This document shows, in pieces, positions 1-64,000 of a DNA stretch of 64,000 nucleotides. Origin of the DNA: Raja brachyura. Taxonomy: Eukaryota. The notes beneath the pieces are model-generated. The model saw only the letters and a list, made by a program, of their open reading frames with translations, was not told the DNA's origin and did not search any database. A program made the position numbers and the translations under genes. Each line of letters starts with the position of its first letter. Position 1 is the stretch's first letter. The DNA is taken from the NCBI GenBank assembly GCA_963514005.1, contig OY740786.1:30318001-30382000 (forward strand), given 5' to 3'.

Positions 1-467
1 ATGCACTCCTCAGAAGAACTCTTCACCATTATGGCTCCCAGCCTACAGGTCTCTGATCTGAACAACTAACTTCTTCCCTATTTTAAATCTCCTCCACCCA
101 CCCCCCACCCCCCCTATTTCCCTCTCCTCCTCGGCTCTCTTGTTCACTCACACCTTCCCTGCCTCCCCCCCTCCCTCTCGCAGGGCTTGGTTCAAAGGGG
201 GCAACGAGCCAAGTGGGGTCTGAACCCTTTCTGAAAACGATCGCAAAGAGAAAAAAAAAGTATTGTCAAGTGCTCCAAACTTCGTTTAAAGTAAGTAAAT
301 GCAACCTTGGCTAATAATTTAAAAATAAATCCTTATACAAAGCCAACACCCTACAAACTCTCTGTCTCTCACGCTGGCTTTTGCCTTCTGGGGGATGTGT
401 GTCGGAGAGAGGGGGTGTGGGTGTGGAGGGGATCCGATGTAAATGTTACCACTGTAGGATGGCAAGG

Positions 468-667
468 NNNNNNNNNNNNNNNNNNNNNNNNNNNNNNNNN
501 NNNNNNNNNNNNNNNNNNNNNNNNNNNNNNNNNNNNNNNNNNNNNNNNNNNNNNNNNNNNNNNNNNNNNNNNNNNNNNNNNNNNNNNNNNNNNNNNNNNN
601 NNNNNNNNNNNNNNNNNNNNNNNNNNNNNNNNNNNNNNNNNNNNNNNNNNNNNNNNNNNNNNNNNNN
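468..667. other. Assembly gap (200 N)
   Basis: Run of N from 468 to 667. Confidence 0.99.
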
Positions 668-1126
668 GCAAAGTTATATACAACGGGCTTGTACGCGGTG
701 GCAAGAGCGGTTTCCTTTGTTCTCCAGGGCTTCAGAGAGATCGGAGAGAATTAAGCCTCCCCCACACACCACTCCTAACCCAACAGCCTTGTCACCCCAG
801 ACAGATTAATGACGCCCCCCCCCACTTCAACTCACGCCTGGGCACCATAGCAGCTCAGGAGGCAAACCCTGAGCTCCGTCTCCCAACAACCTGATGTAAA
901 AGAACAGTTATTAAAACATACCTTAAATCACGGTTGGCTCAAGAGTAATGGGAGAGGAACTTGGTAACTCGGGAGAGGAACTTGGAACATCGCATAAATG
1001 ACATACCCATGGGAATTTGGTTAAACATTTGATCATAAACTTGAAATCTCGTACACAACCACGAGTCTGTTTTTTTTCTTTCACTTGGGGTCACTCGTGG
1101 TGGACTCGCACCGTGAGACAGGCCCT
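668..1126. mobile_element. Partial non-autonomous DNA transposon (right TIR only; left end probably lost in the gap)
   Basis: Ends GTGAGACAGGCCCT followed by TTAA (1127-1130). This matches the reverse complement of the AGGGCCTGTCCC termini at 26031 and 34049. Confidence 0.45.
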
Positions 1127-1129
1127 TTA

Positions 1130-3360
1130 AGAGTTTGTTTGAAGATATGTTTAATAGTTTGATGGCTGTGGGGAAGAGCTGTTCCTGAACCTGGATGTTG
1201 CAGATTTCAAGCTCCTGTACCTTCTACCTAATGGCAGCGGAGAGATGAGTGTGTGGCCAGCATGGTGTGGGTCCTTGATGATCTTGGCAGCCTTTTTGTG
1301 GCAGCGACTGCGATAGATCCCCTCGATGGTAGCCGGTCAGAACTGGTGATGGCCTGGGTAGTATTCACAAATCTTTGCAGCCTTTTCCGCTCCTGGACGC
1401 TCAAGTTGCTGAACCAAGCCACGATGCAACTGGTCAGCATGCTCTCTACTGTGCACCTGTAGAAGTTCAAGAGAGTCCTCCTTAACATACTAACTCTCCG
1501 TAATCTTCTCAGGAAGTAGAGGCGCTGATGTGCTTTCTTTATAATTGCATCAGTGTGCTGGACCAGGAGAGATCTTCGGAAATAAGCACGCCCTGGAATT
1601 TGAAGTTCTTGACCCTTTCCACCATCGACCCGTTGACATAAACGGGATTGTGGGCCACTGTCCTGTTCCTTCCAAAGTCCACAATCAGTTCCTTGGTTTT
1701 GCTGGCGTTGAGAGCCAGGTTATTGTGCTGGCATCATTTGGTCAATTGGTTGATCTCACTTCTATACTCTGACTCATCAGTGATGCATCCTACAACAGTG
1801 ATGTTGTAGGCAAACTTGATGATGGAGTTCGCCCTATGTCCGGCTACGCAGTCATGAGTATAGAGTGAGTAAAGGAGGGGGCTGAGCGCGCAGCTTTGAG
1901 GTGCTCCCGTGCTGATTGTTATCAAGGATGACACATTTCCACCAATATGGATAGCTGTGCTCTGTGAATGAGGAAGTCAAGGATCCAATTGCAGAGGGAT
2001 GCGCAGAGGTCCAGATCTGAGAGCTTGGTAACCAGCTTGGAGGGGACGATGGTATTAAATGCTGTAGTCAATGAATAACAGCCTGCCATATGAGTTTTTG
2101 TTGTCCAAGTGGCCCAGAGCAAAATGGAGATCGAGTGAGATCGCATCCACCATTGATCTGTTGTGGCGGTAAGCGAACTGCAGTGGGTCCAGGTTTATGT
2201 CGATGTAGGAGTTGATATGCGCCATGATCAACCTCTCAAAGCACTTCATCACCACGGACGTTAGTGCCACTGGTTGATCGTCATTGAGGCACATCACCTT
2301 GCTTTTCTTGGGCACCAGTATTATTGGATGCCCTTTTAAAGCAGATGGGAACCTCAGACCTCAGAAGTGAGAGGTTGAAAATGTCCGTAAAGACTCCAGC
2401 CAGTTGGTCCGCAGTTTTTTAAACCACGAACGGGTATACCATCAGGTTCAGATGCTTTTCGAAGGTTCACCCCTCTGAAGGATCTTCTGACTTCAGCCTC
2501 TGTGACTGTGACTGAAATATCATCATGGCGAAAGGGGGCTTGAGAAGGCACATCAGTGTTCTCCCGATCAAAGCCTGTGTAAAACGCATTGCGCTCGTCA
2601 GGTAGTGATGCTTCGCTGACATTTGAACTGCCTCCTGATTTCATTCAGGCCACGCCACAGCTGCCTAACATCCGCAGAAGTTCCTTTTGGCCTTTTTGAT
2701 GGCCTTACCAAGGTCGTATCTGGACTTCTTATAGATCTCTGCATCGCAGGACCTGAATGCCTGGGATCTAGTCTTCAGAGAAATGCGGAGCTCATGGTTC
2801 ATCCAAAGCTTCTGTTTAGGAAATACTCTGAAGGTTTTTGTTGGGATGTAGTCCTCCACACATTTCTTTATGAAGTCTGTGATGACTTAGTGTATTCATT
2901 CAGGTCCGTTGCCGAGTCCCTGAACATTGCCCAGTCTACAGACTCCAAACAGCCTTGGAGTTGTTCCTATGCCCCCCCCCCCCCAACCAGCTTTGTATAG
3001 TCCTCACCTCTGGGGTGCGCTTTTCAATTGCTGCACCAAGAAGCAGCACCGCAGTATGGTCGATTTACCAATGTGAGGGTGAGGGATACAGCGATAGGTA
3101 TCTTTGATGGTCATGTAGCAGTGGTCGAGGGTGTTTGCTCCTTGGTGCTGCAGGAAGCATGTTGTGGGAAGTTAGGGAGTGATTTCTTAAGGTTGGCCTT
3201 GTAGAAATCCCCAGCTATGGTGGTGAACGTTTCAGGGTAAGCCGTCTGTTGCTTGTTGACCATGGCGTGCAGCTACTCCAGTGCCAGATGGACATCTGCC
3301 TGGAAAGGAATGTAGACCATGGTCAGGATTATGGAGGTGAATTCCGCAGTATGATAATGT
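1130..3360 (-). mobile_element. Decayed Rex1/Babar-clade LINE (endonuclease remnant, RT, C-terminal domain)
   Basis: Frameshifted ORF pieces: [79 protein letters not shown]. Confidence 0.9.
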
Positions 3361-3369
3361 TCAGTCAAT

Positions 3370-3997
3370 CTTCCTCCATTTGTTCACTCGTGGGCGGGGC
3401 CTTGAACCCTCTGCAGTCGCCGCTCTGGACAGCTCGATGTTGGGATGATCGAAACTGCGAAGTCGGGACGGTTCAGAACACACTCTGCGGCGTAGTTCCA
3501 GAATTGGTTGCTTCTTACCAGAGACCGTGGCTCTACGATGTTAAAGACCACAGGCTAGCGGTCGGAGCACTTCTTCTGGCGATCACTGGCAAGGGATCCC
3601 AGGCTCCACGATGGTAAGTCTGTGCCACGCCTGCAACTAGAAGCTCCAAAGACTGCTGCAGTTAGCAGTTCCTCACTGTCGGAGCACCAATACTAGCGAC
3701 TCTTGGCAAAGGATCCCAGGCTCCGCGATGGTAAGTCCGCCATGCCTGCTGCTGAAGGTCTGGAGATGCTGCACTAAACCAGTTGTTAGGCCGCGAGGGG
3801 ATCGAAGATGCGACATGGATAAAAGTCGCATCTCCGTCGAGGTAAGTGACTTAAAAACTTTCCTCTTATTTCCCCCACCAACCTCCACATAAGACATACT
3901 GAGAAACATTAAATCACACATTAGGCCGCACTAAAAATAACAAACAAAAGTTGAAAAGGCAGACGGGCTGCTGGTGAGGCTGCCGCTCGCCATGCCA
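3370..3997. repeat. CpG-rich module with an internal ~117-bp duplication, probably the 5' region of a retroelement
   Basis: TGGCAAGGGATCCCAGGCTCCACGATGGTAAGTC at 3587 is repeated at 3704; it abuts the 5' side of the Rex1 copy. Confidence 0.4.
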
Positions 3998-4004
3998 TCC
4001 AATG

Positions 4005-4630
4005 ACATATATTAGCCTTCATAACAAGAGGAGTAGTGTATAGGATCAAAGGGTTCCTTCTGCAGTTGAACAGGGCCATAGTGAGCCCACACCTGGATTA
4101 TTGTGTACAGTTTTGTTCTCCATATTTGAGGAAGGAGATTCTTGTTATTGAGGGAGTGCAGAGTTGGCGCACAAGGTTAATCCCAGAGATGACAGGACTG
4201 CAATATGTTAATAGAATGGAGCGGCTGGGCTTGTATACTCTGAAATTTAGAAGGATGAGAGGATATCTTACTGAAACATATAAGATTATTAAGGTTTGGA
4301 GAGGCAGGAAACATGTTCCCGTTGTTGGGGGGAGTCCAGAACAAGGGGCCATAGTTTAAGTATAAGGAGTAAGCCATTTAGAACGGAGATGAGTAAAAAC
4401 TTTTTCACACAGAGGATTGTGAATCTGTGGAATTCTCTGCCTCAGAAGGCGGTGGGGGCCAATTCTCTGGATGCTTTCAAGAGAGAGTTCTTAAAGATAG
4501 CGGAGTTGGGAAATATGGCGAGAAGGCAGGAACGGAGTACTGATTGTGGATGATCAGCTATGATCACATTGAATGGTGGTGCTGGCTCGAAGGTGCTGAC
4601 TCCTGCACCTATTGTCTATAATGTGCCTAT
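4005..4630 (+). mobile_element. CR1-clade LINE 3' fragment
   Basis: LNRAIVSPHLDYCVQFCSPYLRK, SRTRGHSL, NFFTQRIVNLWNSLPQKAV, followed by a CR1-type 3' UTR. Confidence 0.9.
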
Positions 4631-5894
4631 TTATAAAGCACAAGCCAACATGTTTTATTTTAACTTCATTCTCAACACAACCATCCACTTTCAGCATACT
4701 GTGCACATGTATCCCGGATCTCTGTACTTATGCCCCTTTTACCATTGCATTTTCTGTTTTATTTCTGCTGACCAAATTCTTCCAACCAAAATATCACACT
4801 CCACATTTCCTAGCATTACATTTCACTGAAATTTAAATGGATCCCTGACCACCAAAAAAAAAGCACCGGAATAGTAATTAGATTTTGGTCAGTGGGTAAT
4901 ATTGTTACAGCTATCTCTTGTCCTCACCAATCAAGGTTCAGTTCCACTGAAGTTAATGTGGCTCAGTTTTGGAAGGATTTAAAGATAGTGCAGTTTCCAC
5001 TTCTCTGTTTCAATGTCTGCAGTAATCCAATTAAGATTCAAAATACTGTGACGGCAAAAGCAAAGTACTGTGAATGCTGGAAATATAATTAAAAACATAT
5101 ATATTGTTGGAAATCCGCAACAGTTCAGGCAGCACATGAGATGAGAGAAATGGATTTTAAACCACACTGATGACCTTTCTCCAAACTTAGACATTGCAGA
5201 ACTGGTGTGATCACTGTTCGATTAAGCCATTTCATCATCAGTTGCAGACAGCTCAATGCTGCCAAAATAGGTTATCACATGGATAGCAGCTGGAAGATTA
5301 TTGTTAGTAATTCCGAATCAGTCCATAGCGGCTTTGTCTAATTTAGCGTAATAATTGCAGTCTTATGATAAATATATCAGGTCATCCATTAAACAAACAC
5401 TCTGCTTCAAGCAGTAGCTCTGTGGTGACACTATCACAGAGGGGAAGGTGGATTCCGGCTCATTTAGAACTGAATAATCTCACAAGGATGAATTCACAAA
5501 ACCAGTATGTTTACCTTGGAGCACACACTGATACACAAAGTTTCAATGGGATTAGGGAGGTGAATAGAGGGAAGCTGTTTTCATGAGTGAATAATATAAA
5601 AAGTGGGGGTGCCACAAAGGTAAAATCTTTAGTGAGAAGTTACTGCAGGATGCAGAGAAAGGGTTTTAATGAAGAGAATAATTGAGGTCCAGAATTCAAG
5701 GTTTTCAAGGTTTCAATGTCAATTTATTGTCACATGTATCAATTACAGTGAAATTTGAGTTCACAGCCTGAAGGTGTAACGGGGGTAGAAATAATCAGAC
5801 CTTTCAAAAGGGAATTTCCTGGGCATGAAGGAGGAAGACATATTGCACACTGAGGATCACTAGCTGTTATGGGGCTCACAGTCATGGAGGGATA

Positions 5895-6680
5895 GAATCG
5901 TGGTTATACAGCAAGAAAACAAGCCCTTTGGCCCGATTCGTCCATGCCGACCAAAATGCCCCATCAAAGATAGTCCCATTTGCCTGCGTTTGGCCCATAT
6001 CTCTCTCAACTTTTCCCGTTTATGTACCTGAAGACATGTACCTGTCCAAATATATTTTTAATTGCTGTTTATGTACCTACCCCAGCTACTGCCTGGCAGC
6101 TTGTTTCATATGCCCACCACCCGTTGTGTGTAAAATCTTCTTACCTTAAACCTATGCCCTCTAGTTCTTGATTTTCCTATCCTAGGTAAAAGATTCATTC
6201 ACTGTACCCATTTCTCCCATGATTGTGTACACCTCTGTAAGATCACCCCTCAGCCGCCCTGCGCTCCAAGGACTCATCGGAACATGCCTAATCACTTCCT
6301 GTCGCTCAAATCCTGGCAACACCCTTGTAAATCTTCCGTGTATCCTTTCCAGCTTGATACCATATTTTCTATATGAGGTGACAAAACTGAACACAATACT
6401 CCAAATGCTGCCTCACCAATGTCTTGTACAATTCTAACTCAACATCCCAACGTCTGTATTCAATTCCTTGACCAATGAAGGCCAACGTTTCAAACATATT
6501 TTCCACCACCCAATCAACTTATGATGCCACCTTTGGGGAACTATGTACTTGTACTCCTAGATCCCTCTGTTCTGTAACACTCCACAGAGTTCTACTGTTT
6601 ATTCAGGAACTGCTCTGTTTCCACTTCCCAAAATGAGTCACCTCATACTTATCTGAATTAAAAGTTTGAATTAAACTACC
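5895..6680 (-). mobile_element. CR1-clade LINE 3' fragment
   Basis: KLERIHGRFTRVLPG, RLRGDLTEVYTIM, DKYEVTHFGK; 3' tail near 5900. Confidence 0.8.
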
Positions 6681-7454
6681 CATTTCCAACGATCTTCTGG
6701 TGTGTGATGGAAGCTGCCGAATCCCCACCTCTTCATTCCGCTGAGCAACAGTCCTCAGCCTGGAGATATTTCTCCAGTGACAAACTAGCAAGGGGTGTTG
6801 AGACTGAACCTACTGGATGGTCTGTCAATGCACAATGCAGTCACTGGCAGACTACAATGATGCCCCACTCACTGTGCCAACCCGGATGCAGACACGAGCC
6901 TGAAATCTCAGCGGTGAGCGACCTCACCCCTCATCCTAGAATCAAGAGCGACTCCCATAGGCTGCCCTCGAGCACCTGGGATTGCTGAACCGTGGCGACG
7001 GGGGTTGCTGTGGGAAGTCAGGTTGGTGCCAAGTTTCCAGCAGAGCAGAGTCAAAGGCAGGGCTTTACCACCAAGTTCCTGCCACAGCACCAGTGGCTGT
7101 AATGCATCCTTCTATATATAATGCCATAACAATGCCTTTTAGCATTGATTCGATTGATGTTCTTTTCCCCAGGAATGCATCCTAAACATGAAGTGAGGTA
7201 CAAATGTAATTTATCAGGCTACGGAGACTACAGGGACTATTGGGATTATTATATTTGGTGAATGGCCTCCCTGTGCCACCACAATTCCATGATATTAGCT
7301 TTAGGGAAGAGTTGAAATTGTGATAAATTTCTCATTTTGATTGACCCAGATAGATTCCGTAACTAGCTGCATTTATCAGCTGCAGCTAGAACGGCAGGTG
7401 GATAACTAGAGGTGAATAGCTGACAGCTCCATAGTGGGTAGCACGCTGGTGTAT

Positions 7455-7760
7455 CTGATAGAGTAGTCTCGCAGCTACAATGACCCAAGTTCAATCCGTA
7501 TCTTCAGTATTGAATGTGTGGAGTTTGTATGTTCTCCCTGTGCCCATGCAAGCTTCCTCCTGGTGCCCTGGTTTCCTCCTATACTCTGAAGACATGTGGC
7601 CTGTCACGTTAATTGGACACTGTAAATTGCCTCATGTGTGCGGGTGAGTGGTATAACCTGGAGATATTAAGGGAAGTAAGGCGAAAATAAAATGAGATTA
7701 GTATAAATGAATGTGGACATGCTGAGCTGAAGAGCTTGTTTCTATGCTGTATCACTCTAT
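7455..7760 (+). mobile_element. Decayed tRNA-derived SINE (HE1-like)
   Basis: B-box-like AGTTCAATCC, core TGTGTGGAGTTTGTATGTTCTCCC, CR1-like tail GAAGAGCTTGTTTCTATGCTGTAT; resembles the copies at 33380 and 51697. Confidence 0.7.
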
Positions 7761-8979
7761 AAATATTTCACTTGCCAGTGGAGATATCTCAGACCTGATT
7801 GTCTGCCAATATATGCATTCTCGTAGAGTACATATCTTTCCAGAAGTAATTTATGTAATTGGCTTGGGAGAAAGCCTTGAAGTAGTCTTCACTTACTTTC
7901 TCTAACCTTTCTTTCTCTCCTCTCGCTTCTACTTTTTCTCTTTCACCTTTTCCTCCCGACCATTCTCCTTTTTCTTCCCAATCCCCATCATCTTCTTTTC
8001 CTCTTCATAGTCTTTCCTACCCCTTAAGCATGGTAATGATCATTTAAATTTTAAGTTAATAAAACATCCCAAATCCTTCACCAGCAACCAGGAACTGAAA
8101 AATGCATGACAAAATGTGAGGGAAGATATGTTTAAAGACATGATGAAGACTGATCATAATGAAATGAGGACATTCAAAAACATTGGGGGCAAAAAAATTG
8201 ATCTCAATCCCTTATGCTTAGCATCCCCATTGTCCCAAGTTACTCTCAGTTTTACAGAGCAATAATATACAGACCTTATTTCACATAGGCTATCAAAGAC
8301 ACATTTCTACTTGTTGTCTAATGGGAACAAAAGCTGCATTCAGTTCAATAAGGAAACAGCAGTGGTTTTATTCACTTGAAAGACTTTGTCTAACCTCCGT
8401 CCTGCTTACTCTCCCCTTCAAGATTCAACTTTTCCAACTAACTCTCGAATTGCCTTCTAAAGAATTCATGGACACTGCTTTGACAATTGTTTCTGGCACT
8501 GAATTAGACATTCTAACCTCCCTCTGAGCAAATGCATTTTTATAACTTCCTGACTTCTATTGTGATTATTTTACATCCGTGCCTGCTGAAGAACATCACA
8601 TCAACAAATGGTAACACTCTCTGACCTCTAGCAGGTCACCATGAACCTTTTCAGCTGCAGACGAAATTGTTTGGAATTCTCAAGTTTCACTTTGTCTCCT
8701 TCAGTCCGTGACATCCCAATGAAGCTTTACCACACACGACTGAACAATTTCAAATGCCTCCTGGAGTGAAGGAGCCAAATATATACACAATACTAAAGGA
8801 TATGTAAGTGTAGAGATTAACCCAATAGATTATTAGGCAGGATGACTACAACAATGATTCAGAGACCTTGTTTATAAAAATGTAAAAACAAAATAAATTG
8901 AAATCAAATTTAGGTATTCAGTTCTTTAATAAAGCTTTGTTAATTGATATGATTGTGGCCAATCCATTCAAAGAATTTA

Positions 8980-9490
8980 ATGTTCCCATTCTCTCCCCAA
9001 ACTCTTTGATGCTTTTTTAAATTCTATCTACCTTCTCTTTAAGGATATTCATTAATTTGGCCTCCTCCATCTTCTCTGCAAAAGATTCTACAGGTTCAAC
9101 CGACCTCTGAGTGAAGACGATTTTCCTTATCTGGTCCAAAATGTCTTAGCCGTATCCTATGAAGATGATCCTTCATTCTAAACCACCCCCCACCACCAGG
9201 GAAGACATCCATCTACATCCAGTCTGCCAAAACCCTGTCAATGTTTGTATATTTGAAATCTGCTGAAATCTGACGCATTCTCTCCTGAAATGATAGGTCA
9301 GGAGTTATTTGAATGAACCTTGGCTGCATTCCATCCAAGACAAATATATTAATCAATAGTAAAGGAGATCAAGACTATAAACAGTCCTCCACGTGTGGTC
9401 TCACCAATGCCCTATATAATACTAGTAGGCATCCTTGTTATATGCTCCAAACTTTATGCAATGAAATCCAGCATACCTTGTGCCTGCTTA
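8980..9490 (-). mobile_element. Highly decayed CR1 fragment
   Basis: CTCCACGTGTGGTCTCACCAATGCCCTATATAA is the reverse complement of the LYRALVRPHLE coding segment. Confidence 0.6.
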
Positions 9491-10189
9491 AGGTGTTGAA
9501 CCCTCTTGATTGCTCTCAGTTTAAATCCAAGGACAGTAACATTTAAATTCAGCTAAAATAATCGGGAGTAGTTGTAATGGCAACTAATCTGGTAAGCTAT
9601 TTATAAAATGTACCAGCAAACAAAATATATATTTTGGGAACAAAATACATTATTGTTTCTTGATTTGGCCTACACATGATTCTGGGATCAAATGTATTGC
9701 CTTATAAAACAATTAGATCAAGAGCACAGGGAAGGAGAGTGATTAGAGTATTTACCAATAACACCTGTGAATTATATACTTTGTTTAGAGGGCATAATTG
9801 CACTACCACACATTTTTTTGTTATTTAAATTAGTTTCAAAGGTTTAAATTTAGTTTCAGTATGAATGGGCTTATTTATTATATGAAATAGCATAATATGA
9901 TTTTTTAACATTGTTTCAATTTTCTCATGTGCCCCAATGGTTTGTGGATGCAGAAGATGTTCAGCATCATCCAGTGACCTCGATCATACTGACAGTTCAA
10001 CTACTTTACCTGCTGTCAGAGGTATTGTGTTAAGCCTGCACATGTGCTTCCCAAAAAAAGTGGCGCAGCAATTGCAATTTATAACAATAACCTGTTAATC
10101 ATCATCGTAATTAACTGAATTTAAATGCTTTTGTGGTTGGATCTGAACCAAACAGCATACAGGTGTGGCAAGTATTAGATATATTGATC

Positions 10190-10365
10190 GTCATTATAAA
10201 GGGAGCCTGAAAGCAAAAATGCTTGCTCGTTTTACACAGGACCTTGTGGAGACCACACCTGGAGGACTGTGTGCAGTTTTGATCTCCTAACAGAAGAATG
10301 GATATACTTGCCAAAGAGGGAGCACAGCGAGTGTACATCAGTCTGATCCCTGGGGTGATGGAGCT
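10190..10365 (+). mobile_element. CR1 RT fragment
   Basis: TTGTGGAGACCACACCTGGAGGACTGTGTGCAGTTT (RPHLEDCVQF). Confidence 0.7.
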
Positions 10366-10959
10366 GATATCTGAGTCATGCGAAAAATCAGGAACCCAAG
10401 CACATCAAGGGAGACTGTGCCAGGTGCCATACTGGCACAGGGACTGGTGTCTAATGAACTCAAGGCAAAACAAGGAATCTTGAAGTTTGTAAAAATGCGT
10501 AGATTCACAAACATTGGAGAGTAGATCTACTTCCTCGGAGGATCAAAAAAACTGAAAACATCTACTTTTGCCTTGAGTTTACTGGATAGTCCCTGTGCAG
10601 CAGGGGTCTTGGCATATTATTTTGTGAGGAACATGGCTCCCATCACTATGGCATGGCCCAGCCTATTGTAGAACAGGTAGCCAGAGAGAGATATGTTTTC
10701 ATTCATCTAAACATCTAACACGTCTAATTGATCTAATCTCTCCTCAGAGGACAGTCATGCCATCCCAGGAACTCTTGTTGCACCTTGGCTGTGACAAGGT
10801 TCCTTACATACCTCTTAAAATGGCAAAATCAACTGACTATGGCCTGCCGGGTTATAGTGCATCCAGCCATGGGAACGCAAACAGTGACCAGCACAGCAGC
10901 TGCCTGCCAACAGACCATGGCCCGCGGCCCGCTGGGAGCTTCTGACTCCGCGAGGCTAA

Positions 10960-11190
10960 CTGGGTCCAGCAATGATGATGTCATCGGCGAATGTGAAGAT
11001 AGAGTTGGAACTGTGTCTGGCTATACCATCGTGAGTGCAGAGTGAGTAGATTAGGGGGCTGAGCGCGCATCCTTGAGGTGCTCCTCTGCTGATAGTTATT
11101 GAGGTTGCTGCCAATTTGTACAGATTGTGGTCTGTGGATGTTGTAGCTCTGTGGGATCTCAACCAGATTAACCCTGTGCTTCACCAGGTA
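10960..11190 (-). mobile_element. Rex1/Babar RT fragment
   Basis: GAPQGCALSPLIYSLCTHD...FTFADD. Confidence 0.8.
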
Positions 11191-11579
11191 CTCTATAATC
11201 TAATGCCATAGTGCATTGTTTACCTACAATATAACATAACCAACTGGCATATGGGAACATACAAATTAGAAGCAGGAGTAGGCTGCCCAGTCCCTCAAGC
11301 CACCGGAGTATTCAAGAATATCATTACTGATGTGACTGTAATATCAAATCAGGTCAAGTTAATAGTAAGATTAAATGAGAACTTACCAGTTTGGAGTTTG
11401 ATCTTTATTTTATGAGGAGTTACGATGAGGGATTACGTGAAGACCCCGCCAGCACGCATGCGCGACATTCTTCAAAGCAGTGGTGTGAAATCACAGATAG
11501 TCACGTAGACTAACATAGTAAGATAAGAGAGAACTTTCATACCAGTTGATCTTTATAATAGAGGGTTGGGAGCGGAGGG

Positions 11580-11692
11580 CACGTAATCCCTCATCGTAAC
11601 TCCTCATAAAATAAAGATCAAACTTCAAACTGGTAAGTTCTCGTTTAATCTTACTATTTTACTTCGGAGTCACGTGAGTGACTACGTGAAGA
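11580..11692. repeat. DIRS internal complementary region (ICR)
   Basis: 11580-11658 is the reverse complement of 11361-11439 (2 mismatches in 79). 11656-11692 is the exact reverse complement of 16114-16150. Confidence 0.95.
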
Positions 11693-11845
11693 TTTCAAAG
11701 CTCTGTGATTTCATGCCCTGGAAGCTCCATGCTCACTATGCTGGGATAAGAGGATGAACGTAATTCAGACATGACACTGGCTGAAAAACAAAAATAGGTA
11801 TTTATTCATACCAAAACAAATATATATATATCCCATAAGGGTAAA

Positions 11846-12829
11846 TTATTTGGCAGAACTCAAAATCCTTCCTGCATAAGAGTCAGGAGAGGCCACGGGT
11901 TTATTGTAGAAGCGATGAAATGTCTTCTCATTACTCCAACCCGCTGTGGCCAGGATGTGGTCCAAGGGTACTTCCATCATCCTAGCCGCCGAGGCGGATG
12001 CCGCCCTGGTGGAGTGGGATTTGAATATATTAGTGTCCACCCCCGCCGCATCCAGTACCACCCTTAACCATCTAGAAATGGTTTGCACCGTGACTTTGTG
12101 ATGGGGCTTTTTGTGACTTATAAGCAATGCTGTCTCCATGCCCCTGAGACTTTTGGTGACTGAAATATATCGTGAAATTAACGTGATGATGCAAAGTCGA
12201 GTATCTGCTGGATATGCCAGAAACTCCAAGGTATGTCCAGACGCTCCGGGTCGATCTTGTTTTAACAGTCCCTGCACATAAAAAGTGATTTTGTCATTGG
12301 TGATAGTCATGGCATCCAGATTAAGTTTGTGCAGGGACTGGACCCATTGTGCCGTGATTAGTGCCATGATCATTACCATTTTGTAGGTGAGCTTTGCCAA
12401 AGTGAGCCCCGAGTTAGGTGTCCATCCTCGCAGCATAGTTAAAACTATGCTGATATCCCACGTATGGTTGTATCTGGGCCTGGGGGGATTGGAATTAAAT
12501 ATTCCTCTCATTAGTTTAGATACCAATGGATGTGATCCAATGCCCAATTGGTCACTCCCCTGGCCCAAGTAGGACGATAGGGCACTCCTGGCACTGTTTA
12601 TGGCACTGTAGCTCAGTCCCTCATCAAAGTGAAGGGCAGCCAAGAATTCCAGCACTTCTGTAATAGTAGCGGATTCATATGTAGTGTTGGTAGTAGCGCA
12701 GAATCCTTCCCACTTCCTGATGTAGGTCAGGTACTGCTTCCTGGTGGACTCCCTGCATGCTGCTGAGATGGTGTCTATGGTTCTGCTGGTGAGTCCGTAT
12801 CTCAGAAGAGGCCGTTTTAGAATCTGCAA
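11846..12829 (-). CDS. DIRS tyrosine recombinase (327 aa; box I Arg apparently replaced by Trp)
   Basis: N-terminal STRKQYLTYIRKWEGF/YSAINSARSALS core-binding region, HSTR (H-x-x-R), AGWS and TFHRFY nucleophile motif; box I reads TAQWVQSL. Confidence 0.93.
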   Translation of the reverse strand: MQILKRPLLRYGLTSRTIDTISAACRESTRKQYLTYIRKWEGFCATTNTTYESATITEVLEFLAALHFDEGLSYSAINSARSALSSYLGQGSDQLGIGSHPLVSKLMRGIFNSNPPRPRYNHTWDISIVLTMLRGWTPNSGLTLAKLTYKMVMIMALITAQWVQSLHKLNLDAMTITNDKITFYVQGLLKQDRPGASGHTLEFLAYPADTRLCIITLISRYISVTKSLRGMETALLISHKKPHHKVTVQTISRWLRVVLDAAGVDTNIFKSHSTRAASASAARMMEVPLDHILATAGWSNEKTFHRFYNKPVASPDSYAGRILSSAK

Positions 12830-14829
12830 ATTAACAGGTCCATGCGGTCATGACATGGGTGGTGTTGTCCTGTGACAGGATGTATGAGCAGACTAGGTCG
12901 TTTATTGACCCGAATGCAAGGTTCTGTGGCCATCTTCTGTACCGCTGGGAACCATGGTTGGGTAGGCCAGTCGGGCACAACCAAAATACCCGAAGCGGAG
13001 TCTTGTTTGATTTTCTGCAAGACCCGACTGATGAGGCAGAAGGGGGGGAATGCATAACAGAACAAATCCCCCCAATGTAGCGTGAAAGCGTCCATCGCTA
13101 CTGCCCCTGGGTCTGGTTCCCAAGCAACATATGTTGGTAGTTGGTGATTTAATCTGGACGCAAATAGGTCGATATCCGGTGTCCCATAACGTTCTACAAT
13201 ATCTGTGAACACTTTTCGATCCAACATCCATTCTATGTTGTCGTTAAATTTGCGTGACCTGGTGTCTGCCACCGTATTTAGCTTACCTGGGAGGTAAGTG
13301 GCTGAAATCCAAATTTCCCTTTGCAGACACCAGTGCCAGATATTGTTGGCCAATTCATCACACGATATCGACTTTATTCCGCCCATGTGGTTAATATAAG
13401 CCACCACCGTGGTATTGTCAATTTGTATCCTAACATGTACTTTGTGCATGTCTGTGCAGTATGCCCTTAGGCCGTGAAATGCTGCCAGCATTTCTGAATA
13501 GTTAATCCCCAAAGTTTTGAATAGGGTTAACTCTTGTGCACTCCATCTACCTCCACAACTAGTGGTAGTATTAGTTGCTCCCCAACCTTTGGCACTGGCA
13601 TCCGTTTGTAAGATGATCAAGGGATTGATGATAGTGATGGGTTTGGAACAATATTGGGCATTAACCATCCACCAATTTAATTCGGCTTTTGCCTTCTCTG
13701 GTATTTTCATAGGCCTGTCGAAATGGCCTGCATGACTTTTGAGAGCTATCATTTTAGCTCTTTGTAGGTTTTGATAATGTAAAGGCCCAAATTGTGCTGC
13801 GGGAAAAGCAGCCACTATCTTCCCAATCACCCTGGCCACCTGTCGAATGGATGGGTCCTTGATGCCAGTAAGGCTCCAGCAAGCCTCTATCAAGTCCACC
13901 ACCTTGTTTGGTGGCAACGTGATAGACATTTGCACTGAGTAGATAAAAAAACCCAAGTAGTTCATGGTGGTAGAGGGTTCTAATTTTGATTTATCTGGAT
14001 GTATAATGAACCCCAGCTTCTGAAAAAGATGTTTCGTGGCTGAAACTGCCAATGTAGCCGTTTCCAAACTCTCCCCAACAATGAGGATATCATCAAGATA
14101 GGCCATTACAGTATGATTCTGTTTTCTTAAGTAGGCCAATGCTGGTTTTAATATCTTGGTAAACAATCTGGGTGCTGATGATAACCCATTAGGCAAGGCT
14201 TTGTATTGCCATAACTGTCCCATCCAGATAAATTTTAAGTATTTCCTATGATCCTTGTGTATTGGTACTGAATAGTATGCATCTTTGAGATCAATGCATG
14301 CCATGTAGTACCCATTAGCTATTAACTGTATAGCAGTGTCAAAGGTGTCCATTTTGAAATGAACATACTGAACAGAAGTATTCAGTTCGGTCAGATCTAT
14401 GATAATGCGGCAACCGCCATCTTTTTTATTTTTGGTGAATATATTAGATACGAACTCCTGAGGTTCTCTGATGGTTTTCTCAATTACCCCCTTTTCAATT
14501 AACCTGTATAGTTCAGCATGCCCTGCTGCCTTCCCTTTTTGAGAGAGGATGAATTTTCGGCTAGGTGAATGCTGGACCGGGGTAGGGAGTTTGTGAATAA
14601 ATTCAATTTTGTAGCCCTGAATACGTCTGAGTATAAAAGGATCAGAGGTAAAAGTGCGCCAAATTTCATAGAACATGTGCAACCGGCCCCCTACATAAAG
14701 TGAATTTAGGCAAGATGTGTTCCTGGGGAAGCCAGACCCACCTACCTCCATGGTTAATGCCGGTGTTGCGGTCTCTGTCCTTGTTTCTTCTGTTGGTTCG
14801 ACGTGTTGTAGGAGTGGCGCATCTTCCAA
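12817..14829 (-). CDS. DIRS pol: reverse transcriptase, RNase H and adenine-methyltransferase-like domain
   Basis: IDLKDAYY, LPNGLSSAP, YLDD; RNase H QTDAS, E, IQIDN, NTVAD; C-terminal IDLFASRLN and YAFPPF. The true start may be the ATG of MEVGG. Confidence 0.95.
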   Translation of the reverse strand: MEDAPLLQHVEPTEETRTETATPALTMEVGGSGFPRNTSCLNSLYVGGRLHMFYEIWRTFTSDPFILRRIQGYKIEFIHKLPTPVQHSPSRKFILSQKGKAAGHAELYRLIEKGVIEKTIREPQEFVSNIFTKNKKDGGCRIIIDLTELNTSVQYVHFKMDTFDTAIQLIANGYYMACIDLKDAYYSVPIHKDHRKYLKFIWMGQLWQYKALPNGLSSAPRLFTKILKPALAYLRKQNHTVMAYLDDILIVGESLETATLAVSATKHLFQKLGFIIHPDKSKLEPSTTMNYLGFFIYSVQMSITLPPNKVVDLIEACWSLTGIKDPSIRQVARVIGKIVAAFPAAQFGPLHYQNLQRAKMIALKSHAGHFDRPMKIPEKAKAELNWWMVNAQYCSKPITIINPLIILQTDASAKGWGATNTTTSCGGRWSAQELTLFKTLGINYSEMLAAFHGLRAYCTDMHKVHVRIQIDNTTVVAYINHMGGIKSISCDELANNIWHWCLQREIWISATYLPGKLNTVADTRSRKFNDNIEWMLDRKVFTDIVERYGTPDIDLFASRLNHQLPTYVAWEPDPGAVAMDAFTLHWGDLFCYAFPPFCLISRVLQKIKQDSASGILVVPDWPTQPWFPAVQKMATEPCIRVNKRPSLLIHPVTGQHHPCHDRMDLLICRF

Positions 14830-16076
14830 GAAGGCCGGGCTGGGCCATGGCCTAAAAAAGACCGCTGTGCAGGTTGGCCGGCCTTCGAGCTTTCACCACC
14901 GGCAGATCTGTAATGATATCTCTGTCCGGTGGGTGTGTAGGGGTGCTGTCGCTGAGGATAATGAGTTTTCGTAGAGCCGGGTACCTTGATCAGGCCCAAG
15001 GCCTTGGCCTCCTCGTCAAGGTCTTTTACCTGCTTGGGAAGGTTATCCCCGAACAGCAGGTTTGGAGGCTGAGCGTTCCCAGGCTTGCACAAACCCGCAA
15101 ACTTGGGGTTGAGTGCCGGCTTAATGATGCTCTTCCTGAAGTTGTTTATCTCATACTGTGTATTACACAGTAGAGCCAGGGCATCTTGCAGTTCTTCCGG
15201 CAACTCTATCCCCACTGCAGTTCTGGCCACTGCTGTGATCCCGGCGGTTAAGAGCTTCAGGATCCTCTGTAGTTTAATTTCTTGCCCTCTGCTCATGGGG
15301 CTCATGATCCCCCAAATAGGGTTGTTCACCGCGGGGACATTCAGCGACTTGCAATTCTCAGGAGCCATATATTTATCGGCTGTAGAATTAATAGCCTGCT
15401 CCTGTAGCTGGTTAGTAGCCATGTAATTAATGCTGGCTGCCAGCTTAGGGTGGATTGGTAGGCCTTTCTGTATAGGCACTGCATGTTTATTTACCATATC
15501 CAGGTATTCTTCACACACCCCTGACACTGATGGTTGTTCAGCCAGCTCCCCTTCTTCTGGGTCAGCCCAGTTCTGACCCTCAATGCTCCCCTGCGAAGAG
15601 GGCGAGACATTAGGCAGTCCATGGTAGGAACCTGCCGTGGGCCTGCGAAGAGGCCCACTGTGACTCTGCCCCTGCATTAGCAGGTCACGTTGGAGCAACT
15701 GCTCCACCATCCGCTCCATGCGGGCTAGACGACCTCCGTCGCTATCTGCGAATGGGGTGTCCTCGGGTCCGGACCCAGCTGAGTCGGCGGCCCCGTCCGA
15801 CTTCCGGGTGGATTTGCCGCCCGACCGTGGTGTACCAACGGCCCTCATGGGCGAGAAGTCGGGAGCTGCAGGTAAAACCTGTAACTCGGGAGAAGCGGCA
15901 CGCTGCTGGCTGCTCTCCATAGCAGCTGCTCTCGCCGCTGCTCTCTTTGATTTCCGTGATTCCATGTTTGTAAATGATCCTTCGTCGACGCTCACTCCTT
16001 CGGTGAGACTTACCTGGCGTAAGCTTTTTAACTTACGCTGGAGGAGCCCCGCTCCTCCCGACTGTCGCTTCCGCAT
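14754..16076 (-). CDS. DIRS ORF1 (gag-like protein, 440 aa)
   Basis: Long open ORF at the 5' end of the element overlapping pol. Low-complexity N-terminus, PENCKSLNVPAVNNPIW...LLFGDNL core, basic C-terminus. Confidence 0.85.
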   Translation of the reverse strand: MRKRQSGGAGLLQRKLKSLRQVSLTEGVSVDEGSFTNMESRKSKRAAARAAAMESSQQRAASPELQVLPAAPDFSPMRAVGTPRSGGKSTRKSDGAADSAGSGPEDTPFADSDGGRLARMERMVEQLLQRDLLMQGQSHSGPLRRPTAGSYHGLPNVSPSSQGSIEGQNWADPEEGELAEQPSVSGVCEEYLDMVNKHAVPIQKGLPIHPKLAASINYMATNQLQEQAINSTADKYMAPENCKSLNVPAVNNPIWGIMSPMSRGQEIKLQRILKLLTAGITAVARTAVGIELPEELQDALALLCNTQYEINNFRKSIIKPALNPKFAGLCKPGNAQPPNLLFGDNLPKQVKDLDEEAKALGLIKVPGSTKTHYPQRQHPYTPTGQRYHYRSAGGESSKAGQPAQRSFLGHGPARPSWKMRHSYNTSNQQKKQGQRPQHRH

Positions 16077-16140
16077 GCGAACGACGATATGTCGCGCATG
16101 CGTGCTGGCGGGGTCTTCACGTAGTCACTCACGTGACTCC
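16070..16140 (-). promoter_or_regulatory. Putative DIRS terminal-repeat promoter motifs
   Basis: Palindromic E-box TCACGTGAC (16129-16137) and GCGCATGCG NRF1-like motif (16094-16102) just upstream of ORF1; function inferred. Confidence 0.3.
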
Positions 16141-16839
16141 GAAGTAAAATCCACATTTATTTATCATATGGTGAGGTACACAAATAATGAAAAACTTGCT
16201 TGCAGCAGCATCAGGCACAGGCAATGAGCCAAAATATAAAGTATACATAAGTTACCCAAAAATCCAACAAAACTGTGAAAAGATAAAGATGGCAAATCAG
16301 ACGGCAAAAGACAGAAAATAAGTATTGAAGTCAGCCCCTTGCTTATCAGGAATCTTTCAACTTCTGAATTAACAATATTCACAGACATTGCTTCTAGCGC
16401 CTTTGATGAAGAAAAGACAATTCCAAATACTCAGGTCATTGTGAAAGGAAAAAAAAATGTCTCATCTTTGTTTCAAGGGAAAGATCCATTATTTTCAAAC
16501 AGTTTCTCTCAGTTATAGATTCTTTCACGAAAGGCAAAATTGCCGCTGCATACACTTAACTTTTCTCAAGATTTCATAGTGTCCAACTTCCTGTTTTAAA
16601 AGAGGCATTTGTCATCTATCATCACCTCACACAATATTCCTTTCCTCAAATTTCTTACACTAATGTTTTATTTTTCTTTTGTTATTTTTATTGTCCTTTT
16701 TTGCACAATCTACCTTGCACAATCTAGTTGCTTGGATTAGTGTGAGAAATGTTAAGGTATTCCAGGTATTATTTTTGTATAATTTATGGGTTGTTTTGCC
16801 TGTGATACTGCCGCAAGCAAGATTTTCAGTGTACATATT

Positions 16840-18335
16840 TTAAGAAAGGAGGGAGAGGGAGAAAGCAGGGAATTATAGACCAGTTAGCCTGACATCGGTG
16901 GTGGGGAAGATGCTGAAGTCAATTATTAAAGATGCAGCAGTAACAGGATCGGTCCAAATCAGCATGGATTTACGAAGCGGAAATCTTGCTTGACTAATTT
17001 TCTGGAATTTTTTTGAGGATGGAACAAGTAAAATGGATAAGGGAGAGCCAGTGCATGTAGTGTATCTGGACTTTCAGAAAGCCTTTGATAAGGCCCCCAC
17101 ACAGGAGATTAGTGGGCAAAATTAGAGCACAATGTATTCGGGGTAGGGTATTGACATGGTAGGTAGTGACTAGTGGGGTGCCGCAAGGCTCGGTGCTGGG
17201 ACTGCAGCCTTTTACAATATATATTAATGATTTCAATTAAAATAAACATTAGCAAATTTGCAGATGAGACAAAGCTGGGTGGCAGTGTGAACTGTGAAGA
17301 GGATGCTATGAAGATGCAGGGTGACGGATAGGTTGAGTGAGTGGGCAGATGCATGACAGATACAATATAATATGGAAAATGTGAGGTTATCCACTTATGT
17401 GGCAAGAACAAGAAGGCAGATTATTATCAGAATGGTGTCAGATTAGGAAAATGGGAAGTTCAACGAGACATGGGTGTCATTGTACAGCAGTCACTGAAAG
17501 TAAGTCGTTAAAGAAGGAACTGCAGATGCTGGAGAATCGAGGGTTACACAAAAAGCTGGAGAAACTCAGCGGGTGCAGCAGCATCTAAAGAGCGTAGGAG
17601 ATAGGCGACGTTTCGGGTCGAGACCCTTCTTCAGAAGGGTCTCGACCCGAAACGTCACTGAAAGTAAGTCTGCAGGTGCAGCAGACAGTGAAGAAAGCTA
17701 ATGGCATGTTGGCCTTCATAACTAGAGGATTTGATTATAGGAGCAAAGAGGTCCTTCTGCAATTATACAGAGCTCTGGTGAGACCACACCTGGAGTATTG
17801 TGTGCAGTTTTAGTCGCCTAATTTGAGGAAGGACATTCGTGCTATTGAGGGAGTGAAACGTAGGTTCACGAGGTTAATTCCAGGGATGGCGGGATGTCAT
17901 ATGATGATAGAATGGAGTAACTGGGCTTGTATTCACAGGAATTTAGAAGGATGATCTTATAGAAACATATCAAATTATTAAGGGATTGGGTACACTAGAT
18001 GCAGGAAACATGTTCCCAATGTTGGGGGAGTCCAGAACCAGGGGCCACAGTTTAAGAATAAGGGGTAGGCCATTTACTACTAAGATGAGTAAAAACGTTT
18101 CCACCCAGAGAGTTGTGAATTTGTGGAATTCCCTGCCTCAGAAGGCAGTGGAGGCTGGTTCATTAGATGCAATCAAAAGGAATTAGATACAGCTCTTAGG
18201 GCTTGCGAATCAAGGGATATGGGGAGAAGGCAGGAACCAGGTACAGATTGTGGATGATCAGCCGTGATCACATTGAATGGCGGTGCTGGCTCAAAGGGCT
18301 CAATGGCCTATTCCTGTACCTATTTTCTATGTATC
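16840..18335 (+). mobile_element. CR1 LINE (decayed RT and 3' end), interrupted by a 147-bp insertion
   Basis: GNYRPVSLTSVVGK, YLDFQKAFDK, SGVPQGSVLG, KFAD, RPHLEYCVQF, VVNLWNSLPQKAV and 3' UTR. Confidence 0.92.
17507..17653 (-). mobile_element. Penelope-derived mini-insertion with a hammerhead core and a 17-bp TSD
   Basis: TSD GTCACTGAAAGTAAGTC at 17490-17506 and 17654-17670. The body matches the PLE 3' end at 22170-22266. Minus strand reads CTGAAGA-AGGGTCTCGACCC-GAAACGTC. Confidence 0.85.
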
Positions 18336-19294
18336 TTGCTGTATTTGTTAATATGACAATATACTCGACTCACTCGGATCTGTAATTTTGTTTTGATTTC
18401 AACTGCATCAACTTGTCTGATGACTGATTGAGCTCTTTGTTTCATCTTTAATTTAATGTGATGATTTCTAGTAAGAGGGCCATCTCGATTGTAACACTGA
18501 AATGTATTTATGTGTTATTGCATTAATGGGCCTGTAAAACTCCAGCAAGAAAAAATTGTATTGTTCCATTGGTGGTACATATGACAATTAAACAATCTTG
18601 ACTATAAAATTACGATTAGCTTGTTTTTTTACAAAATATTATAATGCAAAACCAAAAATGGGGGGGGGGGGGGGCGTGGAGGGGGGATGGACTAACAGTT
18701 TCAGTCACCTTCTTCTTTCATGGACTTTCGAGTTACCTTACTTCGATCTGATGCAGCCAGTTGGTGTGCTTTCTACTGAAAACCTGTCAACAATGGTCCG
18801 GGTATTCAGTGATATACTAAATCTGCTTAATCCTCTGAGGAAGTACATGCATTGATGAGCTTTCTTTGTAATTGTATCGATGTGATGGGTCTGCGACAGA
18901 TCCTCAGAGCTATGCACCCTTAACAACTTGCAGCTGTTGACTCTCCATTTCTATCCTGTTCATGAAGACAGGTTCATGGATCTTCAGCATTCCCTTCTTG
19001 AAGTCAACAGTCAGTTTCTTGGTCTTGTTAATATTGAGAGCAAGATTGTTGTCATGGCACCTTTCAATCAGATTGTTAAGCTCCATCCCGTACTCTGACA
19101 CAGCATTACCCATTATTTGTTTATCGTCGGTGGTATCACTGTGAATATCAAATGGGTTTGGATCTGTGTCTTGCTACTCAATCATGGATACAAAAGGGAA
19201 TAGAGCAGGGGAATGAACACATAGCCTGTGTTGATCATCATCGAGGAGGAAGTGTTATTGCAAATTTGTATTGATTGTGGTAATTGATTGTGGA

Positions 19295-19570
19295 ATTAAG
19301 GGACAGAAGTTTAGGGGTAACATGAGGGGGAACTTCTTTACTCAGAGAGTGGTAGCGGTGTGGAATGAGCTTCCAGTGGAAGTGGTGGTGGCAGGTTCGT
19401 TGGTATAATTTAAAAATAAATTGGATAGGCATATGGATGAGAAGGGTATGGAGGGTTTTGGTATGAGTGCAGGCAGCTGGGACAAAGGGAAAAAAATTGT
19501 TCAGTACGGACTTGAAGGGCTGAGATGGCCTGTTTCCGTGCTGTAATTGTTACATGGTTGTTATATGGTT
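19295..19570 (+). mobile_element. CR1 3' end (left flank of the satellite)
   Basis: Encodes FRGNMRGNFFTQRVVAVWNELP; tail GGCCTGTTTCCGTGCTGTAATTGTTA(C/T)ATGGTT. Confidence 0.85.
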
Positions 19571-21054
19571 AAAAAGCGCCAAAATTGCAGCATACAAAAT
19601 GTGACGAAAATTTGCTTGCAAAAAGCGACGAAAATTCAGCACATGAAAAGCAACGAAATTTCAGCACACAAAAAGCGACGAATATTCAGCATGCAAAAAG
19701 CGACAAAGTTTCAGCATGTGAAAAGCGACAAACCTTCAGAATGCGAAAAATAATTAAAATGAAGCACGCGGAAATCGACAAAAATGAAGCACATGAGAAG
19801 TGCTGAAAATTCACAGGATGAAAAGCGACGAACTTTCAGGATGCATAATGCGACCACTCTTCAGGACATGAAGATGTATTAAAATTCAGCACGTGATAAG
19901 TGACAAAAATTCTGCATGTGAAAAATGACAACATTTCAGCACACAAAAAGCGCCAAAATTTCAGCTTTGCAAATTCGACGAAAATTTGCTTGCAAAAAGC
20001 AATGAAAATTCAGCACTTGAAAAATGACAGAAATTAAGGAAAGGAAAAATGACAAAACTTCAGATGGCAAAATGCAACAACATTTCAGGACGCGGAAAAC
20101 GATGAAAATGAAGGATGCGAAAATCGCCGAATATTAAGCACACTAAAATGCAACGTCCCTTCAGGACATGAAAAGCGATGAAAATTCATCACGTGAAAAG
20201 TGACGAAAATTCAGCATGCAAAAAGCGACAAAATTTCAGTGTGTGAAATTTTGCGCGAAAAGCGACGCAATTTCAGCACATGAAAGCGATGAAAATTCAG
20301 CATGCGAAAAGTGATGAAATTTTAGGACGTGAAAAGCCACGAAATTTCAGCACAGAAAAAGCGCCAAAATTTCAGCACATTAAAAGCTATGAAAATTCAG
20401 CATGCAAAAAGCGATGAAACTTCATCATGCGAAACGCAATAAAATTTGAGTACACAAAAAGTGATGAAAATTTAGCATGCGAAAAGTGACAGAAATCCAG
20501 CATGCAAAAAGTGACAAAAATCCAGCGTGCGAAAAGCCACAAAAATTCAGGAGGTGAAAAGTGATGAAAATGAAGCACGCGGAAATCGATGATAATGAAG
20601 CACGTGAAAAGTGATGTAAATTCAGGGGATGAAAAGTGACGAACTTTCCAGATGCATAATGCGACGACCCTTCAGGACATGAAAAGCAATGAAAATTCAG
20701 CACGTGGAAAGCGACGAATATGCAGCATGCAAAAAGCAACAAAATTTCAGGACGTGAAAAGTGACTACATTTTGGGATGTGAAAAGCGACGAAATTTCAG
20801 CAAACAAAAAGCGGCAAAATTTCAGCACACGAAAATTCAGGAAACGAAGAACAACGAAATTTCAGGATGCATAATGCGACAACATTTCACGACGCGAAAA
20901 GTGATGAAAATAAGGCACGAGCAAATTGATGAAAATGAAGCACACGAAAATGCAACATGGAAAAGCAACAACATTTCAGGATGTGAAAGGGGCAAAATTA
21001 AAGGATGTGAAAAGCACTTCAGCACACGAAAAGCATCGAAAATTCAGCATGCAT
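19571..21054. repeat. 25-bp satellite array (~59 units, consensus AAAAGCGACGAAAATTCAGCATGCG) with higher-order structure
   Basis: Consecutive 25-nt units from 19621. The variant block GAAGCACGCGGAAATCGA recurs at 19761 and 20572. Confidence 0.93.
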
Positions 21055-21236
21055 AACATTTTAACATTTTAACATTTAAAAGTAAAGTGGATAGGTATAT
21101 GGACGGGAAGGAAATGGAGGGGTATGGTCTGAGTGCAGGTATATGGGACTAGGGGAAAATAAATGGTCGGCATGGACTGGAAGGGCCGAGAGAGCCTGTT
21201 TCCGTGCTGTAATTGTTATATGGTTATATTGTTATA
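21055..21236 (+). mobile_element. CR1 3' end (right flank of the satellite)
   Basis: Same subfamily tail as 19400-19570: GCCTGTTTCCGTGCTGTAATTGTTATATGGTTATA. Confidence 0.85.
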
Positions 21237-21539
21237 TGTGGTCTGCCGATGAAGTACTCAAAGTTCTAGTTGCATCTGGATGAACAGAGACCCAGTCCTC
21301 TGAGTTTGATGATAAGGGTTTGATGATGAGGGTGTTGAACGTTGAATTGTACTTAATGAACAACAACCTGACGTGTGTGTGTTCTTATTGTCCAAGTGGT
21401 CCAGTGCAGAGTGGAGCGCCAGCAAGGTCACATCACCTGTTGATCGATTGTTATCGAGTGCGATGCATCGTAATCAGCCTCTCAAAGTATTTAATCACCA
21501 CGGACATTAGTGCCATTGATCTGTAGTCATTGAAGCATG

Positions 21540-21850
21540 TTTAGTTTAATTTAGTTTAGAGATACAGTGCGGAAACAGGCCCTTCAAGCCACCAAGTCCG
21601 CAACGACCAATGATCCCCCACACTATCCTACACACATTAGGGACAATATACATTTATACCAAGCAAATTAATCTACAAACCTGTTCGTCTTTGCAATATG
21701 GGAGGAAACCGAAGTTCTCAGAGAAAACCCATGCACTCATGGGGAGAATGTACACACTCCGTGCAGAAAGCACTCATAGTCAGGATCGAAGCCGGGTCCC
21801 TGTCGCTGTAAGCGCTGTAAGGCCGCAGCTCAGCTGCTGCTCCACCATGC
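21540..21850 (-). mobile_element. tRNA-derived SINE (HE1-like)
   Basis: (TTTAG)n tail, ACAGGCCCTTC, and GGATCGAA (B box on the minus strand) at ~21783. Confidence 0.85.
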
Positions 21851-22164
21851 TGCTCTTGCTCTTCTTGGGCACCAAAATTATGGATGTCCTTTTAAAACAG
21901 GTGAGAACCTTGGACCTTGGGTAGTGAGAGGTTGAAGAAGCCAGTAAAATCTCTAGCTAGTAGCTCCACGCCTTTTTTAAGAATGCTGCCATGTACACAT
22001 GATGTTTGAAAATCAGAAACGCCAACCAACACTTGACACCCACTCACAGCCTGACCTCAGTCTGCAAAGACTGTGCCCTTCTACACCCACCCCCCTCCAA
22101 TCACCACTTCGCACCCAATCACCTCTGTGCTGCAAAACATCACTTATCCAATATCAACAATATA

Positions 22165-23470
22165 AATAGAGGAGGGTACACAAAATACTGGAGAAACTCA
22201 GCGGGTGCAGCAGCATCTCTGGAGTGAAGGAGATGGGTAACGTTTCGGGCCAAAACCCTTCTTCAGGCTGATGGAAGGTGGGGGGAGGCGGGCGGAAGAA
22301 AGAAAAAAAGGAGGAGCCCAAAGGCTGAGGGAGAGGTAGGAAGGGGAGGAGCCAGCAAGGGTAAACAGAATTGAGAGAATTCAATGTTCATGCCAAGGGG
22401 ATGCAGACTCCCCAAGTGGAATACGAGGTGCTGTTCCTCCAATTTGCGGTGTTGCTCACTCTGGCTGCGGAAGAGGCCCAGGACAGAGAGGTCGGATACG
22501 GAGTGGGAGGGGGAGTTGAAGTGCTGAGCCACCGGGAGGTTGGGTTGGTTATTGCGGACCGAGCGGAGGTGTTCGGCGAAACGATCGCCAAGCATCCACT
22601 TGGTCTCACCATTATCGATCGGCTGGCAGCTAGAGCAGCGGATGCAATAGATGAGGTTGGAGGAGGTGCAGAACCTCTGTCGGACCTGGAAAGACTGCTT
22701 GCGTCCTTGAAAGGAGTGGAGGGGGGAGGTAAAGCGGCAAGTGTAGCACCTCTTGTGGTTGCAAGGGAAAGTACCCGGGGAAGGGGTGGAGCGGGAGGGA
22801 AAGGAAGAATTGACAAGAGAGCTGCAGAGGGAGTGGTCTTTGCAGAAGGCAGACGGGGGGGGGGGGGGGGTGGATGGGAAGATGTGGCGAGTGGTGGGGT
22901 CACGTTGGAGGTGGCGAAACTGGCGGAGGACTATGTGTTGTATGTGCCGGCTGGTGGGGTGAAAGGTGAGGACCAGGGGGATTCTGCCCTTGTTGCGAGT
23001 GGGAGAATGGGGAGAGAGGGCAGTGTTGCGGGGTATGGAGGAGACCCTGGTGCGAGCCTCAACTATAGTGGGGGTGGGGAATCCCCGTTCTCTGAAGAAT
23101 TAGGACATTTGTGATGCCCTGGGAGCATCCTGGGAGCAGATGCGGCGTAGACGGAGGAATTGGGAATAGGGGATGGAGTCCTTACAGAAAGCAGGTTGGG
23201 AGGAAGAGTAGTCCAGGTAGCCATGGGAGTCAGTGGGTTTATAATGGATGTCGGTCAGGAGTGTATCCCATGTGATGGAGATGGTGAGGTCAAGGAATGG
23301 TAGGGAAGTGTCGGAAATGGTCCAGGTGTATTTGAGTGCCGGATAGAAGTTGGTGGTGAAACGGATGAAATCAGTCAGTTGTGTGTGGGTGAAAGAGGTG
23401 TCACCAAAGCAGTCGTCGATATAATGGAGGTAGAGTTTGGGGATGGGGGCCCTGGTACGCCGCGAACAAG
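22165..23470 (-). mobile_element. Penelope-like element, 5'-truncated (RT C-terminus, GIY-YIG endonuclease, 3' pLTR)
   Basis: YLHYIDDCFG, LPFLDLTI, DIHYKPTDSHGYLDY, SIPYSQFLRLRRICS; LGDRFAEHLRSV, VAQHFN, RKLEEQHLVFHLGSLHPLGMN. Confidence 0.93.
22239..22266 (-). ncRNA. Minimal hammerhead-ribozyme core in the PLE terminal repeat
   Basis: Minus strand: CTGAAGA-AGGG-TTTTGG-CCC-GAAAC-GT. Minimal hammerheads are an established feature of Penelope pLTRs. Stem I is not evident in this copy. Confidence 0.55.
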
Positions 23471-23474
23471 GAGT

Positions 23475-25060
23475 GTGCCCATAGCTATGCTTTGAAAAAA
23501 CAGAGGAGGTGGAGAGGCTTTTCAGAGGACAAAAAAGCCGGAAATCTCCAGGACATGACAATGTTTCCCCTCTACTCTGAAACTCTATGCCAAACAGCTG
23601 GCACCGGTCTATACAGACATTTTTATACAGACATTCCATACAGATATTCCAGTCCCTGCAAACATGTACTGTCCCTGACTGCTTCAAAGTCTCCACTATT
23701 GTCCCTGTACCCAAAAAGGCAAGGATTACGCACTGACCTCTGTAGTCATGAAGACACTTGAAAGGCTTGTGCTGGCCAAGCTGAAAAATATCACAAACCC
23801 CCTGCTGACCCTCTGCAGTTTGCATATCGGGCCAATAGATCTGTGGATGAAGCAGTCAACCTGGGCCTGCACTTCATCCTACTGCACCTAGATTGCCAGG
23901 GAACCTATGTGAGGATCCTGTTTGTTGATTTTAGCTCAGCATTCAACACCATTGTGCCAGAGCTACTACACTCCAAACTTTCCGAGTTGACTGTGCCTGA
24001 ACCCCTCTGTTGGTGGACCACCAGCTTCCTGACGGACAGGAAGCAGCATGTGAGGCTGGGAAAGCACATCTCGGATGTGTAAATGCACAGCATTGGAGCA
24101 CCGCAAGGCTGCGTACTCTCTCCTCTCCTCTACTCGCTCTACACTAACGACTGCACCTCCACAGACATCTCTGTCAAGCTTCTCAAGTTTGCAGACGACA
24201 CAACTCTTATTGGACTGATCCAGGATGGGGAGGAATCTGCCTACAGACAGGAAGTGCCACAGCTGGCGTCCTGATGCCATCGCAACAACCTAGAGCTCAA
24301 TGCTCTTAAGACAGTGGAATTGTTTGCAGACCTTAGGAGAGCTCCCCCTCCCCTCACCCCACTCACCATCAACAACACCACAGTCACATCTGTGGAGTCT
24401 TTTAAGTTTCTGAGAACCATCATCTCCAAGGACCTTAAGTGGGGGACTACCATCGACTCCACAGTCAAAAAGGCACAACAGAGGATGTACTTTCTGTGGC
24501 AGCTCAGGAAGCACCAGCTGCCACAGGCAATAATGGTCCAATTCTACACGGCCATCGTAGAGTCTGTCCTCACCTTCTCCATCATGGTCTGGTTTGGCTC
24601 AGCCACCAAGCACGACACCTGAAGGCTGCAGCGAATCGTCCGATCAACAGAGAAGGTTATTGGCTGCAACCTTCCCACCATTGATAAACTGTACAGTGCA
24701 AGGGCCAGGAAGCGAGCGGGCAAGATCACCTCTGACCCCTCTCACCCTGCGCACAAACTCTTTGAATCACTTCCCTCTGGAAGGCGACTCTGGACTGTCA
24801 ATGCTGCCACAGCCAGACATAAAAACGGTTTTTATCCACGAGTAGTTGCTCTACGCAGCAGCCAAAAATCTGTAGCCTCGCTTTGATCTGGTATTTTGTT
24901 GGTTTGCATGCTTGATCAATGGTGTTTTATCATAAATGTTTTATTATTATTAATGTTTAGTGTTTTCTGAGTCATTCGTAACTGTCACTGTATGTCATGT
25001 TGTTACTTCTGGGCAGAGCACCAAGGCAAATTCCTTATGTGTGAATACTTGTCCAATAAT
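23475..25060 (+). mobile_element. Rex1/Babar LINE, 5'-truncated, with 3' UTR
   Basis: YVRILFVDFSSAFNTIVP, GAPQGCVLSPLLYSLYTNDC, KFADDTTLIGLI, KKAQQRMYFL, FYTAIVESVLTFSIMVWFG. Confidence 0.93.
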
Positions 25061-25089
25061 ACTTGTCCAAACTTACTTACTTACGTACT

Positions 25090-26027
25090 TACTTGGTAAG
25101 GCCCTCATAAAGGCCAAAAGGGATTTCTACTGCAAGCTGTGGCAGGGGCTTGAATGCAATCACCTCCTTCAAGGCGAAATCAGGTGGCAGCTCATATATC
25201 GGCAAAGCATCACTCCCTGATGAGCTCAATGCATTTTATGCACACTTTAATAGGGAGAATACTGATATGCCTTCCCTAGCCCCATTCGCCGTGATGGTAT
25301 TTTGGTCACAGTCACAGAGGCTGACGTCAGAAGATCCTTCAGAGGGGTGAACCCTCGGAAAGCGCCTGGACCTGATGGTATAGCCGGGCGTGTTTTAAAA
25401 TCCAGTGCAGACCAACTGGCTGGAGTTTTTAACAGACATTTTCAACTTCTCGCTTCTGAGGTCTGAGGTTCCCACCTGCTTTAAAAGGGCATCAATAATA
25501 CCAGTGCCCATGAAGAACAATGTGGCATGCCTCAATGACTATCGACCAGTGGCACTCACGTCTGTGGTGATGAAGTGCTTTGAGAGGTTGATCATGGCGC
25601 AAATTAACTCATACCTCGACAAAAACCTGGACCCACTGCTGTTTGCTTACCGCCACAACAGATCAATGGTGGATGCGATCTCAATGGCTCTCCACTCCGC
25701 TCTGGACCATCTTGGCCACACACTCATGTCTCTGTTGCCATCAGGCAGAAAGTACAGGAGCCTGAAATCTGCAACATCCAGGCTCAGGAACAGCTACTTC
25801 CCCACAGGCATCAGACTATTAAACACAACTTCAAACAAACTATGAACTATAACAGCCTATTGCACTTTATCTGTTTATTGATGTGTATATATATATATAT
25901 ATATATACGCTGATCTGATCTGCATTAAGACTACAATATCCTGTTGTGCTGCAGCAATGCAATAATTTCATTGTCCTATCTGGGACATGAAAATAAACTC
26001 CCTTGCATCTTAAATCTGAATCTTGAA
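25090..26027 (+). mobile_element. Internally deleted Rex1/Babar LINE with 3' UTR
   Basis: [20 protein letters not shown]...HSALDHL joined directly to [15 protein letters not shown]...[15 protein letters not shown]; (TA)n at ~25887. Confidence 0.88.
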
Positions 26028-26030
26028 TAA

Positions 26031-26590
26031 AGGGCCTGTCCCACCAGCATGCAACTCTATGTGATGAGCGCAACCTAACGTGGTCGCTTGAGCCGTCCGT
26101 CGTCGCAGGGCCAGTCCCACTTCGATCGCCGGAATTGTGCGGAGTTCGTCCCGACATCGTGCGGGGCTCCGAAAAACTGACCATGTTCAAAAATTCCGTG
26201 CGGCAACTACTTGTCGGCTCGCAGTCGCCTCAACGCATTACACACAGTCTCAACTTCGTGCCTCCGTGACCCTCTCTGTAGGTGCCTCCGTGACCCTCTA
26301 TGTGTGTGGCTCCGTGGCCCTCTGTGTCTGTGCCCCTCTCTGTGCTCCCCTCTCTGTCCTGGCGAACTTACCTTTAAGACTTCGCTCCAAGTTCACCTCA
26401 CTTTGCGCCGCGTTGCGCTACTCACCCGACCTCCGCGCGGCCCTCGCTGCCGGTTTAGTCGCGCTTGCCGCATGCAGGCGCATGCTGGAGGGACCGGCCC
26501 TGTACAGGGATCACCCGACCTCCGCGCAGCCCCCGCTTCTAGTTTGATCGCGTTCTTCGCATGGAGTCGGATGCTGGTAGGACAGGCCTT
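26031..26590. mobile_element. Non-autonomous TIR DNA transposon (MITE; Kolobok/T2- or PIF-Harbinger-like)
   Basis: TIRs AGGGCCTGTCCCACCAGCAT (26031-26050) and ATGCTGGTAGGACAGGCCTT (26571-26590), 18 of 20 matching. Flanks are ATAA and TTAT; the interior is GC-rich. Confidence 0.8.
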
Positions 26591-26594
26591 TTAT

Positions 26595-26990
26595 GCTTTC
26601 AGAGGGTTCACTGATATTGGGTATTCTGATATTGGCCTCAGTAACTGAGATTACAGCATAGTCAGGGGCTGTGGTGGCTCAAGAAGGTACATAAGTGTAC
26701 CCCTTTTTGAATCAAGCTTCTCCGGGAGAAATGCATCACTGTCACTTGAACTGCTCCTTGGTTTCACCTTTTGGGAAGTAATACGTTCAAGCCTTTCCAC
26801 AGTTGCCGATCATCTGTCTGATCCTTTAATTTACAGCTAAACCATCTCTTTGCTCTCTCAAGGGCCTTATCGAGTTTGTACCTGGACATCTTATATGACC
26901 TAATATTACCGGGCTTGAATGGTTGAGATTTGGTCCTAGGTAGACTGTGAACCTCCTTGTTCATCCACGTCTTCTGGTTAGGAACAGTGA
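26595..26990 (-). mobile_element. Rex1/Babar fragment
   Basis: YKMSRYKLDKALERAKR...RQLWKGLN. Confidence 0.7.
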
Positions 26991-27509
26991 GATGGCCTTA
27001 ACAGTAATGGAGAGAGAGCATATGTTTTTATGAACAATCCTGTGACACTTTTGATAACAATTTATGGTTCCCTTGACAGAGTCAACATCTAGACAACTAA
27101 AGATGGATTTGATGAGTCCATATTTCCAACAAGCTCATTCAAAATGCGGACATCCAAGAGACAATTGTTCAAGATTTCATATGATGTCCTTCCTGCAAAT
27201 ATTGGATTCTGCTAATTTTTCCTTTCTACATCCATTCAAAACAGTCAGTGTTGCTGTGAATCAATTTTCTTAAAAAATAACCTTGTCAGCAGTTTTTTCT
27301 CTAAAAAATGATAAATGTAGCAATTTTATGATATAGTAAAATCTTATAGCTTATTGTAATGAATAATTCATGTTTTTAAAAATGTCACCAATTTAATTAT
27401 AATTTGTGTGGTGGTCTTCAGTTTTGTTCTTCTCTGGCTTGTGGGTGGAACAAAAACTGATACATTTACCTGATCTAATTTCTTAGCTACAAGGATAACA
27501 CTAAGGTGA

Positions 27510-27815
27510 GAGCGGAAAGATTTTAAGTTGAAAGGAGAAAGACCTAAGATGAGAGAGGAAAATTTAAAAAGGAACCCGAGGGGCAACTTTTTTCCACATA
27601 GGGTGGTGGGCGCATGGAAAGACCTGCCAGAGGAAGTAGTTGAGGCATGTACATCACAACATTTAAAAGACATTTGGATAGGTACATGGATAGGAAAGGT
27701 TTAGAAGGATTGGGGGGCAATTGCTGGTAGGTAGGCCTAGTGGAGATGGGATCTTGATCAGCATGGGCAAGTTATGTCAAAGGGCCTGTTTCCATGTTGT
27801 ATGACTATGACTATG
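27510..27815 (+). mobile_element. CR1 3' end
   Basis: FKRNPRGNFFPHRVVGAWKDLPEEVVEA followed by the tail GGGCCTGTTTCCATGTTGTATGACTATGA. Confidence 0.85.
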
Positions 27816-28574
27816 ATTAAGCAAGCAATAACACAAATATCAAGTACATTGGAAGAGAAATTTTTTGTTTCATTCTGTTCACTCTGCATCAAAATTCCTT
27901 TGCATCATGATGAAAATTATTGAACCGATGCAATGATAGCTGAATCAATGATAGCTGATGTACTTGGCACTTCAATTCCATGAAGCTGCAACAGTTGAAA
28001 TAGTTTAGGTTGGATTTATTATTGCCATATGTACATAGGCAGATTGAAAAGTTATATTTTGCATTCATTCTAACAATTCCACAGCAATCATTAATGCTAT
28101 GAGTGTTGTCAATCATTAATGTTATGAACACAAACTGATTCAACCATTGTTTCTGCGATGGCTTCATCTAAGAGTTATCCATTCAAAGCATAAGCTCATT
28201 CCATCCTTTGCGATTAAGAATGCTTCCACACCGGTCTTGTTGATTCTGAGGTGACAGATAAGGTCAAATGTGGAAAACATTGTGGGAAATGGTGGGCACG
28301 CTTGTTCTCCTTATGGGAGAGAAAATTAAGGAGAGTTTTAAGAATCAATTTTTTTTTTGATTGGCATAATGAAGATTATTTGTCACTGCTAATAATGCAA
28401 ACGATTAAGGTTATTGGTAATCTAACCCGAGGAATAAGATTCATCAAACAAAGCCATTTGTGCCACTGTGTTCTCAACAAACAAAAATAGAACAGTTTTG
28501 GTTACTCCCACTTCCCAGCTCCCTATCTTTCCCACATTTATATACTTGGAACCCATAAAATCAGAGTGCATTTG

Positions 28575-28680
28575 TAGGAAGGAACTGCAGATGCTGGTTT
28601 ACACCAAGATAGACACAAAATGCCAGAGTGACTCAGTGGGACAGGCAGCATCTCTGGAGAGAAGGAATGGGTGAGAAACC
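28575..28680 (-). mobile_element. Penelope-derived terminal fragment
   Basis: GGAAGGAACTGCAGATGCTGG...CAGCATCTCTGGAG matches 17510-17600 and 22175-22225. Confidence 0.75.
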
Positions 28681-29227
28681 AGAGTGGATGCAGTTCACCC
28701 TCAATCCCAAGGAATGGAAATAGTTTATGCCAAGGACGGATAGTTCCTCCATGAATCAACACAGACACAATGGTTAAATCATTTTACGTTACTAATTTAT
28801 CACATAAATTATTGCATTTATATCATTTGGATTCCTTCAAGCTGGTTCACAATTAATTTGTTCATATCATGTCCTCTCAAAATTGGCCACATGTACAACC
28901 ACACGATGTGATATTCAGCTGACATTATCAGTATGGGGAGACTTTTTTAACTGCTCATATTTTCTCAGGCAGCATGTTTTGCATTTGACTGCTACTTTCA
29001 ATCACTGAGAAGCTGATTGGACTGCACCAAATAAATCGCAAAATAGTTCAACACAGTTAATTAAAGTTGGTTTACTCAAAGATTGTTTGACGTTATAATG
29101 ACCAAAATGGTTTATTTATAGTGACAATCCCATTTTTGGTGCCATTAATTCAACAGAACTAAAAAAGCACTTTTAAATATATGTAATTGTACTTTCAATG
29201 CATATTTAAAACAAGCTTTGCAATTTC

Positions 29228-29385
29228 TATAAGACATTTGGACCAGTACATGGATAGGAAGTGTTTAAAGGGATATGGACCAAACATGAGCAAATAGAAA
29301 TAGTTTAGATGGGGCATCTTGATCAGTATGGATGAGTTGGCTAAACGGCTGGTTTCCACGATGTATGACTCTATGATTCTATGTC
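29228..29385 (+). mobile_element. CR1 3' UTR remnant
   Basis: AGACATTTGGA...TACATGGATAGGAA...GTATGACTCTATGA, similar to 27665-27815. Confidence 0.7.
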
Positions 29386-32300
29386 AATTGCATGGCATAA
29401 TTTAAGATTTTGGCTTCAGTGACACACAAATATGTACCAGCCAAAACCAAAGCAAACGTCATAACACTCCCAAAATAAGATTGGATTTTGCGCATGGAAG
29501 TTGATTATACCCAAACCAGGAACTTTTGATTATTGTGCTCCTTATATTACCGCCCATAAGTTTTGCTATTTCAGGAGCAACTTTTGAAAAGAAAATAAGA
29601 TACATTCTTGAAAAATGTGTAACTATGAAGTAGTGGAAAGGGATAACTGAGTCCACCACAACAACATGTTATCTTTATGATGGTAAATGACACGGGTTTA
29701 TTAACTGTTAAGATTTCAATTTCAATCTTCCTCAAATCATATCCTTGAAAATAATTAAAGAATACCAATAGGGTGTTGTGTTTTAACACATCTCCAATGT
29801 TGGTGAAAAAACTTAGAGGAGATTAGTTGGTTCAAACCCTCAGCATTTGCCTCCAGGCTATAGCATAGTCTTCTATGGTGAAAGGCAGTTTAATAAGTTT
29901 TGGTATTTCATGTTATCACTCTTCATTTCAATTTGTTATGGACATTCACCCACAATCATGGGACAGTGCCATGGGCAAAATCAGAAGATTGGAACAAGTA
30001 GGTGAGCTGTTTTTTTTTCTCCCCCATCCCATTTACTCCCAACATATTGACATGAAGTTTCAATATAAACAAAGTTCATATGTTTCCAAATCACTTGCTT
30101 GGTGTTAGTAGAAGCAAATTTAAATATTTACATTTTCCTGCACAGTGCAGTGATATGAATAATGTTGTTGAATTACCTTTGCAGAAAAACATATGGTTCC
30201 TGTTACTCTAGAAAATCTTATACCACTTTGTGAAAATGTTGCTAGCTTCTATCTTCCCAGTTGTTGATGTAGTTAAATCTTGGTTTCAAGACTTCAATGC
30301 AACATAAAATACAAAATATGTGATTTGCTTCTTCTGAAGTGATAGAAGTTACCTGATGCAGATAAAGAGTTAACAACCAAGTGATTATTAAATGACGCAC
30401 TGCTGCTAATTGCTTCCCCTGCCGACAGGCGTTGAAATTCTGAAACACTTATCTAAGTTATACAGCTTTATTACTTCATTAGCATGTTTATGGAAGGAGT
30501 TTGGTTATGCTGAGAAAGCCATAAATGAGTGAAGTTGAAAAGACAGAATTCCTTTTTGCTTATCTCAGCTTACTTAAAAGGCTTCAAGGTTACTTTTCAA
30601 TAAATTAAATCAAAAGCTAATAGTGTGAAGGATGGAGGACTTCTTGCCAGCATGTGGAAATTGCTGTAACGAGTGAACATCATTGGGGAATGATGTAAGA
30701 GCATAATCCAGCTATTAGATGATGAGAATAGCTAATTGAAATGCTACACCAAACAAAGTACAAACTCCTGGTGTAAACATGGGTGATGGAGTCGGAGGGT
30801 GCGGTCGCAGTAACATTGAGAATTGTTGGCATCAAGCGTTTAGTTTCATGATAATCAGAAACTTAAGGGTGAAAAATATTATATCAGCAAAATGCCTGTC
30901 AACTACTGTATACTTCTTCCCTTTTGACCATCTACTTGCTATCTTTGTTTCAGAAATGACATTGAGAATTAAAGATGGTCAAACTAGGTCTTTCCACTAT
31001 AAAATAATTCAAGCATTAATAAACCATGAGTGCCCTACCAATCTTCGTTGAAAACCATTAAAGCATAATCATTGATAATATTTTAAAAGTTGCAATGATA
31101 TTTAAAAAGGTCTTGTTCTGAATTTCCCAAATTTCAAACCACAGGAGTCAGAACAAGCAAAAAAGGCTTTAGTAAAGAAAAACAAAATGAGATTTTTTTT
31201 ACAATTTAAAACTAACTATTGTATTCAGACGTAAGGAAGTCCATTTGTTGTAACTATTAATGTTGTCATTTATTAAGAATACATGCAAACGATTTCAACC
31301 AAAAAATACCACTCAATGACAATGGACAGTGAACACCTTTGTTCTTGGGGTGTCTTTCATTCCATTGTCTAATTTCTTTAACACAAGTATTCCACATTTC
31401 ACTGCGTGTTTCAATAGAAAGTGGAAGAATGAGATACCATGATTAAGCTTTTATCTGCAAATATTGGAATCATTGACTCCAGAAGATATATTCTGAGCAC
31501 TTGCTGGATGCATTTCCTGCCCCCAATATTCTCTTTTTCCTGATAATGGGCTCTTGTGTACCAAAGGTCTCCCAAGATTTTGAAATTAAATAGGCTGAAC
31601 AGCTTTCAAATGGGGTGGAGGGCCCAGCAATTTTATAAGCCACTGTAGTTAGCCACATGTGTCGGGAGAAGACACAAGCTGCCTTTTTCTTCCTAAGCAG
31701 TCCATTAGGATGTCGAATGTTTTCCTCCTGTGGTATCTCTGGAGGCCACAGACTGTTCCACATATAAGATTGGAGATAATTAATGAGGGAGACTGGGAAG
31801 TGATCGTCGTTCTACTGTCATTGCAGGATTTTTGTGTGCTCTTGATGAATAGACACCGTTCCATTCTAAATGCACCTTGCAGCATTTATTGTTCAAAGAA
31901 TGCCATGAGCAGATGGGGCTGTTTCATGATCTCTAAGACATCTTGAAAACATCCATGTGATCTTCTCATGTGATGAAACTCAGAGGAATGTATATATTTT
32001 GGGAATTTTTTTTTATGTTTAAGAAGTAGAGCCTCAGGAGCGCTTGCTCGCTTGAAGCCAAGATGTGATTGGAAGCTTGTTGCCCCTTGTGGATGGATAC
32101 TTGGGCATAGAATATCACTTAGTGAAAAACAGGAGGTTAAACATTGTGCAATGGCAAATTGGGTGTAGGATGTGTGTCCTTTATTGCACTCATTTGTTAG
32201 GTAAATGGAGGAATTGTTTTCCAATGACAAAGAACAGGAGGTTAAATGTTAATCAATGGTGATTTTTTTTAAAGATGTAAAATCCACATGTATCCATGCT

Positions 32301-33379
32301 GAATGTGAAAATGCTATTGGTGCTGCGAATCTGTGAAACACTTTGGGTTCTCTCTGAGTGCAACAGTGCACTTTTAAGACCTGACTTGTTCAAGATACCA
32401 CTGCCCTGCGAGATGTTCTTTGTATCTGTTCCTATCTGAGGTAATTAAGAGGGCAACAGGGTCACCATGTGAAAGACAGGTTTAGGGTACAGGTTAAGCA
32501 GAAAATCCAACAGGTAACCTCTGATAATTCAGCATGAATGGGACTTTTGTAGTGCCTGACTGGCTTGATTTTATGACTTTTGGATGTTATTCCTATCAAT
32601 GGCCTGTTAGGCTTCCTTTAAATTCCTTTAATTCCTTTCTTTTGTAGATAGTATTCTGTGAAATGTTCCAACAAACCTGGTAAAACAGCTCCTGTGTGTT
32701 AGCATGAGAGAGGAGCCTCGGTGTATCACAAAGGAATTTAAATAGAGCACAGAAGACATCATCAAATGCAAAAAAGTCAGGATCTTTGAGATACAATTAT
32801 AATAAGAATAATAAGATTGCAGATTATTGGAATTTTACAGTACGTAGTGCAAAAATAGTCCTTCAGAAATTACCATGAATGGCTATTAATTAATGCACTG
32901 ATAACATTGTCAAATCATTAAAATTAATAAAGTACTGGACAGAATTTCATTAGCGTTTGGAGAATAATTGTCAATTTTTCCTTGAGACATAAGTCTTAGG
33001 AGTAGAATCTGTCTTCATACTTTCATCTCTGGTCATTAAGACATATAATTATCTTATATGATTGGTTGGTGAGGATGGTTTGAACTCTATTGACATATTG
33101 AATAATATTATCCTTTTCCCATTTTTAGCTTAAAACTGAATAAAGTAACTTAAACCTTTTAGCAGTTATGTCAGCGCACACTTAGGGATGCTTCACAATT
33201 TCCTTGAAGTTCATAATTTGTTTTCTACATCTCAATTGTGGTCAGAAAATCGCAAATCGGTTTCAAGTATTAGCAATCAATATTTGAGATTAGAGATTAG
33301 ATAAACAGATGATCTCACTGTTATGATGAAAGGAAGTATTTGCACCAATTAAATAGTTCTGGTGTTTAAATCTCTGAGA

Positions 33380-33670
33380 GCACATTGGTGCAGCTGTAGA
33401 ATTGATGCCTTACAGCGCTAGAATATTGGATCCGATCCTGACTACGCGTGCTGTCTGTATGGAGTGTGCTTGTTCTCCCTCTGACCATGTGGGTTTTCTC
33501 CAGGTGCTGCGGTTTCCTCTCACATTCCAAAGACGTGCAGGTTTGTAAATTCATTAGATTCTGTAAATTGTCCCAGTGAGTAGGACAGAACTAGTGTACA
33601 AGTGACTGCTGGTCGGCATGGATTCGGTGGGCCGAAGGGCACGTTTCCACACTATAACTCTTAATGAAAC
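33380..33670 (+). mobile_element. tRNA-derived SINE (HE1-like)
   Basis: TGGTGCAGCTGTAGA A-box-like, GATCCGATCC B-box-like, TGTCTGTATGGAGT core, GGGCCGAAGGGC tail. Confidence 0.85.
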
Positions 33671-34048
33671 TGAACACCGACCTTTACAAGACCAAAATTA
33701 CATCACGTTGGTACAAATCACTTTTACTCCAAGAAACAATAATGCTGAAAGGCAAATAACTGAAGGTTATCAGGGTCTTAATATAAGGTTACTTCTTTGA
33801 GCTCAGAGTTTAAATCCAGTGCTACGTTTATAGAGGTTTGGACAGAGGATTAAAATGGAAACATTTAGTAGAAAAGAACCTAGGTTGTCAATCAACTGGT
33901 CCCATTCTAGAATTAAAGTAAATTCTACCTGATACTTGACTTAGCTACAAAATGAAACATATTAGCAGGATAACACTGATATCTTAATCTAAAGCAATAA
34001 TTCTACATTGTTTCAGCAGTGATGCAACGCTGATGTATTGTATATTAA

Positions 34049-34263
34049 CGGGCCTGTCCCACTTGGACATCATTTGCGCATCACGTGTGTGAAGAATTTT
34101 TGAATTCCAAAATCCTGGAATGCCGCACTCGACTGCACGTCACTGCCTACGCCACCATGCCTCACCACGTGCCATGCCCGTGTAATGCACACCATGCACG
34201 CGTTGTGCATCTTGATGCATAAAATGTCATGTCAATTATTCACAAATGATGCCCAAGGGCCCT
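34049..34263. mobile_element. Short MITE related to 26031-26590
   Basis: TTAA|CGGGCCTGTCCCACTTGGACATCATTTG ... CAAATGATGCCCAAGGGCCCT|TTAC; the right TIR has a small deletion. Confidence 0.7.
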
Positions 34264-34629
34264 TTACTTCCTGCAGCACCCTACAGTGTCTGGTCAGAGA
34301 TAAAACAAATCGCTGATCCAGATCTGGATTGTAAGATTATTAAAATCCAACTATTCAATAAAGGCTTCTGTACAAATTCAGCTCATTCCTGTAAAGCAGC
34401 CTTTGCCATCACCCAGATTTAACCAGTGTGGTAATCCAATGACTAGTTTCCAGGTATATTGCGAGCTTCTGGATCTATCTTATGGCATTGCCAACAATTC
34501 AAAGAGAAAATGCTTGATTTGCAATACTTAGCCAACATATTGAGGATGAAAAAATAATTTTGGGTAATAATTCTTAGCCATAGCTAAACTTTGATTGGCC
34601 TCTTAAATGCAGTATGACATGACATGATT

Positions 34630-34642
34630 TTCAACAATTATT

Positions 34643-34716
<74 letters not shown>

Positions 34717-34731
34717 ATATATATATATATA
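34630..34731. repeat. (TA)n microsatellite with a short (TG)n interruption
   Basis: Directly visible. Confidence 0.98.
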
Positions 34732-35139
34732 CTAAACGTCTGATCTTACTCCATTTTGGCTCGCTGTGCTGTGATTTCTGAGAGAACACTGCCACCCACG
34801 GCCATCATTTTTGGCCAGCTCATTCAGAGCCCCCCCTCCGCCTTTCTGGACTAGAGGACTTGATGAAAAATCAGAGAGATATTAATGTTTTTTTTTTAAA
34901 TTCCCATTCTCTCTGCTGCCCCTGCTGGAGGGAGGGGGAGGGACTATAAAACCAGAACATTGACTCACTCAGTCTCTGCAAGATGGAGCAAGCCAGAGGG
35001 TCACATCTCCCTGAGCTCCGAATGGCACTGAACACATGTCTACTCAACTATGAGTGCCCTTAATGTGGTTTGAAAATGAAAATATGGTTGGTTTGAAGTA
35101 AAAAGGCTCTGCCTGCAAATATTTGTTTGGGGGATTTTG

Positions 35140-35610
35140 GTTGAAGTTAAATGGCATTACTGCAAATGGTGGCTTGGGTGCTTTGGGCTGAAGTTCAAAG
35201 GCACTACTGCAAATGGTGGCTTGGGTGCTTTGGGCTGAAGTTAACAGATACTACTGCAAATGGTGGCTTGGGTGCTTTGGGCTGCAGTTAAAAGGCACTA
35301 CTGCAAATGGTGGCTTGGGTGCTTTGGGCGGAAGTTAAAAGGCACTACTGCAAAATGGTGGTTTGGATGCTTTGGGCTGAAGTTAAAAGGAACTACTGCA
35401 AATGGTGGCTTGGGTGCTTTGGGCTGAAGTTAAAAGACACAACTGCAAGTGGTGGCTTGGGTGGTTTGGCTTGAAGTTAAAAGGTACTACTGCAAATGCT
35501 GGCTTGGGTGGTTTGGCTTGAAATGAAAAGGCACTATTGAAAATGGTGGCTTGGGTGCTTTGGCTTGAAGTGAAAAGGCAACACTGCAAATGGTGGCTTG
35601 GGCGCTTTGC
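35140..35610. repeat. 47-bp minisatellite, ~10 copies
   Basis: Unit GGGCTGAAGTTAAAAGGCACTACTGCAAATGGTGGCTTGGGTGCTTT; CAAATGG at 35163, 35210, 35257, 35304. Confidence 0.95.
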
Positions 35611-35984
35611 CTAACTTCCTGTTTGCACTGTATATTAATTTTAGATAAACGCTACCACTTATGGCTGTGTTTTTTGGCCATCTTACTCAGTCCCCCTCCG
35701 CTCAGCAGGTGCAGAGGATTATTCCCATCAATGAAAAATAAAGGTGTTAATAGTGTTTAAAAAATGTTGAGAATCTCTCTCCTGTCAATCACGCCATGAA
35801 GGCCACAGCTTTTCCGGTGGGAGGGGGAGGGGTTATAAATCCCGGAAGTGTCGGTGTGGCTCAGTCTCTGCATGATGGGTGAGGGAAAAGCCACGACTCT
35901 GTCTGAATCAACTGAACACACTGAATGTCTACTAACTGTGAGTTTGGTGTTTTGTGTGGTTTTATGGTGGTTTTATGGTGGTTT

Positions 35985-36191
35985 CACCCTGCTTGAAATG
36001 CTATGAAACTGCATTTGAATGTGGTGGCCATGCACCCTGCATGAAATGGTATGAAGCTGCATTTGAATTTGGTGGCCTTGCACCCTGCTTGAAATGGTAT
36101 AAAACTGCACTTGAATTTAATGGCCTTACACCCTGCTTGAAGTGGTTGGAAAATAGATTTGAATTTGGTGGCCTTGCACCCTGCTTGAAAT
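35985..36191. repeat. 48-bp minisatellite, ~4.3 copies
   Basis: Unit CACCCTGCTTGAAATGGTATGAAACTGCATTTGAATTTGGTGGCCTTG starting at 35985, 36033, 36081, 36129, 36177. Confidence 0.95.
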
Positions 36192-36429
36192 TGAATCTCA
36201 AGGAATAGCCATGAGTCAATTTCCAGCCCACCTGCCGTGAGTGAGCTACCAGCACATCGGGCTTGTGGGACTGAGCTGACACCCCAAGAACCCATACCAG
36301 CGTTCCTGAAAGCTCCCTCACTAGCCACCAAATTGGAATTGGTGGAGAGGTGGAATATTGTGTCGGGGAACCAGCCCTCCCATGTGAACATGGGACCCAA
36401 CGGGTCCTACTTAGTCTATTAAAATAAAT

Positions 36430-37270
36430 TTGCCTTGGTGCTTTGCTCGCAAGGATAACAACAAGATATTCTGTAAACAATTAGAAATAAAACATTATAA
36501 TTAAAATATGTGAAGAATCAAATTAAATACCAGAGCAAAAGGAGGCTACAGACTTTTGGCTGTTGAGTACAGCTGCTGCTCGTTGAAAAAAGCTGATTTT
36601 ATGTCTGGCTGTGACGGCTTTGACAGTCCAGAGTTACCTCCCAGAGGGAAGTACTTCAGAATTAGTGGCCAAGATGAGAGGGGTCAGAGTTGATCTTACC
36701 CACTGGCTTCCTGGCTGTTGCAGTGTACAGTTCATCAATGGGGGGGAAAGTTGCAGCCAACAACCTTCTCGGCTGATTGAACAATGTGCTGCAGCCTCTG
36801 GATGTCATGCTTTGTGGCTGAGCCAAACCAGACCATGATGGAGAAGGTGAGGACAGACTCTATGGTGGCAGTATAAAACTGGACCATCATTGCCTGTAAA
36901 ATTCTCAGCTGCTGCAGGAAATACATTCATTGTTGGGCATTATTGACTGTGGCCTCCCATTTTAGTTCCCTGGAGATGATGGTTCCAAGGCATTTAAATG
37001 ACTCCACAGATGTGACTGGTGTTGTTGATGGTGAGTGGGGGCAGGGGAGGGGGAGCTCTCCTAATGCCTACAATCAATTCCACTGTCTTAAGAGCATTGA
37101 ACTCCAGGTTGTTACGATGGCATCAGGACAGCAGCTGTGTCCCTTCCTGTCTGTGGGCAAATTCCTCCCCATCCTGGATCAGTCTAATCAGGGTTGTAAA
37201 CTTGAAAAGCATGACTGCACCTATGGGGGTGCAGTCATTGGTGTAGAGAGAGTTAAGGAGAGGGGAGAGT
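36430..37270 (-). mobile_element. Rex1/Babar 3' portion (same family as 23475-25060)
   Basis: MVQFYTATIESVLTFSIMVWFGSATKHDIQRLQ. Confidence 0.9.
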
Positions 37271-39019
37271 TTAGAATAAATTGTTACATCAGAATGCATT
37301 TTATAGAATGTAATTAAGTGTGAAAGGGATGGAAAGTAAGTCTGATGAGTGAAACGAGAAGAGATGAAAGAATGCTCCAGTTCAATATAGATGCTTGGGC
37401 CACACGGTACAAGTGAGATGTTTAGAGCTGCTTATACTGAGTGATATGATGACTGGTGAGAATTTCTCTTCATAAATCCTACAATAAACTAATTAGCTAT
37501 GGTATATTCTCAAAAGTAAACCCAGTTTTCTACATCATGTCAACTCCAACCAATCAATTCCATTCAACCATCAGTCGGCTACAAGCATCCCGACTGAACA
37601 CTCGTGTTTATTTATCATATGCCCTGGATATGAACCAGAAGAATGAAATTCTTACTTGCTGCAGCTCAACTGGCACATTAGATGCAACAACAAAAAATGT
37701 ATAGTGAATTAGGAGTTATTCTAACTAAAGTAGGCCATGTTACTGTAAACACTGAAGTACATAGAGCAAACATGGTAGTGAGAAGTCCATAGTGGTTTAG
37801 TGCCGAGGTAGGATCCCAATCCATGAGGCATATACTGTTCAAATTTTGTTGCGCAGTTCCTAGTGCAGGAATAAAATATCCCCCCAATTACCTATATTTG
37901 AATGTTCAGCACAAAAAAACATAGCTAGTCAGCAGTAACAAATCACCTGGAGGCAACAGTACATTTCAGAAGACTAATTGTTTCTCACATAAAATGGGTT
38001 TAGATAATTGTTTTTTTTACACTTTTTTTTGCAATAATTTGCTGAATGAATAATTAAATGAAGCACAGCGTAAAAACATTCTATTTCCATCTGTAGTTTG
38101 TAGAAATCCAACTTGAATTTATGTCTAAATATTCACTTCATTGACACATGCCACGAGATGTTTTATGGCACTTCAGTGCTGTAGATTAGGAGGAAGTGTG
38201 GAACGATGCGAACATTCAGAGTCGCTCAGTGATCGGTATGCAGAGTTACGTTTTTTCAACTGCGGGAATGTTTTAATCAGGGTTTGTGTTGCTGTTTACT
38301 CAGCTTCAATCTCATTGCTAAGGTGCAGTTTATTTATAAAATTCTCAATGAGGATTTCTTTATTTTTAATCTTATGACAAATACAACAAAATGCACTCCA
38401 GTTACTCTTCTAGACAACTACAAATATATTTCCCAATCCTACAAGTTCCACCACCAAGACGGATACGGGGCAATGGGTGAGAGGGCAAAAGCAGCATCTC
38501 CGAGTTGAGCATAATATTAATTTAGAAACATATTCCTGTTCCTTCATCGTCACAGGGATTAAATCGTGAGCTTCCTGCCCAGAAAGACCAATGACTGAGG
38601 GGGGCAGTTCAGCACTATCTTCTCAATAGCAGTTAGGGATGAGTAATAAATATTGGCCTTGCCAACAATGTTCATGTACAAATAAATGGTTCATTTAAAT
38701 AAATAAAAGGTCCAAACATGTTACTTTGAAGAAGATCTTCATGAGTGACTTCCAGTCCTCAATGAATACATCTATGAGAAAAGAATATTTGGTCACTATT
38801 GCATTGCTGTTTGTCGGGGTTTACTTCCACATATTGGTTGGCATAATTTTGACTTTTGACTCTCTCTTGTCAGAATGATCCCAATGCAAAAAGGAATAGA
38901 TTTCTGTCCTTTTGACGTGTTGTTTCCAATGAAACATATGAAGCAGGACCTCATGGTTGATAACACTTTTTATGATGTAAAGGTGAACTGTCAATGAATA
39001 ATTCGATTGGTCCCCTGCA

Positions 39020-39305
39020 GATTGCATACTGGGCCAATAGATCAGTGGATGACATAGTCAACCTAGGCCTGCACTTCATCCTCTAGCAACTAGACTGCCA
39101 AGGGACATACGCAAGGTTTTGTTTGTAGATTTTACTCTGCATTCAACACCATTGTGCAAGAGCTACCACACTCCAAACTCTCCCAGTTGACTGTGCCTGA
39201 ACTCCTCTGTCAGTGGATCACCAACTTCCTGACAGACAGGAAGCAACATGTGAGGTTGGGAAAGCTCATCTCAGACCCGCAGACCTTCAGCAAAGAAGCA
39301 CCGCA
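39020..39305 (+). mobile_element. Rex1/Babar RT fragment (same family as 23815-24100)
   Basis: GGCCAATAGATC...AGTCAACCTAGGCCTGCACTTCATCCT...GACAGGAAGCAACATGTGAGG closely matches 23830-24060. Confidence 0.85.
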
Positions 39306-39754
39306 GCATTGTTATGTTTAACATGCCTGTAAACCTGCAGTAAGTAAGAATTTAATTGTTCCTGTCCCAGTGCATATGAGAAATAAACCCGTGATTCTTA
39401 GTTTCACATTCTCATAGGACTCTTGAAAAAGTTGTGAAATCCTTTGGATACAGCTCTCCCTCTGGATTCACCAGCATTCCTCACATGCTTGTACTTCTCT
39501 GGAATGAACACAGAGACCCAGTTCCTCTGACCCTTCACACACAGAGGTCAGCAATGAGATCTGCGTCACTGTACAGAAGTCCCACCCCAAGGACCCACTT
39601 CTCTGCCCACCAGTTGGGTAACCAAAGTGGTGGAGGTTGTGTGGAGCAGATGACTAGTTTTGCTGGCAATTAAATAACCCTGACTCTTAAGGACAAAATA
39701 TATATATTTAAATTATTATAAAGATATAATATTAGAAAAATATAAAGTTCATTG

Positions 39755-40322
39755 GAAACATAGAAACATAGAAAATAGTTGCTGGAGAAGGCCATTTGGC
39801 CCTTCGAGCCAGCACCGCCATTCATTGTGATCATGGCTGATCGTCCCCTATCAATAACCCGTGCCTGCCTTCTCCCCATATCCCTTGATTCCACTAGCCC
39901 CTAGAGCTCTATCTAACTCTCTCTTAAATCCATCCAGTGATTTGGCCTCCACTGCCCTCTATGGCAGTGAATTCCATAAATTCACAACTCTCTGGGTGAA
40001 AAAGTTTTTTTCTCACCTCAGTTCTAAATGACCTCCCCATTATTCTAAGAATGTGGCCCATAGTTCTGGACTCGCCCAACATTGGGAAATTTTTTCCTGC
40101 ATCTAGCTTGTCCAGTCCTTTTATAATTTTATATGTTTCTATAAGATTCCCCCTCATCCTTCTAAACCATAGTGAATACAAGCCTATTCTTTTCAATCTT
40201 TCCTCATATGACAGTCCCGCCATCCCAGGGATCAATCTCGTGAACCTACGCTGCAGTGACTCAAACACAAGGATGTCCTTCCTCAAATTAGGAGAACAAA
40301 TTTGAGGAAGGACATCCTTGTG
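39755..40322 (-). mobile_element. CR1 3' fragment with (TTTCTATG)n tail and a 5' fold-back
   Basis: SPNLRKDIL, QRRFTRLIPGMAGLSYEERL, RRMRGNLIETYKIIKGLD; GAAACATA repeats at 39755. Confidence 0.92.
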
Positions 40323-40417
40323 ATTAAAGACACATGACATCTCTTGTAAATCATTAAATTATTAAACGAGTAAAATATATAAACAAAGCTAAAATTCCAT
40401 AGCTAGAATTCCATAGT

Positions 40418-42625
40418 TTATTTATTTGTTTAATTCTTTATTTCAAACAAAATAAAAGAATAAAAAGCAAGTATGAAACAGCATACAAAAAACAAAACAA
40501 GAATATTTATAAATTGTCATAAACAATATCTATAAATAAATGAAATTGTATGTTTCCATAAAGAAGCAGGAAGAAGCCAAAGCTTATTAATTCCCACCCC
40601 TTATTCAACTGCTTATGATTACCTTATACAAATTTAGCAGCTGTTTGTATACCATATGTACACCAGCAGCTATATGTACACCAAATCATTTACACTTATA
40701 CATTAATCAAATATTTACAAAGCCATACAAAAAAAGAGAGAAAAAAAGAAAAAAGAAAAGAAAAAACCCTCATATACTATACAGTATCTCTTAGTCATAT
40801 ATACAAGCCATCACCCTATAATCACCCTTCCCAATACAATCAGTATAACAAGTATCCCACTCACAATCACATATCCTCATCCCAATATCCTTTTTAAAAA
40901 ATGTTTTTTGTACATCTTTTTAAATTGAATTATGTTTGTGCTAAGTTTTATCTCCTGTTCCAGATCATTCCACAAATTCACCCCACAGATTGCTACGCAC
41001 ATATTTTTAAGAGTTGTTCTGAGTTTTTTTAAATTATGTTCCCCTCTCAAATTATACCCACCCTGTCTTTCCATAAACAGTTTTTGTACATTTCATGGAA
41101 GTAAATTATTTCTTGTTTTGTACATGATTTGTACAGTCTTAAATTTAACCATATTGGTGAACTTCTGTGTATGTGACTTTAAGAATAATAAATTGGTATG
41201 TTCAAGATATCCAACATTATTGATAATTCTTATTGCTCTTTTTTGTTATGTGCATAACAGCTGTAGGTTGGTTTTGTAGGTGTTACCCCATATTTCCACA
41301 CAGTAACTCATATATGGCAATATGTGTGTATTATACAGAGTATGTAATGATTTGTGGTCCAGAATGTGTCTTGATTTTCCCAGTATTGCTATAGATGTTG
41401 CCAGTTTTGCTTTGACATGGTTTATATGTGGTTTCCAGCAGATTTTGTGGTCTCAGATCACACCAAGAAATGTATTTTCATATACTCTTTCTATAGTTAT
41501 GTTATCTATTTTCAATTATACTTGAGGGTTTGTTTTATGTTTTCCAAATAGCATAATCTTTGTTTTGCTTAAATTCAGAGGCAATTTGTTGACATCATAC
41601 CACTGTTTTAATGTATTAATTTCCGATGTCATGACCTCCAAAAGCTGCTTCAAATTGTCACCGGAACAAAAAATATTCATATCATCGGAAAATATAATCA
41701 ATTTCAGTATATTTGATACTCTGCATATGGCAATAACGTATATTATGAAAACCTTTGGCCCTAACACAGACCCTTGAGGTACTCCACAAGTTATGTTCAT
41801 GTTAGTTGATTTATGTTCACCTATTTCTACAAATTGTTGCCTGTTTCTTAAAAAGCTTCTCACCCAATACAATCCAACCCCTCTGATGCCCTACCTATCC
41901 AGTTTCATGAGTAAAATGTTGTGATTTACAGTATCAAATGCTTTTTTAAAGTCTATGAATATTCCCACCGCAAGTTTTTTATTATCTATGCAATTTGTGA
42001 TTTCTTTGATTAGTTCCATTAGTGCCATAGATGTTGATCTGTCTGTCCGGAATACATATTGACTGTCGACCAAAAGCTTATGTTTTTCAATGAAATTGTC
42101 AAGTCTTTCTGTAAAAAGTTTTTCAAGGATCTTGGAGAATTGGGAGAGTAAAAAAACAGGCCTGTAATTTGTGAAATAGTGCCTATCACCAGTTTTATAT
42201 AATGGTACTACTTTTGCTATTTTCATTTTGTTTGGAAATTTACCGGATTGAAAAGTTACAGATAAGTTACAGATATGAGTTAATGGTTCTGCAATTTCTT
42301 CAATAACGTTTTTAATGATAATCATATCGATATTCCAATCAGTAGAGGATTTGCTTTTACATTTTCTTACAATGTCTATGATTTATTTTCCTTTGACTGC
42401 TCTAAGGAAGATAGAGTTAGTATTTCTATCCCAAATATCAGTATCCGCCCCTTCTTTTGTGTCTGGGTCATTAATTTTTTCTGCCAAATCTGGTCCCACA
42501 TTTACAAAGAATTTGTTAAAACCATTAACCGCATCATTCATATTATTTATTATCTTGTCTTCCTCAATAAAATACTCAGGGTAGCCTGTATTTTTTAATC
42601 CATTTCTAATAATGCTATTTAGCAT
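40418..42625 (-). mobile_element. AT-rich L2/Crack-like LINE, 5'-truncated
   Basis: IAEPLTHICNLS, MKIAKVVPLYK, NYRPV, IFIDFKKAFDTVNH, CGVPQGSVLGP, FSDD; 3' end with AATAAA and a (AAAT)n tail. Confidence 0.88.
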
Positions 42626-43332
42626 GTTTAATGCTGGGGAATCAAAGCAAGACAGAACTCAGTTTTATTTCACTCAATTATTCCAGGACACACTATAGAT
42701 ATCCCTAGCTAACTTTCAGGGGAGGGGCTAGAAGTTAGCCCCAGAACTATTGATGAGATGTAGCATGATTTCCCCAGTACTAGATTTCATGGCGAGTCCC
42801 CTCAGCAACAGAAATTCTCTCAGTCTTCATTACTTTAAAGATATTGATTTGTTAACTCTTTCTCTTTTCCTGTGCAACCCTTCCTGTTAATTAAAAGTTC
42901 ATGGTTCTGCTATTATCCCTCCTGTCCAATCACAAAAACTTATAATTCAGAAGGAAGTCACTTAACCCATTGTGCCAAGGTAGAGATATATGGAGAGACT
43001 GAGATATATTTTGGTTCATCCCACTTTCAACGGCCATATTCTGAGAAATTATTATACAGATTGGAACTAAAGTTTCTTTAGTGTAGAATGGGGGTGGTCT
43101 CATCAAGATACTGAGGGATAGATCTGATGGGGAAGGCTAAAAGGAAGGGCCACAGTCTCTGGCAAAGGAGATGACCCCTTGAGGGAGAGTTGAGGCAGCA
43201 TTTATTAGTTTCCAAGGATAGTGAGTCTTTGGGGTTTCCTGACCCAAAGAGTTCTAGGTGCTGAGTCTTCTGTATATTCAAGGCTGAAATAGATTTTTTG
43301 AATGCTGAACGAATCAAGAGCTATGGGAATCA

Positions 43333-43441
43333 GAGTCTGAAGATCAGTGTGGTGAAGGGTCTCGACCTGAAACATCACTAAGTCCTTCTCTCCAGAGATG
43401 CTGCCTGTCCCGCTGAGGTACTCCAGCATTTTGTGTCTACG
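43333..43441 (+). mobile_element. Penelope-derived mini-insertion inside a decayed CR1 tail
   Basis: TSD TGGGAATCA at 43324-43332 and 43442-43450; contains GAAGGGTCTCGACCTGAAACATC. Confidence 0.75.
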
Positions 43442-43659
43442 TGGGAATCAAAGATAAAATGTTGCTGCCAGTGACCAGATCAGTACAATCAGATTGAGTC
43501 TTCTTGAGCGGTCATATGGCCTATTCATATTCCTCTTCCTTATCTTCTTTAGTTAGTTCAACCTCAACATCAATCAATAGACATGAACGTCTGGTCATGC
43601 ATCAAAATATTGGACAAGTATTCATCGTGGACACAGTCATGGACACAACCAAATCTCTA

Positions 43660-43945
43660 GACTTCAGACTTTAGAGCATGGAAACAGGTCCTTCGGCCCA
43701 ATGAGTCCACACTGACCAGTGATCACAATTTACACTAGCACTATCCTACACAGAGAAACAATTTACACTTTACAGAAGCCAATGAAGCAACTGTACTTTA
43801 ATGTATTGGAGGAAACCGGAGCATTTGGAGAAAACTCACATGGTCACTGGGCGAACGTATAAACTCCATACAGATGGCACCAGCAGTCAGGATCGAACAC
43901 GGGTCTCTGCTGCTCCAAGGCAGCAAATCTACCACTGTGCCATCC
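43660..43945 (-). mobile_element. tRNA-derived SINE (HE1-like)
   Basis: GAAACAGGTCCTTCGGCCCA tail, AAACTCCATACAGA core, GGATCGAAC B box. Confidence 0.85.
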
Positions 43946-45524
43946 ATCAAACAAACCAGTCTTCACCCTTTCGGCTCCATCTACACTTCAAGATACCTCA
44001 GAATAGTAGGCAACATACTCAAGAACCATTCACACCCCAGTCATCCTCTTTTCTCCCCTATTCATGTCTGGCAGAAGACTCAAAAGTTTGAAAGCACATA
44101 TCACCAGGTTCAAGAACAACTTATTTTCTACTGTTATTAGACTCTTGAGTGGATGTATTATATGCTAAGGAACTATCCCTGATCTTACAATCCACCTCGT
44201 TGCCATACTCGAGCTTTCCATTTCTGACATTCGCTGTAGCTGTAACAATATATTCTGCACTCTGTTTATTTTCTCCTTGCATTACCTGATATATTTGTGT
44301 ATGATACTATCTGCATGGATAATGCACAAAAGAAAGTTGTCACCGCATCTCGGCATATGTCACAATAATAAACCGATACCAATACAAACATTATATATTT
44401 ATATTAATTGCTGAGTAAATGATTTCTGTGTAATAATATCCTATTCGCCATGCTCCATAGGAGGGTGTAAGATGATCATTAAGCCCTCTAGGGCAGCACT
44501 AATTAATAATACAATCGTCAATCCTGGGATGGATCCTGAGCACAATTGTTCTGTAGCTTTCTGAGCCTCAACAAACACACACTTAGGATGGCAATCATTC
44601 ATCACACTTTCACCCCATACCTCGTGAGATTAGCACCAATCCAATCAGTGGCGAAAGCAGTGAAAGGAACCTAACATTGTGTCATCAGCTATCGCAAAGT
44701 ATTGAAACAGACTCACGCCATGACACTGAGGGAAGTGGCTGGTACCCTCTAACACTGGTTCTGCAATATGAGGGAACATTTACCATATCGTCCACATTAA
44801 AAGCCATTTATATTTTTTAATGTCATACCTCCCATTTCATCACTTAGAAAAGAAGGTCACCGTATCACCGTCTTAGCAGAGGGAAAATAAGTAGGGTGGC
44901 ACCTTAATCCAACCCGATGGAATTTCAGTGTATTGAATTAAGATTAGGCAAGATCTTTATTGGGCAGATGCTCCATTCAACCGTGTCAGCATCAGTGAAA
45001 ACAGGCCACCAGCCTAGTCTCATACCATCTGCTCTGCTAACGCAATACCATACACGAACAACTGTTAATCCATAAGTAGCTATATATCTATGTCTCCTTC
45101 GCCATGTTAAGAACTATCTGGGGAACATATCTTATTGCAGATGATGAGACTTATCTGTTTAAATTTGTGTCAATCTAAAAAATATATATAAAGACACAAA
45201 TAGCAAACATTTACAATGGACAGAAAAACTCTCCAGGCATTCACTGTGCCAAAGAGTTACTAGCTTTTAATTGACCTTCCTACAAACATAGCCAGGGGTT
45301 TTGGCCTGCATCTGGAATAGCAAATAACCTTTCACTGAACTCATCCAATGTTCACATTCAACACTTTACAGCCTTAATGAGTCTGTCACGCTGCTGGAGA
45401 AGACCAATACATTGGAATGGATTTCATTTCTCATGTTTGGAATTTTGTCCATATTTAACTCAGCTTGAAGAAGCATGGTATAAATGGGTCTTCAGTCGTA
45501 AAATCGTTTTCTTGTAGGCGTGGA

Positions 45525-45655
45525 AACAAGGAACTGCAGATGCTGGTTTGCAAAACAGGACACAGACTGCTGGAGTAACCCAGCGGGTCATGCAGCGTCT
45601 CTGGAGAACATGGATAGTTGATGCTTTGTATTGAAACCCTTCTTCAGACTGATTG
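45525..45655 (-). mobile_element. Penelope-derived terminal fragment
   Basis: AAGGAACTGCAGATGCTGG...ACCCTTCTTCAGACTGA. Confidence 0.75.
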
Positions 45656-46379
45656 TAGGGGCCATCATTGTAGATATGATTCGTGCATTCGATATTTCCA
45701 TTTTAAATGATTAAATGCTTGATTTATAATATTCTTTCTGAAGATAGTTGTACACTAATTATTTCAAGGGATGATATAAGTTATGTCAAGGGAATTGATA
45801 GAGAAAGTGGATTTGTGGTAAAGAGTCAGCAAAGCCATTGATGAATTATGGACAGACTTGGAGAACTGAATTGTTCCTACTTTTTTCATTCTTTGATGTT
45901 TACTAATATTTTGCGCGGCACCTTCCATGAAATCAGTCCACGTCTAATCACATAATAACTAATGAAATATCTTTTGAATTTGTCTCTGTTCAAATTCAAA
46001 AGACATCAGTCAATTAAATTAATGGATCAGATTGATAACCTATCTGGTTCACTAATATCCTTCAGGGAAGAAAATCTGGCCTCCCCAGCTGGTCCAGCTT
46101 ATGTGACTCCAGGCTAAATTAAAGTGCTTAAATGTCAGTTGTTCCCTGCAAGTTGCTTTTGATGTCCTTTGCTGCTGATTTTGTGAGTGAATAAAATTAA
46201 TTTGGGATGATCAAAAGCACAATGTAAACAAAATAGTAAATTAATTTCCATACTTCCTTAATATGTAGTATAAACATTTCCATACCATTATATTCATGCT
46301 GACTCATAGAGCAATCCCCATTTCTCAGTCATTTTCTCGGAAACATATTCTTCCCATATTCTCTCTAATTCTACTACCG

Positions 46380-49347
46380 TCATTACTGTCAACTGGTTCT
46401 GTTCTGAGGGCTGTTGTTCACAGGTTTTGGGTGGGGCTCTTGATAGCATGTCAGCTATGTGCGTGTCCTTGCCCTTTTTGTAGACTATAGTAAAGTTGAA
46501 ATGTTGCAGCAGCATCATCATCATTGCGGACGAGCCGGAGTGGCGTGAATGGGTTTGTTCAGAATGGTGACCAGCGGTTGGTGGTTTGTTTCCACAATCA
46601 CAGTTTTGCCAAAAATAAAGTCTTTGAATTTCGTGCAGGCAAAAACCACGGCAAGCAGTTCTTTTTCAATCTGGGCATAAGGTTGTTCAGTTTCTGTCAG
46701 GGTATGGGAGGCGTAGGCAACAGGCATGTAGTCGCCGTCGGTGGAAGTCTGTAGGCAAGCAGCGCCAAGTCCATATTGTGATGCGTCACATGTTAGTGTC
46801 ACTGGCAATTTTAAAGCAAAGTACACGAGATTTGGAGCACTGGCCAGTTGCAACTTGAGGATTTCAAAAGTTCTTTGGTGCTGTGGGTACCAGGACCAGG
46901 CAGTGTCCTTGTGAGTCAGTTCCTGTAGGGGGACAGATATATCACTTAGGTTGGGAATGAATTTACCCAGGTAGTTGACCATTCCCAGGAATCTCTGTAA
47001 ACTCGTAGCGTCAGTGAGAACTGGCATCTCGTTAATGGCAGTGGTCTTGGATGGGTCCAGTCTGAGACCATCACTGGTGAAAAGGTGGCCAACATAGTTG
47101 ACTTCTGTGACACAAAATCTGCATTTTAGAGTGTTGAACTTGAGATGGATGGTTTTGGCACGGTCTAATACTTTTTTTATATTGGCATCATGTTCAGCCG
47201 TGTCATGTCCGGCAACGAGAATGTCATCGACAATGATGGTGCATGGATACCCCGCAAATAATTGGTCCATTGTGTGCTGAAAACCTCGCTAGCAGAGTTG
47301 ATGCTGAAGGCCATTTGTAGTGGCCAAAGGGGCTGTCGAACGTGGTGAGTTTGGACCCAGTCATGTTGTGCGAATGACTGGGTCATCTACATTGTGTCAA
47401 GAAGTGGTTGCCAACCCACTCCACGTTTATCAGATTATATTATGTCCACCTTGTTTGTTTTGTATACTTGCTATCGCTACCATGGCTAGCTGACTTCGCC
47501 AACCAGATCCTCTGATCTTTGACTCGGACTTCTCTGAATGTTGGCTCATTTTTGAGCACGACTACAACCATTACATTTGTGCTCATCATTGCAACGCTGC
47601 ACCTGACGTGCATGCCTCTATACTACTTAATGTTGCAGGCCCTGAAGCAATGAAGCGCGCAGAGCATTTTAACAATGCGCCTGCAGTTATGGATCACAAC
47701 AACCAGGTTGTGGTGCCTGCTGAAACTATGGATGACCCTGCAGTCCTGCTCACTAAGTTCAGACAGCTATGCGACCTTTGTGCCAACTCCATAATTGAAT
47801 GAACTTCGTTTTTTCCTCGCAAGGAGAACCTATTGAAAACTTCCTCAGCGATTTAAAACACATGGCTGCACGCTGCCGTTTCAGAGATTTGTGTGAAGAT
47901 CTCAGCCGTGACAAACTGGTAGGAGGTTTACTCAGTGACAAGGTACGAGACTAATTGCTTCGCGATACTGAATTGACCTTGGACTGAGCTGAACAAGATT
48001 GCAGAATCGCTGAACTTACGGCTCCCCACACAAAGCTTTGGGCTCTGGGCCATGATTCCCGTTCAATGTCAATACTACCGACACCTCCTATCATAACCGG
48101 CGTTCACAACCAACCTCACTCTGGCATCCTCAGAGATCTATTGAACGGTGCTCTAACTGTAACGGCTCCCACGTTTCAGGTCGTGAATTCTGTGCTGCTT
48201 ACGCTAAAATTTTCCACGAAATTGGGCTCGTTCGTTCCCAAGACAAACTGTACACCTGTTAAAACATGAACCTACTGATAACGAATTCCAAGAGCTGGAA
48301 GTGCCATCCTCTGCTCTCCTACCTGTGAAACAAGATAACAGTCCAAACATCCACTCCGTTTGCTTCCACTAACAAGCAACTTGACCCTGAAGTCTCTTTC
48401 CTCATTAACAGATTGACATTGGTGCTAAATGTAATGTCATGCCTTTATCTGAATTTAAACAAATTTGTAATACCGAACATATTGCAAACACTACGGCTAT
48501 GTTACGAGCCTATGAGGGAGGAATACTGCTCCCACTTGGAGAAACTGAACTGAATTGCCACGTCTAGGCACAACTGAAGTTTTTCATTGTTTGGGGGGGA
48601 TTCTGCAACTCTGCTTAGCATCAACGCATGCCAGGATCTAGGTCTGGTTATCTTTGGGCCTGCTATCCATCAAACCTCTCCCACTGAGGGCTCCACTCAG
48701 CAGATACTTTCACAATACATATAACTATTTGACGACAAGCTTGGAAAGCTGCTCATCAAGTACAATATCGCCACTGATCCAAATGTCAAACCTGTGGTCC
48801 AAGCACCACACCGAATCCCGCATGCTATGCGCGACAGAGTTTACAATGAGCTCCAGCGGATGATGTCCCTGGGTGTCATTGCTACGGTTACTGACTCGTC
48901 CGACTGGGTTTCCACCATGGTGGTTACAATAAAGAAAAACAAGGAAGAAATCCGAATATGCATCAACCCCAGAGACCTAAACACAGCGATAAAATGCCCA
49001 CACTACCCGATGTGAACAGTAGAGGAAGTTGCTGCTCAGATAGGCAGTGCATCTGTGCTCTCTGTTCTGGATGCCAAAAGTTCGTTTTGGCAGATTCCAC
49101 TTCTGACACCATGTAAATGACCCAGTCATTTGCACAACATGATACAACATAGTTTTATTAAAGATCACTTACAGTACACTTCAGCATGTTGTTATAGCTT
49201 GTGTAGCAATGATTCGACTGCTAGCATGAGCTGAGTTCTGATAATATAAACCGTATAGTAGGCGGAGCTTCTGCTAATAAAGCACTACGATTGGTTAGTG
49301 TGGAGTAACCAATCTACAGTTAGCAACTCAGTTGAGATGTATTAACA
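46380..49347 (-). mobile_element. Rearranged, 3'-truncated Ty3/Gypsy (Mag-like) LTR element with an internal inversion
   Basis: LTR (~49112-49347) and tRNA-Leu PBS TGGTGTCAGAAGTGG (49097-49111) on minus. gag-pro-RT N-terminus on plus (47480-49102). RT C-terminus and RNase H on minus (46521-47355). Confidence 0.85.
46521..47270 (-). pseudogene. Gypsy RT C-terminus and RNase H
   Basis: IIVDDILV, FLGMVNYLGKFIPNLS, TCDASQYGLGA, YAQIEKELLAVVF. Confidence 0.9.
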
Positions 49348-51204
49348 ACTTTCTTCCATTTGCTATTACCAGAATATACAGTAAGAGGACCACAGGAATG
49401 TGAGAGGCGGCCAACACATCATGGGAACAGCTACGTGCCTATAACAAACAAGTTTTTGAATCAACCTGCACAAGCCTAACCCTATCTCAACTGTGGAACG
49501 TTATGGTTCTCTGCTTGCACTGGCATGGACTTGTTTTTTTTTTCCAATCATATTTTCACCACTAATGTTTTGGTTTTTGCAGTCTTTTTCTTTTAAATAT
49601 TTTAGGTGTAATTTATATATAAGTTATTTTGGTGTGTTTGTGTCAGTCTTTGCGAGTCATATTGTTGCATGATTTAGCATTGCACCTGTAGCCCGCCATA
49701 CGTGCATATGACAATAAACTCGACATGATTTGACTTGACTATCTATTGAATTAGAGCACGACACACTTAGCCTTTGAGCTAGTATAGTTATACTCACACT
49801 ACTAAACAGAGGTCAATATATTTCACTTTAGTAGTTAAAGTTCTAAGAGTCTTCTATTCCCTTAGGAAGCTGGGACAGCAAACAAGACGTCCATGATAAT
49901 GTACATAAGCAGCTGATCAATTATGTAGACTGATGTTTTCTTGGAAGCTTTTTTGATCTTAGTTCTCCATTCTGCACCGTATCACTCAATGGAAACATGC
50001 AAAGTGATCAAGAGCCATCATAAGCAAAATGATTATTACCACAGGCATTTGAATGAGTGTTTCATTTTTTAGGATGTGCATGAATATTGCAGAACTTTAA
50101 AACTGAGATATTAACATTAATTATTCAGTATTAACATAAAATGTATGTTTTTGGTTGTCCTTTATTCACCTGACTGAAAATGTTCTCTTCCATTATTCAC
50201 AAACTATAAATTTTATGCTGATTTCTAATGGATCTCACTCGCAAAGATTGGTCTGAGGCTGAGCTGTGATAGTTATTGATGGGATTAGAGATTGTAGTGC
50301 ATGTTGTCATCCCATATAAAATAGTAAAAACATTTGACATGAGCTTTTTAATGTGATTGGCTTGTAAACTGAAATGACTTTCAGTTGAAAATAATCATTT
50401 GAGCCCACTGTAACATTTCTGAGTTGAGTTTGCATTGATCATTGATCACAATTAAAATCTCTGTCAGCTCATGACTCTTCTCGTTATTTCTTGTGGTAAA
50501 GAGCTTGGCAATGTGTGCTTTCTTCATCCTCATTACTTGAGATAAGAAATCCGTGGAGAAAATGTCCAGAGGCAAATCCAAACTCCTTGCTCCTTAAGAA
50601 ACATCGGTATACAAGAATGTAGCACAATAAGAGGCCAAATTAATCCATCTGGGCCAATTAAGCTGAAGAAGGCATATGGGTTCAGCCATGCTAAACCACC
50701 ATTGAGATGATCAAAATTTTTTTTTTGAAGTACATGCTTGCAAAGTTCAGTCTTTCAGTCAAGTGAAATAGAAAGAGAAAATGCTGAAATTGCTCAGCAG
50801 GACAGGCAGCTTCAGATGAGAGTGAAAAACAATGTTAATAGCTGATTCCCATTGGAGCCTGCCCCCCAAATTGTTCAAACATCCTTTGGAAAACTCACCG
50901 TCAACAAAATCATCAACTGATTTTTGATAATTAATAGTGAGAAACTTCAAAATTATTTTGAATTCTTTTTCAAACAGGAGATTAACTTGGCACCATGTTC
51001 AGCACATACAGTATATTGTGGGCTGAAGTACACGTTACTGTGCTGTACTGTTCTAGGTTCTATGTTCTTAATTACATTTTACAAAAATAAAAACTTTTTT
51101 ATAAGCAAATTAAACACCAACAAAAAATTATTTTCATTAAAATAAAACATAAAATACAGTCACCTGCATTAAACACTCATCATGGGGTCAGTGACTCCAT
51201 TCGT

Positions 51205-51425
51205 AGAAACATAGAAAATAGCTGCAGGAGGAGGCCATTCGGTCCTTCGAGCCTGCACAGCCATTCAATATGATCATGGCTGATCATCCAACTCAGTACC
51301 CTGTACCTGCCTTCTCTCCATACCCCCTGATCCCATTAGCCACAAGTGCCACATCTAATTCCCTCTTAAATATAGCCAACGAACTGGCCTCAACTACCTT
51401 CTGTGGCAGAGAATTCCACAGATTC
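51205..51425 (-). mobile_element. CR1 3' end
   Basis: NLWNSLPQKVVEASSLAIFKRELD; GAAACATAGAAA tail. Confidence 0.88.
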
Positions 51426-51696
51426 GTTAAGATTGTGCTCCTTATACCAGCCAGCCCTGACATAAAGCTGAGGGATTGGATGTGAAACATTCCAAACCCA
51501 ATCCCTAACTTATGAGTGTTCCACTGCTCGGCTTGGAGGTTAGTTCATGATGGGGTACAAGGTCATATGAACCAGCACCTAACCTTCAGAACAGATCAGA
51601 CTTCCGTGTTTCAGTGCCTTTATGTGGAAACCTGAGATATACTATACATTGAATCGCAGATCAGTAAAGTTGAGCTCAATGTGTCAGGAGCACCGT

Positions 51697-52017
51697 GGGC
51701 GGCATGGTGGTGCAGGGGTAGAGTTGCTGCCTTTTAGCACACAAAGCGCCAGGTACCCAGGTTCGATCCTGACTAGCGGTGCAGTCTGTATGGAGTTTGC
51801 ACATTCTCCCAATGACCACGTGGGTTTTCTCCGAGAACTTTGGTTTCCTGTCCCACTCTAAAGACGTACAGGTTTTTAGGTTAATTGGCTTGGTATAAAT
51901 TGTAAATTATTCCTAGTGTGTGTAGGGTAGTGTTAATGTGCGGGATTCGCTGGTCGGTTTGGACATGGTGGGCCGAAGGGGCTGTTTATGCGCTGTATCT
52001 CTCAACTAAAACCTAAA
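51697..52017 (+). mobile_element. tRNA-derived SINE (HE1-like), near full length
   Basis: A-box-like TGGTGCAGGGGTAG, B box GGTTCGATCC at ~51760, core GTCTGTATGGAGTTTGCAC, CR1-like tail. Confidence 0.9.
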
Positions 52018-52319
52018 TGAGCTTCACTCAGTTCAGAAAGTAATCAGCGATGTTGCAGGCATTCTTCAAGAAGTGTGGAAAGTTGGAAATGGAGGAAAGT
52101 ACTGTAGGATCTGTGATATGATGGAAACACTTAGAGGTTAAGTGATAAAAAGAGGATAATGTTGTAAGGTTAAAAGATAAAGGTAGCAAAGGGAAACAAA
52201 GAGTGTTAGAGACAGCAAGAATGGAAATGGGAGGAACACTGGGAATAAAGGCTTTGATTTAAATTGTTGAATTTTGATTTTAAGTGGAGTTATCTAAAAA
52301 GTCCCAAAGAAAAGATATA

Positions 52320-52435
52320 TAAGATGCGCATGTGATGTTAAACCTACTGTTGAGAAGATTGAGCATGAGTAATGAAGTTGTACGACTCATGCTCAATCTT
52401 CTCAACAATAGGCTTAACATCACGTGCGCATCTTA
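52320..52435. repeat. 51-bp inverted repeat with a 14-nt loop
   Basis: 52320-52370 versus 52385-52435, 48 of 51 complementary. Confidence 0.92.
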
Positions 52436-52611
52436 CCATGTAAAAGCAAAAACCTGTAAAACCCTCATGCAGCCGACCGTTTTGGTTAGAACCTATATAA
52501 TAAATCTGATATAATTTATGATCTGGTGAAGAAAATCTGAAGAAACATTCACTTTGGGGCCTGGCAGGGTATTAACACCAGCACTTCAGTTCAAGGTCAA
52601 ATCGAATGCTT

Positions 52612-52930
52612 TTAGTTTAGTTTAGAGAAACAGCGCGGACACAGGCCCTTCGGCAAACCAGGTCCGTGCCGACTAGCGATCCCCGCATATTAACACTATG
52701 CTACACACACTAGGGAATTTTTTTACATTTGCCAAACCAATTAACTTACAGACCCGTACATCTTTGGAGTCTGGGAGGAAACCGAAGATCTCAGAGAAAA
52801 CCCACGCAGGTCATGGGGAGAATGTGCAAACTCCGTACAGACAACACCCGTAGTCGGGATTGAACCCAGGTCTCCGCCGCTGCAAGCACTGTAGGGCAAC
52901 AACTCTAACGTTGCACCATTGTGCCACCCT
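52612..52930 (-). mobile_element. tRNA-derived SINE (HE1-like)
   Basis: (TTTAG)3 tail, ACAGGCCCTTCGGC, GGGATTGAACCC B box. Confidence 0.9.
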
Positions 52931-53676
52931 GCTTTGCTGGCAGTTATTTAACCCTGTGGTCCATGTACAGGTACTTCAATTTGATTGATAAGCATAGGGA
53001 CCCATATGTGAATGGGCTGAAAATTTACATTTGATTATTATAAGCCTTAACTAGTGGTAAATGTATATTTCCCAAGTCCAAGGCATTGTTGCATCTTTAC
53101 CTGTAGCCAATATGATTTGTTCTACATGCTTCAGCAGATAGTTGTAGTCCTCCTGAAATCTTGAATAATAAGGTCTTTGTTGATTCAGAATGGAATTTCT
53201 AAAGATAAGAAAGTAAGTAGAATAGTTAGCCAGTTAGATAGATTTGAAGTGACTGTTCACAATACCTTTGATCACACTTGAAAGTGTTTCTTCAAATGTA
53301 ATAAAATCAAACCCTATGAACCTTTAACTTGGCATAGACTTAAGACATGCTTTCAACTAAACTACAGTTTGGATCACCTGAATTATAAGTGGAGCCTGGA
53401 ATTAAAAGTGGCAAATGAAGTCCATTTCATTAATATTTACTGGACGACTGGACTTAAAAAGGAAAAATAAAGATCTTTAAATCATTCAAAACATAATCTT
53501 TCTTAGTCTCCAATTTCTGAATCTCCATCTCATCATTTGCGGTAATGAGTGGATGCAGGAATTTAAACATCATTGATAAAAGAGGAATGTTCAATACATG
53601 CACCATATCTGAAAATACTTAAAGATTATAACATACCTTACTCCTGCCTTCAGTCTGTGCATGCTCTTGTTAACTC

Positions 53677-54165
53677 TTGGTGGGAATCAGCAGCTGCAGA
53701 CGAGGTCGCCCCACCACCCAGATGATCACCTTCATGAAGGCCGGAGTGCGGCCGCCAAGAACCACAGCAGCCAGGAATCCGTCAGGAATCCTGATGACTG
53801 CACAGGACTGGCAGCTTTCTGTAGACCTGGTGAAACAGGTGAAGTTCCCACAGCACATTTCCACGACCACCCTGAGGCCAGATATCCTCCTGGTCTCAGA
53901 GGTGACCAAAAACATAGTCTTGTTGGAACTGACAGTGTTGTGGGAGGACCGTCTGGAGGTGGCCCACGAGAGGAAGATGCCCAAGTATGAAGAGCTGGTC
54001 ACAGACTGCCGTAAGCAGGGCTGGAAGGCAAGGTGTATACCCATCGAGGTTGGCTGCAGAGATTTTGCAGGGAAATCACTCTACAAAGCCTTGAGTGCAC
54101 TGGGCATCACCAGAGTGGCGAGGAGAAGAGCCATCAAGAACACCACAAGGAAAGCCTCAAGATGA
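53677..54165 (+). pseudogene. PD-(D/E)xK restriction-like endonuclease domain remnant
   Basis: DWQLSVDLVKQVKFPQHISTTTLRPDILLVS...ELTVLWEDRLEVAHERKMPKY; the TGA in AGA-TGA-CTC-TGG is probably premature. Confidence 0.85.
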
Positions 54166-54335
54166 CTCTGGACCAGGAGAGAAGGTCCATGGGGAGGAGC
54201 GAATGCCACCTGAACACAAGTCATGATCTGATCAACCACGCCTAAGTGTCTGATGTTGAGACCCGAAACACCCAATGACCCCAGGTTACATCACTGATGA
54301 TGTGTTCAGGAGCATCAATAGATGTATTTTTATCA
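53681..54335 (+). mobile_element. 5'-truncated RLE-type non-LTR retrotransposon (HERO-like, R2 superfamily)
   Basis: Restriction-like endonuclease motifs LRPDILL, LLELTV, ERKMPKYEEL, PIEVGCR. Possible TSD TCTTGG at 53675-53680 and 54336-54341. Confidence 0.85.
54246..54307 (+). ncRNA. Candidate non-circularly permuted hammerhead ribozyme in the HERO-like 3' UTR
   Basis: GUC triplet 54248-50, GAAA 54265-68, CUGAUGA 54294-300. Stem III GTGT/ACAC and stem I TGATGT/ACATCA directly abut the core motifs; stem II is weak. Confidence 0.6.
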
Positions 54336-55089
54336 TCTTGGAACCACTGTTTAAGGTGGCTGTTTCATGAGCCATTATCATAGATTCTGTCAATTTGTCA
54401 AGAGCATGTAAATATATGAGATGGTTTATATACTTACTTTCAAATTCATCTACGACCAAATCCCACTCCTTCTTATTTCTGCTTTATCTTCTAGCCCTAC
54501 GAAATCTCTTTGCTATTATAATTCCGGTCCCTTTTCATGACTATTTTTGAGCTAGTTATCTTATTCCAATGGGTAGTCTTTGGAATACCCTCCTACCTGC
54601 AAAATCCTTACATGCCTGGACCATTCCTTATAATTTTCATCAACTAAGATTTTTGTCACCTGGCCCAATCCTTCCAATTTTGTTTGATAAATCTAGGACA
54701 GAATGTTTTTACCAACATGGTAAGGTTGGTGCAATTCACTTAGTCTTTTGACTATTTATCATATTATTTCTCATATTGTTTTTTTGATCCAACAGCATTC
54801 CAATTCCAAGAACATGTAATTGTCAAATGAAATTCCATATTCAGAAATCTGAGGTGAAGAAGATAAATCATGATAAAGCTTACATGCACTGGTAAAAACA
54901 TAAGAAGATGTCTCAAATGGTATTAAGTTCCATATTTTCAACAATCTCCACATGAAGACCAATTCTCCATAAATATCATACTGATGATTTACATGATGAG
55001 AGTCAAAGTGTAACACAACATTGAAACAGGCATTTCAGTCCAACCTGGCCATACAGACCAAGATGCACATCCAAGCTAGTCGACATTGC

Positions 55090-55790
55090 CTATTCGGTAG
55101 TAAAATATGAGGTGCCGTTCCTCCAATTTGCATGTAGCCTCACTCTGACAGTGGAAGAGGCCCAGGACAGAAAGGTCAGAATGGGAATCGGAAGGGAAGT
55201 TAAAATGTTTGACAACTGGGAGATTGCATAGACTGAGCCGGACTGAGCATTAGTGTTAAGCGAAACATCACCCAATCTGCGCTTGGTGTCGCCGATATAT
55301 AGGTGCCTGCACCAAGAACAACGGATACAGTGGATAAGGTTGATGGAGGTGCAAGTGAACCTCTGCCTCACCTGAATGGACTATAGGGGTCCCTGGATGG
55401 AGTCGAGGGAGGAGGTAAAAGGACAGGTGTTGCATCTCCCACTGATGCAGGTGTGGTTTGGGTGGATAGGATGAGTGAACCAGATAGTTGTGGAGGGAAC
55501 GGTCTCTGCGGAAAGCAGAATAGGGTGGAGATGGGAATATATGAATAGTGGTGGGATCCCATTGGGGATGGCAAAAATATCAGAGGATGATGTGTTGTAG
55601 GCGACGATTGATGGGGTGAAGGGTGAGGACTAATGCAACTCGTCCCTGTTGTGGCTGGGGGGAGGAGGAGCAAGAGCGGAACTATGGGATACAGAGGAGA
55701 CACATGTGAGGGCCTTATCTGTGATAGAAGAGGGGAACCCCGTTCCCTAAAGAATGAATACATCTCAGGTGTCCTGGCATGGAACATCTC
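55090..55790 (-). mobile_element. Penelope-like element fragment (GIY-YIG region)
   Basis: RQRFTCTSINLIHCIRCSWCRHLYIGDTKRRLGD. Confidence 0.88.
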
Positions 55791-56604
55791 ATTTATTATT
55801 CCTATGACCAACTATCCTTTACTCAGAGCCCTGACTGATGAAATTCAGCATGCCAAAAACCTTTTTTACCCACCCAAGCAGCATAGTCAGACATTCCACC
55901 CTGGTGATTCATTCTTCTCTCTACACCTGTAAGGCAGAACATACTGAAGCCTGAAAGCACACACCACCAGGCTCAGGAACAAACCGTGGCAGGTCATTGA
56001 AAAAATATCTTGCCAAGAATGAAAGAAACAGCTCATATCTGAAATTACCATTTCTAACTTAACAGATAGTGGGCAGACAATACGTTGGAATGTGTATGAA
56101 AAGGTACTTCATTTTTGTTTTCTACCATTGTTCAGACAACTGCCTTTCCAGTTCATGTCAGAACTGGCTAGTTCTGATGTTTGGTCATCAAGTTGGTTCT
56201 GTCATAGATGTGGAGCACAATGTCATGAAGAAATGAAATTAATTTTTTTTCCAGCTAGACTTTCCTCAAGCTTTGGCAAGATTGACATATTGAAGAAAAA
56301 TGGAGCCAACAAGAAATAAAAGCAAGGTAACCCTCACCATCTGTGGAAGGAATTGCTTTTGGAATGGAAATATATTAAAGGGCCTTCCTTTCCCAAGACA
56401 AATATATTTCAGCCCATAAGGGTGATCCTGAGACTTGAGTTGCCTGTCAGTTTAATTCTCCATTCTTCTCTCACTCTGACGTTCCTGCCTTTATCTTTAA
56501 ACAATAAAGGCCGATATAATTTTGAGGAAAAATGGTCAGGACCCTTCTTCTGAAGAAAGCTGCAGCAAAGAAGAATTTTATAGTTCAGTTTCCAGCGTAT
56601 ATGA

Positions 56605-56735
56605 CAATCTGAAGTAAAGTCCAAACCTGAAACGTCACCTAGCCATGTTTTTTAGGGATGCTGCCGGACCTGTTGAGTTACTCCAGCATGTTGTGTCCTT
56701 CCATTTAAACCAACATCTGCATTTCTTTGTTTCTA
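56605..56735 (+). mobile_element. Decayed Penelope-derived terminal fragment
   Basis: TCTGAAG...CCTGAAACGTCACC...GAGTTACTCCAGCA...CATCTGCA. Confidence 0.65.
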
Positions 56736-56859
56736 CAAGCTTGAGGAACAACATTTCATTTTCTGACTGGGCTTGTAATAATCAGCAGTACTGCAGTCAA
56801 TCAGCTTTACCAGTTCATGTCAGAACTAGCTAGATCTGATATAAGGTCAATAAGCTGCA

Positions 56860-57075
56860 ATGTTAACTTAAAAGGACATACTTTTAGAAAGGAGATAAGG
56901 AGGAATTTATTTTGCCAGAGAGTGGTGAATCTGTGGAATTCGTTGCTACAGACGGCTGTAGAGGCTAAGTCGTTGGGTAGTTTTAAAGCAGAAATTGACA
57001 GGTTCTTGATTAGTAAGGGTGTCAAAGATTATGGGGAGAAGGCAGGAGACTACGTTTGAGAGGGAAAGATAGATA
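56860..57075 (+). mobile_element. CR1 3' end
   Basis: FRKEIRRNLFCQRVVNLWNSL...FKAEIDRFLISKGVKDYGEKAG. Confidence 0.88.
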
Positions 57076-58635
57076 GATAATTCTGGTCCGATGACGTATG
57101 AATCTATGAATTCCTAATTTGCTGAATATTTCCATCATTCCTTTAATTCAGATTTTTACCAGCTGCTGTGTTCCAGATTTTGTCTTCTTTTCACTCCTTT
57201 TTTTTTGTTATTCGCTCTCAACTTATCCCTCCTCCAAATTGATGTACCACAATTATGAAGATTTTTAAGATGATACCAAGGACATCAATTTAATCCAATT
57301 TTCCTTGCTTCCAACCCTGTCATGAGCATCCTTTTTGGTGCCTGCACTCCGCTTCCTTCCACACAACATAAAACATCTTGTTTCCATCTTTTACTATTTC
57401 TGATCTAAGAGCATCAAATTGAAACATTATTTCTCTCATCATAAATGTTGTACGATCAAGTGAATAATTCCAGGACTTTCTGTTATTATTACCAATATCC
57501 TAGTCTTGTTTCAATGATACAGTTGCCAAGGTGATGTGAAATGGATGTGCAAAATAACTGCTTGATCAGATTATATGAATTATGCTTTGTGGTTCAGTAA
57601 TGACATCCAGCAGATTGTTGCTACATATATGCTGCAAGAATATGGGAAAGACCTGGCAAATAATAGAACAGAACATCTCAGGAACAAGCCATTTGACCAA
57701 CATCATCCATATAGAACTTAAACTAATCTCTTCTGCCTGCATGTGATCCATATCGCTCCATTCCCTGCTTATCCACGTGCCCAGCTAAAAACCTCGGGTA
57801 ATCCCACTATCATATCTAGCTCCACCACTTGTCATGCCAGCATGATCCAGGCACCCACCACAGTCTGTGTAAAAAAAAATGCTCCGCACATCTCCTTTAA
57901 ATTTTGCCCCTCTTACCTTAGAGTTATTTCCACTAGTCTTTGACATGTCCATCTGGGGAAAAAAGCTCTGGTTGTCTAGCTTATCATAATTTGATATGCT
58001 TCTATTAGGTCTCTCCTCAGCCTCCAAAGTTCCAGTGAAAGCAATCCGAGTCTGTCCAACCCCTTTTTAGAGCGTATACCCTCTAATGCAGGCAGCATTC
58101 TGATAAACCTCATCTGCGCCCTCTCCAAAACCCATATACTTCCTGTAATGTGGCAACCAGAGCTGCATACAATATACCAAATATAGCTAAAGGCCTATAA
58201 AGCTGCAATATGACCTCTTAACTCTTATACTCAATACTCAGACTAATGAGGGCGAGAATGCCATAAACCTTCTTTACCACTTGATATTGACTGTATACTC
58301 TCCACTTATATTCAACCTCCATTTCTGCATGCATTTCTGCTGTTGAACTATAGCCGGCCACGTACTTTGACAGCCTTCCTCATTATCCACAACCCCTCCA
58401 ATTGTTTCATTGTCTACAAAACTACTAACCAACCCATCTACATTTACATCCAAGTTGTTTGTATAAACAACAGAGGGTTCAACACAGATCCCTGTGAGAC
58501 TCCACTGGTCACTGACCTCCAGCCAGAATAATATAATTCCACCACAACCTCTGTCTTCTATGAGTAAACCAGCTTTCAATTCAAATGACTAAGCCACCAT
58601 GGAGCCCATATATCTTAATCTTCTGGATCAGACTT

Positions 58636-61600
58636 TGTTGAAATGATCAGACTCATACATAGTTGTTAAAATCCATAGTCTTTTATTAGCAACTCTGCGG
58701 AGGAAACACTAGGTGATATTGTCTCCATACATTCAGCTAGTCTAACTAGAGCGAGAGAGAGAGAACTCACTATCAAACTATGTGGGGGGATCAGCAGTAT
58801 GAGTGACATAAGGAATGTGCAGCATGCATAATCTGTGTGGTGATATACATACTAACACACAAATCTACATCCTCCTTCTTAAATAATTAAATGCAAATGT
58901 AACACTACTGATTATACAGAGCACATATATTATGTGTCAATAAACTGGAGGAAGTTCAAACATAGCCGGGTACTTTACGGTGGGCTTACGTGTACGATAC
59001 AGTTTTGCATCTCCTCCCATCACTGGGGACACGATCGGTGGTGAAGTAGGTGTTGGAGATTGAAACAGCATTCCCGGTGACAAAACAGGAGACTTTGGCA
59101 CAGGTGGAGGCGGTGTGGCCATAGGCAAAGTAACCGGATCAGAAACAGGTTGTGATGCTGGTGCAGCGGGCCGATGCCGCTGGATGTAGATGTGCGGTCA
59201 GGATAGTATGGAGGTGGTGCTGGCTCATTCACAGGCAGGATATGTTGCCTATTACATCTGTAGTTGCCGCCATCGGCATTGACCAAGTATGAATGTGGCT
59301 CGGCAGCTGGTCCAGAAATTACACTGAGGCGGTCGTGACCTTTGTCATTTTGCAGACACACCACCTGTCCCTCGGCTAGCGGTAGAAGCAGTCTGTTCGT
59401 TTTATCATACCATCCTTTCAGAACGTTGCGCTTTTGTTGCAGTCTGGACTGGACCTCTGATGGTGGGAACACATGCGGTACCAATGCCTGTTTCGCCACA
59501 GGCAATGTGGCTCGGGTCTGCCTTGACATCAGACGTTGAGTGGGTGAACCCAATATCGGGTCACGGGAGATGTTGCGCAAGTTAAGCAGGTCCAGGTATA
59601 CATCTGATTTTGCTCCGTGGGACCATTCCATTAATTGTTTGGCACTCCTGACGGCACATTCAGCTAGTCCATTCGGCTGAAGGTACTCAGGGCTGCTGTT
59701 GATGTGACGAAAATCCCAGCGTCTAGCTGGTCTTTGAAGTACTGGCTGGTAGATTGGCTGCCATTATCAAATAGTAGTTGACATGGAGCTCCATGGTCAG
59801 AGAAATGGCAAGCCAGCTTCCCCCATGAGAAGTGGGGCTACAAAGAAGATCGATGTCAAACCAACCAGAATACAAGTGGACAAGAACCAGGTAATGTTTG
59901 CCACGCCACTCAAATACGTCAGTTGCCACTATGGACCACACAAGGGCCAGAACCGGTTGTGAGAGAAGTGGTTGCTTTTGTTAATGTGGTGCCAAACTGT
60001 TGCACACTGCACAGGATTCCACTTTCTCGTGAATGTAATCGGCCATACCAGGCCAGAAAAACATGTTTTTTGCTCACAGGACAGTTGCTTCAGCACCTGG
60101 GTGTCCCGCATGGACAGCATCAAAATACTTGCTGTGTAGAATGGCAGGAACTACAGCGTTGTGGCTCTTTGCAATAATGTCATCTTGTAGTACTAGTTCA
60201 TCACAAACGGCAAAGAACAGCCGAACTGGAAGTGGTAGATATTATTGCTTGTCAGGCCAACCGTGCTTAATGATAGAGGAGAGCGATTGTAAGGTATCGT
60301 CAGCAGTAGTGTGGGCTACCTGGTCCTCTAAGCAGGACGAGAGACTAAAGGAAACAGTCATAACCACAAAACTCATCTGGTGTGGATGAACCCTCGCAGG
60401 TCTTTCGAGAAGCATGCGAGAGGGTGTCAGCCAGGTGCATGTCCTTGCCACGTTTGTAGGTTAGAACAATGTCATACTTCTGAAGCTGTAGCAACATCTG
60501 TTGAAGGTGTCTTGGTGAGACGTGTACTGGTTTGTTCAAAATGCTAATTAGGGGTTGATGGTCAGTTTCGATCATAGGCAACAGGCCTGTTGTCGTCACC
60601 ATCATCTTGGAGGCAAGCTGCTCCTAAACCATACTGCGAGGCGTCACAAGTTAGTGTGACCGGTAATTTAGCATTAAAGTAGGCGAGAGTGGGGGCACAA
60701 GACATCTGTTGTTTGAGAGTGTCAAACGGTCTCTGCTATTGCTCATGCCAGGCCCAAACAGCATCTTTGTGGGTTAGCTGGCGCAGTGGGGCCGATAGTT
60801 CACTGAAGTTTGGAATGAATTTCCCCAAGTAATTTACCATGCCAATGAATCTCTGCAGGCTGATCACGGGTGTGGGTGCTGGTAACTCGTTGATAGCAAT
60901 GGTTTTTGATGTATTGAGTTTGAAGCTGTCTTTTGTGAACACATGGCCTACGTAATTCACTGCATTTACTCTGAATTTGCACTTTGGAGGGTTTAACTTG
61001 AGGTTGATTGCTTTAGCGCGGTTCAGAAATGTCTTTAACTTCACTTTGTGTTCTTGAATAGTTTGTCCAGCAACAAGGATATTATCAACTATGATGGAGC
61101 ATGGGTAACCTGCAACAATTGTTTCATAGCTCGTTGAAATACTTCACTAGCAGAGCTTATGCCAAATGTCATGCGAAGAAATTTGTAACGTCCAAAGGGT
61201 GTGCTGAAAGTGTTTAACTTGGAGGAGTTGTGATCCAGGGCATTCTGCCAGAATGAACTCTTGGCATCTAGCACCGTGAATACAGTCACCTTGCCCAGCT
61301 GAAATCTCTTCCACTGTGCACATGGGATAGTGTGACTGTTTAATGGCAGTGTTTAACTCTTTAGGATTGATGCAAATCCATATTTCGTCCTTATTCTTTT
61401 TTGTTGCCATGACCATGGTCGAGACCCAATCTGATGGGTCAGCGAAGGGGGTATTCACCCCCCCCCCCCCCCCCCCCGGGTCACCATTCTGTTGATTTCA
61501 CCTTGTACACAGTCCCACATAGCATGGGGGATCCTGTGTGCCAGACGGACAACTGAGAGTACCTTGGGCTCAGTCGTGATTGTGTACTTGACAGGTAACC

Positions 61601-63128
61601 TGCCCAGCTGTTCATTGTACAGACTTTTTATTGTGTCAGGATTTGTTGAGTGAAGCCACATGTAGCAGACAGTTGATAGACAGATGTACTGAAGGTGACA
61701 AGGCCCAGGACATTACAAGCAACAATGTCTAGCAGATAAGCCACTTTTTCTCAGACAATAAAGAAGCTCAGGCTGTGGACACATGAATCAAGATAGCACC
61801 GCAGCTCAGCCAGACTGACAAGGAGCATTGTACCACCTACAAATGGAAGTAGAGTGGTGGCCGTGTAATTGATGACCTCATTTTTTCTAATCCTATTGAG
61901 TCCAGATAAGGATAAAACGTTGCAACGAGCTCCAGTGTCGAGTTTAACAATGACATTAATTCCGTTAATGAGGAGAGTGACCATGGGATCTTGATGTTTA
62001 CAAGACTAACCCAACAAGGAATGTATGTTGATATCCAGTCTCTCGTTAGCAGGCAGTGTGTCCTCGTTAGTCAGAGAAGCTTGCGTGGGAGCCGCATGGG
62101 AAGGCTCTGGATCTGAGCTCTCACGTTGGAGCAGGTGGACAGATTGCTTTGTCTGAATTCTGTTTCCAAGTGAAAAACAACAATGAATGAAGTGATTTCT
62201 ACGTTTACAGATGTGGCAACATTTTCCATAAGCCGGGCAACTTTCACGAATGCCTGTATGTGAACCTGCACAGTTCACATAATTACTAACAAACTTAACA
62301 CCAGATCTACTGGGCACCTGTGAAAACTGGTGTTGTGCCTGAGAAACCATGCTGGCAACATTAACATTATGGGAAGAATGGGGACCCTGCCCAAAGATTT
62401 GGTGTGAGAATCTGTCATTTCTGCAATACAACAGTGATTTTCAGCACTCTCCAGAGTGAGGTCAGCATCACGTAGACGTTCATCACGTACTTTATCATTG
62501 AGAATTCCATAAACCAGTCTGTCTCATATCGCACAAATTGTCAAACTCGCATCAACTGATGATGTGCTTCAAAGAACTGATGTACGCTTCGACAGGTTCA
62601 CTTTGCCTTTGGCTGCACAAAACAAATTTATGGCGCTCCATCACAAGATTAATGCATAACTCACATAGTTGTCTGAACTTGTTGAGTAGGCACCCAGGGT
62701 CTTAAATAGATTCAGCCGGAACAATCTAGACATCCGCAGCATTGAACTGTGCAGGCGCATAATGAAATTTTCTAGCACGTCGAGTGGCCTGTGTACCGGC
62801 CAGTTTGAGGAAAATATAGGCATGAACATCTGGCGCGGTGGCATTGTGCACCACATGAACTAACACAGTGAAATCCTCTTCAAAGATGCGCCAACGCGCA
62901 GCGAGGTCACCATCAAACACTAAAGGCTTGCGAAGAGAAGCACCCATTGTAAAACCACAAACAGAACAAAAAAAACTAAAATGAATGTAAACCAACTAGG
63001 CAAGGAGAGGGTCCAAAATTTCTGACACCATTTTGAAATGATGAGACTCACACATAGTGATTAGAATCCATAGTCTTTTATTGACAACTCTGCGGAGGAA
63101 ACACTAGGTGCTAGCACACTAATTTACA
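58636..63128 (-). mobile_element. Near-full-length decayed Ty3/Gypsy (Mag-like) LTR retrotransposon
   Basis: 3' LTR 58636-58869 (TG...CA), PPT AAGAAGGAGGA 58870-58880, PBS TGGTGTCAGAA 63020-63030, deleted 5' LTR 63031-63128, TSD GACTT/AACTT. gag CPAYGKCCHICKRRNHF, protease KLDTGA, RT VLDAKSSFWQ, RNase H and integrase remnants. Confidence 0.92.
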
Positions 63129-63148
63129 AACTTCCATTAGGGACTTTA

Positions 63149-63488
63149 ACCAACATGATCTCCCTGTGGCTCAGCACAACTCTCCCTCCCATTCCGAATC
63201 CAACCTTTCTGTCCTGGGCCTCCTCCATGGCCAGAGTGAGCACCACCGGAAATTGGAGGGGCAGCACCTCATATTCCGCTTGGGCAGTTTGCACCCTAGT
63301 GGCATGAACACTGATTTCTCTAATTTCCGGTAGCCCTTGCTGTCTCCTCCCCTTCTCAGCTCTCCCTCTGCCCTTTGGCTCCTCCTCTTCCTTTCTCCTT
63401 TCTTCTCCCTGCCACACCCCCCCCCCTATTTCCTTTGCTCCATAGATGCTGCCTCACCCGCTGAGTTTCTCCAGCACTTTTGACTACC
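63149..63488 (+). mobile_element. Penelope-like 3' fragment with a 10-bp TSD
   Basis: Matches the reverse complement of 22170-22550; TSD AGGGACTTTA at 63139-63148 and 63489-63498. Confidence 0.88.
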
Positions 63489-64000
63489 AGGGACTTTAGA
63501 AACTACCTTGGTAAAATTAATGTGAACAACATCCACTGCCCTACTCTCATCAATCACCTTCTCATCACATCCTCAGAATACTCAAACAAATTTGTCAGAC
63601 ATGATCTGTTACATTCAGGGCAAAGCTGACTGTCGCTAATTAGCACATTATCCCTTTTGCCTGCTTGCATTATTTCTTACTAGCTTTTATGCCGCAAAGG
63701 CCCTGTCTGATTTCAACTTTCTAAACCTTAGCAATGCTTTTTTTTCTCTTTGTGACCAAATTTATAACCTCATTTCTAATCCTAAATTCCCTTTGCTTAC
63801 CTTGCAATCCTTATCCTTTCCCCATGCAGGAACGTGCTAAACTGGAAATTTGATGAGCTGGCAGTTAACCAACCTGCATGTATCAAATATGGACTCACCC
63901 AATAACATTCATCCTAATTTACTCTCTGTGCTCCCACCTCAGAACGTTGTAATCTGCCATCTTAGTATCTTGTACCAAGGTCCAAAATTATCCTTGCTTA

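What the first reader, a model, noticed from the sequence alone, without database searches (positions are those of the whole stretch)
54246..54307. Non-circularly permuted hammerhead ribozyme candidate in the 3' UTR of a HERO-like retrotransposon
Seen: all three hammerhead core strands are present with correctly abutting helices, but in a scrambled order. Strand A is GTGT-C-TGATGT (54246-56; GUC cleavage triplet). Strand C is GACCC-GAAA-CAC (54260-71). Strand B is ACATCA-CTGATGA-TGTGT (54288-305). Stem III is GTGT/ACAC, including the U16.1-A15.1 pair. Stem I is a perfect 6-bp TGATGT/ACATCA. Stem II is weak (C64-G02, C62-G04, A61-U05, G60-U06, with an extra U and one mismatch). Established: type I/II/III hammerheads are circular permutations of A-B-C, so A-C-B requires a pseudoknotted topology; from memory, non-circular permutations have been reported but are rare. 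R2-group elements are known for 5' HDV-like ribozymes. Inference: a 3'-end-processing ribozyme of this RLE element, cutting ~85 nt before the element end, with the pieces held together by pairing. This copy may be partly decayed.
Basis: partly seen in the sequence, partly recalled or inferred. Interest (0 to 1): 0.8.

Follow-up and report, generated by a model that had tools for sequence, protein, structure and literature searches.

The report
Four-way-junction hammerhead in HERO retrotransposons
A widespread family of animal jumping genes (likely the HERO clade) carries at its tail a deeply conserved, rearranged hammerhead RNA of a shape we could not find described, which is predicted to cut itself and likely frees unit-length RNAs that are copied as circles; the copy in this window has lost part of it.

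Summary
In diverged relatives (33-69% protein identity) the strand before GAAA pairs with a strand upstream of the cut site, which this copy has lost in a 15-nt deletion. The strand after CUGANGA closes a separate helix. The A9-G10.1 link is therefore opened into a four-way junction, and a kink-turn signature sits beyond stem III. The top 23 of 6016 column pairs by covariation are all predicted pairs, and the catalytic bases are nearly invariant. This form lies outside the six permutations of Eckert et al. 2023, whose type SGC came from metatranscriptomes only. Longer copies are head-to-tail: 50 of 60 copies picked by their 5' UTR run into an upstream tail, 32 read through the cut site, and none starts at it. 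Best reading: cleavage frees unit-length RNA, which is re-joined and reverse-transcribed as a circle, as proposed for Penelope elements. Cleavage and circles are untested. This copy is probably dead.

The parts
53681..54335 (+). 5'-truncated copy of a HERO-like RLE non-LTR retrotransposon (family A)
   Evidence: About 89% identical to other copies from 53681 on; 1078 candidates in G000; C-terminal fragment 58% identical to AAN12398.1
53675..53680 (+). Likely target-site duplication, left copy (6 bp)
   Evidence: The same hexamer lies flush at both element ends
54336..54341 (+). Likely target-site duplication, right copy (6 bp)
53681..54213 (+). Remnant of the ORF end (restriction-like endonuclease, PD..D/E motif region); premature stop at 54163-65; family stop codon at 54211-13
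54209..54218 (+). Helix P0, 5' strand (overlaps the stop codon); pairs with 54301-54310
   Evidence: 93.1% of cells paired, 8 of 8 pairs with compensatory change; formed in the MFE folds
54219..54240 (+). Hairpin b (fourth arm of the junction) with the palindromic loop hexamer at 54229-34; 3' arm cut short here by the deletion
   Evidence: 95.2% paired; loop classes on the tree
54243..54244 (+). Site of a 15-nt deletion that removes the stem II 5' strand (with G10.1), most of the I/II interaction strand and the non-bulged GA of the kink-turn
   Evidence: Alignment with other copies
54246..54256 (+). Block S: stem III strand, GUC triplet (predicted cut 3' of C54250), stem I strand
   Evidence: U16.1-A15.1 paired in 51 of 54; H17 is A, C or U in 54 of 54
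54260..54273 (+). Block G: stem II 3' strand (54260-64), GAAA (54265-68), stem III strand (54268-73)
   Evidence: stem II 96.5% and stem III 95.4% paired
54274..54278 (+). Bulged strand of the predicted kink-turn (3-nt bulge plus GA)
   Evidence: Signature in 51 of 62 distinct matches
54280..54285 (+). 3' strand of the stem I/II interaction helix (its partner is deleted in this copy)
   Evidence: 89.4% paired over 3 counted pairs; columns 54-100 rank 19th by covariation
54288..54300 (+). Block C without its stem II strand: stem I strand (54288-93) and CUGAUGA (54294-300)
   Evidence: Stem I 98.6% paired; U4, G5, A6, A9 in 54 of 54, G8 in 53 of 54, N7 free
54301..54310 (+).
54312..54335 (+). 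Tail hairpin and tail; in longer copies the tail runs straight into the 5' UTR of the next unit

Best explanation
This is a decayed copy of a conserved, non-circularly permuted hammerhead motif of HERO-like retrotransposons that is predicted to self-cleave and likely cuts head-to-tail transcripts into unit-length RNAs, which would be re-joined into circles and copied by the element's reverse transcriptase. Shown by covariation: strand order P0, hairpin b, stem II 5' strand, interaction strand, S, G, interaction strand, C, P0. In this order A9 leads into P0 and G10.1 comes from upstream, so core/stem II, P0 and b meet in a junction with no unpaired bases. Shown in sequence: a kink-turn signature between stem III and the I/II interaction helix. 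Shown in genomes: more-than-unit, head-to-tail copies with scattered 5' ends that cross the cut site. Inferred: catalysis 3' of GUH (about 0.9 for intact copies); a kink that lets stem III reach the I/II helix, perhaps helped by an L7Ae-type host protein; ligation of the two ends, which the five helices would hold together; priming at the tail and reverse transcription round the circle (about 0.6). Only an insertion longer than one unit has two ribozymes and would be a competent parent. The window copy has lost stem II and is predicted inactive.
For: Structure: 94.9% of 922 cells paired, 27 of 32 pairs compensatory, slid controls 34-43%. Top 23 of 6016 column pairs by MI-APC are predicted pairs. 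Held-out matches, with stems I and II not in the model: stem II 123 of 132, stem I 124 of 132. 6-14 changes of pair type for most stem pairs on a protein tree. Flush junction in 29 of 47 cores, reached by 0-2 of 200 shuffles each. Catalytic pattern: G5, A6, A9, A13, A14 in 54 of 54; G8 53; C3 52; G12 50; N7 free; H17 never G; 10.1-11.1 paired in 52 of 54 with no change of Watson-Crick type. Kink-turn signature in 51 of 62. Head-to-tail: 50 of 60 own-genome loci picked by 5' UTR continue into an upstream tail, 32 cross the cut site, 0 start within 3 nt of it; ribozyme-ORF-ribozyme in 5 of 12 fetched stretches; a 5'-UTR-like sequence follows the ribozyme in 17 of 56 relatives. 13 of 18 ends downstream of the site cluster at stem I/CUGANGA (0 of 10000 uniform draws), as if the template were folded there. 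The same cycle is proposed for Penelope-like elements (PMC4209133).
Against: No cleavage or circle was observed. A hammerhead with the A9-G10.1 link opened has no precedent in what I read; one extra nucleotide there is tolerated (PMC3705267, PMC4209133), a whole junction is untested. Part of the core conservation is built in, because the training rows were picked with the core motifs and the model scores them. 18 of 47 cores lack a strictly flush junction; most have one mismatch, but L083, L084, L088 and L092 fit poorly. No motif was found in L102 or L117 although both have room. Uncleaved multimeric templates explain read-through of the site equally well. Host transcripts in one RNA run read across the site, though from copies 85-95% like the reference.
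Confidence: 0.62

Rival explanations
1. The ribozyme is active but slow or regulated and only trims the 5' side of read-through or tandem co-transcripts, as the HDV-like ribozyme does for R2. Templates are linear multimers whose inner ribozymes mostly stay uncut, and no circle is made.
For: Type-SGC ribozymes are slow, 0.007-0.19 per minute (PMC10085705). Read-through of the site needs no ligation. RNA reads cross the site.
Against: A linear template whose 5' end is the cut should leave long copies that start at the cut; 0 of 50 do. The single contig starting 1 nt past the site (L043) is an assembly end with no flank.
Confidence: 0.2
2. The motif is a catalytically dead or incidental hammerhead-like fold kept as the 3' recognition element for the element's protein. 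Head-to-tail copies come from template jumping between linear RNAs, perhaps paired through the palindromic loop.
For: RLE LINEs bind structured 3' UTRs (own knowledge). No scar at the site in 30 of 30 copies. The loop of hairpin b is self-complementary in most lineages. The broken A9-G10.1 link might impair catalysis.
Against: Conservation follows the catalytic rules (G8, G12, NUH with H never G, free N7) across deep branches. The tail/5' UTR junction reads nearly the same in independent copies, so it looks templated and not made anew by jumps.
Confidence: 0.1
3. One reading: an ordinary type-SGC hammerhead whose stem II is formed by the strand after CUGANGA, trimming the RNA 85 nt before its 3' end, with the pieces held together by pairing.
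For: S-G-C order and stems I and III are real. The helices would hold the pieces together.
Against: That stem II is paired in 55.9% of cells and its pairs rank 95-5591 of 6016 by covariation. The strand is taken up by P0. No short copies begin at the site.
Confidence: 0.05
4. Chance arrangement of short motifs in a decayed repeat.
For: 4 of 150 random windows give a core as good as what the window alone shows. No Rfam match.
Against: 66 of 84 related loci match the model on the coding strand behind the ORF, with strong covariation.
Confidence: 0.01

Closest known systems
Type-SGC hammerhead ribozymes (HRIMA-1 and variants; Eckert et al. 2023, PMC10085705; main text read, supplement passages only)
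   Same: S-G-C order; short linker from stem I to stem II; a helix joining the far sides of stems I and II; the same core nucleotides; two pseudoknots in the core.
   Different: There block C is assumed uninterrupted (CUGANGA followed at once by the stem II strand). Here that strand and the interaction strand lie upstream of block S, and the opening is closed by P0 and hairpin b as a four-way junction; a kink-turn signature lies beyond stem III. Their SGC motifs came from metatranscriptomes and none from genomes of known organisms, although RefSeq was searched; these lie in animal retrotransposons.
Hammerheads of Penelope-like elements (Cervera and de la Pena 2014, PMC4209133; passages read)
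   Same: A hammerhead in the terminal repeat of a partially tandem retroelement; a conserved G10.1-C11.1 pair; tolerance of an insertion after A9; a palindrome suggesting dimers; the proposed cycle of cleavage, circularisation and more-than-unit copying.
   Different: Those are minimal type I (circularly permuted) hammerheads in GIY-YIG elements. This is a non-circular form with full stems in an RT plus restriction-like endonuclease LINE.
HEROTn / HEROFr / HERODr and Zebulon of pufferfish
   Same: The family RT is 70% identical over 497 aa to BAC82599.1 of Tetraodon, which shares a 90% cluster with AAN12398.1. CCHC plus PD..D after the RT and no fixed target (PMC2790886, PMC3636483, PMC4640811; passages). 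I recall AAN12398.1 as Zebulon, reported in 2003 to transpose as partial tandems; that paper was not available.
   Different: No ribozyme, kink-turn or circular intermediate was found described for them in ten literature searches. The link from these accessions to the names is inferred or recalled.
R2 elements with a 5' HDV-like ribozyme
   Same: An RLE non-LTR element whose RNA is released from a co-transcript by self-cleavage (PMC7650587, passage).
   Different: Different ribozyme class; R2 is site-specific, its ribozyme lies at the 5' end and full-length copies start at the cut.

Membership tests
Hammerhead ribozyme | Core C3 U4 G5 A6 N7 G8 A9, G12 A13 A14, A15.1-U16.1, H17 | tested here: met
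   Window. Family: 50-54 of 54 at each position, N7 free, H never G; rows partly selected for the core
Hammerhead ribozyme | Stems I and III flush with the core | tested here: met
   98.6% and 95.4% paired with compensatory changes; stem I 124 of 132 held out
Hammerhead ribozyme | Stem II with a G10.1-C11.1 pair next to G12 | tested here: met
   Met in the family through an upstream strand (96.5%; 123 of 132). Not met in the window copy, where the strand is deleted
Hammerhead ribozyme | [quoted passage not shown] | tested here: met
   A helix joins the strands that extend stems I and II, 4-5 of 5 pairs in 47 of 47 by best-register fit; covarying columns
Hammerhead ribozyme | Site-specific self-cleavage 3' of NUH | not testable with these tools
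   RNA read ends were inconclusive
Type-SGC hammerhead (Eckert 2023) | Order S, G, C | tested here: met
Type-SGC hammerhead (Eckert 2023) | Block C uninterrupted: CUGANGA directly followed by the stem II strand | tested here: not met
   Direct pairing after A9 gives 0 bp in 42 of 47 cores and at most 2; the one-nucleotide-shifted register is 55.9% paired; the strand pairs in P0
HERO clade of RLE non-LTR retrotransposons | Single ORF with RT, CCHC knuckle and C-terminal PD..D restriction-like endonuclease | tested here: met
   Intact ORFs of 1108-1129 aa in family B; RVT_1, and zf-RVT below its cut-off; invariant P-D and E motifs
HERO clade of RLE non-LTR retrotransposons | No fixed target site | tested here: met
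   Unrelated flanks across 60 loci
HERO clade of RLE non-LTR retrotransposons | RT groups with named HERO elements, apart from R2, R4, NeSL and CRE | tested here: inconclusive
   70% identity to BAC82599.1, which is HEROTn by organism and accession order (inferred), against only E 1e-19 to R2 chains; no tree with named clade members was built
Kink-turn | 3-nt bulge (RNN) followed by tandem G.A / A.G pairs between two helices | tested here: met
   51 of 62 matches; first bulge base a purine in 42 and third a U in 40 of 51; definition from PMC12510878. Not met in the window copy
Kink-turn | Tight axial bend and L7Ae-family binding | not testable with these tools
   Needs structure or binding data
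Penelope-like element | GIY-YIG endonuclease | tested here: not met
   No GIY-YIG match in two full ORFs; it works like a PLE in structure but is not one

The most novel reading that the evidence does not exclude
HERO-clade LINEs replicate through a ribozyme-made circular RNA. They use a seventh natural hammerhead topology in which the catalytic core is completed by a perfect four-way junction and a kink-turn, and the RNA may dimerise through a palindromic loop. Rolling-circle target-primed reverse transcription then explains their partial-tandem structure and their short ribozyme-bearing derivatives, and makes them a retrozyme-like system inside the R2 group.
Probability: 0.55. Interest if true: 0.9.

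Novelty: new variant of a known kind. Interest (0 to 1): 0.82.

Why it matters
It would be a natural hammerhead outside the six-permutation scheme, and the first non-circular one I could find reported in animal genomes. It shows that the CUGANGA block can be split from stem II, which is why descriptor searches and Rfam miss it, and it suggests that other split ribozymes are being missed. It gives the HERO clade a concrete, testable RNA-processing step and offers a cause for its partial-tandem insertions. It also extends circular-RNA retrotransposition from Penelope elements and retrozymes to R2-group LINEs, which are being developed as gene-insertion tools. Intact natural copies with open ORFs exist in this genome, so the tests are simple.

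Tried and rejected
Rfam: 0 matches at gathering score in the window, and no hammerhead family among 10 weak matches in 8 loci with intact motifs. Cleavage scars in DNA: exact-pattern counts fell from 288 to 245 over a 7-nt control step and from 245 to 180 over the 7 nt across the site; in 30 inspected loci the losses were substitutions and one deletion, with 0 truncations at the site, so this is not evidence. Deletions near the site among the first 30 hits are biased by the deleted query. RNA: no RNA holder listed on record. In one raw poly(A) run 5 molecules began 2 nt from the site on one reference, but this did not recur on a second reference; inconclusive. A junction pattern borrowed from relatives found 0 matches in G000 because the local 5' UTR differs; the junction was then found by protein and DNA search. 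Ragged 3' ends (4-11 nt into the junction sequence) cannot separate internal priming from a short repeat tail, and target-site duplications were unclear in most copies. Covariation inside the loop palindrome ranks only 299 and 3937 of 6016, so dimerisation stays a lead. No relatives in viral contigs. HERO sequences were not in the supplements of PMC5678591. The Zebulon paper was not held. Earlier findings: none on this motif.

Full report
OBSERVATION. The three strands are at the stated coordinates: GUC with C17 at 54250, a 6-bp stem I, GAAA at 54265-68, a 4-bp stem III and CUGAUGA at 54294-300. It is the only such core on either strand of the window. Taken alone it is modestly unusual: 4 of 150 random 64-kb windows give a core with stem I of 6 and stem III of 4 pairs. 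Rfam has no match in the window and no hammerhead match in 8 loci with intact motifs.

THE HOST ELEMENT. The motif ends a 655-bp, 5'-truncated repeat (53681-54335) with a likely 6-bp target-site duplication. G000 holds 1078 candidates, of which 40 were scored. Longer copies encode an RT, a CCHC knuckle and a PD..D endonuclease region. A second local family (B) has intact ORFs of 1108-1129 aa. Named protein relatives come from teleosts, lancelet and molluscs. The family RT is 70% identical to BAC82599.1 of Tetraodon, which clusters with AAN12398.1. PMC2790886 (passages) lists HEROFr and HEROTn as AB097130 and AB097131; matching these to BAC82598/9 is my inference, and the name Zebulon for AAN12398.1 is recalled. 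HERO membership is therefore likely, not proven by a tree.

THIS COPY IS DAMAGED. Against other copies it lacks 15 nt at 54243/54244 and 2 nt in the I-II linker. The lost piece matters, as the relatives show.

THE REAL STRUCTURE. A scan of metagenome contigs kept the best 80 of 324 relatives, 79 distinct loci; genome contigs gave 5 more. Hosts are not given. Of 82 loci examined (L114 and L115 left out, they end inside the ORF), 47 have a strict S-G-C core behind the ORF, 43 of the 65 with at least 200 nt of room; their reverse strands (284,557 nt) have none. In them the strand before GAAA does not pair with the strand after CUGANGA (0 bp in direct register in 42 of 47). It pairs with a strand about 20-21 nt upstream of the cut site. 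The strand after A9 pairs with a strand further upstream (P0), and a hairpin (b) fills the space between the two with no unpaired base. This flush arrangement is strict in 29 of 47 cores and was reached by 0-2 of 200 shuffles each. Most of the other 18 have a single mismatch; L083, L084, L088 and L092 fit poorly.

I aligned one own-genome copy and 28 of the 47 cores without structure; the 19 left out were near-duplicates, truncated, or parsed less well, which inflates the next figure. Six helices are paired in 94.9% of 922 cells, 27 of 32 pairs show compensatory change, and slid controls give 34-43%. With no structure assumed, the top 23 of 6016 column pairs by MI-APC are all predicted pairs. 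A covariance model holding only the nested helices matches 66 of 84 loci at E up to 0.02, all on the coding strand, plus the window at 54208-54311. Of the 18 without a match, 10 end within 150 nt of the ORF match, L108 and L111 are shorter than the distance seen in their sister loci, L083, L084 and L091 have a core by descriptor, L036 is interrupted, and L102 and L117 show nothing. On a FastTree protein tree most stem pairs change Watson-Crick type 6-14 times, while U4, G5, A6, A9, A13 and A14 are present in 54 of 54 rows, G8 in 53, C3 in 52 and G12 in 50; N7 is free and H17 is never G. Core conservation is partly built into the selection; stem covariation is not.

So the backbone link between A9 and G10.1 is opened. 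A9 leads into P0, G10.1 arrives from hairpin b, and core/stem II, P0 and b form a four-way junction (geometry inferred). Closing that link on paper gives exactly type SGC with its I/II interaction helix, so the motif is a circular permutation of type SGC opened inside block C. Eckert et al. [quoted passage not shown] One extra nucleotide at this step is known to be tolerated (PMC3705267 and PMC4209133, passages).

Between stem III and the interaction helix, 51 of 62 distinct matches have a 3-nt bulge followed by tandem GA/GA, mostly RRU. This fits the kink-turn definition (PMC12510878, passages). A kink here would answer the geometric puzzle Eckert et al. raise about joining the far end of stem III to the I/II helix (inference). 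The loop of hairpin b holds a self-complementary hexamer in 39 of 54 rows (five of these, GACGTC, could also be read as a tetraloop hairpin). Dimerisation is a lead only, since covariation within the loop is weak.

WHAT IT DOES. Copies are not bounded by the cut site. None of 30 copies picked by the 25 nt after the site stops at it. Of 60 loci picked only by their 5' UTR (two are duplicates of one insertion, some overlap loci seen earlier), 50 run upstream into the tail of a previous unit, 32 cross the site with 5' ends scattered from -6 to beyond -1400, none starts within 3 nt of it, and 18 start downstream. Thirteen of those 18 fall at +34 to +46, at stem I and CUGANGA (0 of 10000 uniform draws), as expected if reverse transcription stalls at a folded core. 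Five of 12 fetched stretches, chosen for having an upstream ribozyme or an intact ORF, show ribozyme-ORF-ribozyme. In relatives a 5'-UTR-like sequence follows the ribozyme in 17 of 56 loci. The tail/5' UTR junction reads nearly the same in independent copies. The template is therefore longer than one unit or circular. The simplest cycle is the one proposed for Penelope-like elements (PMC4209133): two ribozymes cut out a monomer, its ends are joined, and reverse transcription primed at the tail runs round the circle to give more-than-unit copies. Uncut linear multimers remain a fair rival. RNA data did not decide it: 99 and 102 reads from about 6% of one poly(A) run crossed the site, and a 5-molecule start pile 2 nt from it was not reproduced. 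Six of 30 family-B loci have large internal deletions but keep both ends, and a 662-nt joint recurs in three runs, which suggests short ribozyme-bearing derivatives.

NOVELTY. Ten searches (listings, with passages where cited) found no paper linking HERO elements to a hammerhead, or a hammerhead to a four-way junction or kink-turn in a retrotransposon. Subscription journals, Repbase Reports and bioRxiv supplements could not be seen, and the Zebulon paper was not held. Other passages read: PMC5678591, PMC9004415, PMC4640811, PMC3636483, PMC7650587 and PMC10294476.

VERDICT. A real and deeply conserved RNA structure that works like a hammerhead and fails one defining feature of type SGC. New variant of a known kind; interest 0.82. 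Catalysis in intact copies about 0.9, the circular cycle about 0.6. The window copy is probably inactive.

Noticed in passing
G000 loci L185, L187, L189, L193, L198, L206; L142/L143; L136:1049-1710: Internally deleted HERO derivatives that keep the ribozyme, tail and 5' UTR. Nine further loci hit like L206 with identical scores, and a 662-nt joint recurs in three runs: possibly a young non-autonomous, retrozyme-like family.
   Followed up: partly
L074:85-7266: Two HERO units only 68% alike sit head-to-tail, each with its own ribozyme: a mixed tandem that a pure rolling-circle model does not explain.
   Followed up: no
L083, L084, L092, L100: A basal sub-lineage with an AUA or GUA site, shorter G-to-C spacing and a poorer fit to the junction or kink-turn; it may be a different variant.
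   Followed up: partly
L049, L050, L076: C3 is replaced by U in a lineage (UUGAAGA or similar) with all helices kept; a natural core variant to test.
   Followed up: no
L174-L177 and related G000 loci: Family B is 93-98% alike between copies, has intact ORFs, and its protein is 80-83% identical to teleost proteins, closer than to family A; horizontal transfer is possible.
   Followed up: no
L107, L108, L111 3' UTRs: Long 3' UTRs with repeated GGATTA/TAATCC motifs ahead of the ribozyme.
   Followed up: no
window 46294-47802 and 59020-60177: Broken ORFs that look like RT/RNase H and integrase pieces of LTR retrotransposons (judged by eye).
   Followed up: no
window 51690-52000 (+) and 52620-52940 (-): Two SINE-like repeats in opposite orientation upstream of the element (family resemblance recalled, not tested).
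   Followed up: no
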